Source: Minisyncoccota bacterium (GTDB lineage: Bacteria; Patescibacteriota; Minisyncoccia; Phycocordibacterales; GWA1-40-21). Taken from it: a stretch of DNA of 64,000 nucleotides. The number at the start of each line of letters is the position of its first letter. Position 1 is the first letter of the stretch. A model generated the notes under the pieces. The model did no database searches and was not told where the DNA came from. It saw only the letters and a list, made by a program, of their open reading frames with translations. The position numbers and the translations under genes are program-made. The stretch is taken from the NCBI GenBank assembly GCA_041663045.1, contig JBAZRH010000001.1, positions 340,403 through 404,402 on the forward strand, written 5' to 3'. Below are positions 1 to 64,000 of this stretch, in pieces.

Positions 1-133
1 TTAGGTATTCTGGCAGAAAGCTCTCTCATTACAAGACCAAAATAAAAACATTGGAGGGTTTGAAGAGAAGAGCAGACAGAGTAGAACAGATCAAACTAGG
101 AAAAATCCAAGAAAATCCAGGAAGATCAAGATA

Positions 134-523
134 ATGAAAAAAGACGGTAATTTCATAATAATAAACAAGACGAAAGGCAAGCTCCCAAGCTTGCCATTTC
201 TCAATATGAAAAATTACGTCTTGGGGGAAGACTACTCCCTCTCGCTTGTAATAGTCGGCAAAAAGAAGATCAGAGATTTAAATAAAAAATATCGCGGTAT
301 AGATTCATCCACAGATATTTTAAGTTTCCCGCTTGAAAAGAAACTTGGAGAAATATTTATTTGCCAAGACATTGCCAGAGAGAAGGCTCCATTGTTTGAA
401 AGAGAATATAATAATTTCTTATCATATTTATTTATACATGGGCTAGTTCATTTGTTGGGATATGACCACGGCATAAAGATGGAAGAGGTAGAAATAGTAA
501 ACAGAAAGCATTTTCAAATTTAA
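134..523 (+). CDS. ybeY: endoribonuclease YbeY (rRNA maturation factor)
   Basis: 129 aa; C-terminal HGLVHLLGYDH zinc-binding motif typical of the YbeY/UPF0054 family. Confidence 0.8.
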   Translation: MKKDGNFIIINKTKGKLPSLPFLNMKNYVLGEDYSLSLVIVGKKKIRDLNKKYRGIDSSTDILSFPLEKKLGEIFICQDIAREKAPLFEREYNNFLSYLFIHGLVHLLGYDHGIKMEEVEIVNRKHFQI

Positions 524-564
524 AAATATTTTGTTATAATTTGGCTATAATTTATCATTAGCCA

Positions 565-1752
565 ATGTCACAAAGAATATCAGTAGGAATAGATATCGGA
601 ACATACCAAATAAAAGTGGTTGTCGCTGAGGATGTAAAGAATGAAAATGGCATTACAAGTGCACGTGTTATCGGTAGTGGCTATATTGAATCAAAGGGTT
701 TAAGACACGGATATATACTCAACACCCCTGATGTGGCAAGAAGTTTAAAAATCGCAATAACTCAGGCTGAAAGAACCTCTAAAATAAGAATCAAAAGAGC
801 ATACGTCTCAATAGGTGGAATTGGTATTTCTGGGATTATGTCAAAGGGTTCTGTTATGATCTCAAAAGCTGATTCGGAAATAACAGACCTTGATGTTAGA
901 AATGTCTTAGCTGTTGCGGAAGAAGAATTATCACAAAATTCTTTGATGAATAAAAAGATTGTTCATGCAATTCCTGTTTCATATAAAATAGACGGCCAAG
1001 TAGTAATCGGCAGGCCAGCAGGGATGCGTGGTACAAAGCTAGAAGTAAAAGCTCTTTTTGTAACGTGCCTTGAACAACATTTGAATGATCTAATAAAAGC
1101 CGTGGAAGAAGCAGGTGTAGAAGTACTAGACGTTATGGCCTCCCCACTTGCTGCAAGTATTGTAAGTCTTACAAAAGTACAAAAAATAGCCGGGTGTGTA
1201 TTGGCAAATATCGGTTCAGAAACAGTTTCTATAGTTGTATTTGAAAACAACACTCCAATATCACTTGAGGTCTTCCCTATTGGTAGTACCGATATTACAA
1301 ACGATATTGCTCTTGGATTCAAAATTCCAATAGATGAAGCAGAACATGTGAAAATGGGCTCTGTTCTTTCTGATAGCCAGTATCCGAGAAAAAAACTTGA
1401 AGAAATCATTCTCGCCCGACTTTCAGATATTTTTGATCTTGTAGAAGTACATCTAAAAAAGATAGGCAGAAGCGGTCTCTTACCAGCTGGTATTGTACTT
1501 ACTGGCGGAGGAGCTAGCCTTTCTACAATAGAAGAAATAGCAAAAGACTCTCTTAAACTTCCGTCAAAAGTTGCTTCGATCAATTTTATTTCAAATATTA
1601 AAAATAGTCAGCTCAGCGATTCTTCTTGGTCTGTTGCCTATGGGCTTGCCGTCTGGGGTATTAGTAACAGTAGTGATATTCCAACAGGTATTCGCCTTCC
1701 GAGAAACACTATAAAAAAGATGACGGATTGGTTTGGACAATTCTTACCATAA
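565..1752 (+). CDS. ftsA: cell division protein FtsA (actin-like ATPase)
   Basis: 395 aa; N-terminal IGIDIGT phosphate-1-like motif, actin-fold length, immediately upstream of ftsZ. Confidence 0.85.
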   Translation: MSQRISVGIDIGTYQIKVVVAEDVKNENGITSARVIGSGYIESKGLRHGYILNTPDVARSLKIAITQAERTSKIRIKRAYVSIGGIGISGIMSKGSVMISKADSEITDLDVRNVLAVAEEELSQNSLMNKKIVHAIPVSYKIDGQVVIGRPAGMRGTKLEVKALFVTCLEQHLNDLIKAVEEAGVEVLDVMASPLAASIVSLTKVQKIAGCVLANIGSETVSIVVFENNTPISLEVFPIGSTDITNDIALGFKIPIDEAEHVKMGSVLSDSQYPRKKLEEIILARLSDIFDLVEVHLKKIGRSGLLPAGIVLTGGGASLSTIEEIAKDSLKLPSKVASINFISNIKNSQLSDSSWSVAYGLAVWGISNSSDIPTGIRLPRNTIKKMTDWFGQFLP

Positions 1753-1784
1753 CATAAAACTCTTTTGTGAAGAAAAACTAAAAA

Positions 1785-1820
1785 GACGGGGTTTTTGCTT
1801 CGCAAAAACCCCGTCTTTTT
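1785..1820 (+). terminator. rho-independent terminator hairpin (GGGGTTTTTGC-TTCG-GCAAAAACCCC) plus T-tract after ftsA
   Basis: perfect stem with UUCG-type loop followed by TTTTT; member of a recurring hairpin family in this window. Confidence 0.7.
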
Positions 1821-2021
1821 CTGTGTCCTGCAGATATAAACCAGTCACGCTATCCACATGAAGTCAACTTTCCTTTTTATGGTGTCTTTTGGTATGATTA
1901 CTTCAAGTTAATTTTGAGTTGTTTATTAGTTAAATTTTAATTGCTGGACGCGAAAAAGCCGTCGTGGTCATTTGATTTTATTCAAACGACAGACAGTAGG
2001 TAGCTAACAGCCAGAAAGAAT

Positions 2022-3185
2022 ATGCCACAAATAAAACCAGAGGTTGAGACATTTGCAAGAATAAAAGTTCTTGGGGTTGGAGGCTCAGGAAAAAATGCCG
2101 TGAATCACATGATAAGTTCCAAAGTAAAAGGGATAGAATTTATCGTAATCAATACAGACGCACAAGATTTACATCACTCACTCGCATCAAAGAAAATCCA
2201 TATTGGAAAAAATCTTACAAAAGGTCTCGGCGCAGGTATGAATCCTGAGATCGGAAAAAGGGCTGCTGAAGAAACAAGAGAAGAAATACAGGAAGCCATC
2301 AAAGGTGCAGATATGGTCTTTGTCTCTTGTGGTAAGGGTGGTGGCACAGGTTCTGGGGCGACTCCGGTTATAGCAAAAATAGCAAAAGAAATGGGTATTC
2401 TCACTGTTGGTGTTGTTACAAAACCATTTTCTTTTGAAGGGACGGTAAGAAACAGAATCGCCGAGCAAGCCATTGAAGAACTTAGAAAAAATGTTGATGC
2501 TTTGATTACAATTCCTAATGACAGACTTTTAGCTACGGTATCAAGAGAAACAACAGCAAAATCCGCCTTCGGTATGTGTGATGATATTTTAAAACAGGCC
2601 GTTGAAGGAATTTCAGATCTTATCACAATGCCAGGAACTATCAAAAATATAGACTTCGCAGACATAAAGGCAGTTTTGGAAAATGCCGGCGCAGCTCTTA
2701 TGGGTATTGGTATGGCTAGTGGCGACAAGAGAGCAGAAGAAGCAGCCAAGATGGCTATCAGCTCCCCTCTCCTTGAAGTCTCAATAAATGGAGCAAAAGG
2801 TGTGCTATTTTCTGTAGCTGGTGGAGATGATGTAACTTTGTTTGAAATTCAAGATATAGCAAAGATAATTACAGATTCTGTAGATCCAAACGCAAAAATA
2901 ATTTTCGGGACAATAAATGACGACAGATTGAAGAAAAACGAAATTAAAGTCACTGTTATTGCTTCAGGTTTTTCAGATATACCAGCCAAGAAATCGCTTT
3001 TCCATGGAGTGACAAATACTAAACCGGAAGAAAAAGATGAGAAAAAAACGTCTAAAATATTCGGCGGTTCGACAAAAGAAGAAGTAAAGCCAGAGCCAGT
3101 ACCAGAAAAAAAAGATATTAAAATAGATGAAGATGACGACTGGGGTGCTGTACCGGCTTTCTTGAGAAGATCTAAAATAAAATAA
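2022..3185 (+). CDS. ftsZ: cell division GTPase FtsZ
   Basis: 387 aa; tubulin signature [21 protein letters not shown]-terminal region, acidic/lysine-rich C-terminal tail. Confidence 0.95.
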
Positions 3186-3376
3186 TTCGCTCGTATCGTC
3201 ACTTTTCTGTGCAGAAATTTTCCCCAGCCGGAAAATTTCCTAATCCTCGGCGGCTTGCGCTGTTGGTATACTTTTGCTCGAAGATTACTTCTCGCAAAAT
3301 TACACCACATCGCACCATGCAAGCTCGCCTGCGGACACAGAAAAGTAACGATACTCGCTCAAAGACTTACAAGATT

Positions 3377-4300
3377 ATGATTTACGATTTAGCTATCATC
3401 GGTGGTGGACCTGCTGGCGTTGCTGCCGGAGTTTATGCTGCCAGAAAAAGGATAAAAACGGTTTTTATAACCGAGAGTTTTCATAATCAAAGCGTCGTCT
3501 CTGACAATATTCAAAACTGGATAGGCACGCCTTCCATAAGCGGTGAGAATCTAGCTTCAAATCTTGAGAAACATCTCAAAGCTTATTCTGGCGATATCGT
3601 AGATATAAAAGAAAAAGAGAAAGTCGAAAGTCTTACAAAAGACGGCAAGGACTTTATAATTTCAACAAATAAAAATAAATACAGCGTCAAGACCGTATTG
3701 GTGGCCTCCGGAAGCGTCCGAAGGAAATTAAATATAAAAGGTGCGGAAGAGTTTGAAGGCAAAGGCATCACATACTGTGCCACTTGCGACGGACCTATGT
3801 TTGCCGATATGGATGTGGCAGTGATTGGCGGTGGAAATAGTGCATTTGAATCCGCTTCCCAGCTTCTCGCTTATGTCAAAAGCGTTACAATCCTTCAAAG
3901 AAGTGATTTTAGGGCAGATCCCATAACCATCAAAAAGGTTCTCTCCGACCCACGAGCCCACGCAATATCAAATGTGGATTTGATAGAAATAAAAGGCGAT
4001 AAGTTTGTATCAGGAATAGTTTATAAAGAGAAAGACAGCGATGAAGCGAAAGAGCTTCCTGTACAAGGTATTTTCGTAGAAATCGGCGCAAATCCTTCTG
4101 TGGATTACATCAAACACGGTATTGTGAAGCTCGATGAAAAAGAACATGTGATAGTAGACCCAAAAACCCAAAAAACTTCCGAGGAAGGCATCTGGGCTGC
4201 TGGCGACTGCACCGATGGACTATACAAACAAAACAATATCGCCGCCGGCGACGCTATTAAAGCGCTGGAGGATATTTATAAATATCTGAAGATGAAATAG
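3377..4300 (+). CDS. trxB: thioredoxin reductase (FAD-dependent pyridine nucleotide-disulfide oxidoreductase)
   Basis: ORF-track ORF 3209..4300 trimmed to ATG at 3377 (MIYDLAIIGGGPAG FAD GxGxxG motif); redox-active CATCDG; second GxGxxA NADPH motif. Confidence 0.85.
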   Translation: MIYDLAIIGGGPAGVAAGVYAARKRIKTVFITESFHNQSVVSDNIQNWIGTPSISGENLASNLEKHLKAYSGDIVDIKEKEKVESLTKDGKDFIISTNKNKYSVKTVLVASGSVRRKLNIKGAEEFEGKGITYCATCDGPMFADMDVAVIGGGNSAFESASQLLAYVKSVTILQRSDFRADPITIKKVLSDPRAHAISNVDLIEIKGDKFVSGIVYKEKDSDEAKELPVQGIFVEIGANPSVDYIKHGIVKLDEKEHVIVDPKTQKTSEEGIWAAGDCTDGLYKQNNIAAGDAIKALEDIYKYLKMK

Positions 4301-4302
4301 AG

Positions 4303-4989
4303 TTATTTATTGATGATAATATCGCAAAACTTTCTAGATAAGAAAACTAACCTTCTCTGAATATCGGTCCTACCAAGTCTTAAAACACACACGCCCTTAT
4401 AATAATCATAAGTCTTTTTCCCTTTTGTTCTATTATCAATACTAATCGAAGTAAAGTTTTCTAATGGTATTTTTAATTCTTTCGACCAATACTTTCTAAC
4501 ATGATCCACGTCTTGGTCAGCACGCAAATGAAGCTCACACCTAAAGCCCTTTCTATCGAAACCGAAGCACTTCTCAATAGCTGATATAAAGAAGTTCAGT
4601 ATTTGTGGATCAGAATTCCCTATACCGGTATTATTTGATTTTTTAAAACCTTCACCAAGATACAACATCGCTAAAGCTAGTTCTATAATCTTCTTATTAT
4701 TATAATTAATACTATTTAGTATATTAATAGCATCCAATTCCGCTTTTATTATTCTTTTCTGTTTTTCGGCATTATGCCACAATATAGCCTTCTTTCTAGC
4801 TTCGATTAAAGCAAGTCGTTTATTCTCCTCTAGCTTAATCTCCTGATTAGCAGTTAGTTTTATACCGCTAAACCAACCACTTAACGTAGAACGTGGAATA
4901 CTGTATTTCTTTTCTATGTGCCTAATAGAAAGACCTCTTTTTCTTAAAGAGATCGCATTATTCTTTAAATCGAACCATTTGGACTTCAT
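4303..4989 (-). CDS. putative free-standing LAGLIDADG-type homing endonuclease with N-terminal HTH
   Basis: 228 aa; N-terminal resolvase-like HTH (RKRGLSIRHIEKKYSIPRSTLSGW); LAMLYLGEG resembles the LAGLIDADG motif; sits between trxB and tRNA-Val. Confidence 0.5.
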   Translation of the reverse strand: MKSKWFDLKNNAISLRKRGLSIRHIEKKYSIPRSTLSGWFSGIKLTANQEIKLEENKRLALIEARKKAILWHNAEKQKRIIKAELDAINILNSINYNNKKIIELALAMLYLGEGFKKSNNTGIGNSDPQILNFFISAIEKCFGFDRKGFRCELHLRADQDVDHVRKYWSKELKIPLENFTSISIDNRTKGKKTYDYYKGVCVLRLGRTDIQRRLVFLSRKFCDIIINK

Positions 4990-5035
4990 GTATATATTAT
5001 ATACCCAATGGTCCGTATAATCAAATACATTATTG

Positions 5036-5108
5036 TGGGCGGTGAGGGATTCGAACCCACGACATCAAGAACGTCAATCCTGCGCTCTACCAACTGAGCT
5101 AACCGCCC
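5036..5108 (-). tRNA. tRNA-Val (anticodon GAC)
   Basis: cloverleaf folded by hand: acceptor GGGCGGT/ACCGCCC, D-arm TAGCTCAGTTGGTAGAGC, anticodon loop TTGACGT, T-loop TTCGAAT (one U-U mismatch in T-stem). Confidence 0.8.
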
Positions 5109-5154
5109 AAATTTTCTTTAGAGATATTAGCACAAAAAAGCCAAAAAACAAATT

Positions 5155-5583
5155 GCGGTGTGTATTATACAAAGTTCGAATGTATTTTGAAAGCAACCCT
5201 GATGCCGACTAATCGCACGCGCGGAGCGCGTGGTGGCTCTAAACTGCCTCGTACGCTCGTATCGTTCCGCCACCGCCTCGCAAAGCCTCGGCGGAAACCC
5301 CGAAAGAAAAACACTCCTTGCATTTCTGATTTGGCGGGGGTGAAATTTCTTTTGAAAAAGGAAAGGGTGTTTTTCTTTCGGGGTTCTGCCCTCCAAGTAT
5401 TCGGGCAGGTGGCGGAACAATGCGGACGAAGTTTTGGCAAAACTATTTTTTGGGGAGGAAAGGATTTGCCAAAACTTCGGCTGATTTGTTTTTGAATTCG
5501 GATGTCGCAAGCGGAGGAGGAGGGGTTTGGGGAGGAATTTTCCATTTGCTCCTCTTTTTGTTTTGGGGGAATTCGGGGCGGAC
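5155..5583. repeat. left copy of a 429-bp perfect inverted repeat (partner 9304..9732) bracketing the R-M cassette
   Basis: ORF 5160..5495(+) is identical in protein sequence to ORF 9392..9727(-). Position x pairs with 14887-x. Boundaries checked by nucleotide comparison. GC-richer than surroundings, with internal long imperfect hairpin 5264..5420. Confidence 0.9.
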
Positions 5584-5602
5584 TTCTACAAAAATCTTAT
5601 CA

Positions 5603-5974
5603 TCAACTATCGTTCGTGCCAACTTCTGCTTCACTAATGGTTTGGTAATTTCCACCGATAACTCTGTCCTTGCCCTGACTTGATAGTGCTTGATAAGATT
5701 TTTCTATGTCTTTACTACTAGATCGTAAAGTTCCGATTGTACTTTTGTATTCGCTAATTACATCTTTATAACTTTCACGAATTTGATTTGAAAAGAAAGA
5801 GATTATTGTATAAAGCAATCCTACAGAAATTGAAATTGTTCCTAAAATGCCACGCGGACTTGTAAAATTATTTGCTCCATTCAAGAGCCAGCAACCTGCA
5901 AGAAGCGTGATAAATAACACCAGTATAGATTGAAGTTCAATTTTTTTAATAAGTTCTTGCCACATATTATTCAA
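5603..5974 (-). CDS. hypothetical small membrane protein (island cargo)
   Basis: 123 aa; hydrophobic segment ILVLFITLLAGCWLL; last gene of the minus-strand cassette operon. Confidence 0.4.
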   Translation of the reverse strand: MNNMWQELIKKIELQSILVLFITLLAGCWLLNGANNFTSPRGILGTISISVGLLYTIISFFSNQIRESYKDVISEYKSTIGTLRSSSKDIEKSYQALSSQGKDRVIGGNYQTISEAEVGTNDS

Positions 5975-6620
5975 AGGTGCTATTTATCACGCTCAAAAAT
6001 CCATTATCATCCGCTAAGTATTGTTTGAAACTTTTAAGTGTTGCTGATATATCGCCAATTTCAATTTCTCCAGCTTGAAATACATCAACATCAAAAAGAA
6101 TGCCTAGGGTTTTTGCCTCGTCGTTTTTTACAACAGGTTGTATTACTAAATTTGCGCTAAAATCTTTTCCAGTTTTTACTTCAAGACGAATCACAGACGG
6201 CTTGGTTTCCTTAATAACAGTAAATTTCTTCAAATACTCATCTTGTTTTGCTTGGTCTGCAAATTCATATACAAAATAATTCCGCCAACCAATTCGGCTT
6301 ATTTTTTCAACTTCTAATATCTTTGAAATTGTCTCTGCCTCCTTTGAGAATAGAGTTGAGATCATATCCAACGAATCTGGTTCAGCAAATTTCGCCCACA
6401 CCGCTTGAGCGGTGATTTTTAATTGTTCAATTTTATCTTTCGGATCTTGAATAACTAACCCGTTGAGATTCATTGAAAACTGTGGGGCGGAATTCTTTTT
6501 GTGATAAGCATTCACGATTTCTCCCGCCTTATCAACATACTTAAAACCCTTAATCGTATTGACTTGAATAAACGATTCGGGGTTATTGAGCTTATTTAAT
6601 TTGGCGATTGTTTTGCTCAT
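5967..6620 (-). CDS. hypothetical protein (island cargo, unknown function)
   Basis: 217 aa; 8-nt overlap with downstream ORF suggests translational coupling; no motif recognised. Confidence 0.45.
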   Translation of the reverse strand: MSKTIAKLNKLNNPESFIQVNTIKGFKYVDKAGEIVNAYHKKNSAPQFSMNLNGLVIQDPKDKIEQLKITAQAVWAKFAEPDSLDMISTLFSKEAETISKILEVEKISRIGWRNYFVYEFADQAKQDEYLKKFTVIKETKPSVIRLEVKTGKDFSANLVIQPVVKNDEAKTLGILFDVDVFQAGEIEIGDISATLKSFKQYLADDNGFLSVINSTFE

Positions 6621-6628
6621 AATTATTT

Positions 6629-7426
6629 TTAGTCTATTTTTGTTTCAATTATCTTTTTGAACTTCTTTTCTAACTCTGGTCTTATTTCTTCTCCAACTTC
6701 TTCATAAATTTTGATTAAATCCTCAAAAGTACCGGCTCCACCAAAATAATCCCAAAAATCTTTTCCAATGAGAAAGTCGTTACCTTTGTCGAAAAATTTA
6801 ATACATGTCCATCGTTGGTATTCTTGTGGTGCGTAAGGATTATAATACATGCCTAAAAATATTTTCACCCTTTTACCCTCTCTTGCTTTCATAGCGTAAA
6901 TCTCTAAAAGATCTCTCTTTGCAGCCCTCATTTCATTTTTATTTGGCTTAGGTCCTTTTATCTCGAAATATATTTCTTCGCCGTTATCTCGTTCAAGATA
7001 AAGATCAACAGTTTGAATTCTATCAACTAAATCCTTACTGTCCTGACTTGCATTATAGATTTCTTCTGACTCTTTTTTATGACTTGGCTCTCTCTTTACA
7101 CTATCAAGATCACTGAGAATATTCTCAAATGTTCGCTGTGCTTCGTGTGTAATTTTTCCTTGCAATTTCTCTGTTCCTTGTAGTTTTTTTGCTACCTTAA
7201 AATTTTCTTTGGCAATGATTTTCGCAACTGATTCATGCCAACTACCAAGTGCGGTTTCGCAACCATGTATAAATCCTTTTGCTAAGTAACCCTTCTTTGT
7301 GAAAAGGGCATATTGAAAAGGTTTTGCTGAATCCTCATCGCTTAAATCATACTCCGCAATCTTCCTTAAGATTTTCTCTTTGAGAAATTGGTAAACCTCA
7401 ATTTTTGATTTTTCAGATAAAGCCAT
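6629..7426 (-). CDS. putative Type II restriction endonuclease (candidate PD-(D/E)xK nuclease)
   Basis: 265 aa, immediately downstream of the methyltransferase in the same orientation; VDLYLERDNGEEIYFEIKGPK resembles a D...E.K nuclease core. Assignment is by position and weak motif only. Confidence 0.4.
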   Translation of the reverse strand: MALSEKSKIEVYQFLKEKILRKIAEYDLSDEDSAKPFQYALFTKKGYLAKGFIHGCETALGSWHESVAKIIAKENFKVAKKLQGTEKLQGKITHEAQRTFENILSDLDSVKREPSHKKESEEIYNASQDSKDLVDRIQTVDLYLERDNGEEIYFEIKGPKPNKNEMRAAKRDLLEIYAMKAREGKRVKIFLGMYYNPYAPQEYQRWTCIKFFDKGNDFLIGKDFWDYFGGAGTFEDLIKIYEEVGEEIRPELEKKFKKIIETKID

Positions 7427-7430
7427 ATGA

Positions 7431-9005
7431 TTATTTTACTTTAAAATGAAATATAATTTCTGAATACGGATTTCGATCGCGTTCCGTTCTGTTCAATACT
7501 GGTCGCTTAAACTGATTGACAATCTTCATTCCCGCCTTTTCCGCAATTTCTGGGTAGAGATTATATTTATCATTTGCCACAAGAAAAATGTCAAAATCTG
7601 TTTTGAGGTATTGCTTACAGTTATTTAACACATCTGCAATCCCTTGTGCATATGACCGGCGAGCCTCCATTCCTTGCCCTTTGTATAGCGGCCCAATTTC
7701 TAAATCATCCTTGCGCTTAAATCCAAGAAGGTCATATGCGTAAGCGTGTTGCTCGTGATAATCAATCTGCCCTACATAAGGAGGTGAGCAAAAAATACCA
7801 GCTATTTTTTGTTTTTTTAGAATTTTAGAAAATTCTGGATTTTGCTTCTCTATTTTCTCAAAAATATCTATCGCCCTTGAATCACCAGCTAAAACGGAAT
7901 GGTGAACTGGTTTTCGTAATCTACTAAATTCTCTGATTCTGTTTAATGTATCAAGAGCATAGCGATTGAGCATACTCGTTATCGAGAAAAGAGGTTTGCA
8001 GATTTTTTTGTGTTTATAACAGTAATAAGTCGTAAGTTGAGGTTCTTTGAGGGTTGCGAGGTCGCTGTGCGTAGTCGCACGACACGATCTGATTGTCCTG
8101 CTCAAAATCAGAGCTAACATTTTGCGGGTTTTGACGTCTTTTTCTTGTTTGATTGTTTGGAAAACATGATCTATCTCTCGACGAACATTATCCATAAACC
8201 AAACATCAAGGAAAGAATCGGATTTGTCCTGTTTTAACTTAATTGAATACTTTTTTAGTAGTTTCTGATATACAGGCAAAAACTCCTTCTCTTTTTCTGT
8301 GGCAAATTTATTTTCATCAAAACTTCCTTGATTGATTTTGTATTTAAAGTCAGAACCCGGAAAATGTACCAAGTTAAATTTGGCAAGTTCGGCCAAAAGT
8401 TCGTTTTCAAAATCTTGAATTTTATTGTCATGATCAAAAGAATCAAGTGAAGCAATTAGTTTTTTAATCGCTTTTTGTAAGTACTCATCGTTATAGTGTG
8501 TTGCCTTACAACTTGAAATCATGCAGTTAAATTCAGAAACATCTATACCAACGGAATGAATACCCATTTCAAGCGATTGAATAATTGTTGTCCCAGAACC
8601 CAAGAATGGATCAAGAATAACATCACCTGCTTTGAAATAGGCTTCTTTCTTAAAATCATCAGTATGATTATCTATAAAATATTCAACAAGTTGTGGAATG
8701 TATTTACCTTTATATGGGTGGAGTCGGTGTACATGTTTTGTGGTATCCACCTCTCTTAAATTATCAAAAGAAAGCGTCCAATTTAAATCATCGCCTAGAT
8801 TTTTTTTCCAACTTACTTCGCGCGTGCCATTATAAGAATTATAATATTTTTTTAAATCATTCAAATCAACCATGGTCGAGCCGTTCTCTCCATGTTTTTT
8901 TACTTTTCCATACTGGACAAGGTAAGAAATGTTCGTAGGTAAAACATCTTTCTTGAGATGTTCTGATGCCCATTTTGATGCTTCGGGGATAGTTACTAAT
9001 GACAT
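7431..9005 (-). CDS. DNA amino-methyltransferase (alpha-class; motif I DPFLGSGTT, motif IV SPPY suggests N4-cytosine or N6-adenine)
   Basis: 524 aa; FxGxG-type AdoMet motif near residue 135 and catalytic SPPY near residue 405 with a long target-recognition region between. Confidence 0.8.
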   Translation of the reverse strand: MSLVTIPEASKWASEHLKKDVLPTNISYLVQYGKVKKHGENGSTMVDLNDLKKYYNSYNGTREVSWKKNLGDDLNWTLSFDNLREVDTTKHVHRLHPYKGKYIPQLVEYFIDNHTDDFKKEAYFKAGDVILDPFLGSGTTIIQSLEMGIHSVGIDVSEFNCMISSCKATHYNDEYLQKAIKKLIASLDSFDHDNKIQDFENELLAELAKFNLVHFPGSDFKYKINQGSFDENKFATEKEKEFLPVYQKLLKKYSIKLKQDKSDSFLDVWFMDNVRREIDHVFQTIKQEKDVKTRKMLALILSRTIRSCRATTHSDLATLKEPQLTTYYCYKHKKICKPLFSITSMLNRYALDTLNRIREFSRLRKPVHHSVLAGDSRAIDIFEKIEKQNPEFSKILKKQKIAGIFCSPPYVGQIDYHEQHAYAYDLLGFKRKDDLEIGPLYKGQGMEARRSYAQGIADVLNNCKQYLKTDFDIFLVANDKYNLYPEIAEKAGMKIVNQFKRPVLNRTERDRNPYSEIIFHFKVK

Positions 9006-9009
9006 AGTT

Positions 9010-9222
9010 TTATTTTATCAGATTATCAATGCTTATTCCTAGCCCCTCGGCGATTTTGGTTACAGTTTGGATTGACGGTTTTGTTATAACATTCGATTCA
9101 ATCTTGGTCAGTGTTGTGTAGGGAATATCGCACTTTCTCGCAAGAGCGTCCTGTGTCAATCCTTGCTTTGCGCGAAAGACTTTTATTTTATCCCCAATTT
9201 CTTTATTTTGTTTGCTTTCCAT
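9010..9222 (-). CDS. HTH XRE-family controller (C) protein of the R-M cassette
   Basis: 70 aa Cro/C1-type HTH (GLTQDALARKCDIPYTTLTKIE), first gene of the cassette, 4 nt upstream of the MTase. Confidence 0.7.
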   Translation of the reverse strand: MESKQNKEIGDKIKVFRAKQGLTQDALARKCDIPYTTLTKIESNVITKPSIQTVTKIAEGLGISIDNLIK

Positions 9223-9303
9223 AGTATGATAGTATAAGTATGAGCGTTGAAACTAACCCTCACAACTATACTAACATGAATTTAATCTTTTCTCAATTTT
9301 TTT

Positions 9304-9732
9304 GTCCGCCCCGAATTCCCCCAAAACAAAAAGAGGAGCAAATGGAAAATTCCTCCCCAAACCCCTCCTCCTCCGCTTGCGACATCCGAATTCAAAAACA
9401 AATCAGCCGAAGTTTTGGCAAATCCTTTCCTCCCCAAAAAATAGTTTTGCCAAAACTTCGTCCGCATTGTTCCGCCACCTGCCCGAATACTTGGAGGGCA
9501 GAACCCCGAAAGAAAAACACCCTTTCCTTTTTCAAAAGAAATTTCACCCCCGCCAAATCAGAAATGCAAGGAGTGTTTTTCTTTCGGGGTTTCCGCCGAG
9601 GCTTTGCGAGGCGGTGGCGGAACGATACGAGCGTACGAGGCAGTTTAGAGCCACCACGCGCTCCGCGCGTGCGATTAGTCGGCATCAGGGTTGCTTTCAA
9701 AATACATTCGAACTTTGTATAATACACACCGC
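9304..9732. repeat. right copy of the 429-bp inverted repeat (partner 5155..5583)
   Basis: reverse complement identical to 5155..5583; ORFs inside (9240..9877, 9282..9467, 9392..9727) mirror those in the left copy and are judged non-coding. Confidence 0.9.
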
Positions 9733-9848
9733 CAAAAATCGAAATCAGTTTTTGAAGCCAAAATGGGGTCGCGCCGAAGGCGCGACACTAATGCATTCCC
9801 CCCGCCGAATTCAGAATCCAAAAGGGTTTTCCACGCTCCGCGTGGCTC
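9729..9848. repeat. left copy of a 120-bp inverted repeat (partner 11253..11372) bracketing the serine recombinase gene
   Basis: 9729+11372=21101 symmetry verified base by base; this copy is an inverted duplicate of the tRNA-Ser 3' terminal CCGCC plus its 115-nt trailer. Confidence 0.9.
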
Positions 9849-9869
9849 CTCGTTTGCCAATACAAAATT

Positions 9870-11432
9870 ATGATTGATCACACCAGAAAATTTTTTATAT
9901 ACACTCGTAAATCTACCGATACTGAGGATCGGCAAGTTAGAAGCATTTCGGATCAACTGGCCGAGCTTAAAGAGTTAGCGGTTAAAGAACAAATCGAGGT
10001 TGTTGATATTTTTGTGGAAAAACAAACCGCTAAAGCCCCGGGTCGGCCAGTATTTAATGAAATGCTTCTCCGTATCGAAGCAAATGAGGCAAATGGAATT
10101 TTAGCGTGGCACCCCGACAGATTGGCGAGAAATAGTGTTGATGGTGGAAAAATTATCTATTTGCTCGATACGGGAAAAATTGCCGAGCTAAAATTTCCAA
10201 CTTTCTGGTGTGATACAACACCGCAAGGAAAGTTTATGCTCTCAATCGCTTTTTCTCAATCCAAGTATTACGTGGATAACTTGTCGGAGAATATCAAGCG
10301 CGGACACAGAAACAAAGTGAAGGAAGGAATATGGCCTCAAATGTCCCCGATAGGTTATGTCAATGTGAAAGGTGGTGGAATTATCCCTCACGCAGATTTA
10401 GCACCACTTGTTAAAAAGACATTTGAGGCATATTCAACTGGAAACTTCACTTTGCGGGAAGTCCGCGACAAGTTTAATGGGCTTGGATTGAAAAGAAAAA
10501 GCGGTAGAGAGCTTGCGGTGTCGAATTATCAAAAACTTCTCAAAAATCCTATTTACACCGGACTAATGAGATATAACGGAGAGATTTTTGAGGGAAAGCA
10601 CGAACCGATTATTTCAAAGAAACTTTTTGATCAATGTCAAGAAGTGATGATGAGAAAATCTAAACCTCACTCGAAAGGGCTAAAGCCATTTTTGTACAGA
10701 GGATTTTTCCGTTGCGGAGAATGTGGCTGTTTTATAACTACCGAGCAACAAAAAGGTCATCGCTATCTCCGCTGTACCAAACGGAAAAATCCTTGTACTC
10801 AAAAATATGTTCGTGAGGAGCTCATCACTTCTCAAATTCAAAATGAAATCAAAAAAGTTTCTTTGCCTCTCGATTGGACGGAGTGGATGATTGCCGAAAA
10901 TGCAAAAGATCGGCAATCAGAAGTCCAATCGAGTTCGCTTTTTGTGGATTCTGCAAAAGCCGATATTTCTCTTTTAGATTCCAAGATTGAGAAGCTGATG
11001 ACGGCGTATTTAGAGAACGCACTTTCAATTGAAGAATATCGCGACGCAAAAAGTGCGCTGGTTGCCTCAAAACAGCTTCTCAAAGAGAAATTATCGGCTT
11101 TTGAGCAAAAAGCGAATAATCGGTTCGAACTTACCGAAAAGTTTTTGAAATACAATATGGAATTGGCAAACGAGGGAACAAATGAAGAAAAACTTCATTT
11201 GTTCAAAAAAGTCGGTTCGAACTTTTTAATTAAGGATCGAACCGTACTTTTTGAGCCACGCGGAGCGTGGAAAACCCTTTTGGATTCTGAATTCGGCGGG
11301 GGGAATGCATTAGTGTCGCGCCTTCGGCGCGACCCCATTTTGGCTTCAAAAACTGATTTCGATTTTTGGCGGAAGTGGGAGGATTCGAACCTCCGATGCC
11401 CTTTCGAGCATGCCGCTTTTCGAGAGCGGTGA
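9870..11432 (+). CDS. large serine recombinase (resolvase/invertase N-terminal domain + recombinase domain + zinc ribbon)
   Basis: 520 aa; N-terminal YTRKSTDTEDRQ catalytic-serine region, CGECGC...C zinc-ribbon-like segment, C-terminal coiled coil. Its last ~57 codons are encoded by the inverted repeat and by the antisense of tRNA-Ser. Confidence 0.85.
   Translation: MIDHTRKFFIYTRKSTDTEDRQVRSISDQLAELKELAVKEQIEVVDIFVEKQTAKAPGRPVFNEMLLRIEANEANGILAWHPDRLARNSVDGGKIIYLLDTGKIAELKFPTFWCDTTPQGKFMLSIAFSQSKYYVDNLSENIKRGHRNKVKEGIWPQMSPIGYVNVKGGGIIPHADLAPLVKKTFEAYSTGNFTLREVRDKFNGLGLKRKSGRELAVSNYQKLLKNPIYTGLMRYNGEIFEGKHEPIISKKLFDQCQEVMMRKSKPHSKGLKPFLYRGFFRCGECGCFITTEQQKGHRYLRCTKRKNPCTQKYVREELITSQIQNEIKKVSLPLDWTEWMIAENAKDRQSEVQSSSLFVDSAKADISLLDSKIEKLMTAYLENALSIEEYRDAKSALVASKQLLKEKLSAFEQKANNRFELTEKFLKYNMELANEGTNEEKLHLFKKVGSNFLIKDRTVLFEPRGAWKTLLDSEFGGGNALVSRLRRDPILASKTDFDFWRKWEDSNLRCPFEHAAFRER
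11253..11372. repeat. right copy of the 120-bp inverted repeat; doubles as the tRNA-Ser 3' trailer
   Basis: see 9729..9848; contains a GGGGTCGCG block shared with other tRNA-trailer modules. Confidence 0.9.
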
Positions 11433-11456
11433 TTTCAACCACTCACCCACACTTCC
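11367..11456 (-). tRNA. tRNA-Ser (anticodon CGA), CCA encoded
   Basis: acceptor GGAAGTG/CACTTCC, 3-bp D-stem, anticodon stem CCGCT/AGCGG with loop CTCGAAA, long variable arm, T-arm GGAGGTTCGAATCCTCC, discriminator G + CCA. Confidence 0.85.
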
Positions 11457-11521
11457 ATGTTTGTAAAGATAACATCTTTTTGCCTTTTTTTCAAAAAAAG
11501 GTTATATTGTTTGAGCCGTTT

Positions 11522-11596
11522 GGCCCTATCGTCTAATGGTTAGGACACGGCCTTTTCAAGGCTGTAATCAGGGTTCGATTCCCTGTAGGGTCACCA
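11522..11596 (+). tRNA. tRNA-Glu (anticodon TTC), CCA encoded
   Basis: acceptor GGCCCTA/TAGGGTC, D-arm TCGTCTAATGGTTAGGAC, anticodon loop TTTTCAA, T-loop TTCGATT. Confidence 0.85.
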
Positions 11597-11745
11597 AAAA
11601 TTTACACAGTAATATTTTTGTGATTTTAAAATGTAAAAGTCTTTACATTTTAAAAGAATCGAAAGACGGACTGAGTAAAGACGAAGGAGTCGGGGTCGAG
11701 AGATTTTTCAGCAGAAAAATACTCGTGACCGATTCACCTTAATAA
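11597..11745 (+). repeat. tRNA-trailer module downstream of tRNA-Glu (family member, lacks a clean terminal direct repeat)
   Basis: contains GGAGTCGGGGTCGAGAG and CGTGACCGATTCACC blocks matching GAGGCGGGGTCGCGA and TTGTGACCGATTCA in the tRNA-Gly and tRNA-Lys modules; AT-rich hairpin right after the tRNA. Confidence 0.55.
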
Positions 11746-11751
11746 AATCAA

Positions 11752-11784
11752 ATGAAAATCTTAGGCATTGAAACCAGTTGCGAC
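11752..11784 (+). other. orphan duplicate of the first 11 codons of tsaD (MKILGIETSCD) with 7 synonymous differences
   Basis: ATGAAAATCTTAGGCATTGAAACCAGTTGCGAC versus the real start ATGAAGATTCTAGGAATCGAGACCAGTTGCGAT at 11863. It is followed by a short out-of-context reading frame. Confidence 0.8.
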
Positions 11785-11862
11785 CCCGTAAAAATTTATC
11801 AGAATAAACTAACGGGGCGAGAAGTGGTATTTTTGTATTTTATCTGCTAAATTATACTTAAC

Positions 11863-13059
11863 ATGAAGATTCTAGGAATCGAGACCAGTTGCGATGAAAC
11901 AGCAGTTTGCTTAATTGAAACCGACAAAGAAGTCGGCAATATTAAAATACTTGGTAATCAGCTATATTCTCAAATCGCTTTACATGCACAATATGGCGGA
12001 GTTTTCCCTATGATGGCAAAAAGAGAACATGCAAAAAATCTTATTCCACTGTTTGAAAGATGTTTGGAAGAAGCGAGCTGTATAAAAGAAGTAAGATCTC
12101 CTATCCTAGAATCAGCAAGAGAAAAACTCAAAGAACTCCTTGTAAAAGAAATGGATATTTTTGATCAGATTATTGAGCTTGCGGAGAAAATCGAAAAGCC
12201 AAATATAGATGCGATTGCCGTGACAAACGGCCCGGGGCTTGAGCCGGCACTTTGGGTCGGTGTGAATTTTGCAAAAGCACTTGAAATTATTTGGAATATT
12301 CCTATCATCCCCACAAATCATATGGAGGGACATATCCTTGTCGCAGCTATTGATAAAATAAAAACCGAGGAGTCACCTTCCAAGGCTAAGGAAACACCTC
12401 AATTTTTATTAAAAGAGATTAAATTCCCCGCTATCGCTCTTCTTATAAGTGGTGGGCATACCCAGCTTGTCCTCGCAAAAGACAATCTTCAATATGAAAT
12501 CGTCGGCAATACGAGAGACGACGCTGTGGGCGAAGCTTTTGATAAAGTTGCAAGGATTCTCGGTCTTCCATACCCGGGTGGACCACAGATTTCTAAACTC
12601 GCCGAAAAAGAAAGGGCAGAAAATCCAGATAAAAAACCGCCATATCCCCTACCTCGCCCCATGATCCATTCGGGTGATTTGGATTTTTCATTTTCCGGTT
12701 TGAAAACCGCGGTGCTTTATACTGTTAAAAAAATTCCCGAGATGACCGAAGAGATCAAACAAGAAATCGCCTGTGAATTTGAAAATGCCGTCTTGGAAGT
12801 GTTGACTAAGAAAACATTTGAAGCCGTCAGAAAATATAGTGCGAAAACAATAATAATTGGTGGAGGTGTCAGCGCAAATAAAAAGATAAGAAACGACTTT
12901 ACCGAAAAATCCAAAGCAGAAGATGTTGAACTGATGATTCCTGAAGTAAATGCTTCCACAGATAATGCCTTTATGATAGCCCTTGCCGGAGCGATAAATT
13001 TAGAAGCCGGTAAGAAAACCGCTACGGATTTCAGGGCAAGTGGGAATCTATCGCTTTAA
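11863..13059 (+). CDS. tsaD: tRNA N6-adenosine threonylcarbamoyltransferase TsaD (Kae1/TsaD family)
   Basis: 398 aa; MKILGIETSCDET N-terminus, HMEGH metal-binding motif, Gly-rich ASKHA fold segments; carries an insertion relative to typical 340-aa TsaD. Confidence 0.85.
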   Translation: MKILGIETSCDETAVCLIETDKEVGNIKILGNQLYSQIALHAQYGGVFPMMAKREHAKNLIPLFERCLEEASCIKEVRSPILESAREKLKELLVKEMDIFDQIIELAEKIEKPNIDAIAVTNGPGLEPALWVGVNFAKALEIIWNIPIIPTNHMEGHILVAAIDKIKTEESPSKAKETPQFLLKEIKFPAIALLISGGHTQLVLAKDNLQYEIVGNTRDDAVGEAFDKVARILGLPYPGGPQISKLAEKERAENPDKKPPYPLPRPMIHSGDLDFSFSGLKTAVLYTVKKIPEMTEEIKQEIACEFENAVLEVLTKKTFEAVRKYSAKTIIIGGGVSANKKIRNDFTEKSKAEDVELMIPEVNASTDNAFMIALAGAINLEAGKKTATDFRASGNLSL

Positions 13060-13117
13060 TAAGTTATCCACTTTCTGTTGTTGATTTTAATTAAAATAGA
13101 GCTAATATAATCAGGCC

Positions 13118-13330
13118 TTAGAATTTGGTACCTGCCCCATGGTGCAGTGACCATAAATCTGAGAGCTCCAAGTTCCCCATACGGGAACGGTCATGAACGC
13201 GAGGGTTCAACATCAGAACAACCCAACGCCCTGACCACAAGGAGGACACGGGGTACGTCCTTAAAGACCCAGCCCCCGACAAAACGATCATCTTTATCAA
13301 GATCGTCTAGTCGGGGCCTTTTCTTTTGTC
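13118..13330 (+). other. GC-rich (about 50%) structured non-coding region upstream of valS ending in a compound hairpin + T-tract; candidate leader/attenuator or small ncRNA
   Basis: strong local GC excess in an AT-rich genome; CCCCGAC...GTCGGGG hairpin followed by TTTTCTTTTG; no T-box, RNase P, SRP or tmRNA signature could be matched by eye. Confidence 0.3.
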
Positions 13331-13361
13331 TAAATATCATTTTTTTGCTATTATTCTTCAC

Positions 13362-15575
13362 ATGAATGATAAATTTTTGAAACCCTATAATCCGCAAGAA
13401 ACCGAACCGAGAATCTACCAGAAATGGCTAGATAGCGGATATTTCAATCCAGACAATCTCCCAGAAAGGCATAAAACCCCCTACACCATAATAATGCCAC
13501 CTCCAAATGTTACCGGCGTCCTTCACATGGGTCATGCTCTCACTTTGACTCTTGAAGATATAATGATCCGCTACAATAGAATGTGTGGTAAGAAAACTCT
13601 TTGGCTTCCGGGGACAGATCATGCTTCTATCGCCACTCAATCCAAAGTTGAAAAAGATATAAAGAAGAATGAAAATAAATCCAGATTTGATTTGGGTAGA
13701 GAAGAATTGTTAAAAAGAGTTGAAGCTTTTGCAAAACAAAGTCATGATACGATAATCTCCCAGACGAAAGTTATGGGTGCTTCTTGCGACTGGTCCCGAG
13801 AAGCATTTACGCTTGATGAGAAAAGAAATCTCGCCGTCCGCACTGCTTTCAAGAAAATGTATGACGACGGATTGATTTATAGAGGTTATAGAATAATAAA
13901 CTGGGATCCAAAAGGGCAGACAACAATTTCAGATGATGAAATTGTATACGAGGAAAGAGATGCAAAAATGTACACTTTCAAATATTCCAAAGACTTCCCC
14001 ATTTCAATATCCACCACAAGACCAGAAACAAAAGTCGGAGATACTGCCGTGGCTGTGCATCCAGACGACGCTAGGTATTATAAATATGTCGGTAAAGAAT
14101 ATGACGCCGTATTTTGTGGTGTTCCGATACATATAAAAATAATTGCGGATAAAGAAGTGGATAAAGAGTTCGGCACAGGAGCACTTGGTGTCACTCCGGC
14201 TCATAGTATGATCGACTGGGCACTTGCAGAAAGACATAACCTACCAAAAGTACAAGTAATAGATGAAAAGGCTAGAATGATGGTTGGTGGAGAAAATATA
14301 AAAGATAAAAAGGTTGCTGAAGCTAGAGAAGCTATTGTGGCATGGCTAAAATCCGAAGGACTTTTGGAAAAAGAAGAAAGTGTTAAACAAAATGTCTCTA
14401 CAGCAGAGAGAACTGGTGGAATCATCGAGCCTCTACCCAAACTTCAATGGTTTGTTGCTGTAAATAAAGAATTCACACTTCCCCACTCAAATATAAAAGG
14501 AATTAAAAGCGGGCAGAAAACGACACTGAAAGAAATAATGAAAAGTTCCGTCTCAAACGGGCAAGTAAATATTATTCCGGATTATTTCGGAAAGACATAT
14601 TTCCATTGGATAGAAAAACTCAATGACTGGTGCATTTCAAGACAGATTTGGTATGGACACAGAATTCCGGTCTGGTATAAAGGCAAAGAAATTTACTCTG
14701 GCACAGAAGCACCAAAAGAAGCTGGCTGGATTCAAGATGAAGACACTTTGGATACATGGTTTTCTTCCGCTATGTGGACATTTTCAACACTCGGCTGGCC
14801 CCATTCGATGAATACATCGACGGGCAAGCCAGAAAAGGGGTCTGATTTTGAGATGTATCATCCTACAGATGTATTGGAGACCGGATATGATATTTTATTC
14901 TTCTGGGTGGCAAGGATGATTCTTATGTCTGGATATTTGCTTGGTGATATACCATTTAAAAATGTATATCTGCACGGAATGGTTCGCGACGCAAAAGGCA
15001 GAAAGATGTCAAAAACCTTAGGCAATAATGTAGATCCTGTAGAAATGTCTGCTAAATTTGGTACAGATGCTGAAAGAATAGCATTGATAGTTGCAAACAC
15101 CCCGGGCACAGATTTTAAAATCTCGGAAGACAAAATCCGTGGTTACAAAAATTTCGCAAATAAAATATGGAATATAACGAGATTTATTTTAGAAAATACG
15201 AAAGGGACAAAACTAATTACGGATTTTGAGCAATACACAGAAAAAGATATATCATTAAGAAAAGAGAGACACGATATTCTGATTGATATTACGAAAGATA
15301 TAGACGAATACAGATTCTATATGGCTGCAGAGAAAATCTACCACTATGTCTGGCACAATCTGGCAGATATTATCCTTGAAGATAGCAAGAAAATATTAAG
15401 TAGCGGATCTGAAGAAGAAATAGTTTCTAGAAAACAATTCTTGCTCCATACTTTAGACAAGATCTTGAAAGTTTTGCACCCATTTATGCCGTTTGTCACC
15501 GAAGAAATCTGGGGCTCGCTTCCTGACTCAAAAAATCTTATAATAATAGAGGCTTGGCCAGTAAAAAATAACTAG
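13362..15575 (+). CDS. valS: valyl-tRNA synthetase (short form lacking the C-terminal coiled-coil)
   Basis: ORF 13326..15575 trimmed to MNDKFLKPYNP; class I HIGH motif (PPPNVTGVLHMGHA) and KMSKTLGN; about 737 aa. Confidence 0.9.
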   Translation: MNDKFLKPYNPQETEPRIYQKWLDSGYFNPDNLPERHKTPYTIIMPPPNVTGVLHMGHALTLTLEDIMIRYNRMCGKKTLWLPGTDHASIATQSKVEKDIKKNENKSRFDLGREELLKRVEAFAKQSHDTIISQTKVMGASCDWSREAFTLDEKRNLAVRTAFKKMYDDGLIYRGYRIINWDPKGQTTISDDEIVYEERDAKMYTFKYSKDFPISISTTRPETKVGDTAVAVHPDDARYYKYVGKEYDAVFCGVPIHIKIIADKEVDKEFGTGALGVTPAHSMIDWALAERHNLPKVQVIDEKARMMVGGENIKDKKVAEAREAIVAWLKSEGLLEKEESVKQNVSTAERTGGIIEPLPKLQWFVAVNKEFTLPHSNIKGIKSGQKTTLKEIMKSSVSNGQVNIIPDYFGKTYFHWIEKLNDWCISRQIWYGHRIPVWYKGKEIYSGTEAPKEAGWIQDEDTLDTWFSSAMWTFSTLGWPHSMNTSTGKPEKGSDFEMYHPTDVLETGYDILFFWVARMILMSGYLLGDIPFKNVYLHGMVRDAKGRKMSKTLGNNVDPVEMSAKFGTDAERIALIVANTPGTDFKISEDKIRGYKNFANKIWNITRFILENTKGTKLITDFEQYTEKDISLRKERHDILIDITKDIDEYRFYMAAEKIYHYVWHNLADIILEDSKKILSSGSEEEIVSRKQFLLHTLDKILKVLHPFMPFVTEEIWGSLPDSKNLIIIEAWPVKNN

Positions 15576-15587
15576 AGACAACAAAAC

Positions 15588-16388
15588 TTGGACTCACATT
15601 TTCTAACAGCTCTTTTCTTTGCATTCTTGGGAGGGGCGCTCCCCACGCTCGCATGGCTTTTATTTTGGCTCAAGGAAGACAGTAAAAATCCTGAGCCAAA
15701 GAGAATGATCGCTGTCGCTTTCGTCGGCGGAATTATCGCTGTTGTGGTGGCACTCTATTTAGAAAGACTTGCCTATTCAATAAATATAAAACACCTACTC
15801 TCATTCGAGTGGTATGGGCAACTTATGACTTGGCTTCAAAACTATGCAAGAATGAATGGAGAAGTTTTTGAAAAATTGACTCTTGTCACTATCTTCGCAC
15901 CCATTATAGAAGAGTCTATAAAATATGTTTTTGCATGGGCGCTTGTGTTGAGATCGAGGTATGATGATGAACCGATAGATCCAGTGATTTATATGATAAC
16001 TATCGCACTAGGGTTTGCAGCTTTAGAAAATCTAATGTTTTTAATAGAACCATTCACAAAGAATGATATCGCTATTGGTATAATGAATGGAAATATGCGA
16101 TTCGTGGGGGCTACATTGCTACACACGATGTCTTCCGCTGCTATTGGTATGTTTATCGCCTTTAATTTCTTTGATAGTAAAATCAAAAAGTTTTTATGGA
16201 CAATCGCTGGAATTATATCGGCGATATTGCTACATTCTTTATTCAATTTCTTCATGATTGGAAATAGTAGCAATGCTAGCTTCATGGGGCTCCAATATCT
16301 CTGGGTTGTAGTTATTATTGTACTTCTTTTGTTTGAAAAAATAAAAAGAGTCAAAAACAGGTCAGTTTCAAGGCAGGAATTAGATTGA
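15588..16388 (+). CDS. PrsW-family intramembrane metalloprotease-like membrane protein
   Basis: 266 aa polytopic; EESIKY (EExxK), FAALENLMF (FxxxE) and HSLFN (HxxxN) motifs of the PrsW/CPBP-like family. Confidence 0.6.
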   Translation: MDSHFLTALFFAFLGGALPTLAWLLFWLKEDSKNPEPKRMIAVAFVGGIIAVVVALYLERLAYSINIKHLLSFEWYGQLMTWLQNYARMNGEVFEKLTLVTIFAPIIEESIKYVFAWALVLRSRYDDEPIDPVIYMITIALGFAALENLMFLIEPFTKNDIAIGIMNGNMRFVGATLLHTMSSAAIGMFIAFNFFDSKIKKFLWTIAGIISAILLHSLFNFFMIGNSSNASFMGLQYLWVVVIIVLLLFEKIKRVKNRSVSRQELD

Positions 16389-16458
16389 GACTATAATCAG
16401 TTTGGTATTTGTATTTTTTGAGGTATAATTATTAGCAGTAATATTAATAAACAAAACT

Positions 16459-16911
16459 ATGTCAAAAGAAAAGAAATCATTTTGGGGGAAATTCACTAGA
16501 GCAGTAAAAGTCAGAGATGAGGATGATGAATTAGAAAATAATAGTGAGGAAAATGAATCTGAGGAGTCAGATGATGATTCAGAAGGGCAACTTGCTATCG
16601 ATATGCATCAGACCCCTACAGAGATCGTGGTGAAGACTATGATCGCCGGTGTTAAACCAGAAGATTTGGATATTTCTATTACGAGAGATATGGTTACAAT
16701 AAAAGGCAAAAGAGAAGAAAGCCACGATACATTGAGTGAAGATTACTTCCACAGGGAACTTTATTGGGGTTCCTTTTCAAGATCTATTATCCTTCCACAA
16801 GAAATAGAAGTCGAAGACGCAGAGGCGATAAATAAAAATGGTTTGCTTATAATCAGACTACCCAAGCTAGACAAAAACAGACAAGCAAAATTGAAAGTAA
16901 AATCGGCATAA
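16459..16911 (+). CDS. Hsp20/alpha-crystallin family small heat-shock protein
   Basis: 150 aa; acidic N-terminal stretch then alpha-crystallin domain (AIDMHQTPTEIVVK...GLLIIRLPK). Confidence 0.8.
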   Translation: MSKEKKSFWGKFTRAVKVRDEDDELENNSEENESEESDDDSEGQLAIDMHQTPTEIVVKTMIAGVKPEDLDISITRDMVTIKGKREESHDTLSEDYFHRELYWGSFSRSIILPQEIEVEDAEAINKNGLLIIRLPKLDKNRQAKLKVKSA

Positions 16912-16918
16912 TGTAAAA

Positions 16919-16946
16919 GCGGCGCACGAAGTGCGCCGCTTTTTTG
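16919..16946 (+). terminator. rho-independent terminator (GCGGCGCAC-GAAG-GTGCGCCGC + TTTTTT)
   Basis: perfect 9-bp GC-rich stem, 4-nt loop, T-tract, directly after hsp20 stop. Confidence 0.8.
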
Positions 16947-16958
16947 TGCCGAGGGCCG

Positions 16959-17130
16959 GGATCTCTCCTTCGCCTCTCGGTTCGCCGTCGCTTGCCTCGG
17001 AATAGGCACCAGCTCATCAGTTTTTCTTGCTAGAAAGACATGATTCCGCTGTTCTCGCCCGGACGCAAGCAAAGCAGTTTGCTTGCGTCATCGGCACATT
17101 TAAAAACACCTCATCGGTGTTTTCTAAATG
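16959..17130 (-). repeat. tRNA-trailer module attached to tRNA-Phe. Ends with a 16-nt direct repeat (TGTGCCGAGGGCCGGG, 16959..16974) of the tRNA 3' end (17129..17144)
   Basis: contains inverted pseudo-copy of the tRNA T-arm/acceptor 3' strand interrupted by the conserved hairpin GACGCAAGCAAAGCAGTTTGCTTGCGTC; conserved blocks GAGCTGGTGCC and AGCGACGGCGA; terminator-like hairpin that includes the tRNA 3' end. Confidence 0.75.
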
Positions 17131-17203
17131 TGCCGAGGGCCGGGCTCGAACCGGCGACCCCTTCCTCTTCAGGGAAATGCTCTACCAACTGAGCTACCTC
17201 GGC
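17131..17203 (-). tRNA. tRNA-Phe (anticodon GAA)
   Basis: acceptor GCCGAGG/CCTCGGC, D-arm TAGCTCAGTTGGTAGAGC, anticodon loop CTGAAGA, T-loop TTCGAGC. Confidence 0.85.
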
Positions 17204-17260
17204 AGAAGTCTTTTTAAAGACCTTTTGATATTACACTATTTTAAAAGAATTTTCCAGAGC

Positions 17261-17548
17261 TTATCTAACTTTGTCTAGGAGGTTATTGATAGGATCTGTA
17301 ATCTTTGTTGTAGCGTTTTTTACTGTTTTAAGATCATTCTGAATACCGCTATAAACGTTTGAGACCATATTTAAATATGGTTGAATAAACCAATATGTCC
17401 CAAATGCCGCAACTATTATAATAATCCAGTAAATAACTCTAAAGAATGAGCTTAATCTATTAGATCTCCTTATGCTTCTGAGAATTTTATTATTTTCTTC
17501 AGAAAGATCATGAGTTTTCTGGAGAAGCTCTTTTTCGTTTGGATTCAT
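17261..17548 (-). CDS. hypothetical small membrane protein
   Basis: 95 aa with one hydrophobic helix (VIYWIIIIVAAFGTYWF). Confidence 0.4.
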   Translation of the reverse strand: MNPNEKELLQKTHDLSEENNKILRSIRRSNRLSSFFRVIYWIIIIVAAFGTYWFIQPYLNMVSNVYSGIQNDLKTVKNATTKITDPINNLLDKVR

Positions 17549-17574
17549 AATACAATTATATATTAAAAGCTATT

Positions 17575-17710
17575 GTGCCGCCAGTAAGACGCTCCGCTAT
17601 CTCACTCCTGGGAAACCCACGGTTTTCCCAATCCTTCCTTCACGGGAAAACAAGTGTTTCCCCGACCCCCTTCCTGTTCGATTCTTACTGACAGCAAGAA
17701 TCATCCATTG
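17575..17710 (-). repeat. tRNA-trailer module attached to tRNA-Arg. Ends with a 15-nt direct repeat (GTGCCGCCAGTAAGA, 17575..17589) of the tRNA 3' end (17711..17725)
   Basis: contains inverted copy of the tRNA 3' part (GTTCGATTCTTACTG) and block CGCTCCGCTATCTCACTCCTGG homologous to the Tyr/Thr/Phe modules. Confidence 0.7.
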
Positions 17711-17711
17711 G

Positions 17712-17783
17712 TGCCGCCAGTAAGAATCGAACTTACATCTAATCCTTAGGACGGATTTGTTCTATCCATTGAACTATGGCGGC
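17712..17783 (-). tRNA. tRNA-Arg (anticodon CCT)
   Basis: acceptor GCCGCCA/TGGCGGC, D-arm TAGTTCAATGGATAGAAC, anticodon stem AATCC/GGATT with loop GTCCTAA, T-loop TTCGATT. Confidence 0.8.
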
Positions 17784-17822
17784 TTATTGTTGAATATAAC
17801 ATAAAAACCAGTTAGAAACAAA

Positions 17823-17850
17823 AAGCGGCGCACTTCGTGCGCCGCTTTTT
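17823..17850. terminator. bidirectional terminator hairpin (AGCGGCGCAC-TTCG-GTGCGCCGCT flanked by A-run and T-run)
   Basis: perfect palindrome with UUCG loop between tRNA-Arg and the glutaredoxin-like gene. Confidence 0.7.
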
Positions 17851-17857
17851 GTTTCTG

Positions 17858-18091
17858 TTAAATCCCAAGTATTCCCGCTATCTTCTCTTCATTGAAACCG
17901 ACTATAATATCCCCATCTATATCTATTACAGGCACCCCCATTTGACCACTCTTTTCCATCATTTCCTTTCTCTTTGCTAAATCTTTTGCTACATCAAAAA
18001 CTGTGTATTTTACTTCATGTGCATCGAAGAAATCTTTTGCAAGATTACAATAATGACATGTAGGTGTTGAATAAATTGTTATTTTTTTCAT
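17858..18091 (-). CDS. glutaredoxin-like protein (NrdH/YruB-type thioredoxin fold, CHYC active site)
   Basis: 77 aa; MKKITIYSTPTCHYCNLAK...GVPVIDIDG is a typical small glutaredoxin/NrdH pattern. Confidence 0.7.
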   Translation of the reverse strand: MKKITIYSTPTCHYCNLAKDFFDAHEVKYTVFDVAKDLAKRKEMMEKSGQMGVPVIDIDGDIIVGFNEEKIAGILGI

Positions 18092-18144
18092 ATTATTTTT
18101 GTAATTAACTTTTAACTATTCCATTATAACATGCCTGTCAAGAC

Positions 18145-18338
18145 TTTGTGCGGGTGGCGAGAATAAAATGAATCGGTCACAAGTTCTGGCTCGTCGCCAC
18201 TCGCCAGACTCGCGACCCCGCCTCGTAGTTTTTTGAAGCAAAAAACATACTCTGGCTTCCGATTCTCGACGCGAGCAAAGCAGTTTGCTCGCTCCACCCG
18301 CACAAAATAAATAATCCCCGTTTTTAGGATTATTTATT
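18145..18338 (-). repeat. tRNA-trailer module attached to tRNA-Gly. Ends with a 19-nt direct repeat (TTGTGCGGGTGGCGAGAAT, 18145..18163) of the tRNA 3' end (18339..18357)
   Basis: a 24-bp AT-rich hairpin incorporates the tRNA 3' end. The inverted copy of the tRNA 3' half (CCGATTCTCG...TCCACCCGCACAA) is split by conserved hairpin ACGCGAGCAAAGCAGTTTGCTCGC. Blocks GAGGCGGGGTCGCGA and TTGTGACCGATTCA are present. Confidence 0.8.
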
Positions 18339-18339
18339 T

Positions 18340-18412
18340 TGTGCGGGTGGCGAGAATCGGACTCGCGCCACATGCTTGGGAAGCACGCGTACTACCACTA
18401 TACTACACCCGC
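18340..18412 (-). tRNA. tRNA-Gly (anticodon CCC)
   Basis: acceptor GCGGGTG/CACCCGC, D-arm TAGTATAGTGGTAGTAC, anticodon stem CGTGC/GCATG with loop TTCCCAA, T-loop TCCGATT. Confidence 0.8.
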
Positions 18413-18421
18413 ATTTCTTAA

Positions 18422-18799
18422 TTATTTAAACCAATCTAAAAACTCCTGCCAGACATTAGTATTACTCATAGTGCTTGTTGTTTGAGTCGGGGAGTTTTCA
18501 TTTATTATTACGACAGTTTGCTCTCCTGGCCTCTTAACATCAAACTTACTCCTTATTTCTGCCTCAACACCCTCATCGGTCTTTAGTTTATCTATCTCTA
18601 AACTTAGCATCTTTTCTCTGGATTTCAAGTTATTATATTGCTTCTCAATCGTATCAAGGTTTCCTCGGCTGAGTAATTCTTTCTTATAGATATCATAAAC
18701 TTGTTTGACCATAAAACCCACAAGTAATAAAAGTACGAGCAAGGTTATTCTAGAATAAATTATCTTACGTATTTGTCTTTTCTGTTGAAAATCAATCAT
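18422..18799 (-). CDS. FtsB/DivIC-like septum formation initiator family protein
   Basis: 125 aa; single N-terminal TM helix followed by coiled coil (KQYNNLKSREKMLSLEIDKLKTDEG). Confidence 0.5.
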   Translation of the reverse strand: MIDFQQKRQIRKIIYSRITLLVLLLLVGFMVKQVYDIYKKELLSRGNLDTIEKQYNNLKSREKMLSLEIDKLKTDEGVEAEIRSKFDVKRPGEQTVVIINENSPTQTTSTMSNTNVWQEFLDWFK

Positions 18800-18955
18800 A
18801 CTTCGTGTATTATAACCAACATAGGTATTTTATAAAACTTAACGATTAATAACAATGCTTTACAATAAAGGAACAAGGAAAGTGATTAAATGGATATGGT
18901 CTGTCGTAGCGGTGCTTATCATTATAAGTATGGTGGTACTTTATACGCCGTTTTG

Positions 18956-19114
18956 GAGATAGGTCGGAATTTTTGTTAGGGGTGGCAACCTGTTCTTTTT
19001 GAAATGCCTTGCACAGGCCGACGGGCCGAGCAGAACAAAAAGCCAGCAGGCTTTTATGTGTGCTTTTCAAAAAGAATAGGTTGACAGGACCCCGAGAAAA
19101 TTCCGACCTATCTC
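18956..19114. repeat. large nested palindrome downstream of lepA (18-bp perfect outer stem GAGATAGGTCGGAATTTT / AAAATTCCGACCTATCTC plus inner TTCTTTTTGAAA/TTTCAAAAAGAA)
   Basis: verified by reverse-complement comparison; likely lepA terminator region or small structured RNA. Confidence 0.6.
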
Positions 19115-19115
19115 T

Positions 19116-20930
19116 TTAGTCGTTTTTCATCATTTTTAAAAAAACGTCCTGCGTAATATTTACCTTGCCCTGCTCTTTCATCCTCTTCTTTCCCCTTTTC
19201 TGCTTTTCGCGAAGCTTCATCTTTCTAGTAATATCTCCTCCATAAAGATAGTCCGTAACATCCTTTTTCATCCCTGACATTGATTTGGAAGATAGAATTC
19301 TCCCCATCGCTTTACCCTGTACCTTGAAAGAAAACATTTGTCTTGGAAGCACTGCCGCGAGCCTTTCCACCGAGCTTTCAGCTTCTTCTTCAGCTCTTCT
19401 CCTTGCTACGATTTTACAAAAAGCTACCACTGGCTCATCTGCCACAAGAATATCGAGCTTCACCACGTCCGCATCTTTCATTCCCATCATTTCATAGGAA
19501 ATAGAAGCGTATCCGGAAGTAATGCTTTTTAATTCATTGAAAAAGTTTCTCATAAGCTCCCGAAGTGGCATTTCAAGTGTCAAAGAGGCCCTATTGTCTC
19601 CAAAAGTTTCTGAATCACCGATCACAGCCTCATGTTCATAAAGTTGTTGCATAATTGCACCGAGATAATGAGTCGGTGTGATAATCCTCACTCTCACCCA
19701 AGGCTCTTGTATCTTTTCTACGAGATGATCCTCCGGAAAAAGTGATGGCGAATATATCATTTCCTTTTTCCCATTCTTGAAAGTCACTTCATAGTTGATA
19801 CTTGGGGTTGTAACGATGAGATTTAGATTAAATTCTCTCCTCAAGCGCTCTACAATAATCTCCAGATGAAGCATTCCGAGAAAACCACAACGAAATCCAC
19901 GCCCGAGTGTACCGGAAGTTTCCTCTTCATGCGTAAAAGATGAATCAGAGAGTTTAAGCTTACTAAGTGCAAGCTTCAAAAGATCAAAATCATCCTGCCC
20001 TTCTGGATAAATAGATGCCCAGACGACAGGGCTTGGTGTCTGATACCCATGCAAAGGCGGTTTCGTATCTTTTATATAAGCGATAGTGTCTCCGACAGAA
20101 GCAATACCCGACTCTTTTATACCTGTCACAATATAGCCGATTTCTCCAGCAGAAAGTGATTCAACAGGCTTTTCTTCTGGCGAGAAAATTCCGACCTCAA
20201 CAGCAGAAAAAGTCTCTCCTGCAATCTTGAAAATAAGCGGTGTATTTTTCTTTATTTCACCATTGAAAACTCGCAGATAGACAGTCACCCCGCGATGATT
20301 TGAATATTGAAAATCAAAAATAAGTCCGCGAACACTTTTTTCGTCTATTTGAATATTATCATCCTCTGAACCATATTCACCTTTTGGCGCAGGTACTCTT
20401 TTTATAATTTCGTCCAAGAGTTTTGCCACACCATCGCCCGTCTTTCCTGAAACTTCAAGAATTTCGCTTTCATCGATTTTCAAAAGCTTTGCGATTTCTT
20501 CTTTTGTTTCTGGAACTCTCGCAAGCGGAGAATCGATCTTGCTCACTACCGGCACTATCACAAGCCCAGACTCGCGAGCCATATTCAAAGTTGTAAGCGT
20601 TTGTGCCTGTACGCCTTGAGTAGCATCTACAAGTAAAATAGAACCTTCGACAGCTTTCAGCGCGCGAGAAACTTCATAAGAGAAATCGATATGTCCAGGG
20701 GTGTCTATAAGATTCATAATGTATTCATCGCCATCATGCTTCCAATTCATCCTGACAGGTTGCATTTTTATAGTGATACCCCTCTCACGCTCAAGCTCCA
20801 TGCTATCAAGCACTTGTGCCATCATTTTACGCTTCTCAATAGTGTTGGTAATTTCAAGCATTCTATCGGCAAGCGTGGACTTCCCGTGGTCGATATGAGC
20901 TATAATGCTAAAATTGCGAATATTTTTCAT
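19116..20930 (-). CDS. lepA: elongation factor 4 (LepA), translational GTPase
   Basis: 604 aa; G1 AHIDHGKST, G3 DTPGH, LepA-specific C-terminal domain. Confidence 0.95.
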   Translation of the reverse strand: MKNIRNFSIIAHIDHGKSTLADRMLEITNTIEKRKMMAQVLDSMELERERGITIKMQPVRMNWKHDGDEYIMNLIDTPGHIDFSYEVSRALKAVEGSILLVDATQGVQAQTLTTLNMARESGLVIVPVVSKIDSPLARVPETKEEIAKLLKIDESEILEVSGKTGDGVAKLLDEIIKRVPAPKGEYGSEDDNIQIDEKSVRGLIFDFQYSNHRGVTVYLRVFNGEIKKNTPLIFKIAGETFSAVEVGIFSPEEKPVESLSAGEIGYIVTGIKESGIASVGDTIAYIKDTKPPLHGYQTPSPVVWASIYPEGQDDFDLLKLALSKLKLSDSSFTHEEETSGTLGRGFRCGFLGMLHLEIIVERLRREFNLNLIVTTPSINYEVTFKNGKKEMIYSPSLFPEDHLVEKIQEPWVRVRIITPTHYLGAIMQQLYEHEAVIGDSETFGDNRASLTLEMPLRELMRNFFNELKSITSGYASISYEMMGMKDADVVKLDILVADEPVVAFCKIVARRRAEEEAESSVERLAAVLPRQMFSFKVQGKAMGRILSSKSMSGMKKDVTDYLYGGDITRKMKLREKQKRGKKRMKEQGKVNITQDVFLKMMKND

Positions 20931-20972
20931 TGAATTCCAATCATAGCAGAAAACACTAAAAAACTAAAGAAA

Positions 20973-21042
20973 AAAACTTGGGGAATTACTTTGGTTTCGC
21001 CTAAGTAGGGACTTGGCTTACCAAAGTAATTCCCCAAGTTTT
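20973..21042. repeat. 22-bp perfect palindrome (AAAACTTGGGGAATTACTTTGG / CCAAAGTAATTCCCCAAGTTTT) with a 26-nt loop, upstream of lepA
   Basis: seen directly; position between lepA start and the terminator of the upstream gene. Confidence 0.6.
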
Positions 21043-21047
21043 AGACA

Positions 21048-21089
21048 TAAAAAAAGGGCCGGTTTTGCGCTTCGCGCAAAACCGGCCCC
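21048..21089 (-). terminator. rho-independent terminator for gene 21120..22130 (GGGCCGGTTTTGCGC-TTCG-GCGCAAAACCGGCCC + T-run on minus strand)
   Basis: perfect 15-bp stem, UUCG-type loop; same hairpin family as 1785, 22516, 38738. Confidence 0.75.
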
Positions 21090-21119
21090 CATACATCAGA
21101 AACAAATCGCCATCGAGGA

Positions 21120-22130
21120 TCAGCCCTTGCCACCGCCATCATAATAATACGGCGGATACCACGGATCAGGCAACCCCGAAATGTCGGCTGGATCCCATAC
21201 TGGGACAACATAGTAAACACCAACGTCAAATTGTAAATTGACGTAATAGTATTCACCCGTACTGTCGAGAATCAATGAATAGGTGGTCCAATCTTTTTCT
21301 CCAGCTTTCCGAATCTTGACCGTCTTACACCACTTCCATTCACTGGTATAGAAAGATATGGCAACCAGTTGGCTCTTGGTGGAAGTGTACTCCACCGAGA
21401 GATTCTGACCAACGCCGTTTGTCGTCGGTACCGTTACCACAATATTCCCATCCATAATCGGAACGATTCCGCGAATAATCACGCTCGGTAGAACATCAAA
21501 TTCTTGTGGATCCAATACCTGCCCGTTGCTAACATTCCAATATTTGATACCACCGCTTGCCGTACCAACCACAAGAAATGCGTTGGTGCCAGCCAGTTGT
21601 CTGGGAAAAAGTAGTTTATTATCCCATACTTGGAGACTGGAGAAATTATAAGTCTTTCCGTCAGCCCCAATAAAAGCTACTTCTGCCCATTGTGCTCCAC
21701 CGTCAATTGGAAGTGGAATATTTTCATACAGATCCAGTACCACATTTCCATAGCCAGTTGGCACTGAATACGCGCCGTTCGTCTGCACAAGGTTGAACTG
21801 ATTCATCCCGGTGAATAACGGGAATCCATCAGAATTGGATACATAGACCCAGATGTAAAATGAATCTTTGGGATTCACAATATCCAGAACAAGTTTCGTC
21901 TTGAGAATGGTATTGCTGATGCATGCCATCGTAGACGACTCCAATTGCACGTACTTGTAGGAATTCGTTCCTGCCGGCAATTGTGTACCAACCGACACGG
22001 ATACGGACCTGGACTGTTCAAGAGCATAGGTACGTAATTCGTCCTTCGAACCAATCGGCAGTTTCTGACCGAATGAATTCGTGAACATGAACGACACAAA
22101 CATCACAACTATCATTACTATATTCTTCAT
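21120..22130 (-). CDS. hypothetical secreted protein (signal peptide), in a GC-rich island
   Basis: ORF 21120..22256 trimmed to MKNIVMIVVMFVSFMFTNSFG signal peptide start at 22130; about 48% GC versus about 35% background; Gly-rich C-terminus. Confidence 0.5.
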   Translation of the reverse strand: MKNIVMIVVMFVSFMFTNSFGQKLPIGSKDELRTYALEQSRSVSVSVGTQLPAGTNSYKYVQLESSTMACISNTILKTKLVLDIVNPKDSFYIWVYVSNSDGFPLFTGMNQFNLVQTNGAYSVPTGYGNVVLDLYENIPLPIDGGAQWAEVAFIGADGKTYNFSSLQVWDNKLLFPRQLAGTNAFLVVGTASGGIKYWNVSNGQVLDPQEFDVLPSVIIRGIVPIMDGNIVVTVPTTNGVGQNLSVEYTSTKSQLVAISFYTSEWKWCKTVKIRKAGEKDWTTYSLILDSTGEYYYVNLQFDVGVYYVVPVWDPADISGLPDPWYPPYYYDGGGKG

Positions 22131-22155
22131 CTTTCTTCTCCTGTTCTGTTTTCCT

Positions 22156-22380
22156 TCACTTCGCGAATGTCGGGGTTGCATGCAACCCTTCGATCCGGAA
22201 ACCGTTTGTACCCTTTGCCACCATTTTCGGTGGAGTGTTTTGCTTCGACTCACCAACGCTGATGAGCGCCGACCGCATTTTGCCAGTCATTTCTGGGTGT
22301 TGGTGATTGATCACCAGCAAAAAAATACCCACCCCAAGAATAACCGACAGTATGATCACAACCGCTACAACCTTATTCAT
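22156..22380 (-). CDS. hypothetical small membrane protein (GC-rich island)
   Basis: ORF trimmed to MNKVVAVVIILSVILGVGIFLLV; 74 aa. Confidence 0.4.
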   Translation of the reverse strand: MNKVVAVVIILSVILGVGIFLLVINHQHPEMTGKMRSALISVGESKQNTPPKMVAKGTNGFRIEGLHATPTFAK

Positions 22381-22622
22381 TTTCCTCTCCTTCGGGATTC
22401 TATCCCTTTTTTGTTTCTTTACGTCAACGAACATTAAAAAATGAGGGTTTAACCTTACTTTTCACCAAACCACACCCTATCACAATTCAAGATAAAAGTC
22501 AAACCCTTTCGGATAGAGGGGGTTTTCGCTTCGCGAAAACCCCGCCACCTTATCGTTTGACTTTATCTAAACCATCAACTAGTATTTATTTCGGATGATC
22601 CTAAACAATAAAAGGAGAAGTT

Positions 22623-23108
22623 ATGAACGAAGTAATGATCGCTGTCGTCCTTGCCCTGATCTGTGGTTTCAATGCACGTATTCAGTTCTTAATGCCCAAG
22701 AAATACGTAAGTGCTATGCACTTCGCGGAAGATTGGGGGAGTTCCAAGTACGGGACGATAATCTTCTGGTTTCTGGGTTATGTATGCCGATTCGTCATTT
22801 CTGCATTCATCATCAGTGGGCTGTGTTTTTATTTTGGTGTGGAGCTTATACCATTCACATTAAAAAAATTCCTGCTCACATATTTACCGATAATCCTAAC
22901 CCTGACACTCATCAACAACTTCTTCTCAAGTCGCTTCGACGAAGACGACAGGGAAGAAAACGGCAACCTACAGGATGGATATGACGACGATGCTACAACG
23001 GACATTCCACTGACTCTCGTAGTAGCATGTTTAATACTCTCTGTCTTTTACTGGGGAGCTATGTGCCCAATATATTGGCTTGGGAAGATTATGCACGTCT
23101 GGTCGTAA
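22623..23108 (+). CDS. hypothetical polytopic membrane protein with acidic loop (GC-rich island)
   Basis: 161 aa; AAGGAG RBS 8 nt upstream of ATG; 4 predicted TM helices. Confidence 0.5.
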   Translation: MNEVMIAVVLALICGFNARIQFLMPKKYVSAMHFAEDWGSSKYGTIIFWFLGYVCRFVISAFIISGLCFYFGVELIPFTLKKFLLTYLPIILTLTLINNFFSSRFDEDDREENGNLQDGYDDDATTDIPLTLVVACLILSVFYWGAMCPIYWLGKIMHVWS

Positions 23109-23153
23109 GCGATTGGCCGAACACAAAAGTGTTCGGCCAATTTTTTTAATCTT

Positions 23154-24293
23154 CTATTTGTAAATCCTTTTTATCAGCGGATTTATTCTAGTCAAAAGTT
23201 CATAAGTTGAGGCGTCTAAAAGTCCAGAAATATCGTCTGCGGAAATTTCTTCTTTGCCACTTTTTCCGATAATCGTCACGGTGTCCCCCACCTTCGCATT
23301 TTTTACTTCACTAGTATCAAGCATAATAATATCCATACAAACCCTACCCAAAATTTTGCACGGCTTGCCTCCCACAAGCACTCTTCCAATACCCGACAAA
23401 GCACGTGGCAAACCATGCCAATAGCCCACCGGAATAACCGCTATTTTCGTGTTTTTGGCTACTGTCTCCGTGCAGTCGTATCCTACACGACTACCGGCTT
23501 TGAGGGTCTTTATTTCAGCAATTACGGCCTTCCAAGATAGTACTGGGGCGAGCCTTGTCTTGCCCTCTGCAAAGGCCCTGGCCTCGCTAGACGGCCATAT
23601 GCCGTAGAGTCCGATTCCTATGCGAACCATATCAAAATCGGCCTCCCTGAAGAGTATAGCCCCTGAAGTGGCCGACGCATGCCTTATGGGTTTGAAACCG
23701 TTTTTATTGAAAATCTCCACCCACTTTTTGTATTCCTCAATCTGTCTTTTTGTAAATTGCGGAAATGCCGGATTTTTGGCGGAGGCGAAATGTGTAAAAA
23801 GTCCCTCAACAATTATTTTATCTTTGAGCGATTTTAATTCACGAATGACTTTCTCCGAATCTTCAAAAGAAAAACCGTGTCGTGACATTCCTGTATCTAC
23901 TTTAATGTGAACTTTTATTGGGTTTTTTACTTTGAGTTTTTTTATTTCTGAAAGTGTTTCGAAAGAAGAAACCGCAACACTAATATTTTTCTCCACCGCC
24001 TCTTCAAGTTTTTCCGGCAAAGTATAACCGAGTATTAGTATGGGTGTTTTAATCCCCTCCCTGCGAAGTGCCGAACCTTCTGTAATAGAATCAACTCCAA
24101 GGAAATCCGCACCGAGTTTCTCCATCTCTTCTGCAAATTCAAAAAGATTATGCCCGTAAGCATTGGACTTCACAACTGCCAAAAACTTCACCGCCTTCGG
24201 CAAAAGTTTTCTAAAAGTTTCAAAATTCTGCTTTATAGCTTTCCTATCAATTTCAAGCCATGTGCGTAGGCCTTGTGGGCGCGTGGGTTTCAT
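23154..24293 (-). CDS. alr: alanine racemase
   Basis: 379 aa; PLP-lysine motif AVVKSNAYGHN near N-terminus, fold-type III layout with C-terminal beta domain. Confidence 0.85.
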   Translation of the reverse strand: MKPTRPQGLRTWLEIDRKAIKQNFETFRKLLPKAVKFLAVVKSNAYGHNLFEFAEEMEKLGADFLGVDSITEGSALRREGIKTPILILGYTLPEKLEEAVEKNISVAVSSFETLSEIKKLKVKNPIKVHIKVDTGMSRHGFSFEDSEKVIRELKSLKDKIIVEGLFTHFASAKNPAFPQFTKRQIEEYKKWVEIFNKNGFKPIRHASATSGAILFREADFDMVRIGIGLYGIWPSSEARAFAEGKTRLAPVLSWKAVIAEIKTLKAGSRVGYDCTETVAKNTKIAVIPVGYWHGLPRALSGIGRVLVGGKPCKILGRVCMDIIMLDTSEVKNAKVGDTVTIIGKSGKEEISADDISGLLDASTYELLTRINPLIKRIYK

Positions 24294-24373
24294 ATTGCTA
24301 TATTACATTAATAACAAAAGCAATTCAAATCTGTAAGCGAAGTATACGACATTATAGTTATCTCTGAGAATAA

Positions 24374-25447
24374 TTATTCAATAGCCTTCTGTATCCACTC
24401 CCTTGCATTCGTTCTTAAAACCTTCTTTATCTGCTCATCATTTAAATTAAATTCAGTTGATAAAATATCGGCTAATTTAGAAAAGTCATCAGGATTTCTA
24501 ATCTCATTTAGAAATTCAGGTGGAATACCACCAAAATCTGTTCCAATAGCCAAACTATTTATTCCACCAGTGATTTGAGATGTTGCATCAATCCTTTCTG
24601 CCACTTTTCTAGTCGAGGAGAAAAATGGCTTTGTCACTCCCAAACCAATGATGCCACCCATAGAGATTAAGTCCGTCATCTCTTCAGAAGTTAGAGCCCT
24701 GTCACCCATTTTATCCCTCCACGCCTCATCAATGTCCTCTTCTACTGAACCATGAGTATAGGAAACTAAACTTCCTTTATTTAAGTCTTTAGCTAATCTC
24801 ATTATACCTTTTCGGGTATTAAAATTTGAATGAGCAAGATCAATAATTAAATTATGATCAAATATATGCCTTGCGACAGAAATACCTAATTCCGTTAAGC
24901 CGTTTGTATCAGCTAAAGGCGTTGGCTTGTTGTATTGAAAGCCAAAAATTTTAACACCTAAATCTATCAAAACTTTGAGGTCTTCTACTGATTGAATTAA
25001 ATGAGCACCGGCTTCTAATCCTAAAACTAAATTATCTTGGTTTTTAAAATCTCCACCCCTTTTTATTAGATTAATTCCGCATGATTCACCCATTTGTTTA
25101 TATTGACCAACCAAGCTAATCATTTTATTCCAACGAGTATCTCTGTCGGGATTTTCTGGATTTGGAAACATATATGAATCAAAGACCGATCCAACGATCA
25201 CATCATATTTCCCACGCACAGATTCAGCAACTAATCTTGAATATTCTCCCCAAGAAAATTCTCCTATCTTTTTACCAAATTTCTCCTCAGCAGTTGGAAT
25301 ATCCACACCAAATTGTTCAAGTCGGGTTAAAACAGATTTGTCTTCAGGGTTAAATCTCTCTGGATATGTTGAATATTCACCCAGATGTTCGGTTGCTTTG
25401 GGTACTAATAAGTCATCATGAAGTGAAGATATTTTTTCTGGTTTCAT
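24374..25447 (-). CDS. membrane dipeptidase (peptidase M19 / renal dipeptidase) homolog
   Basis: 357 aa; SLHDD, GLEAGAHLI, YNKPTPLAD, IIDLAHSNF and LAIGTDFGGI line up with the GHND, VEGGHSI, NTPWAD, VDLAHVS and IGSDFDGI blocks of M19 dipeptidases. Confidence 0.7.
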   Translation of the reverse strand: MKPEKISSLHDDLLVPKATEHLGEYSTYPERFNPEDKSVLTRLEQFGVDIPTAEEKFGKKIGEFSWGEYSRLVAESVRGKYDVIVGSVFDSYMFPNPENPDRDTRWNKMISLVGQYKQMGESCGINLIKRGGDFKNQDNLVLGLEAGAHLIQSVEDLKVLIDLGVKIFGFQYNKPTPLADTNGLTELGISVARHIFDHNLIIDLAHSNFNTRKGIMRLAKDLNKGSLVSYTHGSVEEDIDEAWRDKMGDRALTSEEMTDLISMGGIIGLGVTKPFFSSTRKVAERIDATSQITGGINSLAIGTDFGGIPPEFLNEIRNPDDFSKLADILSTEFNLNDEQIKKVLRTNAREWIQKAIE

Positions 25448-25451
25448 TTTA

Positions 25452-35475: not shown

Positions 35476-36999
35476 TTGTCAAATATGGATAAAAATAAGA
35501 AAAACAGCATAATAAAGCGCTCCCCCGTTGTCTGTATAATGGGGCATATTGACCATGGGAAATCTACACTCCTCGATTATATTAGAAAGACAAATATAGT
35601 AGACACAGAAGCTGGGGGTATTACCCAGAGAATATCCGCTTATGAAGTCGTGCACAAGACACCAGAAGGCAAAGAAGAAAGGATAACCTTTTTGGATACA
35701 CCTGGGCATGAAGCTTTTGGAGCTATGAGAACATGCGGATCAAGCATAGCTGATATTGCGGTGCTCGTCGTCTCCGCTGAAGAAGGCGTCAAAAAACAAA
35801 CCCTTGAGGCATTGAAATGTATCAATGAAAGTAAAATACCTTATATAGTAGCGATAAATAAAATAGACAGGCCGGATGCAAATGTAGAAAAGACAAAAAA
35901 TTCACTTGTAGAAAATGAAATCTATATCGAGGGCTATGGAGGAAACGTACCTTTTGTACCGATTTCAGCAAAAACAGGGCAAGGTGTGGGTGAGCTCTTG
36001 GACATGATGCTTCTTGTCGCCGAAATGGCTGAGCTTAAGGGAGATATTTCAAAACCGGCAAGCGGAATCGTCGTTGAATCTCATCTGGATAAGAAAAAAG
36101 GGATGACTGCCGTTATAGTAATCAAAGATGGTTCTCTAAAGAACGGAATGTATATCGTCTCCGGAGACAGAATGGCACCGACAAGAATAATGGAAAGTTT
36201 TCTCGGTAAAAAAATCATGGAAGCGACTTTTTCCTCTCCTCTGAGAATCGTCGGCTTTGATAAGCTACCAAGAGCTGGAGCAACTTTCACAAGTTTCAAA
36301 GACAAAAAAGATGCGGAAGATAAAGTGGCAGAATATTTGGAAAACGTAAGAAAAGCTCCAACAAAAATAGTCGACTCGACAGAAGATCCAAACGAAATAT
36401 CTGTACGAGTAATGATAAAAGCCGAAGTTGCCGGGGCTATAGATGCGATAGAGCATGAAATCAAGAAAATAAAAAGTGAGAAAGTGAAGATAAAAATAGT
36501 CGGCTCCGGAATCGGAGACATTACAGAAAATGATGTAAAACTTGCTTCTGGTAGGAACCCTGCGATGATAGTCGGCTTTGCCGTAAGTATAGACGACACC
36601 GCGAAAGATCTAGCAGAAAGATCAGGAATAGAAGTAAAGACATTTGATATCATATACAAAATCGGAGAATGGCTCGGGGAAATAGTTTCAAAAAAGACTC
36701 CAAAGGAAATGGTGGAAGAGACCAGTGCAAAAGTAAAAGTATTAAAAGCTTTCAGTTCGATGAAAGATAAGCATATTATCGGTGGAAGAGTAGAATCTGG
36801 CACTGTGAAGGTTGGGCAAGAAGCCAAGATAATGAGAAAAGACATTGAAATCGGTAGGGGTAAAATAAAGGAGATTCAGCAAGAGAAAGAGAAGGTCGGT
36901 GAGGTGCATGAGGGAGTAGAGTTTGGATGTCAGTTTCAATCAGATATTTCCCCTGCCCCAGGAGATAGATTGGAAATATTTACTGTAGTAGAAAAATGA
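35476..36999 (+). CDS. infB: translation initiation factor IF-2 (short form lacking N-terminal domains)
   Basis: 507 aa; GTP-binding G-domain GHIDHGKST...DTPGH...NKID, followed by beta-barrel domains; followed by rbfA. Confidence 0.9.
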   Translation: MSNMDKNKKNSIIKRSPVVCIMGHIDHGKSTLLDYIRKTNIVDTEAGGITQRISAYEVVHKTPEGKEERITFLDTPGHEAFGAMRTCGSSIADIAVLVVSAEEGVKKQTLEALKCINESKIPYIVAINKIDRPDANVEKTKNSLVENEIYIEGYGGNVPFVPISAKTGQGVGELLDMMLLVAEMAELKGDISKPASGIVVESHLDKKKGMTAVIVIKDGSLKNGMYIVSGDRMAPTRIMESFLGKKIMEATFSSPLRIVGFDKLPRAGATFTSFKDKKDAEDKVAEYLENVRKAPTKIVDSTEDPNEISVRVMIKAEVAGAIDAIEHEIKKIKSEKVKIKIVGSGIGDITENDVKLASGRNPAMIVGFAVSIDDTAKDLAERSGIEVKTFDIIYKIGEWLGEIVSKKTPKEMVEETSAKVKVLKAFSSMKDKHIIGGRVESGTVKVGQEAKIMRKDIEIGRGKIKEIQQEKEKVGEVHEGVEFGCQFQSDISPAPGDRLEIFTVVEK

Positions 37000-37003
37000 C
37001 AAT

Positions 37004-37330
37004 ATGGATTCAAGAAATGAAAAAATAATAAAAATAATCAAGCTTGCCGCGGCAGAGTTTATGCAAAAGGAGTCAAATGGTGCTTCTTTGATGACGATTA
37101 CCGATGTAAGAATGTCAAAAGATGAAAAATATGTTAATATCTTTTTTACGGTATTCCCCGAAGACAAACAGGAAGCCGTGCTTGAATTTTCAAAAAGGAA
37201 GAGGACTGAATTTAGAGATTATGTCAAAAACAATACAAGATTAGGCAGAATCCCAACTTTCGATTTTGAAATAGATCTTGGTGAAAAACACAGACAAAGA
37301 ATCGACGAAATTTCAAGAAATATAAAATAA
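37004..37330 (+). CDS. rbfA: ribosome-binding factor A
   Basis: 108 aa KH-like small protein immediately after infB (conserved infB-rbfA synteny). Confidence 0.65.
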   Translation: MDSRNEKIIKIIKLAAAEFMQKESNGASLMTITDVRMSKDEKYVNIFFTVFPEDKQEAVLEFSKRKRTEFRDYVKNNTRLGRIPTFDFEIDLGEKHRQRIDEISRNIK

Positions 37331-37402
37331 GGCCTAGTCGCCAAGTGGTAAGGCGTTGATCTGCAAAATCAACATACGGCGGTTCGATTCCGCCCTAGGC
37401 CT
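37331..37402 (+). tRNA. tRNA-Cys (anticodon GCA)
   Basis: acceptor GGCCTAG/CTAGGCC, anticodon stem TTGAT/ATCAA with loop CTGCAAA, T-loop TTCGATT. Confidence 0.85.
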
Positions 37403-37444
37403 CAAGAAAATTACGTGAGTAATTTTCTATCAGAATTAAAAAAT

Positions 37445-37527
37445 GCTCGGGTGGCGGAATAGGTATACGCGCAACACTTAAAATGTTGTCTACTATGTAG
37501 ATGTGGGTTCGATTCCCACCCCGAGCA
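37445..37527 (+). tRNA. tRNA-Leu (anticodon TAA), long variable arm
   Basis: acceptor GCTCGGG/CCCGAGC, anticodon stem CAACA/TGTTG with loop CTTAAAA, variable arm TCTACTATGTAGATG. Confidence 0.85.
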
Positions 37528-37539
37528 CAAAATAAAGAT

Positions 37540-37830
37540 ATGGAGAAATTTAATTCAAGGCAACAAGAAAGGGCGAGTGAAAATCTGGACGATGTCCCAA
37601 TGAATGAAAGAAGAGAAGTTCTTCTTAAACTTATAGAATACGGACTTGGTACAATTCACATAAAGGATCTCAATAAATTACCAGAAAGGGATAGGTTGGA
37701 AGTAGCCCAAGCAATTATCGAACATAATTATAGTGATTTGGATATAGTGATGACGGTCTTAACTAAAGAAGAAAAAGAGATTCTACAGGATAAACTCATA
37801 GACTCTGGCCTTAAAAAATCTAGAAAATAA
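37540..37830 (+). CDS. hypothetical protein
   Basis: ORF 37501..37830 trimmed to MEKFN because the upstream part overlaps tRNA-Leu; 96 aa, acidic. Confidence 0.4.
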   Translation: MEKFNSRQQERASENLDDVPMNERREVLLKLIEYGLGTIHIKDLNKLPERDRLEVAQAIIEHNYSDLDIVMTVLTKEEKEILQDKLIDSGLKKSRK

Positions 37831-37869
37831 TTTGATTTTATAAAGATTTTCTGGTATTTTACTATGCAT

Positions 37870-37942
37870 GCGCCCATAGCTCAGCTGGTAGAGCAGATCC
37901 CTCTTAAGGATAAGGTCGTAGGTTCGATCCCTACTGGGCGCA
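37870..37942 (+). tRNA. tRNA-Lys (anticodon CTT)
   Basis: acceptor GCGCCCA/TGGGCGC, D-arm TAGCTCAGCTGGTAGAGC, anticodon loop CTCTTAA, T-loop TTCGATC. Confidence 0.8.
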
Positions 37943-38124
37943 CAATTTTTAAAACTGCTGGGAGCCGTTTTAAAAATTGTGCGAGCCGGAATTATTTTTT
38001 CTAGCAGGAAAAAGTAATGAGGCGGGGTCGCGAAAATTTTCGAGCGACGGCGAGAAAATTATTTGTGACCACATAATAAGAGAATGAGTGTACTGACCAT
38101 GTAATGGTCGATACCCTACTGGGC
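37943..38124 (+). repeat. tRNA-trailer module attached to tRNA-Lys. Ends with a direct repeat (TCGAT[A]CCCTACTGGGC, 38108..38124) of the tRNA 3' end
   Basis: a 17-bp hairpin CGCACAATTTTTAAAAC/GTTTTAAAAATTGTGCG incorporates the tRNA 3' end; blocks GAGGCGGGGTCGCGA, GAGCGACGGCGAG and TTGTGACC shared with the Gly/Glu/Phe modules. Confidence 0.75.
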
Positions 38125-38134
38125 AAATAATATT

Positions 38135-38218
38135 GGGCGAGTGGCGAAATTGGCAGACGCATCAGCCTTAGGAGCTGACGATAGTAATATCATGGAGGTT
38201 CAAGTCCTCTCTCGCCCA
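38135..38218 (+). tRNA. tRNA-Leu (anticodon TAG), long variable arm
   Basis: acceptor GGGCGAG/CTCGCCC, anticodon stem TCAGC/GCTGA with loop CTTAGGA, T-arm GGAGGTTCAAGTCCTCT. Confidence 0.85.
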
Positions 38219-38297
38219 CAAAAAAGTATCTTGACTATTTTTGTTAAAAGAATAGTATTTGAAATGGGATTGTAAGATAAAAAGAAAGGGGCAGATT

Positions 38298-38681
38298 ATG
38301 CCTAATGGACATGGAGATAAAAAATACGGTCCGCATAAATATGCAGATCATGGTGGGACATCTGATTGCGAACACAAGTGTGGTTGCTGGATGGGACCAA
38401 GTCGTTCTGGCGGTCCGGTGGGGATAAACCCATTCGGACAATGCCCTGGCAACCCATTGGATGGTCAAAAACTCGGTGGGAAAGAGGACTACGAGTTGGT
38501 TGTAGATCAGCGCATTGCTGACTTGGAACAACGGGTCTGGAAAGCCGAAGAAGCCCTGAAGAAAGTCCGTCCAAGCAAGAAGAAGATTGTCGATGAACTT
38601 GAGCAAGCGAAGAAAAAACTCGCCGAAGCAAAAGAACTCATCGAAGATTGGCAGAAAAAGGCTGCCGAACTTGCCTGGTAA
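38298..38681 (+). CDS. hypothetical Cys/His/Gly-rich small protein with C-terminal coiled coil (GC-rich gene)
   Basis: ORF 38259..38681 trimmed to ATG at 38298 (AAGGGG RBS). N-terminal half has C..H..C.C and C.G motifs. C-terminal half is Lys/Glu-rich heptads. About 50% GC. Confidence 0.5.
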   Translation: MPNGHGDKKYGPHKYADHGGTSDCEHKCGCWMGPSRSGGPVGINPFGQCPGNPLDGQKLGGKEDYELVVDQRIADLEQRVWKAEEALKKVRPSKKKIVDELEQAKKKLAEAKELIEDWQKKAAELAW

Positions 38682-38689
38682 GACATCTT

Positions 38690-38768
38690 TCGACCAAGAT
38701 CGCTAGTGTTGTTTAAACACTAGCGATCTTTTATTACTCAAAAGGCGGTTTGCTTCGCAAAACGCCTT
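38690..38768. terminator. two adjacent terminator hairpins (AAGATCGCTAGTGTT...AACACTAGCGATCTT and AAAAGGCGGTTTGC-TTCG-GCAAAACGCCTTTT) between convergent genes
   Basis: perfect stems with flanking T/A runs on both strands. Confidence 0.75.
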
Positions 38769-38808
38769 TTGAATTTATTTTTATTATTCGAATGATTCTT
38801 ATATTTAC

Positions 38809-41112
38809 CTACATTATCTCGCACACCCCGCCCGCGCAAGCGAGCTCTTTCTTTACATCTGTCTCGTCTATCTTTTCATAAGTAATAATTTTCGAATAGT
38901 CTATATGCTCAAAATTCTTAAGCATTTCTTTATATCTCTTTTCATCTATCTCCTCATAAGGAGCAAGCTGATACACATGATTATCTCGTGGTAAGAATGA
39001 AAGTCCGCCAATCATATCCCAATTCCTATAAAGCCACTGGGCAACTTCGATCCATTCTCCATCGCCGATAGAAATAGTTACCGATGGATTGTGTTCTGTA
39101 TAGTATGTCTTGACCATTTTCCAATGCTCTAGCTGTTGTATGGCTGTCTGATCATTTCTAAATGTAGATCCTTTCGGAGATTTCACCGGGAATTCAAATA
39201 CAAAAGTATCTGCTTTTTCTTTTGTCTGACCGACTTCTGGGAAATGCGTCACACCCTGATCACGAAGCATTTTGAAGAGTGAGTCTGTAGCCGAGATACG
39301 GACTCTGCGGATATAATATGGAGCATAGCGAGGGTGCATACCAGATGAGAAGTTGAATGTTTGCGAAGAATTCCCGTCTGGCTTTACACAAGTAGTAGCT
39401 GTCGATTCTGCAATACCGAATCTTTTTGCATACACTTTATTTACCTTTATCGATTCATTCTTCATCTTTTCAAGCATTTTTGGAGTCCTGACAAGCTCGC
39501 AATCCCATTGACCGGCAAGTCCAATACCGAGAAGTCTCTCCCTCTCACAATTTTCTTTCCATTCTTTTGAAAGATAGCCAAAATTCGTAAGAGAGGCTTG
39601 ATATGTACCGATAATCGTAGCTATTCTTATTTTCCTCAAAAGTGACGCTTCTGTATCGCCTTCTCTTGCAATAACATTTGTAAGGTTACAGAATTGTTTT
39701 GACTGCAAGATAATCTCTCCGCAAGGATTCGTACCGATAAGCCTCTTACCTGTCAGGTTTGTGCCGTCAAAAAGACCTTCCTCCTTCCAAACTTTTAATC
39801 TTCTAGCCGGAGTTGTTGTAGGTAAACCTCCGCGGTTGAATATTCCCCTCTCTCCAGAGCCTGATTTCATAAGGGCAATCCATTCATCGAGGAATTCCTC
39901 TTCTTTTGGCTTTTGTAAATATACAGCAGAATTGTTGGCGAGTGATCTTTGACCTTCTGTGAGATAAAATTGACCCTTTTTCGCATCGCGAATCTTTTCA
40001 TCATCCAAATCTGATAGTGATATCATCGCGCTTCTCCTGACACCTCCTGAGACGACGATCTGACCGATCATACACATAATATCGTGCGCATCGATATTTT
40101 CTAGACGCCTTCCTTGTCGATTCAAAAGCTTCCTCTTTGCGAAGATTAGAAGATTCTTCAATGGCTCAGGGCCAGATGATTTGCCACCCATGATCTTTAA
40201 CCTTGCTCCGGCAGGGCGAAGCTGTGAGAAATCGAATTCAATATCCATTCCGTCTGCCCAAGTGGTAAGACCGATTGTAAGTGCGTCACACCACCCTTCT
40301 TTGCTGTCTGGTATTACAAAAGTCGGAAGCTTTTTGCCTGTTTGGAATTTAATTTGAGGAAGTTGTTGAATATTTTGGCTTTCAGCAGACCAACCGCATC
40401 CAGTACCACACATAGAGATATACATGATCTCTGCAAAATCCTGCCACTTCGTTGGAGCGATGTATGAACAGTTGTATGCACAGACATTTGTCTTCTCGGC
40501 TGCCTGACCTGCAAACTGCAAAAGTCGCATCGAGGGCATCGCCTCTTGTTTCAAAATCGTTTGGCGAACTTCTTTGTATTCATCGTCTTTAAGTTTCTTG
40601 CCGAGATTCTTTTTCATGAAATCCATATATCGATCTACGGTCTCGATCCATGTCTCGCGTCTTTGCTCTGCAGGTATCCATCGAGCATATGTTCTGTAAT
40701 AGACAAACTCTCCAAGAGGATTGCTAAAATATTTCTTGCTATCTTCGGTAAGCTTTTTTACATGTGGAGGGACTTGAATTCCAACCTCTCTTAGCTTGTT
40801 CCTCTCTTGTCTATAGATAATATATTCCTTTGCGGACTTAACATATTCGCTTAAAATAAGCTCTCTTTCCACAATATCTTGAATACCTTCAATATCCGGC
40901 AGAAAATCCTTAAACTTTTTAGCGATTTTTACAAGTTCAGCCAAAACTTTGTTCGCGACGAGCTCTGCTTCTTCTATTGAACCTTCTCCGACAACAGTCA
41001 TCGCTTTATTTATTGCGATTGTTATCTTTGACAATTCAAAAGGCACAACTGAACCATCTCTTTTTTCTACGCTCTTGATTAGGTGAGCTCTCCCGCTTCC
41101 TGTTTTGACCAT
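38809..41112 (-). CDS. nrdJ: ribonucleotide reductase, class II (adenosylcobalamin-dependent, NrdJ-like) with N-terminal ATP-cone
   Basis: 767 aa; ATP-cone (VEKRDGSVVPFELSKI), active-site NPCGEI, C-terminal redox pair CAGGVCEIM; no tyrosyl-radical subunit gene adjacent. Confidence 0.7.
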   Translation of the reverse strand: MVKTGSGRAHLIKSVEKRDGSVVPFELSKITIAINKAMTVVGEGSIEEAELVANKVLAELVKIAKKFKDFLPDIEGIQDIVERELILSEYVKSAKEYIIYRQERNKLREVGIQVPPHVKKLTEDSKKYFSNPLGEFVYYRTYARWIPAEQRRETWIETVDRYMDFMKKNLGKKLKDDEYKEVRQTILKQEAMPSMRLLQFAGQAAEKTNVCAYNCSYIAPTKWQDFAEIMYISMCGTGCGWSAESQNIQQLPQIKFQTGKKLPTFVIPDSKEGWCDALTIGLTTWADGMDIEFDFSQLRPAGARLKIMGGKSSGPEPLKNLLIFAKRKLLNRQGRRLENIDAHDIMCMIGQIVVSGGVRRSAMISLSDLDDEKIRDAKKGQFYLTEGQRSLANNSAVYLQKPKEEEFLDEWIALMKSGSGERGIFNRGGLPTTTPARRLKVWKEEGLFDGTNLTGKRLIGTNPCGEIILQSKQFCNLTNVIAREGDTEASLLRKIRIATIIGTYQASLTNFGYLSKEWKENCERERLLGIGLAGQWDCELVRTPKMLEKMKNESIKVNKVYAKRFGIAESTATTCVKPDGNSSQTFNFSSGMHPRYAPYYIRRVRISATDSLFKMLRDQGVTHFPEVGQTKEKADTFVFEFPVKSPKGSTFRNDQTAIQQLEHWKMVKTYYTEHNPSVTISIGDGEWIEVAQWLYRNWDMIGGLSFLPRDNHVYQLAPYEEIDEKRYKEMLKNFEHIDYSKIITYEKIDETDVKKELACAGGVCEIM

Positions 41113-41495
41113 ACGATTTATAAAATTTTATCTAATTAATAATGTAGAGTAATTTTACACCAAAAACGAGCAAAGAAAATACAAAAACAACTTTTTTACG
41201 AAAAAGAAATCAAAAAAAAGACGGTGTAAAGCTCATCGTTGTAAGATGCCTATAAATCAAGTGATTTTCAAAAAATATTCTAGAGAAATAGCTGGGGCGT
41301 TTTTTATTTTTTGCATAAAAAATAAAAAACGCCCCTATCCACACCCCATTTCCCATTTACCCCGTTGGAAATCCACAATAAATCAAAAATAGATAATGGA
41401 GTATCACGAGTGATTTCAATATTATTTGTTTTCTTTGTTTATAAGATTTCCAATTGGGGCTTGTTCCCACCAGAACAGCATGAGTTGATTAGTCC

Positions 41496-42032
41496 CTATC
41501 TACTTATTTCCAAAATAGAAATTTTGTTTCCCACCATCAAACTATTTTTATCAGAAAAGCCTGACGGAAGCTCTAAGACATATTTGGCAAAATAATCTTG
41601 TCCAAAGGCCTTCGGATATGTACTAATAGCGACACTTTTTTCAATACCAATGACAGAAAAATCTGTATTGATCCACACAATATCTATCGGAAAATTCATA
41701 TCCTTCATCCAGAAACCGTAATTCCCCTCTTTTTCAAAAATAAAGAGCATTCCTGTGTCATCTGAAAGCAGATTTCTACCAGAAAGCCCGACTTCTCTTT
41801 TATAATCTGTATCAGAAACATCTACTTCTATTATTTTCCCTCCGATTTCGATTTGTGCCTTGTCGTATTTGATACACGGAGTGGTCGGCTTCTCTAATGT
41901 CGGATTTCCATGTCGCTCCCATTGTCCGTCTTTACAAATCCAAAGATCCTCATCGCCAGAAAAACCCCTGACTATTAATACAAGGATTAAAATGATTAGT
42001 ATCCAGATAAGAATCTTTAAAAAAGTTTTCAT
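41496..42032 (-). CDS. DUF192 domain protein (COG1430-like), membrane anchored
   Basis: 178 aa; GLSGRNLLSDDTGMLFIF...FWMKDMNFPIDIVWI matches the DUF192 core. Confidence 0.6.
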   Translation of the reverse strand: MKTFLKILIWILIILILVLIVRGFSGDEDLWICKDGQWERHGNPTLEKPTTPCIKYDKAQIEIGGKIIEVDVSDTDYKREVGLSGRNLLSDDTGMLFIFEKEGNYGFWMKDMNFPIDIVWINTDFSVIGIEKSVAISTYPKAFGQDYFAKYVLELPSGFSDKNSLMVGNKISILEISR

Positions 42033-42037
42033 AATGT

Positions 42038-42436
42038 CTATTCTGTAGTCACTCCATCAAACTCTGGTCCGTCGGCTTCTGCCTCCGCCTTCGTCGCACG
42101 CACGACGCCGTCTTTGTGATGCGCTGGTGAATAGATAGTATAAAGTTTCAAATCTTCTGTGGCTGAAATATTTATAATATTATGTTTCGCTCCCGCAGGG
42201 ACGACTATCGCAAAGCCGTCTGATAAAGCATATTCGTTGCCGTCGATAATACATCTGCCTTGCCCTTTCTCAATACGGAAAAATTGATCGTTGTCAGTGT
42301 GAGTTTCCATTCCAATCTCCTCTTTCGGTTTCAAGCTCATCAAGACGAGCTGGCTATGCTTGCCAGTGTAAAGTACTTTTCTGAAATTCTTATTCCCCAA
42401 GGTCTCCTTTTCAATATTTTTACAAAATCCTTTCAT
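42038..42436 (-). CDS. cupin domain protein
   Basis: 132 aa; two-motif cupin pattern (GMETHTDNDQFFRIEKGQG ... FAIVVPAGAKHNIIN). Confidence 0.65.
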   Translation of the reverse strand: MKGFCKNIEKETLGNKNFRKVLYTGKHSQLVLMSLKPKEEIGMETHTDNDQFFRIEKGQGRCIIDGNEYALSDGFAIVVPAGAKHNIINISATEDLKLYTIYSPAHHKDGVVRATKAEAEADGPEFDGVTTE

Positions 42437-42440
42437 ATTT

Positions 42441-42896
42441 TTATTTATTAGCTAATAACTCTTCACGAATTTCCATCCAAATCTTACCTACCTCATTTCG
42501 CCCCTTACCATTTTCACCATCATCCCAAAAACCATCTCCGGGTGGATAAGTTACAATATGTTTTACAATTTTCTGATCATTTGTATTGAATAACGCCTTA
42601 CGCACTTCCTCGTGTTGGAGGGCTTTAAGTCTCATCAATTTCTTCATCACTTCTCTTTTATATTCTTCCTTCTTGAACTCTGGGATTTGAAGTTCTTTAT
42701 ATTTAGTAGAAACTTCCCATGCTTTTACCGGACTGTGAGTACTCTTAATCTCTTCTATGATATTTTTATCTGTGTATCTCATACACTGATAAGCATGTTC
42801 TACTGTTGGATACAAAATTCCACCAACTTCAATCGCATGAGAAGTATAAGGTGAAAAATATATATAAAATATTTCTAATGGCACAACCTTACTCAT
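42441..42896 (-). CDS. NADAR (DUF1768, YbiA-like) family protein
   Basis: ORF 42441..42956 trimmed to MSKVV because the upstream part overlaps tRNA-Ser; FSPYTSHA...PTVEHAYQ signature. Confidence 0.55.
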   Translation of the reverse strand: MSKVVPLEIFYIYFSPYTSHAIEVGGILYPTVEHAYQCMRYTDKNIIEEIKSTHSPVKAWEVSTKYKELQIPEFKKEEYKREVMKKLMRLKALQHEEVRKALFNTNDQKIVKHIVTYPPGDGFWDDGENGKGRNEVGKIWMEIREELLANK

Positions 42897-42919
42897 ACTT
42901 TTTATTATAACACCTTCTG

Positions 42920-43004
42920 CGGAGACGGCGAGATTCGAACTCGCGGGAGCTTTCACCCCACTCGCTTTCCAAGCGAGCGCACTAGACCACTATGCGACGT
43001 CTCC
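42920..43004 (-). tRNA. tRNA-Ser (anticodon GGA), long variable arm
   Basis: acceptor GGAGACG/CGTCTCC, anticodon stem CTCGC/GCGAG with loop TTGGAAA, variable arm TGGGGTGAAAGCTCCC, T-loop TTCGAAT. Confidence 0.8.
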
Positions 43005-43076
43005 GTAGAAGCTATAATAAATGAAAAAAGACAAAATTGAAAGGGCGTCCGCCTCAGGCGGACGCCCTTTCAATTT

Positions 43077-43967
43077 TTATTCAATATTCATTCCTGTAAG
43101 TGCTTTCACTCTCGCTTCTACTGGTGGATGTGTGCTGAAAAGATTGGAGATTCTCCTGCCTGCCCCACCAAAAGGATTTGCGATAAAAAGGTGTGCTGTT
43201 GCAGAATTTGCCGTCTTCATCGGCGCACTGTAGGCAGATATTTTTTGCAAAGCTGAAGCAAGGCCTTCTGGATACCTTGTAAGAAGCGCTCCGGAAGCAT
43301 CGGCGAGGAATTCTCTTTTTCTTGAAATAGCGAGTTGAATAAGCTGGGCGATAACTGGTGAGAGAATTATAAAAATAATTCCGATAATCATGAGCACTCC
43401 TCCGCCTTTTCCACTGTCTCTATTCCCCCTACCCATACCTCCTCTCAGAAACATATTTGCAAGAAGTGAGATAAAGCCGACAAGCACCACCACGACAGTA
43501 GAAAGTAAAATATCTCTATTTCCAATATGCGAAAGCTCATGAGCTATCACTCCCTGAAGTTCAGACTTGTCCAAAATCTGCAAAAGCCCCGATGTCACCG
43601 CCACGGCAGAATGTTCTTTGTCTCTTCCTGTTGCAAAAGCATTTGGTGCACTATCATTTATAATATAAACTCTTGGCATCGGAAGCCCAGCTGTGATAGA
43701 AAGATTCTCGACTGTGTGATATAGCTCCGGATATTCTTCATGTGTCGCCGGTTTTGCTCCCGATACCGAAAGTGCAATCTTATCCGAATACCAATAACTC
43801 AAAACATTCATTACAATACTGAAAATAATCGCAAAATATAAAATTCCAGGATTATTATAGTAATAGCTTATAAAATACCCTATCGCCACAATAATCACCA
43901 AAAACACGGCCATCAAAAACCACGTCCTCGCGACATTTTTAGATTGTTGGGTGTAAAGGGTGGCCAT
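43077..43967 (-). CDS. htpX: zinc metalloprotease HtpX (peptidase M48)
   Basis: 296 aa; two N-terminal TM helices, HELSHI (HExxH) motif, downstream EADA-like segment. Confidence 0.9.
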   Translation of the reverse strand: MATLYTQQSKNVARTWFLMAVFLVIIVAIGYFISYYYNNPGILYFAIIFSIVMNVLSYWYSDKIALSVSGAKPATHEEYPELYHTVENLSITAGLPMPRVYIINDSAPNAFATGRDKEHSAVAVTSGLLQILDKSELQGVIAHELSHIGNRDILLSTVVVVLVGFISLLANMFLRGGMGRGNRDSGKGGGVLMIIGIIFIILSPVIAQLIQLAISRKREFLADASGALLTRYPEGLASALQKISAYSAPMKTANSATAHLFIANPFGGAGRRISNLFSTHPPVEARVKALTGMNIE

Positions 43968-44165
43968 AATTATTGTATAGAACCCCAGAATAAATTTTAT
44001 TTATTAATTAGGGGCAAACCGCTTCGCCTATAAAAGGACGGCCTATTCGGCCACGCAGTTTGCGTTTCCAAAATAGATATTAATTCTATATTAACGCTAA
44101 ATAAGTAGCAAACGATAAAATTTATACGGGGTTTAAGAAAATATAGTCGCTTCGCTCGTTATTTT

Positions 44166-44726
44166 CTAAAATTTCACCTCTACCGGTTGCTTTGCGGCGG
44201 TGGCTTCTGCTTCATCTAGAGCAAATAGCTCCATCTTCACAAAGTGAAATAGTTTACCGATTAGATTGCTTGGGAAAGAATCTATCGCGATATTCAAGTC
44301 TCTGACATTGCCATTGTAGAACCTTCTTGCGGACTGGATTTTGTCTTCTGTATCTGTAAGTTCACTCTGAAGAGAAAGGAAGTTCTGATTGGCCTTTAGA
44401 TCTGGATATGCCTCGGCGACAGCAAAGACGCTTTTCAAAGCACTGGCAAGCATATTTTCTGCCTTCCCTTTGTCCACTATATTCTGTGCACCCATAGCTG
44501 CAGCTCTGGCTTTTGTAACATTGTCGAAAGTGGATGTCTCATGCGCAGCATAGCCCTTCACAGTATTTACAAGGTTTGGAATAAGATCGTATCTCCTTTT
44601 TAGCTGAACATCTATATCAGACCATGCTTCTTTGGCTCTGTTTATAAGAGTGATAAATTTGTTATAGGCAAAAATCGCCCAGACTATCAAAACTACTAAA
44701 ATACCAACTATTATATATCCTGTCAT
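44166..44726 (-). CDS. lemA: LemA family protein
   Basis: 186 aa; N-terminal TM helix and conserved LemA core (AWSDIDVQLKRRYDLIPNLV). Confidence 0.85.
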   Translation of the reverse strand: MTGYIIVGILVVLIVWAIFAYNKFITLINRAKEAWSDIDVQLKRRYDLIPNLVNTVKGYAAHETSTFDNVTKARAAAMGAQNIVDKGKAENMLASALKSVFAVAEAYPDLKANQNFLSLQSELTDTEDKIQSARRFYNGNVRDLNIAIDSFPSNLIGKLFHFVKMELFALDEAEATAAKQPVEVKF

Positions 44727-44810
44727 ATTGTTTAGATTTAAATTAAAAGCAAAGGCAAAATACCTTGCTCCCTGCTATTATACCACAAAATGAAAAGGAA
44801 AGCATATTTT

Positions 44811-46352
44811 TTAATTAACAGAGGTAGTGTCGATTTGTTTTTTCTTTAATATTTTTACTACCCCATGATTAGCTAATACTTCTATAGTATCACCAGTTTT
44901 TATTATTCTTGTCGCATATTTAGCCCCAACTATGCATGGAATCTTTAATTCTCTACAAATTATAGCGGCGTGGCACGTAATTCCTCCTTCATCGGTTACA
45001 ATAGCAACAGCTTTATTCATTGCGGGGACGAAATCAGGTGTTGTCATACCAGTCACTAAAATTTGTCCGGCTTCAATCTTCAAAGCATCTTGTGAAGTCC
45101 TTGCCACAAAAGCATGCCCAGTAACCTTTCCAGGAGATGCTCCAAGTCCCTGCAAATCGCCCGTTGTTTGATCCATCGAGCCCATTATTTCTTCATATTT
45201 CTTTTTTGCATCCCCGCCACTAAGTTTAAGCCCTTTACCATTTTGGTAAATATAAATAAAATTCGATGATCTATTCTTCAATTCATTCCTATCAAACTTT
45301 TTCCCATTTAGAATATCAGACACTTCACTCGCTTCACACCATCCAAGAAGTTCTTCCTCTATGTTTATTTTTTTAGAAATCTCACTGAACACTTGATAAC
45401 TCCAATAATTCCCTTTCATCTGCACTTCTTTTCTTATGTCATGGTATTTGACTAATTTATTTGAGAGTTCTAGAAACTTTAATAGTTTCTTGTCTTTTTT
45501 TAGAAACGGGTATTCTTTGTTGATTTGATTTTTCTGATAAGAGGTTTTTTCTACATATTCATCCATCTTTTTCAGTTCAGTATTTGGATCTAATTTAATT
45601 TTTCTGAACCCATCATAAATCTTAATGATATCCTTGTCATCTCTACCTTTTGATTTTTTCCAACCAAGTTCTGCCCACCAGAACCTCTTCACTATTTCCC
45701 CAATACGCTTGTTAAATTTATCTGATTTTTCTGTGATTTTCTTTTCATCAACATCCTCCATAAGCTCAAGAATTAATCTTTTCTCGTCGTTTAAATAGGA
45801 AAGATATCCTGATATTGTCAAAATATTATATACTCTCAAAAATTCTTTCTCGCTATACGCTTTATTTAATTTGTCTTTTAGGGGTTTTTTAATTCTTTCT
45901 GTTACTTCAACCATCAAAAATTCATCGGTTCCATCAATTGTCATTGTTAAACTATACCAATCAAAAAGCATTTTTGAGTATTTCTCATAGACCTTCGCAA
46001 CACTTGAATTATTAATTATTCTAATTTCTGCAGAATTGTTCTTTTTAATAAAATCAAGAATTTCTTTTGTTTTCTTATCCAAAACTTTAAAGAATCTATT
46101 TTCAAAACTTTTGGAACTCAATAATTTATTGGCTACTATCTTTCCTTCTTTATACAAATCTTTCTTTTCATAATACCAATACAAAGTATCGCCACTAAAA
46201 TAAATGACTAGATAGTTAATTCCCCTGGAAAAATATTTTTTGACCCCGGTTACAAAAGCCCGAGAAGGTTCGGCACACTGAACAAATGTCGCTCCCCCTC
46301 TTATGTATTCTACTAGTTCAAAATCCTTCATATTTCCAATTGATTTTATCAT
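44811..46352 (-). CDS. PEP-utilizing-enzyme mobile (phosphohistidine swivel) domain protein, unknown N-terminal region
   Basis: 513 aa; C-terminal VTDEGGITCHAAIICRELKIPCIVG matches the PPDK/PEP-synthase His-domain; paralog at 55116..56612. Confidence 0.65.
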   Translation of the reverse strand: MIKSIGNMKDFELVEYIRGGATFVQCAEPSRAFVTGVKKYFSRGINYLVIYFSGDTLYWYYEKKDLYKEGKIVANKLLSSKSFENRFFKVLDKKTKEILDFIKKNNSAEIRIINNSSVAKVYEKYSKMLFDWYSLTMTIDGTDEFLMVEVTERIKKPLKDKLNKAYSEKEFLRVYNILTISGYLSYLNDEKRLILELMEDVDEKKITEKSDKFNKRIGEIVKRFWWAELGWKKSKGRDDKDIIKIYDGFRKIKLDPNTELKKMDEYVEKTSYQKNQINKEYPFLKKDKKLLKFLELSNKLVKYHDIRKEVQMKGNYWSYQVFSEISKKINIEEELLGWCEASEVSDILNGKKFDRNELKNRSSNFIYIYQNGKGLKLSGGDAKKKYEEIMGSMDQTTGDLQGLGASPGKVTGHAFVARTSQDALKIEAGQILVTGMTTPDFVPAMNKAVAIVTDEGGITCHAAIICRELKIPCIVGAKYATRIIKTGDTIEVLANHGVVKILKKKQIDTTSVN

Positions 46353-46411
46353 AGGAGCAAACTAAATAAAAGATTTGCCTTTTTTATCGATTCTGCTATA
46401 ATGTCCCAGTA

Positions 46412-46648
46412 ATGACAGCTTTGATTTCAGCTTTACCTTATATACAAATCATCTTGGCGATATTAATCATCGCCCTTGTTTTGATGCAAAGATCAGAAGC
46501 TGGTGTCGGTGGCTCTTTCGGAGGTGGAGATAATTGGAATTCTGCACATCACACAAGAAGAGGTTTTGAAAAATTCTTGTTCAATGCAACAATAATCGTT
46601 GGTATTCTTTTTGCTATAGCCTCTCTTTCAGCGTTATTCCTCAGATAA
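46412..46648 (+). CDS. secG: preprotein translocase subunit SecG
   Basis: 78 aa; two TM helices with Gly-rich loop (LMQRSEAGVGGSFGGG). Confidence 0.75.
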   Translation: MTALISALPYIQIILAILIIALVLMQRSEAGVGGSFGGGDNWNSAHHTRRGFEKFLFNATIIVGILFAIASLSALFLR

Positions 46649-46736
46649 TCACGCACCATAAAAGAAGGTTTGTCTTCTCTCCTTCGTTTTGATATAATTT
46701 GGAAAATATTTGATACTAGTTATTTAATTCAGTTAA

Positions 46737-48491
46737 GTGAAAGAAAAAATAAAAAAAATCCTAAATAAAAAATGGGCTCTCCCAGGAGACAGTGTTGTTT
46801 CTAAAACGCTTCAGTCTTTTAGTATAGCTGAAAAGGTTTTCTTTTTTACATTGGTCACTATTTTTATAACATCTAGCCTCATAATACTCAAACAAGCTAA
46901 CGATGGTCTCACGATAGACGTTCCAGCAAATGGAGGATACTTAAAAGAAGGTATTGTAGGATCTCCGAGATTTGTAAATCCAGTACTTGCTGTATCAGAC
47001 GTAGATAAAGATCTCACAACCTTGGTATATTCTGGTCTTTTGAAAGCAGATCCAAATGATGGGCTAAGAACAGACCTTGCAAAAGGATATGAAGTTTCTA
47101 GCGATGGACTCGAGTACACATTTACTTTAAGAGATGACGTATATTTCCAAGATGGTATAAAAGTCACGGCTGATGATGTAGAGTTTACTATAAAGACAAT
47201 CCAGGACAGCTTGATAAAGAGTCCTAAGAGGCCAAATTTTTACGATATAAAGATAGAAAAGATTGCTGACAATCAGATAAAATTCACTCTCAAGAAACCA
47301 TACTCTCCTTTCTTAGAGAATCTTACTGTAGGTATCTTACCAAAACATCTTTGGGGTAACTTAGATGCTGATCAGTTCCCCCTTAGCCAATACAATGTAG
47401 AACCAGTAGGTTCTGGGCCATACAAGGTAAGTAAAATGCAGACATTGCAAAAAAATATGTTACTCGTGCCGACATATTATGAGTTTACACCTTTTAAGAA
47501 TTATGCTTTGGGTAAGCCTTTTATAGATAAACTCATAATAAATTTCTATAGAGATGAAAAATCTCTTATAGACGCATACAACAACGGCGATGTGGAAGCG
47601 ATAAATTCTGTTTCCCCTGACAAGATGACAAATATTAAAAGACAGACCAATGCAAATGTAGAGATTTCACCTCTCCCAAGAGTTTTTGCTGTCTTTTTCA
47701 ATCAAAATCAGTCGGAAGTGTTGTCAAATAAAGAGGTCCGTCAGGCTCTAAATATAACAGTAGACAGACAAAAGATTGTAGATGAGGTTTTAAATGGTTA
47801 TGGGCAAGCCCTCTTTGGTCCAATACCTAAGGGTCTTATAGACGGAGGTAATCAACCCGCAATCGGTGTGGATTTTGATACTGCTTCAAGTACGCTGGCT
47901 AAAGCAGGCTGGAAGAAAAATACCGAGACTGGGATTTTAGAGAAAAAGATAGATAAAAAGAAGACTCTCCAGCTTATAATTTCTATATCTACGCTTAATT
48001 CTCCAGATTTAGTGAAAGCATCAGAAATAATAAAAGAAGGCTGGGAAAAACTTGGAGCCAAAGTAGATATAAAACAATTTGAACTCGGTGATCTCCAGCA
48101 AAATATTATAAGGCCAAGAAAATTTGAAGCATTACTTTATGGTGAAGCGGTAGGTAGAGATATGGATTTCTTCGCTTTTTGGCATTCTTCTCAAAGAAAT
48201 GATCCTGGTATCAATGTAGCAATGTACACAAATAGCAAAGTAGACAGTCTTCTTGAAGAAGCTAGAAAAACTCTCGACCCAGAAGTACGAAACAAAGACT
48301 ATAAAACTTTCGAAGTAGAGATCTCGAAAGATATACCAGCGATATTTTTGTACTCCCCTGAATTTATATATATAGCCCCAGGAAAAGTAAAAGACAATTC
48401 GCTCGGACTTGTCACCTTGCCTTTTGAGAGATTTTTAAATATCAATAGTTGGTATATAGAAACAAATAAAATCTGGAAAATATTTGAGTAA
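46737..48491 (+). CDS. extracellular solute-binding protein, family 5 (peptide/nickel ABC-type substrate-binding protein), membrane anchored
   Basis: 584 aa; N-terminal TM anchor then SBP_bac_5-like architecture (GPYK...W motif region). Confidence 0.65.
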   Translation: MKEKIKKILNKKWALPGDSVVSKTLQSFSIAEKVFFFTLVTIFITSSLIILKQANDGLTIDVPANGGYLKEGIVGSPRFVNPVLAVSDVDKDLTTLVYSGLLKADPNDGLRTDLAKGYEVSSDGLEYTFTLRDDVYFQDGIKVTADDVEFTIKTIQDSLIKSPKRPNFYDIKIEKIADNQIKFTLKKPYSPFLENLTVGILPKHLWGNLDADQFPLSQYNVEPVGSGPYKVSKMQTLQKNMLLVPTYYEFTPFKNYALGKPFIDKLIINFYRDEKSLIDAYNNGDVEAINSVSPDKMTNIKRQTNANVEISPLPRVFAVFFNQNQSEVLSNKEVRQALNITVDRQKIVDEVLNGYGQALFGPIPKGLIDGGNQPAIGVDFDTASSTLAKAGWKKNTETGILEKKIDKKKTLQLIISISTLNSPDLVKASEIIKEGWEKLGAKVDIKQFELGDLQQNIIRPRKFEALLYGEAVGRDMDFFAFWHSSQRNDPGINVAMYTNSKVDSLLEEARKTLDPEVRNKDYKTFEVEISKDIPAIFLYSPEFIYIAPGKVKDNSLGLVTLPFERFLNINSWYIETNKIWKIFE

Positions 48492-48563
48492 AAAGACGAA
48501 AAATCTTCCCAAATTAAAGACTCCATTTTTATAAAATTATTATTTATTATTAGCTAATTTAAC

Positions 48564-50582
48564 ATGAACAAAGAAGAAAATAAAAACTATGTAAGAAAAT
48601 CCAGCACGCCTTTTGTGGCGGGGACTGGCTTTGTAGCTCGCACGAATATAAAACCGGCATCCACTCCCTATATAGCTGGAGGAGAAAGTCTAACTAAACC
48701 CACAGAGAAAAAAGGTGTGGTATTTGTCAGAAAACCCCATGTGACAAATGCTGGTCCTAGACACGCAAGTGTTAGTAATCATAATAAGCACTCACGAACT
48801 AGCAGAGGTGGGCATTCTTATGGTAGAAACAGAGATCAAAAGAAAAACGGGATAATGAGAAAGGTTACTTCAGACGGAAGCAAAAAGTTTGATCATGTCA
48901 TACCACCGCTCAAAGACGGAGATATAAGAATAGTCCCCCTTGGAGGCGTGGAAGAAATCGGCAAAAATATGACTGTTATAGAATACAAGGACGAAATAAT
49001 AGTAATAGACGCCGGAATTCAATTTAAAACAGAAGACACTCCTGGTATAGACTATATGTTGCCAAATACAAAATATCTCGAGGCCAGGAAAGGTAAAATA
49101 AAGGGCCTTGTGATTACTCACGGACATTTGGATCATATTGGAGGTATTCCTTATATTATAGAATCACTTGGAAATCCTCCTATATACACGAGAGAGTTCG
49201 GTGCTCTGCTTATCAAGAAGAGAATGGATGAATTTCCTCATCTGCCGGCGCTGAATATTAAAATAATAGACAAAAACACAGACTTCTTCCCTATTACAAA
49301 AGATCTTAGGATAAAATTCTTTGGTATTACTCATTCGATTCCAGATTCAACTGGTGTAATCATCGAGACTCCGTATGGAGATATTGTAAACACAGGAGAT
49401 GTAAGAGTAGACAATGAAAACGGAGTGGTAGCAGAAAAAGAATTTGAACAATATGCTTTCTTTAAAAACAGAAAAGTACTCTTGCTAACTATGGATTCGA
49501 CAGGTATAGAGAAACCCGGATGGACTATATCGGAAGATAAGGTTATAAAAAACATAGAAGAGATTGTTAAAAATGTTACAGGGAGAATTATTATCGCCAC
49601 TTTTGCTTCACAGGTAGAAAGAGTTATTGAATTTATAAATATGGCCGAGAGACACGGGAAGAAAGTTGTAATCGAAGGCCGTAGTATGAAAAACAATGTC
49701 GAGGTTATCAAATTCCTTAAACTCGCCGATACAAAACATATAATCAATGTAGAAGATATACAAAATTATCCGCCACATAAACTTATGTTCCTAGCGACAG
49801 GCGCTCAAGGTGAAGAGTTTGCAGCACTTATGAGAATGTCAAACAATACTCATAAATATATCAAGCTCAACAAAACCGATACCATAATATTATCTTCTTC
49901 TATAGTGCCCGGTAATGAAATGGCTGTTACCTCACTTAAGGACAATCTATTCAGACACGATTCAAAAATAATCACCTACTATGACACGGACGTACACGCC
50001 GGAGGACACGGCAAAAGAGCCGAGCTTGAGTGGATACACAAGCAAATCAAATATAAATTCTTCATGCCAGTACACGGACATCATTTCATGCTCAAAATGC
50101 ATGCCGAACTTTCTGCTTCTGTAGGGACGCCAAGAGAAAATATTGTGGTGCCTGACAATGGCAGTATTGTGGAAATCACCGATGGTGGGACAAAAATAAG
50201 GGTATTGAAGGAAAAGGCTCCTGCTGGGATTGTTATGGTAGATGGATTCTCCATTGGAGATGTTCAGGAGGTTGTCATTCGCGACAGGCAAATGCTTGCC
50301 CAAGATGGAATGTTTGTAATCATTGCAAGCGTAGACACAGCCACAGGAAAACTCCGTAAATCTCCAGATATTATCTCCAGAGGCTTCGTGTACTTGAGAG
50401 AATCACAAGATTTACTCAAGCACGCCAGATTCTTGATTAAAAAGACAGTTGAAGAAAATGCTCATGGTAATCCGATTAACTTTGATTATATTAAGGATCA
50501 GGTTACAGATAATATCAGCAGATATCTTTTCCAGCAGACAGCAAAAAAACCAATGGTAATACCAGTAATAATTGGGGTATAG
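48564..50582 (+). CDS. rnj: ribonuclease J (beta-CASP metallo-beta-lactamase) with basic N-terminal extension
   Basis: 672 aa; VITHGHLDHIGG (HxHxDH) motif, beta-CASP and C-terminal domains; about 115-aa Arg/Lys-rich N-terminal tail. Confidence 0.9.
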   Translation: MNKEENKNYVRKSSTPFVAGTGFVARTNIKPASTPYIAGGESLTKPTEKKGVVFVRKPHVTNAGPRHASVSNHNKHSRTSRGGHSYGRNRDQKKNGIMRKVTSDGSKKFDHVIPPLKDGDIRIVPLGGVEEIGKNMTVIEYKDEIIVIDAGIQFKTEDTPGIDYMLPNTKYLEARKGKIKGLVITHGHLDHIGGIPYIIESLGNPPIYTREFGALLIKKRMDEFPHLPALNIKIIDKNTDFFPITKDLRIKFFGITHSIPDSTGVIIETPYGDIVNTGDVRVDNENGVVAEKEFEQYAFFKNRKVLLLTMDSTGIEKPGWTISEDKVIKNIEEIVKNVTGRIIIATFASQVERVIEFINMAERHGKKVVIEGRSMKNNVEVIKFLKLADTKHIINVEDIQNYPPHKLMFLATGAQGEEFAALMRMSNNTHKYIKLNKTDTIILSSSIVPGNEMAVTSLKDNLFRHDSKIITYYDTDVHAGGHGKRAELEWIHKQIKYKFFMPVHGHHFMLKMHAELSASVGTPRENIVVPDNGSIVEITDGGTKIRVLKEKAPAGIVMVDGFSIGDVQEVVIRDRQMLAQDGMFVIIASVDTATGKLRKSPDIISRGFVYLRESQDLLKHARFLIKKTVEENAHGNPINFDYIKDQVTDNISRYLFQQTAKKPMVIPVIIGV

Positions 50583-50583
50583 A

Positions 50584-50642
50584 AAACCCACAAAACAAAA
50601 GGCAGGACGCCTACGGCGTCCTGCCTTTTGTTTTGTGGGTTT
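50584..50642. terminator. 28-bp perfect hairpin (AAACCCACAAAACAAAAGGCAGGACGCC-TAC-GGCGTCCTGCCTTTTGTTTTGTGGGTTT) between convergent rnj and MFS genes
   Basis: perfect palindrome with flanking A/T runs, bidirectional terminator geometry. Confidence 0.8.
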
Positions 50643-51823
50643 TATCTCGTATCCTCTATCGCCAAGCTATATTTGATACCTAAAAGCATTATCACCCCAA
50701 GAGCCACAAACATATAATTCATTCCAAAATAGCTCAAGAACCAAGTCGCAAGAAGCGGTCCAATAACATAAGCTATCGGTGATGTCATTCTAAAGACACT
50801 TATCAGATTTGTATTTTCTGTATTTATCTTCTTAAAGAAATAAGTTTCGGTCATTATCTCGATCACTGCAGCACCAACTCTTGTGATAAAAAGCATTACT
50901 CCCCAAAGTAAGAAACTTTTCGCTGACATAAAAGTCAAAACGCATGTAGAGATCGCCATTATCAAAAACCCGACACAGAGAAGCTCTTTTTCTCCAAGTT
51001 TTTTGTCGGCAAGCCAGCCAAGTGGCACTTGCACAAGAATAAACGGCACGAGCATTATGGTAAAAGCCACACCAATCTGTTGCCAACTGAAGCCAAGATA
51101 TTGATTCAAATATATCGGAGTATAAATAATCATCCAAGAATAAAATATATGTAAAAGTAGATTCGCCATCGTGATAGAGCGAATATTTTTATTGTCAGCA
51201 ATTTCTTTTACGGTATCCAGGAGTTTAAAATGTTTATATCTTGTATCCTTGAAATCTCGCAAGCTAAGCGTCGCCACTAGGACGACAATAGCCATTATAA
51301 AAGCAGAAATCAAAAACACTTTTTGAAAAGAATTCTCACCGGAAAGATATGCCGAGGCAAGCGGAGCGAATATCCACGCTATGTTTATAGAAGTAAGGTA
51401 AAAGCTTCTGATTCTTCCGGTCTCAACATTTCTGGAATAATGTTCCACGAAGACATCAAAACAATATCCGATCAGTATGGTCACAACATAAGCGATTAAG
51501 AAGGCGACAAGAAGGACAAGTGGATTATTGGCTAGTGCAAGCACCGCCAAAACAGCAGTATTGATGGCCGAAAGGCCTATAACGGTCCTATAATTACCAA
51601 GTCGCGACAATATCCATGGTATGGCGAAAAAGCCAATAATGGTCAAAATAGAGGCTATGGCATAGATTATACCGACCAGCTTTTCAGCTGTTATTTGGCT
51701 CAAAAAGCTTGAATTTACATATGACGGTAAGGCCGTTCTTAAAGCAAAAATAAAACCGACGATATATAAGACTAGGAGCGATGATCTTCTGAAATTGGGT
51801 ACTGCTTTTTGTATTACTGACAT
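50642..51823 (-). CDS. MFS transporter
   Basis: 393 aa, about 12 TM helices, typical MFS loop patterns. Confidence 0.7.
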   Translation of the reverse strand: MSVIQKAVPNFRRSSLLVLYIVGFIFALRTALPSYVNSSFLSQITAEKLVGIIYAIASILTIIGFFAIPWILSRLGNYRTVIGLSAINTAVLAVLALANNPLVLLVAFLIAYVVTILIGYCFDVFVEHYSRNVETGRIRSFYLTSINIAWIFAPLASAYLSGENSFQKVFLISAFIMAIVVLVATLSLRDFKDTRYKHFKLLDTVKEIADNKNIRSITMANLLLHIFYSWMIIYTPIYLNQYLGFSWQQIGVAFTIMLVPFILVQVPLGWLADKKLGEKELLCVGFLIMAISTCVLTFMSAKSFLLWGVMLFITRVGAAVIEIMTETYFFKKINTENTNLISVFRMTSPIAYVIGPLLATWFLSYFGMNYMFVALGVIMLLGIKYSLAIEDTR

Positions 51824-51826
51824 AGA

Positions 51827-52258
51827 TTATTTCAAAATAACTGGGATAAAGATGTTCTGATCTAGATCGGGGTTGTCTGAAGGATTGTCTTTTTTTAATA
51901 CAAGTAACACACGTTTTGTGTTTGTTGCCTTCTCATAAGAAATCTCGGCTGAGAAATTTATAAAATCTTCTGTCATCCAATTTTCAGAAGAAGTGGCTAT
52001 GCCGGAGGCGATCGTATTGCCATTTGAATCTACTAGATCTATTGGGAATGAACCCTCAAAAAACCATGTCCCCCTAGCCTTTCCAGAAATCTTTATCGGG
52101 CTTTTTACCTCTTGATTGTCCTTCGGCATTACAACTTGTATAGGCAATTCTGAATTTATACTTGGAGCTACTACTTCCCTTCTACCCCAATCAAAAATTA
52201 ATGCCATAAAAATTATGACTACGATTATCAGTATTAAAACTATAATTGATTTCTTCAT
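51827..52258 (-). CDS. Gmad2 immunoglobulin-like domain protein (membrane anchored)
   Basis: 143 aa; TM anchor then ISGKARGTWFFEGSFPIDL block typical of Gmad2. Confidence 0.55.
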   Translation of the reverse strand: MKKSIIVLILIIVVIIFMALIFDWGRREVVAPSINSELPIQVVMPKDNQEVKSPIKISGKARGTWFFEGSFPIDLVDSNGNTIASGIATSSENWMTEDFINFSAEISYEKATNTKRVLLVLKKDNPSDNPDLDQNIFIPVILK

Positions 52259-52276
52259 ACCTAATTTTTTGTGTTT

Positions 52277-52669
52277 TTAGTTCTTTACTTCCCTTATCCA
52301 AGTCGGATATCCTTGCACTCCTTTATCAAGACAAATATTTATATTGTCCGGACATTCTACATATTTTATATATTTGAAAGAATCGCCAAACAAAGCTTTT
52401 TGTGCAGTGCAATGCGAGCACCAAACTGCTCCGTACATCGTAAAACCCTTATCTGTCAGGCATTTAGCAAAAGAGTTTTTGTCGGCAGTCAGGGGGCAGC
52501 TAGAAATTTCAGCAAGTCTTTCAAGTGACATCTGCCCTTCAAAAAGATTATCTTTCGATACGGCCTGATTCCCGTTGCGTCCTCCTGCCAAGTTGAATAT
52601 TGCAAAAAGCGCTATCAGGATTATTACCACAATCGCAACCGCTATTATGATTTTATTTTCTTTATTCAT
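52277..52669 (-). CDS. membrane-anchored thioredoxin-like protein (WCSHC), similar to the Trx-like partner domain of bacterial VKOR
   Basis: 130 aa; TM anchor; FTMYGAVWCSHCTAQKALFG closely resembles the VKOR-associated Trx-like domain motif. Confidence 0.65.
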   Translation of the reverse strand: MNKENKIIIAVAIVVIILIALFAIFNLAGGRNGNQAVSKDNLFEGQMSLERLAEISSCPLTADKNSFAKCLTDKGFTMYGAVWCSHCTAQKALFGDSFKYIKYVECPDNINICLDKGVQGYPTWIREVKN

Positions 52670-52673
52670 ATTT

Positions 52674-53168
52674 TTATTCCTTACAACAATCTACAAGTTT
52701 GTTGACTATATCTTTCATTGTCCACGGCTTTTCTTCATTTGCCATATCTTTAATATCACAAACTTCCACAATTTTCAGACGCAAAGCAAAAAACATGGTG
52801 AACATTTTATGCGCTTGTTCAAATGTCTCTATGGCTTCTGCTTTTTTCCCGTCAGACTGGAGCTTTGTCCCGACTTCAAAAAGTCTCATACAAGTGGCGA
52901 GCAAATGCTTTGAAATACACCAGGTTTCGCCCTCTGTCTTGTCTATCATTTTACCGAGAAGTTTGGTGCGCATTCCGCGGATTTCATTGAGCATTTCAAA
53001 ATATTCCGGCTTGTCTGTTTTCGCTCCGGTGAAAAACATATGCTCTTCCAAGCTAATCAAGTTCATCACGGCAATAGCAAGATCTTCTTCAGTAGAGAGG
53101 TCAAAATTCCTCCCCTTTTTCATTTCTTCTATCTTCTTCAAAACTTCATTGTAATTTAATTCTTTCAT
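52674..53168 (-). CDS. hypothetical protein (contains WCISKH...C segment)
   Basis: 164 aa, no family recognised; located between the Trx-like gene and ccdA-like gene. Confidence 0.4.
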   Translation of the reverse strand: MKELNYNEVLKKIEEMKKGRNFDLSTEEDLAIAVMNLISLEEHMFFTGAKTDKPEYFEMLNEIRGMRTKLLGKMIDKTEGETWCISKHLLATCMRLFEVGTKLQSDGKKAEAIETFEQAHKMFTMFFALRLKIVEVCDIKDMANEEKPWTMKDIVNKLVDCCKE

Positions 53169-53180
53169 TTTATTTAGATT

Positions 53181-53295
53181 AGCTACCGCAAGTAATACTG
53201 TTTTCAGAGCACGGATATTTTTTTGCTAAAAAATTCCTCGTGCTCGCGCCAGTCGCGCTCCCAAGTCTCTGAAAACAGTATTACTTGCGGTAGCT
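53181..53295. repeat. 29-bp perfect inverted repeat (AGCTACCGCAAGTAATACTGTTTTCAGAG / CTCTGAAAACAGTATTACTTGCGGTAGCT) enclosing a 57-nt loop
   Basis: verified by reverse complement; lies between ccdA-like stop and the start of 52674..53168. Confidence 0.8.
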
Positions 53296-53306
53296 CACTG
53301 ACAAAG

Positions 53307-54089
53307 TTATTGTATCACAAAAATTAATAGACCCAAAAGTATCATTATTATAGCCACCCAAACTCTGGCTTGCTTGGTTTCTGCCCTTCTCACCTTATCC
53401 ATAGCCTCTAAAACCTGCCTATTTACAGCTATGAGAAGTGCTATAAGAAGTGGTAGTACAAACATTAAATTATAGAAGATAAGGTACCAAAAACCCCTTA
53501 AGACGTTGTTTTGATCGTGCAAAAGTCCGAGGACAAAAAGGTATGGTCCGCCTGTGCATGGGAATTCAAAAAGTCCGACGACGAATCCGAGTATGAGAGC
53601 TGTCGGTATTGTCGCTTTTTCTACAAGCGTTGCAATTCTTTTATATCCGATCTCTGGAATCTTCAGCTTGATTGGAAAATTCGGGAAGAATTCATTGATA
53701 AGGCCGATCGCTCCGAAAATAATTATTGCTAAAGCTCCGAGTTTTGCCATAATATTGGGAATGTTCAAAATACTCAAAACATGAAGTATGCCGAGACCGA
53801 TCAAAACATAAGTGGCGAAAATCCCAAAAATATATGCGAGCCCAGCTTCCACTATTTTTCTCCTGCTTCTGCCGAGACTAAAGAGAAAAGCGACTGTAAG
53901 GAAAAGTACTGAAAATGCGCAAGGATTCAAACTATCTACTATTGCAGAAATACCGACAAGTGCCGGCAAAAATCCATTATATGTTCTCAAGTCTGGTAAT
54001 CTGAAGTGGAAAAACCCCGAATATGCCAAAATCAAAATAACAATCGCGAGCACCAATATCCCCACCGCCCCCCATTTCCTCTTTTCCAT
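53307..54089 (-). CDS. ccdA: cytochrome c-type biogenesis / disulfide-reductant transporter CcdA (DsbD family)
   Basis: 260 aa; two conserved cysteine-containing TM motifs NPCAFSVL and FPCTGGPY. Confidence 0.8.
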   Translation of the reverse strand: MEKRKWGAVGILVLAIVILILAYSGFFHFRLPDLRTYNGFLPALVGISAIVDSLNPCAFSVLFLTVAFLFSLGRSRRKIVEAGLAYIFGIFATYVLIGLGILHVLSILNIPNIMAKLGALAIIIFGAIGLINEFFPNFPIKLKIPEIGYKRIATLVEKATIPTALILGFVVGLFEFPCTGGPYLFVLGLLHDQNNVLRGFWYLIFYNLMFVLPLLIALLIAVNRQVLEAMDKVRRAETKQARVWVAIIMILLGLLIFVIQ

Positions 54090-54125
54090 ATGGGGGATAT
54101 TATAGCATAAGAATTTAATAAGATT

Positions 54126-54893
54126 TTATTCAAAATCCAATAACAAAGCATTGTGATCGGACACTTCTTCCGGTAAAACCTTAAAATCTTCAACCTTTAT
54201 ATCTTTGCTTGTAAAAATGTAATCGGCATACTTTTCTGGCTTCGTATAAAGACTTGTCCTCGTAGATTTTATATTATTTTCTTTAATCAGATTTCTTAAA
54301 CCAATCTTCTCAAATTTGTTGAGACTTTCAGTTTCAGGTAAGAGGTTAAAATCCCCACACAAAACCACAGGACTAGAAGCCTTTTTAATAAAATCAACTA
54401 TTTTATCTGATTGTAAAAGTCTATCTTCACTATCGCCCTTTCCTTTGCCATTCCACAAACCGTGGAAATTTATTACTGTCCTTGACCCTTTCTCTGTATC
54501 GATTTTTATATACTGAATATTTCTAGCATGGTGGCCAACATCACCTTCTGGTATATGACCCTTTTCCTTATGTACAAAAACCTCACCTTCCTCGAGAACT
54601 TCTAGATCTTTCTTTATTAACATCAAAAGCCCATAGTGGTCCATAAGATGCGGACGAAAATACGCTGTATAATTTGGTAAAATCCTAGATATTTCCTGCT
54701 TACCATTAATCATTATTTTATCGTGTTCAAGATTCCTTCCACCGACAACTTGTCCATCCAACTTCTTGTATGGACCGGCCCAGATTTCTTGCAGACAAAA
54801 AATATCAACCTCGTTTCTATATTTTTCAAAAAATGATAATAATAAATCTTTGCCAGCCAAACCTCCCCACGTATTTAGAGAAACGATTTTCAT
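54126..54893 (-). CDS. endonuclease/exonuclease/phosphatase (EEP) family protein
   Basis: 255 aa; MKIVSLNTWGG...FCLQE N-terminal EEP signature and C-terminal SDH motif. Confidence 0.7.
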   Translation of the reverse strand: MKIVSLNTWGGLAGKDLLLSFFEKYRNEVDIFCLQEIWAGPYKKLDGQVVGGRNLEHDKIMINGKQEISRILPNYTAYFRPHLMDHYGLLMLIKKDLEVLEEGEVFVHKEKGHIPEGDVGHHARNIQYIKIDTEKGSRTVINFHGLWNGKGKGDSEDRLLQSDKIVDFIKKASSPVVLCGDFNLLPETESLNKFEKIGLRNLIKENNIKSTRTSLYTKPEKYADYIFTSKDIKVEDFKVLPEEVSDHNALLLDFE

Positions 54894-54895
54894 AG

Positions 54896-54966
54896 CTGCG
54901 GGGCTTGGACTCGAACCAAGATTCTATGCTCCAGAGGCATATGTCCTACCATTAGACGATCCCGCA
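54896..54966 (-). tRNA. tRNA-Gln (anticodon CTG) with U1-A72
   Basis: acceptor TGCGGGA/CCCCGCA (one mismatch at 7-66), D-arm TCGTCTAATGGTAGGAC, anticodon stem TATGC/GCATA with loop CTCTGGA, T-loop TTCGAGT. Confidence 0.75.
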
Positions 54967-55115
54967 ATATTCATACTATATACTTTTTTCTTTTTAAAAT
55001 CCAGCCCGGGGTATAGGCTTTTCGCCGTTTTCTAGCGCTAGACGATATCGTCGTCTCTTCACTTAAATATAAGAATTATATATCTGACATCTCTTAATTC
55101 TGCTATAATAAACTT

Positions 55116-56612
55116 ATGAAAAATGTAGCAGATTTCTTTTTTCTTGAAAGAGTTCCAAAGGGGTATCCGATGGACGTCTTATATATAAATCTCGGTCATA
55201 CAAATATAGCAAAGAGGCCGGAGTTTGGCCTCAAAACCCAGGGTGCGATGATTCTAGTCTTTAGTGAGGGGCATTATGATATTTTTCTAGAAAAAGAAAA
55301 GTGGTTCAAGGCTGGGCAGACGGTACTGGATTATGTATTGGAAAATGATGACAGATTTATTGCTTGGGAGAGAAAAACTAGAAGATGGCTTGCGTACATT
55401 GCGGAAGTAAATAATAAATTTAAAAAGATAGATTTTGGTGTATTTACTGATAAAGAACTGATGCAGCAATTAGATTGGATTTTAGAATTTGAAAAGACAG
55501 ATGGTATAGAAAATGCAGAGATAACATCAAGTAATTATGGAACAAATTTAATTTACCAGAGATTTGAATCGACTTTGAAAGAACTCGGTTTCGCTCCTCA
55601 TAATATTGGTCAAATTCTATTACGATCCACAAGATCCTTCCCTCTTATCGAATACGAGAAGGAAATCAGTAGACTAGCTATTTGGCTGATAAACGAAAAG
55701 AAAAATTATGTACTGGATTATGAAATTGCCGATCAAGAGATATTGAATAAGATAGAAAATATTCTCGATGAATATGATTGGCTTGATGCAAGCTTGGCTA
55801 GTAAGCCAAAATCTATTCAGAACGTAATAGATGATATAAATGTACTACTTCAATTTAAAGACAAGCTATCTAAGGTCATTGCTGAGAGAGAATATGATCG
55901 AGAAGATAAAAGATCTGAAAGAGAGAAGGTCTTAGAGGCTGTTTTACAAAGAGCATCGTCTAAACAAAAAAGAGTTATCGATTTTGCAATAGAAAGTAGC
56001 GAACTTGGAAGAATATTGGTGGATGAGATAATGAAATTTATTTATTATCGTCGAAGGATTTATGCCGAGATAGGAAAGAGGATAAGACTTTCTGAAATCG
56101 AGACAAAATATCTTTTACCAGAAGAAATAAGATCCTGTCTACTACACTCTACAAAGCCTGATATAGAGATTGTAAGACAACGCCAAGAGATATTTGTTTG
56201 CATATTAGAAAATGATCAGATTGATATATATACTGGGCAACAAGCAAAGGAGTGGCGAGACAAACTAAAGGAGATTGTCTCAAATGATGTACGACCCTTA
56301 AAAGGAGAAATTGCTTTTAGCAAAGGTAAAATAAAAGGAATCGCCAAAATAATTAGAGATGTTACTGATATGGATAAAATAAAAAACGGAGATATTCTAG
56401 TTTCTTCGAGAACATACCCAGACTTATTACCCGCTATGAAAAAGTCCTCTGCTATTATTGCAGAACTTGGAGGGCTTCTCTCTCACGCAGCTATAGTCTC
56501 TAGAGAATTTGGTATTCCCTGTCTTGTGGGGGTTCAAAACGCTACATCCAAGATTAAGGATGGCGATTATCTGGAAATCGACACAGAAACAGGAGATATA
56601 ATTATTATATAA
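55116..56612 (+). CDS. PEP-utilizing-enzyme mobile domain protein (paralog of 44811..46352)
   Basis: 498 aa; C-terminal AELGGLLSHAAIVSREFGIPCLVG His-domain. Confidence 0.65.
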   Translation: MKNVADFFFLERVPKGYPMDVLYINLGHTNIAKRPEFGLKTQGAMILVFSEGHYDIFLEKEKWFKAGQTVLDYVLENDDRFIAWERKTRRWLAYIAEVNNKFKKIDFGVFTDKELMQQLDWILEFEKTDGIENAEITSSNYGTNLIYQRFESTLKELGFAPHNIGQILLRSTRSFPLIEYEKEISRLAIWLINEKKNYVLDYEIADQEILNKIENILDEYDWLDASLASKPKSIQNVIDDINVLLQFKDKLSKVIAEREYDREDKRSEREKVLEAVLQRASSKQKRVIDFAIESSELGRILVDEIMKFIYYRRRIYAEIGKRIRLSEIETKYLLPEEIRSCLLHSTKPDIEIVRQRQEIFVCILENDQIDIYTGQQAKEWRDKLKEIVSNDVRPLKGEIAFSKGKIKGIAKIIRDVTDMDKIKNGDILVSSRTYPDLLPAMKKSSAIIAELGGLLSHAAIVSREFGIPCLVGVQNATSKIKDGDYLEIDTETGDIIII

Positions 56613-56626
56613 CTAGATAACCCTTA

Positions 56627-57592
56627 TTATTCTCTCAAATACTTCCTCACTGCTAAGTAACTTGCGATAGAACCGAAGACGACACCGGAACCAAGAATGG
56701 AAAAAACTATCCAAAGTAAGTTGCTAATGTAATATTGGAAAATATTGAAACCGGCAAAATATTGCGAATACGAATGATTCATCCAGAAAGTCGCAAGAGC
56801 AAAGAAGAGAAGTATAACAATAGCTGATATCACCCCACAAAGTATACCACTTACCATAAACGGCCCCTTCACATATCTACTCGATGCACCAACAAGTCTC
56901 ATCACAGATATTTCATCTTTTGCCATAAAGATGGTGAGACGGATAGTGTTGAATGTAATAAGTATTGAAATTATTATAAATATAATAGCAAGCCAAATCC
57001 CGATAATATTTGCCGAAGAGATAATACTGGAAAGACGGTCTATCACTATTTTATTTTGCTGATAATTTACTTTATCTATTATGTTGTGTCCGTCTTTAGA
57101 AAGAACACTGCTCCCCTTCAAAAATTCTGCTATACCTTCGTATTGAGAAGGGTCTTTGGCTTTTATGTTGAGCACCGCCCCAAGAGGATTCTCTCCCAAC
57201 TCATTTAGAGCCTGTAATGTAAGTTCGTCCGCCTTATGTTTCTCTTTAAAGTTTGCAAGAGCGTCGTCTTTCGACAGATAAATGACATTCTCTACCTCTG
57301 GTAATGCCTCGAGAGACTTTTGTATTGAAAGAATGTCGGGTTCAGTAGTATTTAAAACAAAATAGACATTTACATCCACTTTGGCTTTTATATTATCCAA
57401 GGTGTATTTGAAAAAACCACCGAGAAGTATCATGGAAGAGATAATGAACAGAGTAATGGTCATTACGAGAAGAGAAGAAAGTGTAACAAAACCATTTCTA
57501 AAAAAATTGATTATACCTGATCTAAAAACTCTTTTTATATTAATCCAAAGCATATCTTTAGTATTATAACACGTATCTGCCTGTGGGATCAT
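56627..57592 (-). CDS. ftsX: cell division ABC transporter permease FtsX
   Basis: 321 aa; 4 TM helices with large first periplasmic loop; overlaps ftsE. Confidence 0.8.
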   Translation of the reverse strand: MIPQADTCYNTKDMLWINIKRVFRSGIINFFRNGFVTLSSLLVMTITLFIISSMILLGGFFKYTLDNIKAKVDVNVYFVLNTTEPDILSIQKSLEALPEVENVIYLSKDDALANFKEKHKADELTLQALNELGENPLGAVLNIKAKDPSQYEGIAEFLKGSSVLSKDGHNIIDKVNYQQNKIVIDRLSSIISSANIIGIWLAIIFIIISILITFNTIRLTIFMAKDEISVMRLVGASSRYVKGPFMVSGILCGVISAIVILLFFALATFWMNHSYSQYFAGFNIFQYYISNLLWIVFSILGSGVVFGSIASYLAVRKYLRE

Positions 57593-58271
57593 CTCTGACT
57601 ATTCTCCCTTTGTCCATACTAATAACTCTTTTACCAAGAGAATCTATCACACCCTTATTGTGCGTAGTAAGTATCACAGTAGTACCAAGATCATTTATCT
57701 TTTTAAGAATTTGGATAATTTCGTGGGTATTAAGCGGATCCAGATTGCCTGTCGGTTCATCTGCAACAATAATATCCGGCTGATTTACTATAGCTCTTGC
57801 TATCGCCACTCTCTGCTTTTCCCCACCAGAAAGTTCGTCTGGAAAATTGAATGCTTTTTTACCGAGATCAACAAGTTCAAGTACGTGAGGAACGTCTTGA
57901 GATATCTCGTCATCTGTCCTGCTTGAGGCTTCCATTGCAAAAGCTACATTTTCATAAACGGTTTTATTTGGCAAAAGCCTGTAATCTTGGAAAACAGTAC
58001 CTATCTTTCTTCTAAAATGATGAATCTCGTCTTTTTTCATCTTATGGATATTCAGAGATCCAAAAAAAACAGAACCTCTGGATGGCTTATCCTCGGCTAT
58101 GAGCATTTTCAGAAGGGTGGTTTTACCTGCACCAGAGTGGCCTACAATAGAAACAAATTCTTTTGGTGCTATCGACAAAGTAACCTCCTCAAGAGCGACG
58201 GAATCATCGGCATATATTTTTGAAACTTTATCAAAAACTATCATTTCGCCTTCTATTATACCATAATCCAA
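57564..58271 (-). CDS. ftsE: cell division ABC transporter ATP-binding protein FtsE
   Basis: 235 aa; Walker A GHSGAGKTT, ABC signature LSGGEKQR, Walker B IIVADEPTGNLD. Confidence 0.9.
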   Translation of the reverse strand: MDYGIIEGEMIVFDKVSKIYADDSVALEEVTLSIAPKEFVSIVGHSGAGKTTLLKMLIAEDKPSRGSVFFGSLNIHKMKKDEIHHFRRKIGTVFQDYRLLPNKTVYENVAFAMEASSRTDDEISQDVPHVLELVDLGKKAFNFPDELSGGEKQRVAIARAIVNQPDIIVADEPTGNLDPLNTHEIIQILKKINDLGTTVILTTHNKGVIDSLGKRVISMDKGRIVRDDPTGRYVL

Positions 58272-58346
58272 AATAAGGCAAAGAAAGTGTCTGAATTGCT
58301 TCGCCGCGCTCGCAATAATAGATAGCGAGCGATTATATACTATAAA

Positions 58347-59222
58347 TTAACCGAGCTTTCTCTCCGCCTCTATAAATTCATCTAATTCGCCATTCAAAAC
58401 TTTATCAATATTTCCCGTTTCAATACCGGTACGATGATCTTTTATCATTTTATACGGATGAAAAACATAAGAACGAATCTGATTCCCCCACTCTATTGCT
58501 GTGGTTTTGCTCACATAAAGCCCCTTTTCTTTCGCTTTCTTTTCCTCTTCTCTCTTGGTAAAGAGTTTGCCTGCCAAAATCTGCATAGCTTTTTCTTTAT
58601 TCTGCGCCTGTGAACGCTCACTTGTCGTCCTTACAGAAATCCCAGTCGGCACATGGACTATTCTCACAGCAGTTTCCCTTTTATTTACATTTTGTCCACC
58701 TGGACCTCCGGCTTTTGAAATCTCGATTTTCAACTCGCTATCCGGGATTTGCATTTTACTGATTTCTTCTAGCTTCGGCACGACTTCGACAAGTGAGAAA
58801 GATGTTTGTCGTAAACTTTTCGCATTGAAAGGAGAGAGTCGGACAAGCCTGTGAACTCCAGATTCGCCCTTAAGCTCACCGTACACACCAGAGCCAGAAA
58901 TCTCTAAGGTTATATTTCTATATCCACCATGATCATTTTCACTTTCATCAAGGATCTTATAAGACCAATTTTTCTTATCACAAAATTTACAATACATTTC
59001 AAAAAGAATTCTGGAGAAGTCTTCTGCATCGTCTCCACCAGCACCAGAAAAAATAGTCATAATAGCATCGCCTTTATCATATTTATCTTTACCGGCAACT
59101 TCGGATTTTAAATCGGAAATTTCTTTGAGCACCGCTTGTGCCTTCACTTTATCATTCCAAAAGTCGGCTGATAGCATCAGTGTTTCTAATTCCAGTATCT
59201 TTTTGAGCTTTTCTTCAGACAT
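58347..59222 (-). CDS. prfB: peptide chain release factor 2 (N-terminally short)
   Basis: SPF tripeptide (RLSPFNAK), GGQ motif (GGPGGQNVNK). ORF-track start 59228 is TTG; ATG at 59222. About 35 residues shorter at the N-terminus than E. coli RF2 and no CUU-UGA frameshift site seen upstream. Confidence 0.8.
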   Translation of the reverse strand: MSEEKLKKILELETLMLSADFWNDKVKAQAVLKEISDLKSEVAGKDKYDKGDAIMTIFSGAGGDDAEDFSRILFEMYCKFCDKKNWSYKILDESENDHGGYRNITLEISGSGVYGELKGESGVHRLVRLSPFNAKSLRQTSFSLVEVVPKLEEISKMQIPDSELKIEISKAGGPGGQNVNKRETAVRIVHVPTGISVRTTSERSQAQNKEKAMQILAGKLFTKREEEKKAKEKGLYVSKTTAIEWGNQIRSYVFHPYKMIKDHRTGIETGNIDKVLNGELDEFIEAERKLG

Positions 59223-59229
59223 CTTCAAA

Positions 59230-59748
59230 TTAAGTATAACAATAAAAAAGCCACCTGGGGAGTGTTTTTCAGGATTGTCCCGAAAGGGTTCAGGAGCAAA
59301 CGCTCCTTACAATCCTGGCTTTTGCGTTTCACATTATTCACGCTCCCCAAGTGAGCTCAAAAAAGATATCATATTCCAATAAAAAATGCCACTCCCAACA
59401 TGCGAAGTGGCAAAAATCGGTCGCTTGCAAGCAAGCTCTCCAGCCATTAGCCGTTTAATTTCCGTCCATCCGATAAAGGAGGAGTGCGGTATAGAGCAAG
59501 GAACCACCAACAGGAGCTCCCTTATATTCAGAGCGGAACGAGGCTTACAGGCAAGCAACCGAAAAAGAACAGGTAGAGTGAGCCGGAAACAAACAGTATG
59601 GATTGGAGACTGGTGGCACCAAACACATGAATACGCCGGTCATCCGCAGTAATAACGCATGGTCTCGCGAAACCCAAATGGACAGTTCGTTATACACAAG
59701 CTCACTCTGTAAGCAATATAATATATATTATTAAAAATGCAAATCTTG
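59230..59748. other. about 520-bp structured non-coding region upstream of prfB (multiple hairpins, moderately GC-rich)
   Basis: no convincing ORF; searched by eye for RNase P, tmRNA, SRP signatures on both strands without a match. Confidence 0.3.
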
Positions 59749-59894
59749 GAGCCAAGGGCGAGGATCGAAACTTACAGTTTCAGTCCCCTTTGTGGTTTTT
59801 TTATTCGCATAAGAATGCTCTAAAAAATGCTCACAAAGGCTTCGATCCTCGCACGAAAGCTCTCCCAGAGCTTTCTCTGTCTCAAACTTCGTTT
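59749..59894 (-). repeat. tRNA-trailer module attached to tRNA-Thr(CGT). Ends with a 21-nt direct repeat (GAGCCAAGGGCGAGGATCGAA, 59749..59769) of the tRNA 3' end (59894..59914)
   Basis: includes inverted T-arm copy GTGCGAGGATCGAAGCC and a UUCG hairpin that incorporates the tRNA 3' end. Confidence 0.75.
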
Positions 59895-59967
59895 GAGCCA
59901 AGGGCGAGGATCGAACTCGCGACCTGCGGTTTACGATACCGCCGCTCTACCAACTGAGCTACCTTGG
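59895..59967 (-). tRNA. tRNA-Thr (anticodon CGT)
   Basis: acceptor GCCAAGG/CCTTGGC, anticodon stem GCGGT/ACCGC with loop ATCGTAA, T-loop TTCGATC. Confidence 0.85.
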
Positions 59968-59979
59968 CTTATATTTACC

Positions 59980-60151
59980 GGAGCCGTTGACCAGGATCGC
60001 TCGCAACTCAAAATCTTTCCGTCGAAAAATTTTTGTCTGGGCACCGGCTCATAAAATTTTCTGCAGAAAATTTTTGACTCCGCCGTTCGCTCCTGGACGC
60101 AAGCAAAACCCTTTGCTTGCTTAAACGACTCATCCTCACTTCGTTCATCTG
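59980..60151 (-). repeat. tRNA-trailer module attached to tRNA-Thr(GGT). Ends with a 19-nt direct repeat (GAGCCGTTGACCAGGATCG, 59980..59998) of the tRNA 3' end (60151..60169)
   Basis: contains inverted T-arm copy CCGTTCGCTCCTGG, conserved hairpin GACGCAAGCAAA-ACCC-TTTGCTTGC, block GAGCCGGTGCCCAGAC and palindrome AAAATTTTCTGCAGAAAATTTT. Confidence 0.8.
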
Positions 60152-60224
60152 AGCCGTTGACCAGGATCGAACTGGTGACCTCGTCATTACCAATGACGTG
60201 CTCTACCAACTGAGCTACAACGGC
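60152..60224 (-). tRNA. tRNA-Thr (anticodon GGT)
   Basis: acceptor GCCGTTG/CAACGGC, anticodon stem CGTCA/TGACG with loop TTGGTAA, T-loop TTCGATC. Confidence 0.85.
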
Positions 60225-60316
60225 ATAGCATAAAGATAACCTATTTGTTGGCTTTTTTCAATCAAAAAACCGCACGCAAAAGCGCACGGTTTCTTCTTTA
60301 CCTCATACCAGAGAAT

Positions 60317-60514
60317 TTAAAACTGAGGAATCATCTGTGGTAATTGAGGTAAAAATACCCCAGCAGAAAGCGAGTCCTTACCAAAATGTAAGGCTGTCTG
60401 CAGAATATCAAAGAACGACAGGAGGGTATTTTCTAGTGCATGATATATTTCAGGCACCAGAAAGCGTAACATGATAATCGCCAGACCAAGTCCGATAACT
60501 CGCAAGATTTTCAT
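60317..60514 (-). CDS. hypothetical small hydrophobic protein
   Basis: 65 aa; followed on the minus strand by terminator CCGTGCGC-TTTT-GCGTGCGG + T-run at 60265..60300. Confidence 0.35.
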   Translation of the reverse strand: MKILRVIGLGLAIIMLRFLVPEIYHALENTLLSFFDILQTALHFGKDSLSAGVFLPQLPQMIPQF

Positions 60515-60850
60515 AACTTTATGAAAATTACGAGAAGGGTTTCTTTTATTTCGTCCGACTTTGACGAAATTGGCCGGCTAATTACCAGACCGCCCCTCCC
60601 CTCCTGAGACCTGTTAAAACAAGTCGCAAAGGGAGAGAGGTGTCTTTCTCAGATATTCAATTATCAATGTCCTTTCTTACATTAGTATTATAGCATATAT
60701 GCTATAACCTGCAACCAGAGAAAGAAGTGTCTCTTTAAATATTTCTAACCTAAATCTATAAATAGTAGCCGAGCTGTTTTACTAGCTTAGCTATTTTACC
60801 CGAATTATCTCATCACAAGTTTAAGACCGATGCGGTGTCCGAAACAAAAA

Positions 60851-62179
60851 TTATAGACCTTTTTCTATGGGTTCTATCCTATAAAACGGCCATAAGGTAA
60901 AAAGGATAATATTAGCGAGAATAAAGATTACAACCCAGGCCCATAGACTAGACCTTGCATAACCAGCCAAGATTCCACCAATGACGAGAGCGGAACCACA
61001 GACACCGAGAATGTCTATGAGTATTTTCCTCTTCAAAATATGGTCGTGTTCTATATTTCCAAGTAATAATGTATATTTTATGGAAGAGACGGCAAAAATC
61101 AACAAGGTAAAAAATATAAAATAAGGAACAGCGCGAACGTTTATTGCCATAGCGACATATAGAGAGACTAGGACCAGATCTAAAATACTGTGTACCAAGC
61201 TATAAGGTGGCGTTATGCGAGAAAAACACCTGATGGAAAAGAAGGTATTAAAAAGAAAAACAATATAAAATATGGCAAGCGGTATTGCTTTGTGCCAATC
61301 AAAAGATTCAAATACCCAGGTAATAATAAAAGCTAAGGCAAAAATAGAGCTGACAATCCAAGCTTTTAATTCAGCCCCTTTTCTAACGTTGTCTTCTATA
61401 GTGTCTGATCTTTTCTCTAATCCTATACGATGATCTTCATAACCATTAGTAAACGGTTTCTTGAAAAGGGCTTGCCAAACAAAATTTAATCCATAAATCA
61501 GATTCGTTTTTACAATCCCCTCTTTCTGAAACCGACGACTGGAAGAATAAATAAAAAAGTCCATCTTAAATACAACCTTTCCGAATTCACTGAGCCTTCT
61601 TGATATATTTGTGTCTTCTCCATAAAACTCAATATTTTTATCAAATCCACCCATCTTTAATAGAGCCTCTTTCTTTGCGACAAAATTTCCCCCCAAAATC
61701 AAATAACCTGCTAGGTGGTATGCGATAGGGGCATTGAGCCACCAAATAATATGCAAAAAGAAATTGTTTATAATAGAACCATCATAATACCTGTATGGCC
61801 CGCTCAAACTGACAGCCTTAGGGTGTTTAGCAAAAAATGTCTCCGCAGTTTTATACCATGCCGGTTGAAGTCTTGTGTCTGCATCAATATAGGCCAAAAA
61901 ATCACCAGTAGCTACTTCTAGCCCCTTTTGTCTCGCTTTGGTTAGACCCTTGTCTGGTTCATCGACTACTTTCACTCCAGAAACTTTCTCGGCCAATTCT
62001 TTCGTGCGGTCGGTACTGCCATTATTGATAACGATTATTTCGTGAAATTTACCGTCTGAATATTTTATTGCTTTTTCTAAACAATCAATAATAGAATCCT
62101 CCTCATTGTAGGCCGGTATGATCAAGCTGATTTTAAATTTTTTATTTTGTGACGTCATCTTATTACTACTTATTACCAT
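60851..62179 (-). CDS. family 2 glycosyltransferase fused to a polytopic membrane domain
   Basis: 442 aa; N-terminal LIIPAYNEEDSI GT-A fold with DAD motif (YIDADT), C-terminal about 5 TM helices. Confidence 0.75.
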   Translation of the reverse strand: MVISSNKMTSQNKKFKISLIIPAYNEEDSIIDCLEKAIKYSDGKFHEIIVINNGSTDRTKELAEKVSGVKVVDEPDKGLTKARQKGLEVATGDFLAYIDADTRLQPAWYKTAETFFAKHPKAVSLSGPYRYYDGSIINNFFLHIIWWLNAPIAYHLAGYLILGGNFVAKKEALLKMGGFDKNIEFYGEDTNISRRLSEFGKVVFKMDFFIYSSSRRFQKEGIVKTNLIYGLNFVWQALFKKPFTNGYEDHRIGLEKRSDTIEDNVRKGAELKAWIVSSIFALAFIITWVFESFDWHKAIPLAIFYIVFLFNTFFSIRCFSRITPPYSLVHSILDLVLVSLYVAMAINVRAVPYFIFFTLLIFAVSSIKYTLLLGNIEHDHILKRKILIDILGVCGSALVIGGILAGYARSSLWAWVVIFILANIILFTLWPFYRIEPIEKGL

Positions 62180-64000
62180 ACTCTTTTTTCAAAACAAAAT
62201 ACTTTGCCAGTCTATACTGGGAATAGACGAGAAAACAAAGAGCGACGGAAATAATTGAAATATTTGAGACAGAAAAGCTTGGAATAAGATTTGTCGTATC
62301 AAAAAAAGTTGCGATAATGGGCATCTTAAGAACAAAAAGGAATAAGACAACCTCTATCAAAGCAAGAGAAAGTATTTGTAACTTTTGCATTTTAGATATT
62401 ATACCCCTGTATACATACGGAGTAAATGCAAAGAAGGTAAAACCTGAAATTATATAAGCAATAATTACTAAAAGATTTGACTCCGCTAATTTCATATATA
62501 TGGGGCTTATAATAAAGATTATCGCGATAAAAATAGTCTGAATAATTGAAGAGGAGACAGCGAACGGTAAAATATTTTTAAGAAAAGGTACAGTGCTTTG
62601 CGAATCAATTCTGCCCGAAGGCATGATTGTCCAATAAGAGATTAGTATACCCGGAATCCCCACGGTGAAATAATTGATGAGGGTAATATTGAGTGGGGTA
62701 AGCGGAAATGCATATCCAAACAGACTTACAAAAATAAATAAAAAGAAACCAACAAAAGTTAAGTTAAGAAAAATACTGGAGAATATCTCTACATTTCTAA
62801 TAATGCTGTCGGCTAGTGTCACTCCACCCGGCATTGCAGTAAAACTATTATTTGTAAGTACAATGGCCGCGAGTTGCCTTGTGGCTGGCGCCCCATCAAA
62901 CATCGCTATGCCAAGATCCGCCTTTTTGATAGCAAGGGCGTCGTTGGCCCCGTCCCCCACCATTGCTGTAAAACCGTCTTTCTTAAATGCTTCAACTATT
63001 TTTTCTTTTTGTTCAGGAATAATTCTAGCAAAGATAGTATAAGAGCCAACTTTTTCTTCAAACTCGCTTCTACTCCATTCTTCCATCTCTTTACCGGTAA
63101 TAATATTGTCAGGATTTTTTACTCCTGCCAAAGCAGCCACCGCACACACCGTTTCTGGATTATCTCCAGAAATAATCCTTATGTGCACACCCCTTTCCTG
63201 AAAAAAATTAATAGTGTGCTTAATACCTCCTCTAAGATTATTATAAAAAACATAAACCGCCACAATTGAGAACTCGACCTTAGACAAATCATGGGGTATA
63301 TTCACACCTTTGACCTTCATAACACACCAGACGTGTTTACCATCGTGGGCTTCTTTATCAAGAAAATCTTGAAGCCATTTTTTTTCTACAATATTTGATA
63401 TGTGTGGTAGAAAAACATCCGGTGCGCCACCAAAGACAATTAAATCTTCACTCTCTTTTTTTATAGAAACAGCACCATATCTTCGCCAAGAAGAAAACGA
63501 CAAGGAATCGACAACGTCGCCTCTATATTTAATTCCTATAAACTTTTTAACTGCATTTAAGGTTTGAGAAGAGTCGCCTGTCCCCTGAATATATGCCATG
63601 GTTAGATCTTGCGCAGATTCTATACTAACTTCAGGCGGTACGTATATGTCTTCAACTACTAATGTATTTTCGGTCAATGTACCTGTCTTATCCATACAGA
63701 GATTTTTTATACGACCGAGTTTCTCTGTAGCATTTACCTCTTGTAATAAGACATGTCTTCGGAAAAGACGTGCTGCTCCATACGCAAAAAAAAGAGTAGT
63801 AGCGAAAAATAATCCCACGGGCATAAGTGCACTGGTAAGAGCCCCGATATTTTTTATAATTCTAATTGCCGGCTCGTGTATTAGAAAGCCTCGAATAATC
63901 ACAAAACCAAGAACAACGGCGAGAATGTATCCACAATATTTAATAAACAAATTGATGGAACTTTGAATAGGGCTTAGTCTTATAGAATATTTTTTTATGC
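62166..64000 (-). CDS. P-type ATPase (cation-transporting), partial: N-terminus lies beyond the window end
   Basis: DKTGTLT phosphorylation motif, MVGDGANDALAIKKADLGIAM hinge motif. The reading frame stays open from the TTG at 63950 to position 64000, and TM1-4 plus the actuator domain are missing from this window. Confidence 0.75.
   Translation of the reverse strand, partial: IKKYSIRLSPIQSSINLFIKYCGYILAVVLGFVIIRGFLIHEPAIRIIKNIGALTSALMPVGLFFATTLFFAYGAARLFRRHVLLQEVNATEKLGRIKNLCMDKTGTLTENTLVVEDIYVPPEVSIESAQDLTMAYIQGTGDSSQTLNAVKKFIGIKYRGDVVDSLSFSSWRRYGAVSIKKESEDLIVFGGAPDVFLPHISNIVEKKWLQDFLDKEAHDGKHVWCVMKVKGVNIPHDLSKVEFSIVAVYVFYNNLRGGIKHTINFFQERGVHIRIISGDNPETVCAVAALAGVKNPDNIITGKEMEEWSRSEFEEKVGSYTIFARIIPEQKEKIVEAFKKDGFTAMVGDGANDALAIKKADLGIAMFDGAPATRQLAAIVLTNNSFTAMPGGVTLADSIIRNVEIFSSIFLNLTFVGFFLFIFVSLFGYAFPLTPLNITLINYFTVGIPGILISYWTIMPSGRIDSQSTVPFLKNILPFAVSSSIIQTIFIAIIFIISPIYMKLAESNLLVIIAYIISGFTFFAFTPYVYRGIISKMQKLQILSLALIEVVLFLFVLKMPIIATFFDTTNLIPSFSVSNISIISVALCFLVYSQYRLAKYFVLKKEYGNK

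Follow-up and report, generated by a model that had tools for sequence, protein, structure and literature searches.

A probable small integrative element carrying a large serine recombinase and two inverted copies of its attachment region at a tRNA-Ser gene of a Minisyncoccota bacterium

In the phiC31, Bxb1 and A118/LI systems, recombination of attP with attB yields attL and attR. The large serine recombinases (LSRs) of Tn4451 and Tn5397 (TnpX, TndX) excise a circle and insert it without a separate directionality factor, and when the ends of the Tn4451 circle are joined they create a promoter that serves the recombinase gene. SCC elements accrete in tandem and are not known to contain an internal inverted att copy. 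The gene for the serine recombinase Hin lies between inverted repeats, while FLP of the yeast 2-micron circle is a tyrosine recombinase on a replicating plasmid, where it flips DNA freely. Compact restriction–modification (R-M) mobility units have also been described (Furuta, Abe & Kobayashi, 2010, PMC2853133); units integrated at tRNA genes have on either side a long direct repeat similar to the tRNA 3' end, a tyrosine-type integrase homolog is described in one passage, and other units are transposon-like, with inverted repeats and a short target duplication. The phrase 'serine recombinase' is absent from the paper.

The window analysed here, a 64,000-nt stretch of a Minisyncoccota genome (GCA_041663045.1 JBAZRH010000001.1:340403-404402), holds two pairs of long inverted repeats. 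Searches of the region and of the whole window reproduced both pairs reported in a preliminary description: the arms of IR1 (5155-5583 and 9304-9732) are 429 nt long and those of IR2 (9729-9848 and 11253-11372) 120 nt, each pair being 100% complementary, a length and perfection of match far beyond chance. No further long repeat was found in the 64,000 nt. The pairs had been taken for two nested, separate systems; instead, they overlap by four nucleotides, CCGC, at 9729-9732, and are one duplicated att region of about 545 bp, of which one copy (A'.CCGC.B', 9304-9848, between the cargo operon and the LSR gene) is intact and the other, inverted, is split at CCGC into the halves 5155-5583 and 11253-11372. 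It is because one of the two copies is split that perfect repeats of 429 and 120 bp lie back to back with CCGC in common. The earlier judgement that this is no textbook layout holds.

The left arm of IR1 (A, 5155..5583) is the P-arm half of the split copy, at attR, and starts with the core, read there as GCGG (5155-5158). Its right arm (A', 9304..9732) is the P arm of the intact copy, and the last ~45 nt of A' form a half-site conserved in the family of related loci described below, ...GGATT..C.AA...TTCGAA-N16-CCGC. The left arm of IR2 (B', 9729..9848) is the P' arm of the intact copy and makes up most of the LSR upstream region; the right arm (B, 11253..11372), 100% complementary to 9729-9848, is the P' half of the split copy, at attL, where the core again reads GCGG (11369-11372). 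The core of the intact site, 9729..9732, is the same four nucleotides. At every locus examined CCGC is invariant at all three junction types, tRNA/B', A'/B' and A'/X, where X is host spacer, and these match attL, attP and attR of a single system exactly. The P' arm and the host half-site X are weakly conserved, unlike typical quasi-symmetric att sites.

The A arm does not code for protein: its homologues differ by indels whose lengths are no multiples of three, and its hairpins show compensatory changes. B' contains a conserved GC-rich hairpin (9768..9786; mirror copy 11315-11333, inside the LSR ORF), in which each of three stem pairs shows 16-21 double (compensatory) changes, with 0 broken, among 45 sequences. 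Three nucleotides from the inner edge of IR2 lies the palindrome CCACGC-TCC-GCGTGG (9831..9845), whose stem is nearly invariant and whose loop is variable in the family alignment, and whose mirror copy (11256-11270) codes for P-R-G-A-W; the palindrome at this edge is the feature cited in connection with template switching or gene conversion. A promoter-like site on the plus strand of the P arm (9696..9723, TTCAAA-16-TATAAT) reads over the core towards the LSR gene. The T..AAT hexamer at this position is largely kept in the family alignment, and the site may act as a promoter. Its mirror copy (5164..5191, minus strand), which points outward to tRNA-Val, is a consensus match only (10/12 positions).

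We propose, with a probability of about 0.72, that 5155-11372 is a 6.2-kb small non-phage integrative element, inserted by its LSR into tRNA-Ser(CGA) and carrying two inverted att regions. The LSR would catalyse attP x attB recombination at CCGC, placing the element in the 3' end of tRNA-Ser(CGA), between tRNA-Ser and tRNA-Val. Of its two inverted copies of the ~545-bp att region (P arm A', core CCGC, P' arm B'), integration would cut the one where the LSR gene and the cargo converge with their 3' ends, and its halves would become the element ends: attR (5155-5583), which abuts X, and attL (11253-11372), which is fused to the tRNA. We predict that excision gives a 6.2-kb circle with two inverted att regions between an LSR segment of 1.4 kb and a cargo segment of 3.7 kb.

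The target, tRNA-Ser(CGA), lies at 11367..11456 on the minus strand (ARAGORN, Rfam), and tRNA-Val(GAC), the host gene at the far side of the insertion, at 5035..5108 on the same strand (ARAGORN; Rfam tRNA, 65.9 bits). In tRNA-Ser(CGA) the core CCGC comprises the last two acceptor-stem bases, the discriminator G and C74, and the right arm of IR2 provides the CA of the CCA end. Native tRNA-Ser genes, in relatives and in the window, have the CCGC end without CCA; the unoccupied tRNA-Ser(GGA) of the window ends in CCGC followed by AGAAGG, with no encoded CCA. The 46-nt host spacer X (5109..5154) would have formed the right half of the target before insertion, when attB is predicted to have been tRNA-Ser...CCGC plus X. 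The X-side flank is different in each genome with a family member. The proposed insertion between tRNA-Val and tRNA-Ser gains support from a relative with an empty site (L114, TsaD identity just 62%), in which the two tRNA genes are directly adjacent: tRNA-Ser...CCGC is followed by a 55-nt spacer and by tRNA-Val on the same strand. X agrees with this arrangement, and the adjacency is what the predicted empty site calls for. The neighbourhood FtsZ-TrxB-tRNA-Val-tRNA-Ser-tRNA-Glu-TsaD-ValRS is kept in relatives, and those with the same neighbourhood have no island. In close strains the uninterrupted junction is predicted as ...CACTTCCGC running directly into AATTTG...; a sequence search gave 0 matches to the exact predicted attB string, and none of the contigs checked was circular. 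The distance between TTCGAA and CCGC is 16 nt in the P arm and 11 nt in the tRNA T-loop; this is the 5 bp by which the zinc-ribbon-domain motif is displaced in attB relative to attP of serine integrases (Rutherford et al., 2013, PMC3783163).

The LSR ORF (9870..11432, plus strand, 520 aa) has Pfam Resolvase, Recombinase and Zn_ribbon_recom domains and an N-terminal YTRKST motif with the presumed catalytic serine. As the preliminary description had it, the right copy of IR2 forms the 3' coding end, through which the ORF runs into the tRNA-Ser gene. Residues past about aa 440-460 are a read-through tail from the att arm and the tRNA flank; diversity at third codon positions is far greater than at positions 1 and 2 up to ~aa 400 and equal at all three after ~aa 440, and ORF lengths across homologues range from 502 to 560 aa. 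The 21-nt leader between IR2 and the ATG (9849..9869, plus strand) contains the invariant TCGTTTGCCAATACAA, with no Shine-Dalgarno sequence visible in it. The best NCBIfam match is CcrB, at 97.6 bits against a cut-off of 900, which rules out a Ccr protein. Similarity to PDB entries is remote (1e-5 to 1e-6), and the LSR was not found in phage or viral collections. Homologues number 7115 at E <= 1e-20, the best 120 of these at 80-93% identity. Between distant Patescibacteria lineages LSR identity is 75-93%, as against only 72% for the best TsaD relative; together with the third-position substitutions, this suggests strongly that the LSR is functional and mobile.

These values bear on the view that the locus is an immobile relic, that is, an old, vertically inherited rearrangement near tRNA-Ser in which the recombinase has been domesticated and ordinary gene conversion keeps the repeats alike. 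Such a history, to which we give a very slim chance, would agree with the fixed orientation, with the failure to observe a circle or excision product and with the lack of an identified directionality factor. It would not lead one to expect an LSR at 75-93% identity across lineages where TsaD reaches at most 72% even in the closest metagenomic relatives, nor the occupation of various tRNA-Ser isoacceptors and unrelated host flanks, the missing island in relatives with the same neighbourhood, and the several copies and tandem arrays found inside single genome bins.

The cargo is the minus-strand operon first described, and Pfam and PADLOC matches now support its first three genes. These are a C (control) protein (9010..9222; HTH_3, Pfam 9e-15; PADLOC Control_protein 1e-9), a DNA methyltransferase of the N6_N4 type (7431..9005; Pfam PF01555; PADLOC MTase_II PDLC03249, E = 6e-224, full length), with motifs read from the sequence in the order FxGxG, long insert, SPPY, and a type II restriction endonuclease, RE_TdeIII (6629..7426; Pfam PF09520, E = 2e-55, profile 4-242 of 242; PADLOC REase_II, 3e-28). 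Two further ORFs, of 217 aa (5967..6620) and 123 aa (5603..5974), are also called on Logan contig L002 and have no Pfam, NCBIfam or PADLOC match. The cargo is thus predicted to be a C-protein-controlled type II R-M system with two function-unassigned genes. In 6 other loci, too, a C-protein homologue sits where the cargo comes closest to the LSR, and in the window the intact att copy fills all but ~100 nt between the operon and the LSR gene. The cargo has no replication gene, and comparison of the family loci revealed no conserved recombination directionality factor in it.

The same architecture recurs in other Patescibacteria genomes. A ~120-nt repeat surrounds the LSR gene with 98-100% identity at 24 of 31 mid-contig loci, and at 17 of the 24 its arms are 100% identical; the left arm always stops ~21 nt before the ATG and the right arm spans the last ~40 codons. 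A-type repeats (82-273 nt, at least 99% identity, all starting GCGG) occur at 17 other loci, where they enclose 1.5-6.4 kb of variable cargo, mostly type II R-M genes, in keeping with the earlier notion of a recombinase-associated R-M module; the outer flanks are unrelated from genome to genome. A tRNA-Ser gene lies at the LSR 3' end at 61 of 72 family loci (anticodons gct, cga, tga, gga and act), and an A'-type conserved arm on the 5' side at 51 of 62. The architecture is a conserved trait of a very large, tRNA-Ser-specific Patescibacteria family. This island family is very common and apparently undescribed; no published description of an LSR/duplicated-att island family was found. Paired inverted repeats would be the mark of islands that contain a spare intact attachment site. 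Within a genome the arms share 98-100% identity, between genomes ~72%, as anticipated when perfect arms were attributed to recency or homogenisation.

Recurrence on this scale makes an assembly artefact, in the form of collapsed or chimeric repeats, scarcely credible. The source is a metagenome-assembled genome, perfect repeats are suspicious, and many related contigs break here: of 80, 35 stop somewhere in the 600 bp upstream of the LSR gene, which is what assembly interrupted by repeats would give. Nevertheless, the same geometry with different sequences is found in more than 25 independent assemblies, made in various studies with various assemblers and counting among them two records titled 'chromosome: 1' (OY969413.1, locus L015; OZ246398.1, locus L045), and in an independent SRR18595301 assembly the Logan contig stops 30 nt into the 429-bp arm, as it would for a true repeat.

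Orientation is fixed across the family, with tRNA on the LSR 5' side at just 5 loci against the 61 with tRNA-Ser at the 3' end, and with the cargo on the strand opposite to the LSR in 15 of 17. For this reason we do not follow the suggestion of an invertible, phase-variable R-M module, in which the LSR would invert the segment that the 120-bp arms enclose, with its own gene, the segment that the 429-bp arms enclose, with the R-M operon, or both; free flipping would give about half and half. Moreover, the arms are identical and non-coding, so inversion would restore the same junctions and leave the immediate flanks of the cargo unaltered, and the enzyme belongs to the large serine recombinases rather than to the small invertases. 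The arrangement is reminiscent of Hin, and perfect arms are the upkeep expected from frequent flip-flop. A homologous M+R pair has the opposite orientation relative to the LSR in L042 and L047, and in L018 the LSR is reversed relative to the tRNA; the cargos of L042 and L047, however, are composed differently and are not plain inversions of that in the window. We regard a switch as a slim possibility.

The family also includes rearranged derivatives. LSR cassettes lie between two convergent tRNA-Ser genes in L037, L040 and L061, and tRNA-Ser is at the LSR 5' side in L018 and L052. L059 and L061 have a cassette in common, 99.6% identical only from the core onwards; to the left of the cassette lies A' in one of these loci and tRNA-Ser in the second. 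L074 is a tandem array with a hybrid P/P' junction and the order cargo, LSR, cargo, LSR, tRNA. Because of the tRNA-Ser-flanked cassettes, the L059/L061 breakpoint and the L074 array, the internal att copy appears to be recombination-active.

The derivatives could also be read as a modular chain, in which a self-mobilising LSR cassette (CCGC.B'-LSR-B.GCGG, 9729-11372) and a non-autonomous cargo cassette (GCGG.A-cargo-A'.CCGC, 5155-9732) are independent modules bounded by inverted cores. The LSR would excise, invert, stack or exchange each cassette singly, possibly owing to a palindromic crossover dinucleotide (CG or GC) in CCGC. LSR cassettes that lack the A arm on one side or on both (L018, L037, L040, L061), the confinement of the L059/L061 identity to the cassette, the strict alternation in L074, ending at the tRNA, and the free variation of cargo between conserved arms are consistent with this, as is L165, an A-bounded R-M cargo without any LSR and 92.7% identical to the R-M genes of the window. 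We consider independent modules unlikely, though not far-fetched. Of 62 loci, 51 have A' next to the LSR cassette, no locus was seen in which an LSR cassette stands alone between a tRNA and ordinary host DNA, and the LSR-less copy in L165 looks decayed, with arms 92% identical and short palindromes at the expected cassette position. Cassettes between two tRNA-Ser genes are better explained by inversion of the internal attP with a second tRNA-Ser, because simple insertion cannot yield them.

As to why an integrative element should duplicate its att region and keep the arms identical, we infer that the internal copy may serve as LSR promoter/operator and may itself be a usable attP, and that identity could be kept by gene conversion or template switching, or could reflect the recency of each insertion. 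Against our proposal, two identical att copies on a circle would be expected to be used equally, yet the loci divide 61 to 5; selection against tRNA-driven LSR expression is our guess for the bias towards the 3' copy. The L074 array would also imply that attP recombined with attL or attR, at a site already occupied; this counts against the proposal because canonical serine integrases do not perform such reactions. We leave excision as a prediction because no directionality factor is conserved in the cargo.

The island resembles phage large serine integrase systems (phiC31, Bxb1, A118/LI) in the Resolvase, Recombinase and zinc-ribbon domain set, in the very short common core at the junctions and in a conserved motif whose distance from the core is 5 bp shorter in the half-site of the host than in that of the element (PMC3783163). 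It differs in that the LSR is only remotely similar (PDB, 1e-5 to 1e-6) and absent from phage and viral collections, the target is a tRNA 3' end, the LSR ORF crosses the att site and a second intact attP lies inverted inside the element; in the family, comparison revealed no directionality factor, conservation is weak in one half-site of each partner and tandem insertion occurs at an occupied site (L074). With SCCmec (CcrAB/CcrC) the island has in common a small non-conjugative cargo cassette moved by an LSR whose best NCBIfam match is CcrB, insertion at the 3' end of a conserved housekeeping gene that is left intact, and tandem accretion (L074). In contrast to SCCmec, its LSR is not a Ccr (97.6 bits, cut-off 900), there is one recombinase gene rather than a ccrAB pair, and the target is tRNA-Ser, not rlmH. 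As in Tn4451, a promoter-like site reads across the core, whereas Tn4451 and Tn5397 are not known to have long inverted repeats or to target tRNA genes. The predicted circle, with two long identical inverted repeats and a site-specific recombinase coded in one of two unique segments, recalls the yeast 2-micron plasmid and plastid-type circles by analogy only, since the island has no replication gene and a fixed orientation. Its serine recombinase gene sits between inverted repeats as in the Hin/Gin/Pin invertases, but the recombinase is large, the arms are 120 nt and perfect, inversion would alter no junction and orientation in the family is fixed. Finally, the island is like the compact R-M mobility units (PMC2853133) in combining R-M with an integrase at a tRNA gene and unlike them in having, without target duplication, a serine recombinase and a duplicated, inverted att region.

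The repeat search confirmed the two perfect inverted-repeat pairs of the preliminary description, and these are the sole long repeats of the 64-kb window. The first, IR1, has arms of 429 nt (A and A', 5155–5583 and 9304–9732), and the second, IR2, has arms of 120 nt (B' and B, 9729–9848 and 11253–11372). The pairs had been taken for two nested systems, a picture that did not hold: they overlap by the four nucleotides CCGC (9729–9732), which we call the core, and the middle block, 9304–9848, has the order A'.CCGC.B'. At the left end of the island stands the reverse complement of A'.CCGC, and at the right end, joined to the tRNA, that of CCGC.B'. To judge from the sequence, IR1 and IR2 are one duplicated region, not two. 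In the tRNA sense, the island reads tRNA-Ser.CCGC.B'–(LSR, reversed)–B.GCGG.A–cargo–A'.CCGC.X–tRNA-Val, where LSR is the large serine recombinase and X a 46-nt host spacer (5109–5154). The outer junctions have the form of attL (host arm/element arm) and attR (element arm/host arm), and the internal block 9304–9848 has that of an intact attP, inverted. On the best-supported reading, the island (5155–11372) would be an LSR-driven integrative element specific for tRNA-Ser.

The island lies between tRNA-Val(GAC) (5035–5108) and tRNA-Ser(CGA) (11367–11456), both on the minus strand, in a 428,695-bp contig of a 'Candidatus Paceibacterota' metagenome-assembled genome. The core corresponds to the last two acceptor-stem bases of tRNA-Ser, the discriminator G and C74, and the 'CA' of the CCA end comes from the element. 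An unoccupied tRNA-Ser(GGA) in the same window ends CCGC/AGAAGG. A DDE-type or composite transposon is ruled out, since Pfam and NCBIfam searches found no transposase domain at the island and its flanks (...aaatt/GCGG and GCGG/aagtg) carry no direct target-site duplication.

The LSR (520 aa, 9870–11432, plus strand) is encoded between the IR2 arms and, as first described, its ORF crosses the right arm and ends inside the tRNA gene. A resolvase domain (PF00239, E = 7e-21, residues 9–154), with a YTRKST motif at residues 11–16 of the translation that carries the presumed nucleophilic serine, is followed by Recombinase (PF07508, 2e-15) and zinc-ribbon (Zn_ribbon_recom, PF13408, 5e-8) domains. Third codon positions are far more diverse than positions 1 and 2 as far as about residue 400, indicating purifying selection; from about residue 440 the three positions are equally variable. 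Full family ORFs run to 502–560 aa and none stops before the end of the B arm. On these last two grounds, the part of the LSR encoded by IR2 and its flank looks like a read-through tail, conserved as DNA. In the 3' region, where synonymous diversity falls, no conserved overlapping ORF that might be a hidden directionality factor was consistently open.

Characterised enzymes are remote from the LSR. PDB matches reach 1e-5 to 1e-6, and the A118 integrase aligns over residues 210–352 only. The top NCBIfam matches are CcrB (97.6 bits against a cut-off of 900) and XisF, and the CcrA and CcrC equivalogs score 56 bits (cut-off 700) and 44 bits (cut-off 900). A scan of IMG/VR found relatives at 23–26% identity and no close one, which rules out a known viral integrase, and the att region 9304–9848 had no blastn match in phage or plasmid collections. 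The exact 520-aa protein is absent from the gene-position index; only one gene fits between the accessions MFA6227191 (methyltransferase) and MFA6227193 (TsaD), so the deposited genome probably lacks an annotation for one of the two, the LSR or the C-protein. A second LSR family, 31–42% identical to that of the window, occurs within a few kb of a family element in several genomes (L009:6760–8154, L010:11477–12961, L066:1574–2968, L080:2935–4137, L042:13424–14932). The 3' end of the L010 copy adjoins tRNA-Ala(ggc), and there may be sister LSR families with other tRNA targets.

The cargo, that is the genes between A and A', was as previously described: Pfam, NCBIfam and PADLOC identified, on the minus strand, a C-protein (HTH_3), an N6_N4 methyltransferase of 524 aa, an RE_TdeIII endonuclease (E = 2e-55) and two ORFs matching nothing in these collections. 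The defence-profile check proposed for these genes gave a full-length match of the methyltransferase to the PADLOC type II model (E = 6e-224). The operon is of type II, with control protein, methyltransferase and endonuclease (C-M-R) in single gene copies. The 429-nt arm is ruled out as coding sequence, because its homologues show indels that are not multiples of three and differ by whole hairpin modules. With non-coding arms and single-copy type II C-M-R genes, phase-variable restriction-modification (R-M) through shufflon-type inversion of hsdS or mod is likewise ruled out. The arm folds well above shuffled controls (z = −5.8 and −7.7); Rfam covariance models run on the island gave it no family match, and returned chance-level miRNA matches only, below gathering scores. 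A Logan contig of SRR18595301 with the endonuclease gene begins at ∼7487, in the middle of the methyltransferase gene, which suggests strain-level variation, or a second R-M cassette context, in that sample. In an ENA contig (ERZ27297709) the endonuclease is identical and the genes that come after it, of 129, 139 and 250 aa, are different.

Elsewhere in the window, Rfam tRNA matches (44.3 bits, above the gathering score) fall on two identical 73-nt direct repeats (26884–26952 and 28524–28592, minus strand) for which ARAGORN makes no call. The anticodon loop is apparently CUUAAAG, and each repeat lies directly upstream, in the minus-strand sense, of an ORF without a Pfam match (473 aa, 25452–26873; 486 aa, 27058–28518). 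Short conserved hairpins and repeats adjoin tRNA genes and lie upstream of TsaD, for example AAAAGCGGCGCAC...GTGCGCCGCTTTTT and GACGCAAGCAAAGC..GCTTGCGTC (11696–11730 and 28728–28762; 16915–16944 and 17820–17849; 17062–17098, 18268–18304 and 60096–60132). These probably act as terminators or belong to a small family of dispersed repeats.

Homologues of the LSR are numerous: 7115 were found at E ≤ 1e-20, with lengths of 490–647 aa, and the best 120 of these are 80–93% identical to it. The few that are named by source belong to Patescibacteria (Liptonbacteria, Pacebacteria, Minisyncoccia). Taking one genome per species, the family scan yielded 80 loci. A contig end lies within 600 bp upstream of the LSR gene in 35 of the 80 and within 600 bp downstream in 13. 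Such clustering is what repeats that break assemblies would give, and a true repeat would also cause the independent Logan assembly of SRR18595301 to end, as it does, 30 nt inside the 429-nt arm. The contigs of the closest LSR relatives on long contigs (P0006 and P0008) both begin ∼200 bp upstream of the LSR gene, leaving no cargo to compare. An inverted repeat of ∼120 nt with 98–100% identity is present in 24 of the 31 mid-contig loci (100% in 17 of these), with the geometry seen in the window: the left arm stops ∼21 nt short of the ATG, and the last ∼40 codons lie in the right arm. An A-type repeat of 82–273 nt, starting GCGG and at least 99% identical, bounds 1.5–6.4 kb of cargo in 17 loci, and the DNA outside it is different in every genome. 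Records titled 'chromosome: 1' supply two of these loci, L015 and L045. That the repeats arise from assembly collapse, as had been considered at the outset, is contradicted by this recurrence of one geometry in independent assemblies, L015 and L045 among them. Between genomes the B arm is only ∼72% identical (median), as against 98–100% within loci, from which we infer that the arms evolve in concert within each element.

Cargo differs among the 17 loci and no gene is common to all. It consists mainly of type II R-M genes, with endonucleases of the HpaII, TdeIII and DpnII types, methyltransferases of the EcoRI-type, C5 and D12 classes, and control proteins; AAA_13, UvrD, RadC, an S24/LexA-like protein, D-Ala-D-Ala ligase and TspO occur occasionally. 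Where a C-protein is present, it occupies the LSR-proximal end of the cargo and is transcribed away from the LSR; in 15 of the 17 loci the cargo is on the strand opposite the LSR. No protein family is found in all 17 cargos; small ORFs of unknown function are present, and directionality factors are too diverse for recognition by sequence. A Nomurabacteria contig that also bears a family element contains a LOOT RNA (RF03000, 82 bits; L030:8735–8856, minus strand), unrelated to the finding.

A tRNA-Ser gene, with any of five anticodons, lies beyond the LSR 3' end in 61 of the 72 loci with sequence there, and the conserved A' arm lies beyond the LSR 5' side in 51 of 62. A tRNA is on the 5' side in 5 loci, as compared with the 61 that have one at the 3' end. 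This fixed orientation and the symmetry of the arms contradict a phase switch; an invertible R-M module, one of the readings first offered, also fails because cargo is opposite the LSR in 15 of 17 loci and the arms are identical and non-coding. A switch operated by a serine invertase of the Hin/Gin type is ruled out by the 520-aa length and LSR domains of the protein, by the orientation across loci, and because inversion between identical arms would keep the junctions. As to the bias itself, our guess is selection against integrants in which the LSR is read from the tRNA promoter.

The neighbourhood FtsZ–TrxB–tRNA-Val–tRNA-Ser(cga)–tRNA-Glu–TsaD–ValRS is kept in metagenomic relatives of the host (TsaD at most 72% identical), one of which (L127) has a family LSR at the same tRNA-Ser(cga). 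Another supplied the empty-site comparison proposed earlier: in L114, a distant relative with 62% TsaD identity, tRNA-Ser(cga) ends ...CCTCCGC, and a 55-nt spacer separates it from tRNA-Val, which is on the same strand, within the same FtsZ–TrxB...TsaD–ValRS neighbourhood. This is the layout of the window minus 5155–11372, where spacer X has 46 nt. Excision would restore an empty attB predicted to read ...TCCTCCCACTTCCGCAATTTGTTTTTTGG...; the exact predicted same-species empty site had 0 matches in JGI metagenomes.

Three further observations concern the flanks. Among the TsaD relatives (L087–L162), the divergent pair tRNA-Ser(cga)/tRNA-Glu(ttc) upstream of TsaD occurs in both orientations in comparable numbers, and the strand and position of tRNA-Val vary as well. 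The region seems prone to small inversions, perhaps as a trace of element activity in the past. At four loci (L026:3578–3640, L051:9501–9560, L030:1673–1730, L069:9504–9560) the LSR 3' arm abuts a ∼45-nt non-tRNA sequence that is alike in all (...CTTACA.GGCTTG...GGTAC.TAAC.CGAGT.../CCGC). RNase P or another known RNA gave no Rfam match there at gathering score, and the flank may represent a pseudo-attB, or an unrecognised small RNA whose 3' end lies there. In the left host flank of L045 (∼1965–1985) and L057, ∼45 nt beyond the A arm, 15–19 nt match the 3' end of the occupied tRNA-Ser exactly (GGTTCGAATCCCACACTCT). This copy is inverted with respect to the genuine tRNA, precedes a terminator-like hairpin and may have been left by an earlier event.

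The att alignment comprised 45 internal copies. In these the P arm (the A side) is strongly conserved (GGATT..C.AA...TTCGAA-N16-CCGC), the P' arm (the B side) is weakly conserved and a 21-nt leader, TCGTTTGCCAATACAA, is invariant. All loci examined have CCGC at attL, at attR and in the internal copy. The distance from TTCGAA to the core is 16 nt in the P arm whereas it is 11 nt in the tRNA, where the motif belongs to the T-loop, in every locus listed. For the LI/A118 integrase the motif bound by the zinc-ribbon domain is 5 bp nearer the centre in attB than in attP (Rutherford et al., 2013, PMC3783163). The att layout would fit this 5-bp shift in its left half-sites only; the right half-sites have no clear motif, and the P' arm is too variable for the crossover dinucleotide to be pinned by P/P' arm symmetry. 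A GC-rich hairpin in B' has three pairs with 16–21 double (compensatory) changes each and none broken, and both IR2 arms have a palindrome, CCACGC-NNN-GCGTGG, 3 nt from their inner edge. A sigma-70-like site, TTCAAA-16-TATAAT (9696–9723), reads over the core towards the LSR gene, and its mirror (5191–5164) reads outward to tRNA-Val; both are consensus matches only. An orphan internal att copy occurs at L009:12181–12716, where A'.CCGC.B' and the conserved leader (...GCCAATACAAAAT) are followed by non-LSR sequence.

Several derivatives bear on the mechanism. In L037, L040 and L061 two convergent tRNA-Ser genes that differ in anticodon enclose an LSR cassette, and in L052 tRNA-Ser is on the LSR 5' side, the contig ending before the 3' flank; the arms of all four are degraded (72–96%). 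Simple insertion cannot give this layout, which would be the expected product of recombination between the internal attP and a second tRNA-Ser. L018 reads tRNA-Ser.CCGC.B'–LSR–B.GCGG and then diverged A-like sequence, an arrangement to be expected of integration via the other att copy. Two different genomes, at L059 and L061, have in common a cassette 99.6% identical over 1684 bp. The identity starts at the core, and the cassette adjoins A' on its left in L059 and tRNA-Ser(gga) in L061. L074 contains a tandem array, [A2–cargo2–A2'.c.B2'–LSR2–B2].c'.[A1–cargo1–A1'.c.B1'–LSR1–B1].c'.tRNA-Ser, whose junction is a hybrid P1/P2'; the array in L033 is similar. An LSR-less copy in another genome (L165:8264–12928) has the C-M-R genes of the window, 92.7% identical over 2675 bp, with the endonuclease gene called as two pieces. 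These genes lie between 321-nt A-like inverted arms (92%) adjoining tRNA-Val(cac), and short perfect palindromes (CCAAAAAATCACC...GGTGATTTTTTGG) stand at both ends in the expected place of the cassette.

The cassette of L059 and L061, the tandem arrays of L074 and L033 and the LSR-less L165 would be well accounted for if LSR and cargo were independent cassettes, each bounded by inverted cores, a reading that we nevertheless think quite unlikely. It is possible, if doubtful, that the whole family is a serine-recombinase cassette system: P.CCGC.P' would form every internal junction, with modules for the recombinase and for cargo in alternation, each enclosed by inverted cores. A single LSR might then suffice to insert R-M (defence) cassettes at tRNA-Ser genes, and to stack, invert or exchange them there, with no need of a directionality factor. 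Chromosomal inversions from one tRNA-Ser gene to another would also be driven by the internal attP. More speculatively still, the long inverted arms could pair within a DNA strand taken up singly in natural transformation and so restore the att site and promoter to double-stranded form.

For a single LSR-driven element at tRNA-Ser, our preferred reading, the att region would be present twice, inverted. The copy at the convergent 3' ends of LSR and cargo would be split on integration, and the other would stay intact and double as the LSR upstream region. The excised form would be a 6.2-kb circle with two inverted repeats of ∼545 bp; no circular contigs were present among the 80 genome loci. Identity of the arms may come about by template switching, favoured by the palindrome at the IR2 edge; alternatively, the canonical copies may just be young, in keeping with the degraded arms of dead-end derivatives.

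Few mobile elements have been described in Patescibacteria (the candidate phyla radiation), whose genomes are tiny. The present family appears to be very abundant and confined to them, with more than 7000 LSR homologues, 75–93% identical across distant lineages, and it carries R-M and other genes into tRNA-Ser genes. It explains assembly breaks at the LSR gene in many Patescibacteria and points to a source of inversions between tRNA-Ser loci. The LSR would be a new serine integrase with unusual, largely one-sided target recognition; being native, compact and site-specific, with a target in every cell, it would be an attractive genetic tool for a group that is very hard to manipulate. The internal inverted attP raises testable questions about regulation, directionality and concerted arm evolution.

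We know of no intact inverted attP inside the integrated element in the textbook serine-integrase cycle. In open-access full text we found described neither an LSR element of Patescibacteria specific for tRNA-Ser nor any integrated serine-integrase element in which an intact attP is retained in inverted orientation. Small cassettes moved by an LSR are known from SCC elements. An SCC-type cassette chromosome requires a Ccr equivalog and integrates at the 3' end of rlmH (orfX), whereas the LSR of the island falls far below the CcrA, CcrB and CcrC cut-offs and its target is tRNA-Ser. Hin/Gin invertases are small (∼190 aa) with a C-terminal HTH, in contrast to this 520-aa LSR, and shufflon-type R-M systems have inverted repeats inside alternative copies of the specificity gene, whereas the arms of the island are non-coding. 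R-M mobility units were described in 2010 (PMC2853133). The predicted circle would resemble the 2-micron-type layout, but it has no replication gene and no evidence of flipping. If the island did belong to a cassette system, that system would be a natural counterpart of recombinase-mediated cassette exchange, or would give Patescibacteria an integron-like platform.

Follow-up and report, generated by a model that had tools for sequence, protein, structure and literature searches.

The 64,000-nucleotide stretch of Minisyncoccota DNA analysed here (the window) carries a recombinase gene that is set between inverted repeats and runs into a tRNA-Ser gene. The tRNA-Ser(CGA) gene lies on the minus strand, at 11367..11456 in the ARAGORN call and at 11370-11456 in the Rfam match, which leaves out the CCA and scores 55.5 bits, while the open reading frame (ORF) of a large serine recombinase (LSR) occupies 9870..11432 on the plus strand, encodes 520 residues in the integrated state and stops 66 nt inside the tRNA gene. 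A repeat search of the window returned two inverted repeats: the arms of one, 120 nt long, 1404 nt apart and 100% complementary, which far exceeds chance expectation, lie at 9729-9848 and 11253-11372, and those of the other, 429 nt long and also perfect, at 5155-5583 and 9304-9732. The two repeats abut and have four nucleotides, GCGG/CCGC, in common. The shorter repeat had been reported in an earlier note on this DNA and is real; the longer one, which changes the reading of the locus, had been missed there. From left to right, we refer to the arms as a' (5155..5583, the left terminal copy), a (9304..9732, internal), b (9729..9848, internal, forming the 5' leader of the recombinase gene) and b' (11253..11372, the right terminal copy).

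Between a' and a lies a cargo region (5584..9303, minus strand) in which ORF calls and Pfam place, all on the minus strand, two ORFs without known function (5603-5974 and 5967-6620), a TdeIII-type restriction endonuclease (6629-7426), an N6/N4 DNA methylase (7431-9005) and an Xre-type helix-turn-helix (HTH) protein (9010-9222). The HTH gene is the sole cargo gene common to relatives of the locus, being present in 13 of 20 elements with a 13:1 orientation bias of the cargo end that carries it; elsewhere the cargo includes restriction-modification genes, a D-Ala-D-Ala ligase, a glycosyltransferase, Fic, an AAA_15 ATPase with an HNH nuclease, and others. The cargo examined contains no phage, conjugation or Rep-like genes. 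Outside a' come 46 nt of host DNA (5109..5154, minus strand), T-rich on the tRNA strand, followed by the host gene for tRNA-Val(GAC) (5035..5108, minus strand; ARAGORN and Rfam); the same left-hand neighbourhood recurs in one related locus (L058), where the same site holds other cargo. Apart from the tRNAs, Rfam finds no RNA family in the a and b arms or anywhere in 9000-11900, and a known guide or structured RNA in the GC-rich stretch 9240-9870 was dropped as a candidate for want of an Rfam family. A tRNA remnant at the left flank of the a arm was ruled out, as neither spacing nor frame fits.

The recombinase and its relatives in CPR genomes

The recombinase has Resolvase, Recombinase and Zn_ribbon_recom domains (PF00239 at E = 7e-21 on residues 9-154, PF07508 at 2e-15 and PF13408 at 5e-8), which end near residue 327. 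Its YTRKST motif, with the catalytic serine, is invariant in 23 homologues, the structures 3g13 and 3guv in the PDB match its catalytic domain, and the recombinase and zinc-ribbon region of A118 integrase matches it at E = 2e-5, with the C-terminal region on residues 210-352. TP901-1 integrase is 26% identical over 97% of the query (residues 10-455), and this homology ends near residue 455. With an N-terminal catalytic domain and a C-terminal recombinase and zinc-ribbon region, the protein belongs, by sequence, to the large serine integrases. An AlphaFold model built from 40 close homologues has a mean pLDDT of 49 and served only to place the domain boundaries approximately and to suggest a helix at the terminus; at this low confidence it shows paired long helices at 333-433, a predicted coiled coil. 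The core comprises 461 residues, and the right repeat arm begins at codon 462; residues 462-501 come from b' and residues 502-520 from tRNA-Ser read antisense, the last 19 codons being devoid of protein conservation. The earlier claim that the frame runs on past the recognisable domains and ends within tRNA-Ser is thus borne out. A viral origin was considered and dropped: IMG/VR holds no relative, and the best phage and plasmid matches are merely 23-29% identical.

The same layout is found in 161 loci, namely the window and 160 related loci from public assemblies, all of which are metagenome assemblies and most of which are labelled CPR. Their recombinases are 80-93% identical, in lineages labelled as distant, and in a comparison with flanking host proteins the recombinase is 83-86% identical where the host proteins are 52-68% identical. 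Counting close relatives only, a scan of 185,579 species-representative genomes places the family in at least 278 of them, and it occurs in more than 587 metagenome contigs. The positions of the two b arms with respect to the gene recur in 114 other loci, 63 of the pairs being perfect; a arms of 189-429 nt are present in 31 loci, and the elements measure 3.5-8.5 kb. Sister LSR families at 38-49% identity are built in the same way, with two repeats, and one of them sits at tRNA-Ala; these families conserve the DNA motif CGAACCCATTTT. The literature searched contained no published description of this family, which is abundant in ultra-small (CPR) bacteria, or of its layout. The CPR bacteria (Patescibacteria) have tiny genomes with few recognised mobile elements, and the elements of this family bring defence and cell-envelope cargo.

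In about 125 of the 161 loci, the recombinase gene has a tRNA-Ser gene on its 3' side, and 84 of these also have a recognisable a arm on the 5' side. Targeting is strict: the tRNA calls at the junctions are nearly all tRNA-Ser 3' ends, with the anticodons GGA (36), CGA (31), TGA (28), GCT (25) and ACT (9) when both flanks are counted, the exceptions being one tRNA-Ala and one tRNA-Trp. Unusual 3' flanks in seven loci (L025, L032, L036, L044, L112, L142 and L150) contain no Rfam family. In consensus contigs, the roughly 125 loci with the tRNA on the 3' side compare with 7 that have it on the 5' side, four of them on that side only (L016, L029, L043 and L159) and three on both sides (L047, L057 and L072); two further loci have a arms on both sides (L017 and L163). 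Short-read assembly may traverse a perfect 120-nt repeat wrongly, and some of the minority orientations may be artefacts of this kind; the orientations of L043 and L016 are safe, because their arms have diverged.

Junctions, target genes and the displaced C-terminal tail

The shared GCGG occurs on the plus strand at 5155..5158 and, as a direct repeat, at 11369..11372, where it coincides with tRNA positions 71-74, and in inverted form at 9729-9732. Around the inverted copy, positions 9713-9746 (minus strand) are the exact reverse complement of the end of b', GCGG and the start of a', and this a-CCGC-b consensus holds among the loci. The sequence allows the three junctions to be read as a putative attL (host trailer joined to a'), an apparently intact, inverted attP (a joined to b) and a putative attR (b' joined to the tRNA), with b' as the P side and a' as the P' side of a split attP and with the 46 nt at 5109..5154 as the displaced original tRNA-Ser trailer, that is, the B arm of attL. 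In relatives, the flank outside a' has terminator-like hairpins followed by T runs, and since these are expected in such a place, this flank is read as the host tRNA trailer. The overlap of the a and b arms is 4-9 nt across the loci and never smaller than GCGG; the element ends share with the target only these 4-9 nt, and the junctions appear to fit the logic of attP x attB recombination. In the outer part of attB, the trailer half-site varies between loci, which is unusual among LSR attB sites.

As in tRNA-gene islands, the insertion is at the 3' end of the gene, the tRNA is intact and the integrase gene is tRNA-proximal; the CCA of tRNA-Ser(CGA) and the sequence downstream of it come from the element. 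An unoccupied target exists in the same window, the tRNA-Ser(GGA) gene at 42919..43004 (minus strand), where GCGG is followed by host sequence in an empty, attB-like site (...TTCT GCGG AGACGGCGAGATTCGAAC...). A degenerate empty-site pattern for the occupied locus (tRNA-Val, 35-60 nt, tRNA-Ser(CGA)) had no match in the metagenome collection, and look-ups with the exact flanking proteins led only to two short Logan contigs of SRR18595301 (L161 and L162), both of which break off next to the element. The contigs yielded no circular contig and no excised circle; such a circle cannot be revealed by them, because its junction would be identical to the internal attP-type site.

Read over the crossover into the a arm, the recombinase frame stays open and continues into a conserved tail of 15-19 codons, which in the window is CVLYKVRMYFESNPDAD; these final 17 codons and the stop (CVLYKVRMYFESNPDAD*) lie displaced at 5159..5212 on the plus strand. 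In 64 unique arms the tail follows the pattern [CY][VLS]L[DNY][KE][VI]R[MTN][YF]F[EGA]xNP without a stop, and variability is highest at its third codon positions (0.81, the other two being at 0.58 and 0.43). All of 90 arms have their frame-0 stop at codon 15-19, for which a permutation test is suggestive only (p = 0.057). The tail also stands at the end of 10 of the 120 closest homologues, and in one protein (P0004) it is identical to that of the window; where the contig measures only about 2 kb, some of the proteins with a native tail may have been created by wrong traversal of the repeat in short-read assembly. On these grounds the tail looks coding, and its conservation across the crossover would place attP inside the recombinase gene, so that integration swaps the C-terminus. 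Its conservation could also reflect constraint at the DNA level, for it overlaps a promoter-like motif and what is probably a recombinase binding site; the promoter-like site, at 9696-9723 in the a arm, reads over the core toward the recombinase gene. The b' arm contains a covarying hairpin, rich in GC, with a T-rich stretch after it, and this could stop transcription short of the tail; a canonical cUUCGg tetraloop in the b hairpin was dropped, since the pairing register gives a loop of 3 or 5 nt. The open frame through b' was likewise set aside as proof of coding: none of 70 arms has an in-frame stop, yet two antisense frames are mostly open as well.

The approximately 40 residues encoded by the repeat accompany it in 70 of 70 clean arms, and the case that would have spoken against the earlier note, the same C-terminal residues at a locus without the repeat, is absent among these; the residues that follow them depend on the sequence joined at the crossover. 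Its claim that inversion between the copies would alter the 3' end of the gene also agrees with the sequence, in that the recombinase ORF of the window would, in the opposite orientation, end in ...FWRCVLYKVRMYFESNPDAD (ORF 9675..9956, minus strand), the tail also borne by the 10 homologues mentioned above.

Integration, inversion and rival explanations

We consider it probable that 5155-11372 is a 6.2-kb integrative element which an LSR has put beside the tRNA-Ser gene; 9729-11456 would be the right-hand junction (attR) of this element. The LSR would have inserted the element between tRNA-Ser(CGA) and its own trailer by strand exchange within GCGG, using an attP located in the 3' end of the recombinase gene itself. 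In the unintegrated form, the ORF would pass through the b' arm and the crossover and end in the a' arm after a further 17 codons, those of CVLYKVRMYFESNPDAD, and their stop; integration would split attP, lead the ORF into tRNA-Ser antisense and leave the native last codons behind at 5159-5212. The whole putative attP region (a and b, 9304-9848) is present a second time as an inverted copy, between the divergent Xre-type HTH gene and the recombinase gene; this gives rise to the perfect inverted repeats of 429 and 120 nt and to their abutting.

As to the purpose of the inverted duplication, we infer that the internal copy may act as a functional second attP, which would explain the recombinase genes flanked by tRNA-Ser on both sides, and that it may also hold a 3' end in reserve. 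An inversion with the b arms as its end points would rejoin the gene to a native tail and set it downstream of the tRNA. The element would presumably excise as a circle with two inverted, attP-bearing repeats; a symmetric circle with two attP sites does not predict the observed orientation bias, which counts against it unless selection is added. It is conceivable, and we propose it tentatively, that the inverted repeats are the ON/OFF device of a self-limiting, inversion-gated integrase in a mobile element that spreads in CPR without phage or conjugation genes. The recombinase would then require the native C-terminal helix encoded across attP; integration would exchange this helix for tRNA-antisense residues, disarming the enzyme and locking the element, and such locking would explain the approximately 95% orientation bias. 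Rare homologous inversion between the 120-nt arms would rebuild the full-length gene from the spare attP and tail upstream, now downstream of the tRNA-Ser promoter, so that excision would be re-armed, and the intact internal attP could capture a second tRNA-Ser gene, with chromosome segments being inverted or foreign DNA taken up. Such a switch, if true, would give a mobile element a novel means of governing its recombinase, and nature would offer in it compact integrases that are directed to tRNA-Ser and bring their own control of directionality. It would also point to a source of chromosomal inversions between tRNA-Ser genes and would account for the breaks of many CPR assemblies at these loci.

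Several other explanations of the locus have to be weighed against a mobile element of this kind. Inverted repeats are a known signature of mis-assembly and several assemblies break near the element, but the probability that the repeats are chimeric assembler joins is practically nil, given that 160 independent contigs, which differ in project and assembler and include records deposited as complete chromosomes (OY969413.1 and OZ246398.1), share the same architecture with identical arm positions. The earlier note took the locus for an attachment-site relic, which in decayed form would mean a tRNA-Ser trailer duplicated in inverted orientation upstream of the recombinase and an ORF extension that is an accident of one locus. 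It rightly saw a recombinase attachment site in the repeat boundary at the tRNA 3' end, as the half-site logic of the attL-, attP- and attR-like junctions suggests, and both this boundary and the lack of protein conservation in the tRNA-antisense codons agree with a relic. The repeat, however, holds 6 nt of the ARAGORN tRNA-Ser call (CCGCCA) and not the last 5 tRNA nucleotides; the 114 nt past the tRNA, supposed to be trailer, are the b arm of the element, a unit of the same length and position beside different tRNA-Ser genes in more than 100 loci and many CPR lineages; and the native trailer region does not adjoin the tRNA but lies beyond the opposite end of the element, at 5109-5154. With both repeats perfect and the element ends complete, what is found is a regular, conserved architecture, apparently a complete element with attL, internal attP and attR, and a relic is highly improbable.

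The two unique segments, each bounded by its own inverted repeat, might instead be modular cassettes, with b-recombinase-b' as an autonomous IS-like unit, a'-cargo-a as a separate passenger moved in trans, and the joint as their abutting ends. The b arms are indeed mosaics of interchangeable modules, the 5' flank is neither a arm nor tRNA in L046 and L145 and of yet another kind in L081, an orphan a-arm end occurs in L104, and elements that share a site may differ completely in cargo. All junctions are nevertheless of attP, attL or attR type; the a arm-tRNA joint that separate cassettes predict is absent among the junctions flanking the recombinase, and the predicted b arm-trailer joint has no clear case (L046 is ambiguous). 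The orientation biases of the recombinase (about 125:7) and of the HTH end of the cargo, the strict tRNA-Ser targeting and the fact that known serine transposases can do without long terminal repeats further make this arrangement unlikely. Slightly less probable is a switch that works mainly by programmed inversion, like Hin or a shufflon, in which the recombinase flips the 1.4-kb segment and thereby alternates its C-terminus, tRNA-Ser transcription or both, with mobility secondary or lost. Inverted repeats do flank the recombinase gene, both orientations occur in nature, many assemblies break at the arms, and the arms are identical within a locus and diverged between loci; against this, the enzyme is of the large serine integrase type rather than a small invertase, the repeats of 120 and 429 nt are not short sites, about 95% of the consensus assemblies have one orientation, attP x attR is a non-permitted LSR pair, and the variable cargo, the many tRNA-Ser targets and a recombinase more conserved than its host flanks point to mobility.

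Comparison with known systems

Taken as an integrative element, the locus is close to the large serine integrases of temperate phages and integrative elements (TP901-1, A118, Bxb1 and phiC31), with which it has in common the domain set, apparently the half-site logic of attP x attB giving attL and attR, and few shared bases at the crossover. Its enzyme is only about 26% identical to theirs, however, its putative attP lies inside the integrase ORF, it keeps an additional attP region of 320-550 bp in inverted orientation, it targets the 3' end of any tRNA-Ser gene, and it measures 3.5-8.5 kb, the cargo examined containing neither phage nor conjugation genes. An attP within the integrase ORF, together with a long inverted duplicate of the attP region that is kept perfect in each copy, makes the layout unusual among serine integrase elements. 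The integrases of SSV1-type archaeal viruses are encoded by an int gene that contains attP and is partitioned on integration; the element resembles them in having its site within the integrase ORF, a tRNA gene as target and an integrase gene that is changed on integration. Those enzymes are archaeal tyrosine recombinases whose gene is split into two large parts, whereas here a serine recombinase loses merely its last 15-19 codons and the element carries an inverted spare of that end.

The yeast 2-micron plasmid has the FRT target of its FLP recombinase inside 599-bp inverted repeats, and plastids have similar repeats. The predicted circle would be alike, with two unique segments between two long, identical inverted repeats that bear the recombinase target, and similar in size (about 6.2 kb); yet FLP is a tyrosine recombinase and the 2-micron plasmid replicates autonomously without integrating, whereas in our element no replication gene is seen and the circular topology is predicted from the integrated form. 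Tycheposons of Prochlorococcus are reportedly small, cargo-carrying integrative elements at tRNA genes of streamlined genomes, with no classical transfer machinery. The present element is likewise small, cargo-carrying and located at tRNA genes, while recombinase families, hosts and targets differ, and to our knowledge neither nested inverted repeats nor an internal attP have been reported for tycheposons. The serine transposases IS607 and Tn4451/TnpX differ from it in their low target specificity, nearly all targets here being tRNA-Ser 3' ends, and in that the element holds an intact internal copy of the joint.

Invertible segments and shufflons, such as those of Hin, Gin, Cin, Min and R64 Rci, and of PinQ (PMC12529663), also combine inverted repeats with a recombinase gene that lies within the segment between them or adjoins it, and flipping this segment exchanges a 3' coding end. 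They employ short sites and small serine invertases (or, for Rci, a tyrosine recombinase) and switch surface genes of host or phage, whereas here the exchanged end is that of the recombinase itself, the element is apparently mobile and one orientation dominates; the enzymes of the Hin/Gin/Cin/Pin type, of about 190 residues with a C-terminal HTH and sites of about 26 bp, also contrast with a core of 461 residues. In Thermococcales, the integrase of the resident element pTN3, an archaeal tyrosine recombinase, reportedly recombines a second tRNA gene and thereby inverts the chromosome between tRNA genes (PMC5495485). The three loci in which the recombinase lies between two tRNA-Ser genes (L047, L057 and L072) offer a parallel to this, with the difference that the second event would here use a dedicated internal copy of attP.

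Layout of the element beside tRNA-Ser

The right end of the locus is organized around a perfect 120-nt inverted repeat, identified by a repeat search of the window, whose arms (b at 9729-9848 and b' at 11253-11372, the prime denoting the terminal copy) lie 1404 nt apart on either side of the core segment (9849-11252) of a large serine recombinase (LSR) gene. The recombinase ORF (9870..11432, plus strand, 520 aa; Pfam domains Resolvase, Recombinase and Zn_ribbon_recom) enters the right arm at codon 462 and stops 66 nt inside tRNA-Ser(CGA), a minus-strand gene placed at 11367-11456 by ARAGORN and at 11370-11456 by Rfam, and the right arm takes in the final CCGCCA (6 nt) of the tRNA as called by ARAGORN. 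The repeat, ORF, and tRNA calls bear out what an earlier note had observed here, namely the repeat, the passage of the ORF through its right arm, and the antisense ending in tRNA-Ser, whereas the interpretation attached to these observations holds only in part. The repeat unit had been taken for the tRNA-Ser trailer, but the 114 nt that follow tRNA-Ser(CGA) are element DNA, because the layout and the junctions recur in relatives and the flank beyond the far end is unrelated host DNA, and the original trailer lies at 5109-5154; what had been read as an attachment-site relic is one end, attR, of an integrative element that is complete and measures 6.2 kb (5155-11372).

A repeat search also revealed another perfect inverted repeat, 429 nt long (5155-5583 and 9304-9732), which abuts the 120-nt repeat, the two having 4 nt in common (CCGC, 9729-9732). 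From left to right, the locus consists of tRNA-Val (5035-5108, minus strand), 46 nt of T-rich host DNA (5109-5154), the a' arm (5155-5583), the cargo (5584-9303), the a arm (9304-9732), the b arm, the recombinase core segment, the b' arm, and tRNA-Ser, with the cargo comprising, according to ORF calls and Pfam, two unknown ORFs, a TdeIII-type restriction enzyme, a DNA methylase, and a 70-aa Xre-type HTH protein. The tetranucleotide GCGG occurs as a direct repeat at 5155-5158 and 11369-11372 and in inverted orientation at 9729-9732. Read as half-sites, the left junction joins host DNA to a' and the right junction joins b' to the tRNA, while the internal junction of a and b is the exact reverse complement of the joined element ends (b' to a'); in serine-integrase terms, the three junctions read as attL, attR, and an attP that is intact and inverted. 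The a arm of the window, at 429 nt, is twice the usual length (median 207) and contains two long imperfect palindromes, one at 9397-9471 (mirrored at 5416-5490) and one at 9502-9591 (mirrored at 5296-5385), with arms of 26 and 30 nt; their only partial occurrence in other a arms suggests inserted hairpin modules.

Recurrence, target, and cargo among relatives

Homologues of the recombinase number in the thousands, the best 120 all being at least 80% identical, and both the few source-named homologues among these 120 and most genome records encoding relatives carry the label of the ultra-small CPR/Patescibacteria. We fetched related loci (designated by L numbers) from two sources, species-representative genomes and metagenome contigs, 80 from each. 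Both b arms occupy the same positions relative to the gene in 114 loci, 63 of the pairs being perfect, and a arms of 189-429 nt are also present in 31 loci (15 perfect), where the cargo spans 1.5-6.3 kb and the whole element 3.5-8.5 kb. Arms are concertedly identical within a locus, as against 70-93% identity between loci. The same layout is found in OY969413.1 and OZ246398.1, both deposited as complete chromosomes, and an assembly artefact is therefore excluded.

A tRNA-Ser gene forms the 3' flank of the recombinase gene in ~125 loci, with all isoacceptors being used (tRNA calls on either flank: GGA 36, CGA 31, TGA 28, GCT 25, ACT 9, one Ala, and one Trp). The consensus of the junction between b' and the tRNA is ...TTTTGGCGG followed by AGrGGGAGGGATTCGAACC (tRNA antisense), and that of the junction between b and a is ...TTTTGGCGG followed by TGTGTATTGGACGAAGTTCGAATG of the a arm. 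The overlap of the a and b arms across loci is 4-9 nt and always comprises at least GCGG; at an unoccupied tRNA-Ser(GGA) in the window, GCGG is followed by host trailer. Outside a' lies unrelated host DNA, which in relatives often holds a hairpin and a T run, as would be expected of the tRNA's own terminator. In one relative (L058), an element occupies the same tRNA-Val / tRNA-Ser(CGA) / tRNA-Glu site as in the window with other cargo, its recombinase being ~83% identical and the flanking host genes 52-68%.

The cargo differs wholly among elements and includes restriction-modification genes, D-Ala-D-Ala ligase, glycosyltransferase, Fic, and nucleotidyltransferase genes, an AAA_15 ATPase with an HNH nuclease, and membrane proteins; the only recurrent cargo gene is a small HTH gene adjoining the a arm (13 of 20 elements), flipped once, in L037. 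The anatomy of the element and its conservation, its targeting of tRNA-Ser, and the turnover of its cargo are directly supported.

In five loci (L044, L150, L142, L025, and L032), what adjoins the b' arm is something other than a tRNA or an a arm, and the 3' flanks of the recombinase gene share a motif (...GGGTTAGGTACCC...CCTTGTAAGGGTAT) that was matched by neither Rfam nor ARAGORN and may represent an unrecognized alternative target. ARAGORN also reports tRNA-Ser with anticodon ACT, that is, with A at position 34, in L006, L013, L027 (7498-7587), L029, L031, L047, L057, and L060, mostly beside tRNA-Ser(GCT), nine of these genes being integration targets; in bacteria, A at this position is unusual outside tRNA-Arg(ACG).

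The recombinase C terminus and the b arm

Recognizable integrase homology stops near residue 455-460 and the b' arm starts at codon 462: the alignment to TP901-1 integrase (26% identity) covers residues 10-455, and the C-terminal region of A118 integrase also matches. In an AlphaFold model of low confidence (pLDDT 49), residues 445-500 are poorly ordered and a terminal helix spans 494-512. The recombinase frame is open through b' in 70/70 arms, which is by itself a weak sign of coding because two antisense frames are mostly open too. More informative is the frame read past the crossover into the a arm, the native tail, which yields the stop-free peptide [CY][VLS]L[DNY][KE][VI]R[MTN][YF]F[EGA]xNP in 64 unique arms, with third codon positions varying most, and which reaches an in-frame stop at codon 15-19 in 90/90 unique longer arms, a regularity absent from the other two frames; a permutation test of the codon-position bias gave p = 0.057. 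The native tail ends 10 of the 120 closest homologues, and in one 92% identical protein (P0004) it is exactly the tail CVLYKVRMYFESNPDAD that the window encodes at the far-left end of the element (5159-5212, plus strand) and in the internal copy (9728-9675, minus strand); with this tail the recombinase would measure 518 aa, compared with 520 aa in the integrated form. We conclude from these comparisons that the native recombinase ORF probably spans attP and that integration would swap its last 15-19 residues for ones encoded antisense to the tRNA, which would explain why the homologues differ in length (490-647 aa) and in how they end. The open frame conserved across attP is directly supported, but constraint at the DNA level may contribute to the apparent coding signal of the tail, since the same bases carry a promoter-like motif (TTCAAA, 16 nt, TATAAT; window 9696-9723) that is moderately conserved elsewhere, and presumably also hold the recombinase binding site, and since part of the DNA motif is conserved in the sister families.

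The b arm has a modular, mosaic build, with a hairpin that does not vary (CCACGC...GCGTGG), a run of G, a second hairpin that is GC-rich, and an outer part of ~26 nt in some seven variants, every one of which ends in ...TTTTGGCGG or ...TTTGCGG. In 121 unique arms, the second hairpin is paired close to 100% and three consecutive pairs show two-sided compensatory changes (GC 91 / CG 30; CG 90 / GC 30; GC 65 / CG 30 / AT 25). The second hairpin is therefore selected as a structure, which is likewise directly supported, with terminator, protein site, and DNA cruciform as candidate roles.

Rearrangements, mechanism, and known systems

Several relatives depart from the common arrangement: tRNA-Ser lies 5' of the recombinase gene in L016, L029, L043, and L159, an orientation that in L016 and L043 is not an assembly ambiguity because their arms have diverged; the recombinase lies between two tRNA-Ser genes in L047, L057, and L072; and a arms on both sides give a native-tail ORF in L017 and L163 (the locus of homologue P0085), on contigs of 52 and 257 kb. 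All classifiable junctions are of attP, attL, or attR type; among the recombinase-flanking junctions, none joins an a arm directly to a tRNA and none clearly joins a b arm to a trailer, the possible exception being L046 with its decayed arms. This set fits ordinary serine-integrase site logic if one further assumption is made, an active internal inverted attP, in which case the double tRNA-Ser loci would be the expected product of attP(internal) x attB(second tRNA-Ser) and the double a-arm loci that of attR x attL between neighboring elements. In L104 (4951, minus strand, and 4999, plus strand), an orphan a-arm end faces away from the resident attL, 48 nt off and separated from it by a terminator-like hairpin, and may have been left behind by an insertion that was earlier or opposed.

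There is good support for a circular form being integrated by the recombinase through an attP x attB reaction that fell on tRNA positions 71-74 and kept the tRNA intact, and moderate support for that circle carrying two inverted a+b repeats with an attP in each, a 2-micron-like topology. A symmetric circle with two attP sites does not alone predict the bias of ~95% of loci toward the tail-replaced orientation, which is the main unexplained point. Hypothetically, the swap of the tail on integration could disarm the recombinase, and inversion between the b arms could restore the native gene, now downstream of the tRNA promoter; such a cycle would explain the bias.

The domains that define large serine recombinases were tested for and found, which places the protein in that family, and the junctions fit attP x attB recombination; the element appears to behave like a tRNA-gene genomic island. 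It has an invertible 3' coding end in common with Hin-type switches, long inverted repeats containing the recombination target with the 2-micron plasmid, and an attP inside the integrase gene with SSV-type elements; of these, Hin-type switches and SSV-type elements were set aside, together with IS607-/TnpX-type transposons, because defining features that were tested are absent, and the element is probably not a 2-micron plasmid either, no circular contig and no Rep-like cargo having been found. In the full-text literature collection that was searched, no description of the element family or its layout was found, which does not prove novelty. The double-repeat layout is shared by sister recombinase families at 38-49% identity (L026, 9305-10994; L001, 6574-8279; L084, 5620-7017), and the design therefore predates the element's own family; the sister element in L026 targets tRNA-Ala(GGC) with the core TGGTGG, its ORF likewise continuing into the tRNA antisense strand. 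The element family is widespread in CPR and has an unusual, self-referential architecture.

In many assemblies, contigs end at or beside the inverted-repeat arms (L005, L045, L069, L070, L161, L162, and many other locus ends), the L005 contig of 1404 nt being made up almost entirely of the core segment that the arms enclose, so the element repeatedly fragments CPR genome bins. The sequencing run SRR18595301, from which L161 and L162 come, contains the host genes that flank the element of the window. Element-bearing contigs with non-CPR record names (L014, L028, L032, L036, L053, L054, L069, L070, and L076), among them Gammaproteobacteria, Bdellovibrionales, Bacteroidota, and Lentisphaerae, are likely to reflect mis-binning or mislabelling. 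Elsewhere in the window, the first 32 nt of a tsaD-like ORF recur with 81% identity 111 nt upstream of the real start (11752-11783 / 11863-11894), in what looks like a duplicated 5' gene fragment, and two copies of AAAAGCGGCGCACGAAGTGCGCCGCTTTTT, a terminator-like perfect palindrome of 30 nt, lie 875 nt apart (16915-16944 and 17820-17849) on either side of a tRNA gene cluster.

Follow-up and report, generated by a model that had tools for sequence, protein, structure and literature searches.

The window, by which we mean the whole 64,000-nucleotide stretch of the Minisyncoccota contig that was analysed, carries the gene tsaD and, a short distance upstream, a second copy of its first codons. 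These features and their neighbours are as follows.

9870–11432: large serine recombinase gene with Resolvase, Recombinase and Zn_ribbon_recom domains
11522..11596, + strand: tRNA-Glu(UUC) (ARAGORN; Rfam tRNA, 63.7 bits)
11597..11743, + strand: element X, a conserved ‘tRNA-Glu trailer’, which is context and lies outside the module
11744..11751, + strand: final bases before the orphan ATG, which joined with 11733–11743 make up about 20 nt, ATTCACCTTAATAAAATCAA
11752..11784, + strand: orphan copy of tsaD codons 1–11 (MKILGIETSCD), sequence ATGAAAATCTTAGGCATTGAAACCAGTTGCGAC
11752..11850, + strand: 32-codon mechanical ORF from the orphan ATG, running through the hairpin and stopping 12 nt before the real ATG
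11781..11821, + strand: stem-loop with its 3′ flank, CG-A-CCCCGT...ACGGGG-CG-AG, from folding; its first four bases belong to orphan codons 10–11
11822..11862, + strand: AT-rich promoter-like stretch of 41 nt with two extended −10-like boxes
11825–11833, + strand: extended −10-like box 1, TGGTATTTT
11845–11853, + strand: extended −10-like box 2, TGCTAAATT, ending 9 nt from the ATG
11863..11895, + strand: working copy of tsaD codons 1–11 (MKILGIETSCD), sequence ATGAAGATTCTAGGAATCGAGACCAGTTGCGAT
11863..13059, + strand: tsaD, an ORF of 398 aa (Pfam PF00814 on the identical database protein, NCBI name TsaD)

The recombinase gene and a restriction-modification island lie 0.3–6 kb upstream of the orphan and outside the repeat pair. 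tRNA-Ser, tRNA-Glu and element X part the gene from the orphan, and the island has boundaries of its own, namely perfect inverted repeats and the tRNA-Ser. Element X is 85% identical over 265 nt to related locus L015, 84% to L020 and 72% to L004; its 3′ part is found again elsewhere in many loci, and in L009 and L020 it lies 53–60 nt upstream of the tsaD ATG. It has no Rfam match, and a search of 11300–12000 at E ≤ 10 returned only two tRNAs that reach gathering scores and nothing credible over 11597–11862. Alignment gave no homologue in relatives for the approximately 20 nt from 11733, and the motif TGnTAnnnT is absent from the bases directly 5′ of the window orphan. An older, degenerate module within element X was considered and rejected, as the alignment was not significant (47 of 300 shuffles scored equally well).

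The earlier note had described an orphan 11-codon tsaD start upstream of the gene, and this is confirmed: both copies encode MKILGIETSCD, which a six-frame search finds only at these two sites of the 64-kb window. The copies form an imperfect direct repeat pair (26 of 33 nt and 11 of 11 amino acids identical) with a start-to-start distance of 111 nt, leaving 78 nt and no gene between them. Their similarity is bounded exactly, on the left at the ATG and on the right after codon 11, and the sequences 5′ of the two copies are unrelated to each other. There are seven differences, all synonymous, as had been reported; six fall at third positions and one at a first position (Leu TTA/CTA), rather than all seven at third positions. 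L001, an independent assembly from another sample (SRR18595301), has each of the two copies at 100% identity to the window, so the duplicated start is not an assembly artefact.

Direct repeats so close together might suggest that the gene start was duplicated locally in this genome, in tandem or by slippage, and then drifted. We regard this as extremely improbable. Only 19% of single changes in these codons are synonymous, so that untranslated drift would be mostly non-synonymous, yet seven of seven differences are synonymous, and the peptide was kept in none of 20 000 simulations of seven random substitutions. Seven of 10 codons differ, against about four expected from the window-to-L002 rate, which makes the copies at least as distant as alleles of different genera. 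The unrelated sequence upstream of the two copies also speaks against local duplication, as do the match of the orphan to the tsaD start of another locus, L017 (32 of 33 positions), and the intervening hairpin, which is homologous in eight loci.

Besides the window, the module is present in seven of approximately 85 related tsaD loci (L034, L061, L063, L065, L080, L083 and L327), whose TsaD proteins are 55–70% identical. The layout is the same throughout: an orphan, a stem-loop that starts in codon 11/12 (YGA-CCCC...GGGG-CGAG), 38–41 AT-rich bases and the real ATG. In all eight loci the break falls after codon 11/12 and the distance from CGAG to ATG is 38–41 nt, while start-to-start spacing ranges over 103–125 nt. 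The hairpin motif, GACCCC...ACGGGGCGAG, adjoins every orphan (8/8) and is absent, even when mismatches are allowed, from the approximately 400 nt that precede tsaD in the other loci; across related loci totalling about 1 Mb, just one further exact 9-mer match exists, in L064 and without the hairpin. At L063:6718 there is a similar hairpin without a flanking duplication. The upper stem varies in sequence with its pairing kept in all eight loci (z −1.4 to −3.0 against shuffles), whereas folds of the whole unit gain no stability over shuffles (z about −1.3 to +0.1), so it is the hairpin alone that stands out. It belongs to no Rfam family. The stem arms can be read as inverted repeats.

The carriers are dispersed on the TsaD tree, the module occurs in only about 9% of lineages, and the nearest relatives of each carrier are without it, as are the additional relatives P0004–P0006 (approx. 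72% identity). N-terminally extended TsaD proteins were also looked at as a guide to further modules, and P0173 alone was informative. Empty sites are seen in the close relatives L076 and L328, where an orphan-type promoter and codons 1–6 form the sole start. The earlier note had named relatives with the same duplicated start and spacing as an observation that would speak against its integration reading; distant relatives have this arrangement but the closest do not, which points to a recurrent module, and neither to a local duplication nor to a one-off integration.

ATG and open frame are kept in seven of eight orphans; in L061 the ATG and five codons are gone but the hairpin persists, so the orphan is not universally maintained. 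The stop of the orphan ORF varies (codon 18 in L034, 25 in L063, about 30 in L327 and 35 in L080) and sometimes lies inside the hairpin loop; in L080 and L083, 2 nt separate it from the real ATG. Serine is encoded by AGY in some orphans and by TCN in others.

The AT-rich stretch before the working start resembles a promoter. It matches the native sequence upstream of tsaD in L017 at 33 of 40 positions, the next best match being 20 of 40 and the 99th percentile of the background 21. Among single-copy loci, TGnTAnnnT ends 6–13 nt (mostly 6–10) before the ATG in 32 of 73, and a Shine-Dalgarno-like 4-mer is present in only two of 73; a promoter motif this close to the ATG, with the near-absence of Shine-Dalgarno-like sequences, suggests that tsaD of these bacteria is expressed from a leaderless mRNA. 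The 41-nt stretch of the window is a putative promoter. In L080, L083 and L327 a canonical promoter motif precedes the orphan and none is recognizable before the real start, and in these loci tsaD expression may need the transcription unit of the orphan.

Comparison of the copies with other alleles bears on where the orphan came from. Across six independent intact loci, orphan and real copy differ by 27 synonymous and three non-synonymous codons, and all three of the latter are at residue 2, which is variable among real TsaD proteins too. Together with the match to L017, these counts uphold the earlier view that the orphan was shaped by protein-level selection in another genome. The window orphan matches the orphan of L034 at 29 of 33 positions and its own gene at 26, while the working copy is closest to L002 and L047 (30/33 each) and shares ATT, CTA, ATC and GAT with its sister L002 against the orphan. 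In L017 promoter and start are contiguous, and both the promoter stretch and the orphan of the window match that locus best, so the two look like a rearranged normal tsaD start region. The same holds for L034, where promoter stretch (27/40) and orphan (30/33) both match L036 best. Taken alone, the L017 match has a probability of about 0.03 per comparison at the measured codon-difference rate and is moderately significant, and over codons 1–7 the two window copies show three against four differences from L002, so that L002 alone is not decisive as to which copy is native. The foreign part in the window is probably the orphan and not the working start. The proposal of a foreign replacement start thus stands as regards foreign origin and the architecture of a displaced and a working start, but the foreign copy is probably the orphan.

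L080 and L083 bear on how recently the module was shared. Their spacers differ at three of 77 positions, compared with 30% at 4-fold sites, and the orphan beside the spacer shows synonymous change at background level; this excess similarity is consistent with a discrete segment of DNA that was shared recently. Spacer subtypes track host phylogeny weakly (L080 and L083 with L327), and the promoter stretches are similar to promoters of the host clade, a vertical signal that fits old vertical inheritance with many losses too.

An integrase-bearing island or prophage could have integrated at the 5′ end of tsaD and given the gene a new start, with the module being its deletion stump or the att sites of an adjacent island. 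The closest parallel is provided by dusA-specific integrative islands and prophages with DAI integrases (Farrugia et al. 2015, PMC4482086), in which orphaned and replacement starts are likewise imperfect direct repeats. As there, the tsaD module sits at the 5′ end of a conserved tRNA-modification or translation gene, the original 5′ end is orphaned at the outer boundary and the replacement 5′ end preserves the protein. Unlike those islands, it has neither integrase nor cargo, a hairpin of 34 nt and some 40 nt of promoter-like DNA being all that separates its copies; the foreign part in the window seems to be the orphan and promoter stretch and not the working codons; and it recurs in many lineages at constant size. 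The nearby recombinase and restriction-modification island would suit an island origin, as would L017, which has the same recombinase in the same position (90% identity, last 64 residues), and the trxB-tsaD interval, which holds different inserted genes in different relatives. SXT/R391 elements at prfC are likewise 5′-end-replacing insertions.

Several observations nonetheless make an island origin very unlikely. The island of the window lies outside a gene-free pair of copies 78 nt apart; independent deletion to the same 70–92-nt remnant in seven lineages is implausible; no recombinase is encoded in the several kb of upstream ORFs listed for L061, L065 and L083; and L017 has the recombinase without the module. 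For large serine recombinases, long direct repeats are not expected. No tsaD 5′ fragment was found beside an integrase in IMG/VR. The locus flanks examined reach only 7 kb, so a large element with a more distant orphan could escape. A pattern scan that included the tsaD start gave no viral matches, and the degenerate coding pattern MKIL[GAS]IETSCD gave one match in the viral collection, a real tsaD gene. The loose pattern GACCCC N12-42 CGGGGCGAG gave chance matches in GC-rich DNA of viral and metagenome contigs, none of 240 beside a tsaD-like peptide. The proposed tie to the recombinase island is not supported by the spacing of the copies, the position of the island or the three loci without a recombinase, and the attP-like tsaD 5′ fragments that the earlier note had suggested seeking in metagenome, phage or plasmid sequences were not found in IMG/VR.

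Our tentative explanation, which we consider plausible but short of probable, is that a short piece of DNA comprising hairpin, promoter and tsaD codons 1–11 underwent recombination with the resident gene within the 33 bases common to both. The inserted unit would be about 110 bp long, come from a related bacterium and consist of a GC-based stem-loop, a tsaD promoter stretch of about 40 nt and the first 11–12 codons, with the junction ‘codon 11/12 | CCCC-hairpin’ as its hallmark. Entry would be by a single-crossover (Campbell-type) or equivalent event with the resident tsaD anywhere in the shared 33 bases, and the product would read, in order, resident upstream DNA, a truncated hybrid start (the orphan), hairpin, promoter stretch and a complete hybrid start with the rest of tsaD. 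The position of the crossover would set which copy retains the foreign codons. A crossover beside the ATG would account for the window, where orphan and promoter stretch would be incoming (L017-type) and the working codons native; in L080 and L083 a crossover near codons 8–10 would leave the orphan and its promoter native. The hairpin would probably insulate tsaD from upstream transcription, the promoter stretch would drive a leaderless or near-leaderless tsaD mRNA, and the orphan would be a relic, giving at most a 32-aa peptide. Recurrence at the same codon in seven other distantly related Patescibacteria loci argues for repeated replacement, and against a one-off scar; with the same caution, we lean towards the duplicated start being a repeated, cargo-free replacement of the gene start and not a one-off scar of the recombinase island.

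This recombination reading has difficulties of its own. The travelling form and the enzyme are, like the mechanism, things we infer: the unit encodes no enzyme, no integrase or cargo lies between the copies, and neither a circular form nor an excision product nor a full-length parent element was found. A 110-bp double-stranded circle would be physically awkward, which counts against a mobile unit. At the codons that read ACY AGT in both copies of L080 and L083, L076 reads ACA TCC; it does not resemble a simple ancestral or deletion state, and this too counts against recombination. By hand count, the two copies of a genome mostly agree in codons 8–11 (Ser codon exactly the same in six of eight loci, TGYGAY likewise in six of eight), so the crossover model needs a local identity requirement or gene conversion. 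Recombination also leaves unexplained why codon 7 of the working copy is GAG in six of eight module loci against 12 of 74 single-copy loci.

The region upstream of tsaD is an insertion hot spot. In L034 a third, longer tsaD 5′ fragment lies 1.1 kb upstream with two genes in between, several loci have restriction-modification islands and endonuclease-like ORFs upstream of tsaD, and L017 has the same architecture at tRNA-Glu. A comparison is offered by streptococcal ICEs, with their cis-mobilisable elements (CIMEs) and tandem accretion at att sites; CIMEs measure kilobases and stem from known ICEs whose integrases are known too. The tsaD module resembles them in placing short, gene-poor DNA between att-like direct repeats of its target gene, with three-copy arrays possible (L034), and differs in that no parent element is known. 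In homology-facilitated illegitimate recombination during natural transformation, homology anchors one side and an illegitimate join forms the other, with random junctions. DNA of a relative anchored in a conserved gene, and possible partial duplications, are features shared with the module, but all eight tsaD loci have the same junction, so that model would need a single origin and subsequent spread in addition.

Alternatively, the module could be a conserved cis-regulatory leader of tsaD. The orphan would act as a short leaderless ORF with a structured RNA after it, and the tsaD level would depend on translation of that ORF or on termination and re-initiation downstream of it. Such a leader might sense the decoding of ANN codons, which need the TsaD-made t6A modification and by sequence count make up 5–6 of 11 orphan codons; the module would then be old and lost many times. 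The conserved hairpin base and its distance to the ATG, despite the divergence of TsaD, favour a leader, as do the co-varying upper stem, the near-identity of the L080 and L083 spacers, the seven orphans with ATG and open frame, the scarcity of Shine-Dalgarno-like sequences and the arrangement in L080 and L083, where the sole canonical promoter motif precedes the orphan and the short ORF ends beside the real ATG. Leader-peptide attenuators of the trp, his and thr operons likewise have a short upstream ORF and then a stem-loop before the structural gene, as do the 32-codon mechanical ORF and the hairpin here. Unlike attenuators, however, the module has no U-tract directly after the stem (a T-run begins about 12 nt past it), no conserved antiterminator pairing appears in the folds and no intrinsic terminator is called in 11400–12000; the ORF ends at no conserved position, hairpin and tsaD are separated by a promoter-like element, and the leader copies the gene's own N-terminus, for which regulation gives no reason. 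The hairpin kept without a start codon in L061, the choice between AGY and TCN, and the absence of the module from most lineages and from the nearest relatives of all carriers also weigh against a leader, and loops and promoter stretches vary freely between clades, so that constraint hardly explains the near-identity in L080 and L083. We consider a regulatory leader unlikely.

Other identities were rejected. A MITE or insertion sequence does not fit a diverged 33-nt flanking repeat, a single copy in the 64-kb window and a motif that, over about 1 Mb of related loci, occurs only at tsaD. The remainder were judged by eye: a K-turn or box C/D-like motif (UGAUGA...), as the 3′ side is variable (GA, GU, GG); a tRNA-like or anticodon-arm mimic, for which the loops are unsuitable; a diversity-generating retroelement, as the differences are not adenine-specific; a CRISPR-like spacer and repeat, in view of a conserved reading frame and a variable ‘repeat’; gene-60-type translational bypass, with no stop past the take-off codon and an identical product in any case; group I, group II or bulge-helix-bulge introns, given the small size and an unneeded duplicated start; and an integron attC, the RYYYAAC/GTTRRRY core being absent.

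It is possible, if somewhat unlikely, that the module is a non-autonomous, gene-free ‘start-swap’ element or, equally unexpected, a working leader ORF by which tsaD expression is coupled to translation of the gene's own N-terminal codons. Such an element of about 110 bp would spread among Patescibacteria via the most conserved 33 bases of tsaD, its attachment site being the start of the gene itself. For annotation, the orphan creates a false alternative tsaD start. If the module is instead a leader, it could be the first regulator of the t6A pathway in these organisms, for which we know of no earlier cis-regulatory element. If a cargo-free unit does move via the opening 33 bases of an essential gene, large integrase-bearing islands would not be the only agents of gene-start replacement; the module would be among the smallest site-specific insertions known, and it would mark recombination between distantly related Patescibacteria, in which gene flow is hard to study.

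The peptide MKILGIETSCD is encoded twice around the start of tsaD, at 11752-11784 and 11863-11895, and a six-frame search found it nowhere else in the window. We refer to the upstream copy as the orphan. The relevant features are as follows.

11597-11743: element X, 147 nt, following tRNA-Glu and conserved in that place in several relatives
11752-11784: orphan copy of tsaD codons 1-11
11825-11833: first -10-like motif, directly after the hairpin
11845-11853: second -10-like motif, ending 9 nt before the tsaD ATG
11863 onwards, + strand: tsaD, encoding a 398-aa TsaD that begins with the second copy of the peptide

Seven of the 33 bases differ between the copies and all seven changes are synonymous, as the earlier note had stated; it had placed every one at a third codon position, whereas six lie there and one is a first-position change in a Leu codon (TTA/CTA). 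None of 20,000 simulations of seven random changes left the peptide unchanged. The resemblance extends exactly from the ATG to the end of codon 11, and the DNA 5' of the orphan is unrelated to that 5' of the working copy. Both copies are present, identical to those of the window, in L001, an independently assembled contig from another sample, so the duplicated start is not an assembly artefact. It is real and far beyond chance.

Among the tsaD loci of approximately 85 relatives (L numbers), a second copy of codons 1-11 was found 103-125 nt 5' of the real start in seven further loci (L034, L061, L063, L065, L080, L083 and L327). In every carrier the orphan breaks off after TGYGAY or TGYGAYGA and runs directly into a stem-loop with the invariant base YG-A-CCCC … GGGG-CG-AG, and CGAG lies 38-41 nt ahead of the real ATG in every one of the eight. 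We call this unit of approximately 110 bases, comprising orphan, stem-loop, AT-rich promoter-like stretch and working start, the module. Carriers are dispersed across the TsaD tree, and the module is missing from the closest relatives sampled for each of them. The upper stem and loop are wholly different between lineages, with self-complementarity exceeding that of shuffled sequences in 8 of 8 loci (z −1.4 to −3.0). The 9-mer CGGGGCGAG occurs only beside orphans in approximately 1 Mb of loci, except for a lone match in L064 without a hairpin, and no degenerate copy of the hairpin motif is present upstream of any single-copy tsaD; orphan and hairpin are therefore a coupled unit. The L061 orphan has lost its ATG and first codons beside an intact hairpin, so orphans do decay, and not every carrier maintains one.

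Hairpins with the same stem base (CCCC·GTAGT…ACTAC·GGGG) are found in two further settings, once 3' of tRNA-Phe in L063 and once immediately before tsaD in L330, and GC-based stems of like style also end genes in the window. On these likenesses the module hairpin resembles a terminator-type element, albeit one with a displaced T-run that a terminator scan does not call. Rfam holds no family for it. The second L063 hairpin (L063:6718-6750) lies approximately 40 nt downstream of the tRNA without a flanking duplication, suggesting that stems of this type serve these bacteria generally as terminator-like elements. In L330, an IMG/VR contig, a very stable 134-nt hairpin (L330:405-560; z −6.2; stem base CCCCGTAGT…ACTACGGGG) stands between promoter-like sequence ending TATG and the TATG… start of tsaD; the remainder of this contig is GC-rich and phage-like, so it may be chimeric.

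Within the 40-60 nt preceding tsaD, 32 of 73 single-copy loci have an extended -10-like motif, TGnTAnnnT, whose end falls 6-13 nt (usually 6-10 nt) short of the ATG; an equally long region further upstream has it in only five, and a Shine-Dalgarno-like 4-mer was seen in only two of the 73. Judged from sequence, tsaD is probably expressed from a leaderless or near-leaderless mRNA, and seems to be either leaderless or released by tRNA processing. In L080, L083 and L327 the extended motif is absent before the real start, while in L080 and L083 a canonical -10-like motif precedes the orphan and the stop codon of the orphan ORF falls 2 nt short of the real ATG. On this account a leader and re-initiation model stays viable for the latter two loci; that the orphan is a conserved leader ORF is, overall, unlikely.

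Across six independent intact loci, orphan and real copy differ synonymously at 27 codons and non-synonymously at three, all at residue 2 (K, I or R), which varies in real TsaD proteins too. By this codon pattern, the orphans are fragments of genuine tsaD alleles. The earlier proposal that one copy evolved in another genome gains support from these counts and from L017, a relative without the module. The 40 nt before the real ATG of the window match the native tsaD upstream region of L017 at 33 of 40 positions (next best 20; background 99th percentile 21), and the L017 tsaD start matches the orphan codons at 32/33 bases and the real copy at 26/33. The working codons best match the sister locus L002 (30/33, with ATT, CTA, ATC and GAT in common). 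The TsaD proteins of window and L017 share just 69% identity, and where their residues agree 44% of the codons differ, making retained ancestral codons an unlikely source of the match. L034 shows the same pattern against another relative, L036 (promoter stretch 27/40, orphan 30/33). Promoter and codons are contiguous in L017 and L036, whereas in the window and L034 they are permuted to codons, hairpin, promoter.

The clade of L080 and L083 is the most informative on module distribution. The promoter before its orphan diverges in line with the species tree (6, 13 and 11 changes over 75 nt). L076 (0.21 divergence from L083 at 4-fold sites) and L328 have only one tsaD start, which has the promoter and codons 1-6 of the L080/L083 orphan. 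Between L080 and L083 only three positions differ in the 77-nt spacer separating orphan and working copy, while 4-fold sites differ by 30%; the adjoining orphan has three synonymous changes and zero others. Because most spacer positions vary freely between clades, the near-identity points to a discrete piece of DNA shared recently more than to constraint, which is a possible but less likely cause. The foreign copy is not the same in all loci: orphan and promoter are native in L080/L083, and the opposite seems to be true of the window.

Relatives share the gene order ybeY-ftsA-ftsZ-trxB … tsaD-valS-PrsW-HSP20, with a highly variable trxB-tsaD interval. In L002, the closest relative (TsaD 78%), this interval contains only tRNA-Glu (−), tRNA-Ser (+) and tRNA-Val (+) (L002:5533-5998), the last ending 2 nt 5' of the tsaD ATG; in several of 73 related loci a tRNA ends 0-20 nt before it. 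The window's block of these tRNAs (5035-11596) is inverted relative to L002 and approximately 6 kb larger, the extra content being an endonuclease-like ORF, a TdeIII-type restriction enzyme and methylase, an HTH protein and a large serine recombinase. The window orientation recurs in L017 and L061, and the L017 recombinase is 90% identical to that of the window over the last 64 residues; L017-type DNA thus lies on the left side of the window more generally. Downstream of tRNA-Glu come X, approximately 20 unmatched bases and the orphan. X, which has no Rfam match, also follows tRNA-Glu in L004, L020 and L015 (in L015 at 85% over a 265-nt stretch that takes in the tRNA). The 3' part of X (11651-11743) recurs at other sites in many related loci and, by eye, contains nested inverted repeats.

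The ORF at 4303-4989 (−, 228 aa) has no Pfam or PDB sequence match and looks by eye like a candidate HTH domain plus LAGLIDADG-like endonuclease. In L043 and L060 a homologue lies immediately 5' of tsaD, in L058 and L330 one is adjacent to that gene, and in L013-L015, L037 and L039 homologues are found close to other tRNA clusters. Elsewhere, 59974-59999 is a partial copy (88%) of the tRNA-Thr(GGU) 3' end region (60144-60169), a few bases from tRNA-Thr(CGU), and looks like an att-type tRNA fragment.

The earlier note had proposed a site-specific integration and placed the orphan about 300 bp from the recombinase island. That island as the agent is not supported, as it lies outside the repeat pair, bounded by its own perfect inverted repeats (429 and 120 nt) and tRNA-Ser. 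No recombinase is among the ORFs listed in several kb upstream of L061, L065 and L083, L017 has the island's recombinase and no module, and the phage-borne tsaD 5' fragments that the note envisaged were not found in IMG/VR. That the module is the stump of an island is accordingly quite improbable, although the flanks examined extend no further than 7 kb and the large collections were scanned once, so that a full-length parent element may have been missed. The closest described system is the dusA-specific islands, which insert in the 5' end of another gene for tRNA modification, provide a replacement for that end and leave the original behind at the edge of the island (PMC4482086). The window shares this repeat logic, but cargo and an integrase between the repeats define those islands and the window has neither between its own. 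The module does not belong to the classical attenuators, the MITEs or any Rfam family, and no report of tsaD as an attachment site came up when full texts were searched for tsaD together with attB and integrase.

Both inverted repeat pairs are 100% identical: the 429-nt pair (5155-5583/9304-9732) flanks the restriction-modification genes and the 120-nt pair (9729-9848/11253-11372) the serine recombinase gene, with abutting inner arms. The 120-nt repeat extends over the tRNA-Ser trailer and the final 6 nt of that tRNA, and the recombinase ORF runs through this repeat into tRNA-Ser antisense. The arrangement may be invertible, or it may be a fold-back of the assembly.

L017:1310-1565 contains a direct repeat of approximately 80 nt, perfect by eye, consisting of 47 nt upstream plus the first 33 nt of tRNA-Glu, its copies 95 nt apart; as in the tsaD module, an orphan 5' part is followed by an insert and the complete gene, here a tRNA gene. 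Two copies of a hairpin motif (CCUCGCAG…CUGACGAGG) lie at L017:1740-1950. L034 has a third tsaD 5' fragment (L034:2231-3445), located 1.1 kb 5' of the orphan and covering approximately 17 codons, with some non-synonymous changes and a canonical promoter motif of its own; a Maf gene, whose stop codon overlaps the orphan ATG, and an unknown 142-aa gene lie between.

The most likely reading, which we hold tentatively and in which we infer both mechanism and mobility, is that the module was left by a short foreign start region inserted through recombination. The incoming DNA would be a short unit ordered hairpin, promoter, codons 1-11, and a single crossover with the resident gene would yield the permuted order of the window and L034. 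A crossover adjoining the ATG would give the window pattern, and one near codons 8-10 that of L080. The window feature itself is a duplicated tsaD start that recurs, bears a hairpin and carries no cargo; given the two -10-like motifs behind the hairpin, the module would run from a dead or vestigial start through an insulating hairpin and a promoter to the working start.

Follow-up and report, generated by a model that had tools for sequence, protein, structure and literature searches.

Non-coding modules directly downstream of tRNA genes in Patescibacteria: a candidate family of miniature tRNA-targeting elements

The genomes of Patescibacteria (CPR) are among the smallest of any bacteria, yet about half of the tRNA genes in the 64,000-nt stretch of DNA analysed here (the window) carry a non-coding insert of 120-200 bases immediately 3' of the gene. 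This raises the question of what these inserts are, and why each contains sequence matching the particular tRNA that it follows. A first-pass annotation had offered two readings: a mobile or templated element directed at the 3' ends of tRNAs, or a cassette for tRNA 3'-end processing or termination.

The regions downstream of tRNA-Phe, tRNA-Arg, tRNA-Gly, tRNA-Tyr, tRNA-Lys, tRNA-Thr(CGT) and tRNA-Thr(GGT) share one layout on the strand of the tRNA (n=7). A trailer hairpin is followed by an inverted copy of the tRNA from the T-loop to the 3' end (a', tRNA positions about 53 to 74 and beyond), a structured core and a direct repeat (DR) of the tRNA 3' end. The inverted copy is usually split into a'1 and a'2 by hp1, a 9-bp/4-nt hairpin of fixed geometry and compensated stems that normally interrupts a' at the junction of T-stem and acceptor. 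The core comes in several mutually unrelated types. The terminal direct copy (X2, the DR) begins within the T-loop, at C56/G57 in types A and B and at T54 in type D, and ends at tRNA position 74. In the window the DR is 15-16 nt long at tRNA-Phe, 15 nt at tRNA-Arg, 17-20 nt at tRNA-Gly, 15-16 nt at tRNA-Tyr, 21 nt at tRNA-Thr(CGT) and 19 nt at tRNA-Thr(GGT), with a decayed repeat of 11 nt at tRNA-Lys. These exact repeats lie 120-190 nt downstream of the tRNA and on its strand; the longest matches were 8-11 nt in shuffled downstream regions (300 shuffles each) and 5-7 nt in upstream control regions, except where the latter held the T-loop of a neighbouring tRNA. Exact stretches of a' reach 11-13 nt (up to 15) in the Arg, Gly, Tyr and Thr(CGT) modules, and exact matching underestimates a' in the Phe, Gly, Tyr and Thr(GGT) modules because hp1 splits the inverted copy. 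The shared architecture reported by the first-pass annotation for these seven tRNA genes is thus well founded, the conserved blocks that it quoted are present where it placed them, and the repeat search agreed with it in finding no module at the Val, Cys, Gln, Ser(GGA) and both Leu tRNA genes of the window. The trailer hairpin is terminator-like in many copies from other genomes, and in several others it is a mini-hairpin of the GAACGAAGTGAG type, sometimes within tRNA operons. Open reading frames that cross the modules are mechanical overlaps only, and the modules have no coding capacity.

The tRNA-Phe module (16945..17129, minus strand; tRNA 17130-17203) has a type A core and is matched with 96.3 bits at 16949-17066 by R1, a covariance model made from type A cores. 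It comprises a trailer hairpin (17099-17129), a'1 (17091-17098), hp1 (17065-17086), a'2 with GAAC (17051-17062), the core and the DR (16945-16960), and an identical copy is present in locus L001. Behind tRNA-Arg(CCT) (17709-17783) the module at 17575..17708, also on the minus strand, contains a perfect 15-nt complement of the T-arm as a' (17676-17690), an unrelated core ('type C', no R1 match) and a DR at 17575-17589. The type B module of tRNA-Gly(CCC) (18145..18340, minus strand; tRNA 18341-18412; R1 37.1 bits, E 2e-9) has a long hairpin made up of the tRNA end, the trailer and a'1 (18294-18307), then hp1 (18271-18292), a'2 (18259-18268), the core and the DR (18145-18164). The tRNA-Tyr module (29382..29574, minus strand; tRNA 29575-29658) is of type A, with an R1 match of 111 bits, and its a'1 (29537-29546), hp1 (29514-29535), a'2 (29499-29511) and core precede a DR at 29382-29397. 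On the plus strand, tRNA-Lys(CTT) (37870-37943) is followed by a type B module at 37944..38124 (R1 39.1 bits, E 6e-10, at 37967-38086), whose decayed 11-nt DR (38114-38124) lies just before the start of tRNA-Leu(TAG) at 38135. The remaining two modules with a recognisable DR are on the minus strand. That of tRNA-Thr(GGT) (59981..60150; type A, R1 76.7 bits) lies between its own gene (60151-60224) and tRNA-Thr(CGT), and has a trailer loop of GAACGAAGTGAG, a'1 at 60124-60131, hp1 at 60099-60120, a'2 at 60085-60096, the core and a DR at 59981-59999. That of tRNA-Thr(CGT) (59749..59894; tRNA 59895-59968) has a'2 at 59841-59852, a 'type D' core of the form GCCTnnTGAGC...ACTGnnnCTGTAAG without an R1 match, and a 21-nt DR at 59749-59769; this core type was also found in loci L167, L172, L193 and L140. 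A scan of the window modules for promoters and terminators gave little information; it found no promoter-like match between the Thr(GGT) module and the downstream tRNA, and the sole match in the stretch is weak (9/12, 59755-59727) and falls within the Thr(CGT) module.

The first-pass annotation had counted at least nine copies, including degenerate versions at tRNA-Glu and tRNA-Ser. At tRNA-Glu (11522-11596) there is indeed a decayed type B copy (11649..11747, plus strand; R1 24.5 bits, E 1e-5) with T-loop remnants only, for a' at 11656-11663 and for the DR at 11730-11738. The stretch at tRNA-Ser (11253..11372) is instead one arm of a perfect 120-nt inverted repeat (9729-9848 and 11253-11372) that surrounds the gene for a large serine recombinase (9870 to about 11180, plus strand; whole unit 9729..11372). 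The right arm starts with the last 6 nt of tRNA-Ser(CGA) (11367-11456, minus strand), and R1 gave nothing in the unit beyond a match of 6.7 bits, which is at chance level. Because this stretch is not a module, the count is seven modules with a recognisable DR and one decayed, or eight copies in 64 kb.

How far the cores form one family was judged with R1. It matches the Tyr, Phe and Thr(GGT) cores at 77-111 bits and also those of Lys, Gly and Glu (39, 37 and 24.5 bits), which places six cores of the window in one family. The Arg and Thr(CGT) cores were not found by the R1 search of the window and are unrelated cores set in the same a'/DR frame, so that the earlier view of a single family with common blocks holds for the six and not for these two. 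RNAalifold showed compensatory changes in 20 of the 25 pairs of the type A core. Paired cells amounted to 95.8%, compared with 72.9% for shuffles and 36-44% for slid controls, and the covariation score of 0.63 (against 0.19) was reached by none of 500 shuffles. G-U pairs outnumber A-C pairs about threefold, and in seven of nine window regions the fold of the tRNA strand is more stable than that of its complement, the exceptions being Phe, where the two are about equal, and the non-member Ser region, where the order is reversed. The conserved scaffold therefore folds as a single strand of tRNA polarity. Its core has conserved unpaired junction nucleotides and GA-rich loop motifs, with the apparent conservation of the three blocks used in the search pattern inflated because the type A sample was gathered by that pattern. 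In an Rfam 15 gathering scan of the whole window the tRNAs alone reached threshold and no family was found for any module; a permissive scan of 16900-18420 (E<=10) gave nothing relevant, ribozymes and group I introns included. A hammerhead, suggested by CTGATGAG in the Phe copy, was rejected since the corresponding position reads GCGAG, ACGAG or GTGAG in the other copies. A kissing interaction between the hp1 and hp2 loops was also set aside, complementarity being seen in some copies (L031, L039) and not consistently. Cores resembling types A and B also occur away from tRNA genes, closed by unrelated inverted repeats (L139, L171), so that a core need not have tRNA arms, just as would be the case for a structured RNA gene.

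The arms of a module match whichever tRNA is adjacent and the scaffold is independent of tRNA identity. This is seen in two modules of the same genome (L058 and L133), whose scaffolds differ at about 4 of 110 positions and whose arms differ at about 8 of 19. Core similarity does not depend on tRNA isotype (0.685 versus 0.673), and the idea that the elements form tRNA-specific lineages is not supported on this ground. Of 39 cases compared, a' had kept its complementarity to the tRNA much better than the DR in 38, which suggests selection or correction in situ and not the simple decay of a dead insert.

Insertion polymorphism was sought in 80 orthologous loci of relatives with 66-91% amino-acid identity. 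The Gly, Arg and Phe sites are mostly empty, including those of the closest relative (L138), and filled and empty alleles differ by exactly the module; the annotation's mobile element thus survives the refuting test that it had itself set. Two loci, L141 (filled) and L142 (empty), have identical tRNA-Phe genes and differ exactly by trailer, a', core and DR. The native terminator of this pair comes after the DR and the trailer hairpin belongs to the insert, so an origin of a' by fold-back copying on the native tRNA terminator was rejected. The window Gly site likewise differs from L138 and L139 by exactly the module, empty Gly sites being found in L138, L139 and L141. The unit is thus present or absent as one block, and the tRNA is left intact. 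Among the relatives, types A, B, D and E were all found at tRNA-Gly or tRNA-Tyr, and tRNA-Tyr carries modules with differing cores. Modules also stack in tandem, each DR being the next target: three lie behind tRNA-Asn in L137, each with the same DR at its end, and A and B modules are arranged in tandem in L096, L074 and L106. There is no sign of a recent burst; copies within one genome have usually diverged, and the relatives between which the sites are polymorphic are themselves fairly distant. A similar picture would result if a cassette useful to the host were slowly gained and lost.

A search with the three-block pattern gave about 55 low-GC loci whose titles, where informative, name classes of Patescibacteria (a few say only 'bacterium'), the exceptions being one contig of Bacteroidota that is likely mis-binned and three low-GC hits that were chance matches in coding sequence. 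Of these loci 42 lie directly downstream of a tRNA detected by ARAGORN, covering 18 isotypes, and most have a matching a' and DR; one type A core lies behind tmRNA (L118) and another behind an intron-containing tRNA. Exact DRs of at least 14 nt were found for 48 of the 238 tRNAs of these loci, at distances that cluster at 113-204 nt. Overall the DR measures 11-24 nt, its start being fixed within the T-loop for each core type. The same scaffold occurs from Saccharibacteria to Paceibacterota. Among the 238 tRNAs (8-14 kb per locus) the search turned up no longer insertion sharing these ends, and no autonomous parent was identified. In viral contigs the hp1 and three-block patterns found nothing, and 16 matches to a GC-rich two-block pattern were all dismissed as chance matches in high-GC coding DNA; blastn of a type A module against phage and plasmid records gave no match. 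Searches of literature full text, including work on Patescibacteria tRNA introns and gene exchange, found no description of the modules or of the recombinase unit.

Taken together, these data make it on balance probable that the modules are miniature insertion elements of about 120-200 bp, without proteins of their own, which form a large family across the Patescibacteria and lie directly after tRNA genes and occasionally after tmRNA genes. The polymorphism between relatives points to an undescribed family of tiny mobile elements that target tRNAs. The first-pass proposal of a mobile or templated element agrees with the insertion polymorphism, the turnover of cores and the tandem arrays, mobility itself being deduced from the polymorphism. 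Since the modules neither encode a recombinase, transposase or reverse transcriptase nor have one consistently beside them, the case for mobility is a comparative one.

The modules show partial likeness to several known systems. Integrative elements of tRNA and tmRNA genes (phages, ICEs, islands) have the same target from T-loop to 3' end, the same bounding direct repeat that copies the 3' part of the tRNA and restores the gene (the module at L118 being an example at tmRNA), and serial insertion that yields tandem arrays. The modules, however, are 120-200 bp long with no integrase, next to the att-like site or elsewhere, and no other gene; they add an inverted target copy and a conserved folded scaffold, and their repeat is often shorter and decays. 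The modules share with MITEs and other miniature non-autonomous elements their small size, lack of coding sequence, multiple copies, structure and polymorphism between relatives, and they cause assembly breaks. Unlike MITEs, they have no terminal inverted repeats common to the family, as the arms (a', X2) vary by copy and are each target's own sequence, and the DR of 11-24 nt is not a target-site duplication of fixed length. Integron attC sites, CTX-phi attP and the guide pairing of IS200/IS605 also involve a folded strand in which an internal inverted repeat re-forms the target or pairs with it, with further likeness in extrahelical hairpins, arm structure conserved above sequence, and arrays. 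The fold of the modules is compatible with a site of the attC/CTX-phi type, in which a' would pair with X and hp1 would be an extrahelical branch, with a strand bias; those systems target attI, dif or a tetranucleotide, whereas any tRNA 3' end serves here, the modules have a core with strong sequence conservation, and a link to IntI, Xer or TnpA would be hypothetical. Casposons insert at tRNA 3' ends with a long (14-15 bp) duplication, but differ in size by two orders of magnitude and have terminal inverted repeats, which were not seen by eye in the modules (trailer start against core end); a Pfam scan of window proteins found no Cas1 domain, and no gene lies inside the modules. A retroelement primer-binding site would be complementary to the mature 3' end with CCA, whereas the pairing of a'1 runs on past position 74 into the genomic trailer and includes CCA only where this is encoded.

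Four other explanations have to be weighed against mobile elements. The modules could be a cis-acting RNA cassette that is useful to the host, co-transcribed with the tRNA, and gained and lost like defence genes. It might act as a device for 3'-end processing, termination or stability, or hold spare tRNA 3' ends in the a' duplex for release by the core. The covariation specific to the tRNA strand keeps such an RNA-level role in view, with G-U above A-C pairs and with unpaired junction nucleotides and GA-rich loops typical of folded RNAs. Modules within tRNA operons with no strong promoter before the downstream tRNA (Thr(GGT)/Thr(CGT); L058, L114), the start of the DR at a fixed T-loop position and the complementarity of a' maintained even where the DR has decayed are also in keeping with it. 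On the other hand most orthologous tRNAs manage without a module, unrelated cores are interchangeable at one tRNA, and tandem arrays and orphan copies (L151) look selfish. The terminator-like hairpin that precedes a' in many copies from other genomes means that module and tRNA would seldom be co-transcribed. A transcript that also carried a perfect antisense of the tRNA 3' half should hinder folding of the tRNA and not help it. We regard this cassette, and with it the earlier suggestion of a processing or termination device, as rather unlikely. More improbable is that the cores are new classes of self-cleaving ribozyme or small RNA genes with the a'/DR helix as closing stem, the core types being functional analogues as when hammerhead and twister replace each other. 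HDV-like 'theta' ribozymes lie directly downstream of phage tRNAs and are likewise conserved structured elements on the tRNA strand just 3' of the gene. Several unrelated, individually conserved cores in one frame, a well-supported type A structure without an Rfam family and the fixed junction with the T-loop would suit this reading. The modules do not match the 'theta' models, a trailer hairpin and an antisense arm intervene, no known ribozyme was matched in sequence or structure at E<=10 over 16900-18420, and catalysis is purely putative; nor would ribozymes by themselves explain the insertion polymorphism and direct repeats, which have no counterpart in 'theta' ribozymes.

Integrase att sites in tRNA and tmRNA genes are classically recognised by direct repeats that span the T-loop to the tRNA 3' end, and the modules might therefore be attL/attR scars of larger elements with a tyrosine or serine integrase, such as the unit at tRNA-Ser. 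Displaced tRNA-Gly 3' fragments (L140, L151, L157, L179) indicate that such integrations occur, and the serine recombinase beside tRNA-Ser is very widespread (more than 7458 homologues; the unit was also found in L218-L222) and is accompanied by T-arm-like palindromes. Against scars speak the tight clustering of module size (113-204 nt) and a core whose covariation spans the phylum. No integrase lies inside any module, R1 rises no higher than chance in the recombinase unit, and type A is absent from the viral contigs, phage records and plasmid records searched, so that this origin seems very doubtful. A last idea, that the modules are decayed tandem duplicates of tRNA genes, draws on the existence of 3'-end repeats and on the fact that, where pairing is perfect, a'1 and the stem part of a'2 equal the 5' acceptor and T-stem strands of the tRNA. 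It is already contradicted and can hardly be entertained. In its T-loop part a' is genuinely the reverse complement and varies with the loop variant of each tRNA, a'1 runs on into the complement of the trailer and not into the 5' leader, and hp1 and the cores are identical in kind whichever tRNA is adjacent. Collinear D and anticodon arms are lacking, only the 3' 20-25 nt recur, and no relative has a full second tRNA copy at these sites.

Returning to mobile elements, integration would probably take place by recombination between the element's copy of the tRNA 3' end and the tRNA gene, in an att-like exchange within the segment from T-loop to 3' end. The integrating form would probably be a folded single strand (ssDNA or RNA-derived), assumed here because recombination would hardly be plausible on a double-stranded circle of 120-200 bp. 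Pairing of a' with X in the folded strand would re-create the target as a duplex or a tRNA-like copy, with the enzymes provided in trans. Once the element had moved to another tRNA whose 3' end is similar, hairpin (quasi-palindrome) correction might rewrite the arms on the template of the tRNA beside it. As a tentative extension, the module may be a self-targeting element in which a non-coding scaffold (hp1 and core) bears exchangeable, target-matching a'1, a'2 and target copy, and which recognises and, after insertion, mimics the acceptor and T-arm of the adjacent tRNA. It would amount to a mobile RNA or ssDNA that is 'guide-bearing' and has no protein, and that changes target when its arms are re-templated from the tRNA. 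The interchangeable cores may be RNAs of a new kind, with a catalytic or protein-recruiting role.

In practical terms the modules break assemblies and produce palindromic artefacts (L001, L052; the two inverted copies of L052 were discounted as an artefact of a palindromic contig), and they confound annotation of tRNA flanks and island finders based on att sites. If the modules act as RNAs, they would represent at least one, and possibly several, new classes of structured RNA tied to tRNA 3' ends. If they are mobile, they would be a phylum-wide family of site-specific elements without an enzyme of their own, and arms written to match the target would imply a hitherto unrecognised route of recombination or templating at tRNA genes that is possibly programmable.

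The final 15-21 nt of tRNA-Phe, -Arg, -Gly, -Tyr, -Thr(CGT) and -Thr(GGT), which are among the 15 tRNA genes found in the window by ARAGORN and Rfam, are repeated exactly on the same strand 120-190 nt downstream, and tRNA-Lys has an 11-nt remnant of such a direct repeat (DR). The chance level was estimated from 300 shuffles per downstream region and from upstream control regions, in which the longest matches, direct or inverted for the shuffles, were 8-11 nt and 5-7 nt respectively. Between tRNA and DR sits an inverted copy of the same tRNA segment, a perfect 15-mer in the case of Arg, which in Phe, Gly, Tyr and Thr(GGT) is halved by a conserved hairpin. Within the window, neither direct repeat nor inverted copy was seen behind Val, Cys, both Leu, Gln or Ser(GGA). 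The tRNA 3'-associated modules proposed in the first-pass annotation are confirmed by this excess of repeat length over shuffled sequence, and the sequence blocks it quoted were found where it had placed them.

Read on the tRNA strand, the architecture begins in the tRNA itself with X1, the segment from the T-loop to position 74. A trailer hairpin lies between X1 and a'1, the first part of the inverted copy (a'), which is complementary to the acceptor 3' strand, the discriminator and a few trailer bases; X1, trailer and a'1 together make one long, often perfect, hairpin. In many copies outside the window the trailer hairpin is terminator-like, with a GC stem between A and T runs, and in several others, some within tRNA operons, the trailer is a short GAACGAAGTGAG or GAGCGAAGCGA loop. 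Next comes hp1, a single A followed by a 9-bp hairpin with a 4-nt loop (often CTGC) and then GT, the geometry of which is kept in approximately 27 of 42 modules with a type A core, stem changes being fully compensated. The second part of the inverted copy, a'2, is complementary to the T-stem 3' strand and T-loop and ends in GAAC (the complement of G53-C56), and the loop variant of each tRNA (GAATCGAAC, GATTCGAAC, GATTTGAAC or GACTCGAAC) is mirrored in its a'2. A structured core of roughly 60-100 nt precedes the DR, or X2, whose first position is C56/G57 in core types A and B and T54 in type D, and whose last is position 74. As a' pairs with X2 the module is able to close on itself, and the closed form is a three-way junction with the topology of an acceptor/T-stem stack and one side arm. 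RNAfold energies were lower on the tRNA strand than on its complement for 7 of the 9 window regions folded, the exceptions being Phe (about equal) and the non-member tRNA-Ser region (slightly reversed).

The type A core has the form GAAC-RGCGGAG-(hp2)-YGAGCYGGTGCCYAGAC-(hp3, loop GAGCGACGGCGA)-AGTCGNRGGMGA, and a search for a three-block pattern taken from it in bacterial and archaeal contigs representing one genome per species matched 120 stretches. High-GC matches were chance occurrences within coding DNA, as were three low-GC matches in coding sequence (L064, L117 and L125). The pattern was present in roughly 55 low-GC loci, for which the informative titles are Saccharibacteria, Paceibacterota, Minisyncoccia, Taylorbacteria, Vogelbacteria and Parcubacteria/Patescibacteria group, a few being titled just 'bacterium' and one short Bacteroidota-binned contig being probably mis-binned. 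ARAGORN detected a tRNA directly upstream on the same strand at 42 of these approximately 55 loci, representing 18 isotypes; at most of the 42, a' and DR match the tRNA. At L118, where no tRNA was detected, the core follows a tmRNA, and at L085 a type A module lies behind a tRNA-Phe-like gene with a group I intron (Rfam RF00028) at 3015-3245. Of the remaining loci at which no tRNA was called, several are truncated by the end of the contig, L052 is an assembly palindrome, and some represent the second module of a tandem array.

An alignment of 57 cores gave an RNAalifold structure of 25 pairs, 20 of which show compensatory changes. The paired fraction of cells on this structure is 95.8%, falling to 72.9% after column shuffling and to 36-44% after sliding of partners, and the covariation score of 0.63 (0.19 in shuffles) was reached by none of 500 shuffles; the three pattern blocks are invariant by construction, whereas neither the covarying stems nor the remaining conserved positions had been selected for. 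There are about three G-U pairs for every A-C pair, which identifies the folded strand as the tRNA-sense strand; the conserved single-strand fold has tRNA polarity. A covariance model of the alignment matched six window copies (Tyr, Phe, Thr-GGT, Lys, Gly and Glu), all on the tRNA strand, with no further match in the window below E=0.1. Since all six are matched by one model, types A and B are homologous. The Arg (type C) and Thr-CGT (type D) cores of the window were undetected by the type A model. Relatives carry type D again and the further types E and G, and the frame of trailer, a'1, hp1, a'2 and, beyond the core, X2 is common to all; no Rfam family matches any core type.

The first-pass annotation had proposed insertion polymorphism between relatives as a test, and the outcome favours insertion. 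Eighty orthologous loci were fetched via the FtsI-like protein encoded beside tRNA-Gly (66-91% amino-acid identity). Genes for Gly(CCC), Arg(CCT) and Phe(GAA) are present in these loci, most without a' or DR, and the closest relative, L138, is among those with empty sites. The tRNA-Phe genes of L141 and L142 are identical; in L142 the terminator AAAAAACCCGC..GCGGG lies directly 3' of the gene, whereas in L141 trailer, a', type A core and DR intervene. The Gly site repeats this pattern, being filled in the window and empty in L138, L139 and L141, so that the promoter region of a glutaredoxin-like gene follows the DR in the former and tRNA-Gly itself in the latter. The insert at tRNA or tmRNA 3' ends is a single block, delimited by a repeat beginning in the T-loop, and tRNAs are intact at filled sites. 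At tRNA-Gly the window has a core of type B; L160, L186 and L199 have type A there, L167, L172 and L193 type D, and L213 and L215 type E. Seven loci include tRNA-Tyr, and each has a module behind it, of type A, D or E or as decayed remains. Modules also stack in tandem: tRNA-Asn of L137 is followed by three in series with three different cores, each ending in CCCTGGCCGCGGAGC. The low-GC loci together contain 238 tRNAs, of which 48 are followed by an exact DR 14 nt or more in length; distances from tRNA to DR are concentrated at 113-204 nt, and the same DR signature was not found around any long insertion. Separately, in L140, L151, L157 and L179 a displaced 3' portion (a third or a half) of another tRNA-Gly allele lies 20-45 nt behind tRNA-Gly; L140 and L151 have a common spacer of approximately 45 nt, with the two alleles in opposite orders. 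The arrangement resembles what integrase-type events at this gene would leave behind.

In 38 of 39 modules a' is far better complementary to the adjacent tRNA than to the DR, which is often truncated; it is therefore X1/a' that is maintained, X2 being prone to decay. Mean core identity is 0.685 within isotypes and 0.673 between them, and by this sequence measure core similarity is independent of isotype; the nearest relatives of the three type A cores of the window lie behind other tRNAs in other genomes. The arms match the target and the scaffold does not track it. Two modules of the same genome (JBAZRF01), L058 behind tRNA-Pro and L133, have a common scaffold and targets with similar 3' ends. 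Approximately 4 of 110 scaffold positions (hp1 through core) differ, two being a compensatory pair in hp1, against approximately 8 of 19 in a'1, a'2 and X2, from which it follows that the target-matching segments change much faster than their surroundings. The arms so appear to be rewritten by something other than point mutation; recombination could do this, as could templating from the adjacent tRNA. Away from tRNA genes, L139 (8069-8173) and L171 (298-404) carry A/B-like cores whose closing inverted repeats are unrelated to any tRNA, and L151 (5803-5917) holds an orphan A/B-like module with tRNA-Phe arms from which tRNA-Phe has moved away. Upstream of the modules of L074 and L133 is a conserved sequence ending in TAGYTGGTTCCAACTTTSRCTCACWATGTCCACA, recognised as neither tRNA nor tmRNA, which may represent the 3' terminus of some further stable RNA that serves as a target as well. 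Directly after the FtsI-like gene, L139 (7812-7925) and L141 (4672-4790) carry another element, palindromic, non-coding and conserved (GGGACCCGCATAATTTTCTGCTGAAAATTTGCTCAAGACTCAGGCCGTCGCCTTCCGTAGCTCCC), whose closing stem varies; these genomes hold several families of such hairpin-closed elements. Metagenome assembly is disturbed by the modules: the L001 contig ends at its Phe module, and the whole L052 contig is a perfect palindrome centred on the module hairpin, an assembly artefact.

The segment behind tRNA-Ser (11253-11372), previously listed as a degenerate module, proved instead to be the right arm of a perfect 120-nt inverted repeat (left arm 9729-9848). Between the arms, from 9870 to about 11180, lies a large serine recombinase gene with Resolvase, Recombinase and Zn-ribbon domains. 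At E<=1e-20 its homologues number more than 7458; the best 120 are 82-94% identical and, where the source is named, come from Minisyncoccia, Pacebacteria, Kaiserbacteria and Liptonbacteria. Such 120-nt arms again flank the gene in three further distinct contexts in other Patescibacteria genomes (L218; L219; and L220-L222, which encode one identical protein); the arms of any one genome are 94-100% identical to each other and vary from genome to genome. In the window, L219 and L220-L222 the final 6 nt of a tRNA-Ser (CGA or GCT) form the start of the right arm; L218 yielded no tRNA call, but its right arm likewise opens with CCGCCA behind a T-arm-like sequence. A degenerate T-loop-like stretch is conserved outside the left arm and a palindrome with two T-arm-like half sites just inside the right, and an inversion of approximately 2.2 kb beside the left arm distinguishes two samples with identical recombinase. 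The geometry resembles the X/trailer/a' hairpin with a recombinase gene in its loop; no sequence homology between this unit and the modules was found. The recombinase is a candidate mover of the modules. Immediately upstream of the unit (6629-9005) are genes for a TdeIII-type restriction endonuclease (6629-7426) and a DNA methylase (7431-9005). The first 32 nt of tsaD (11863-11894) have an 81% pseudo-copy at 11752-11783, 111 nt upstream of the real start and separated from it by a hairpin, which gives the impression that the 5' end of the gene was regenerated by an insertion.

Fold-back synthesis on the native terminator is excluded as the origin of a' by the L141/L142 comparison. It is possible that the modules act at the RNA level, as a processing or spare-part cassette or as new ribozymes, and the fold on the transcribed strand and the location of some modules inside tRNA operons are in keeping with this; terminator-like trailers, dispensability, interchangeable cores, arrays and orphans better fit a selfish element. 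In the favoured model, such an element's own copy of the tRNA 3' end would recombine with the gene in an att-like exchange. The free form would probably be a folded single strand, given the strand-specific covariation and the difficulty of recombining a double-stranded circle as small as 120-200 bp, and X and trailer paired with a' would form a long hairpin bearing hp1 and the core. Putative enzymes would act in trans. The trailer hairpin, travelling with the element, would end the tRNA transcript before the antisense arm is made, and retargeting to tRNAs with similar 3' ends may be followed by hairpin-templated arm correction.

Each known class compared fails at least one defining feature in the modules. 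Integrase att sites in tRNA and tmRNA genes are alike in target and repeat, but the modules are without an integrase. MITEs are alike in size and absence of genes, but the modules lack family-constant terminal repeats; nor do they have a fixed duplication length. Folded single-strand sites (attC, CTX-phi) and the guide pairing of IS200/IS605 resemble the fold-back arm, and tRNA-linked ribozymes are similar in position although the modules match no ribozyme model. Full-text searches of the literature found no description of the modules. That they are categorically new, either as a protein-less scaffold with rewritable target-matching arms or as new catalytic RNAs, seems to us rather unlikely; we rate them as miniature site-specific insertion elements at tRNA genes.
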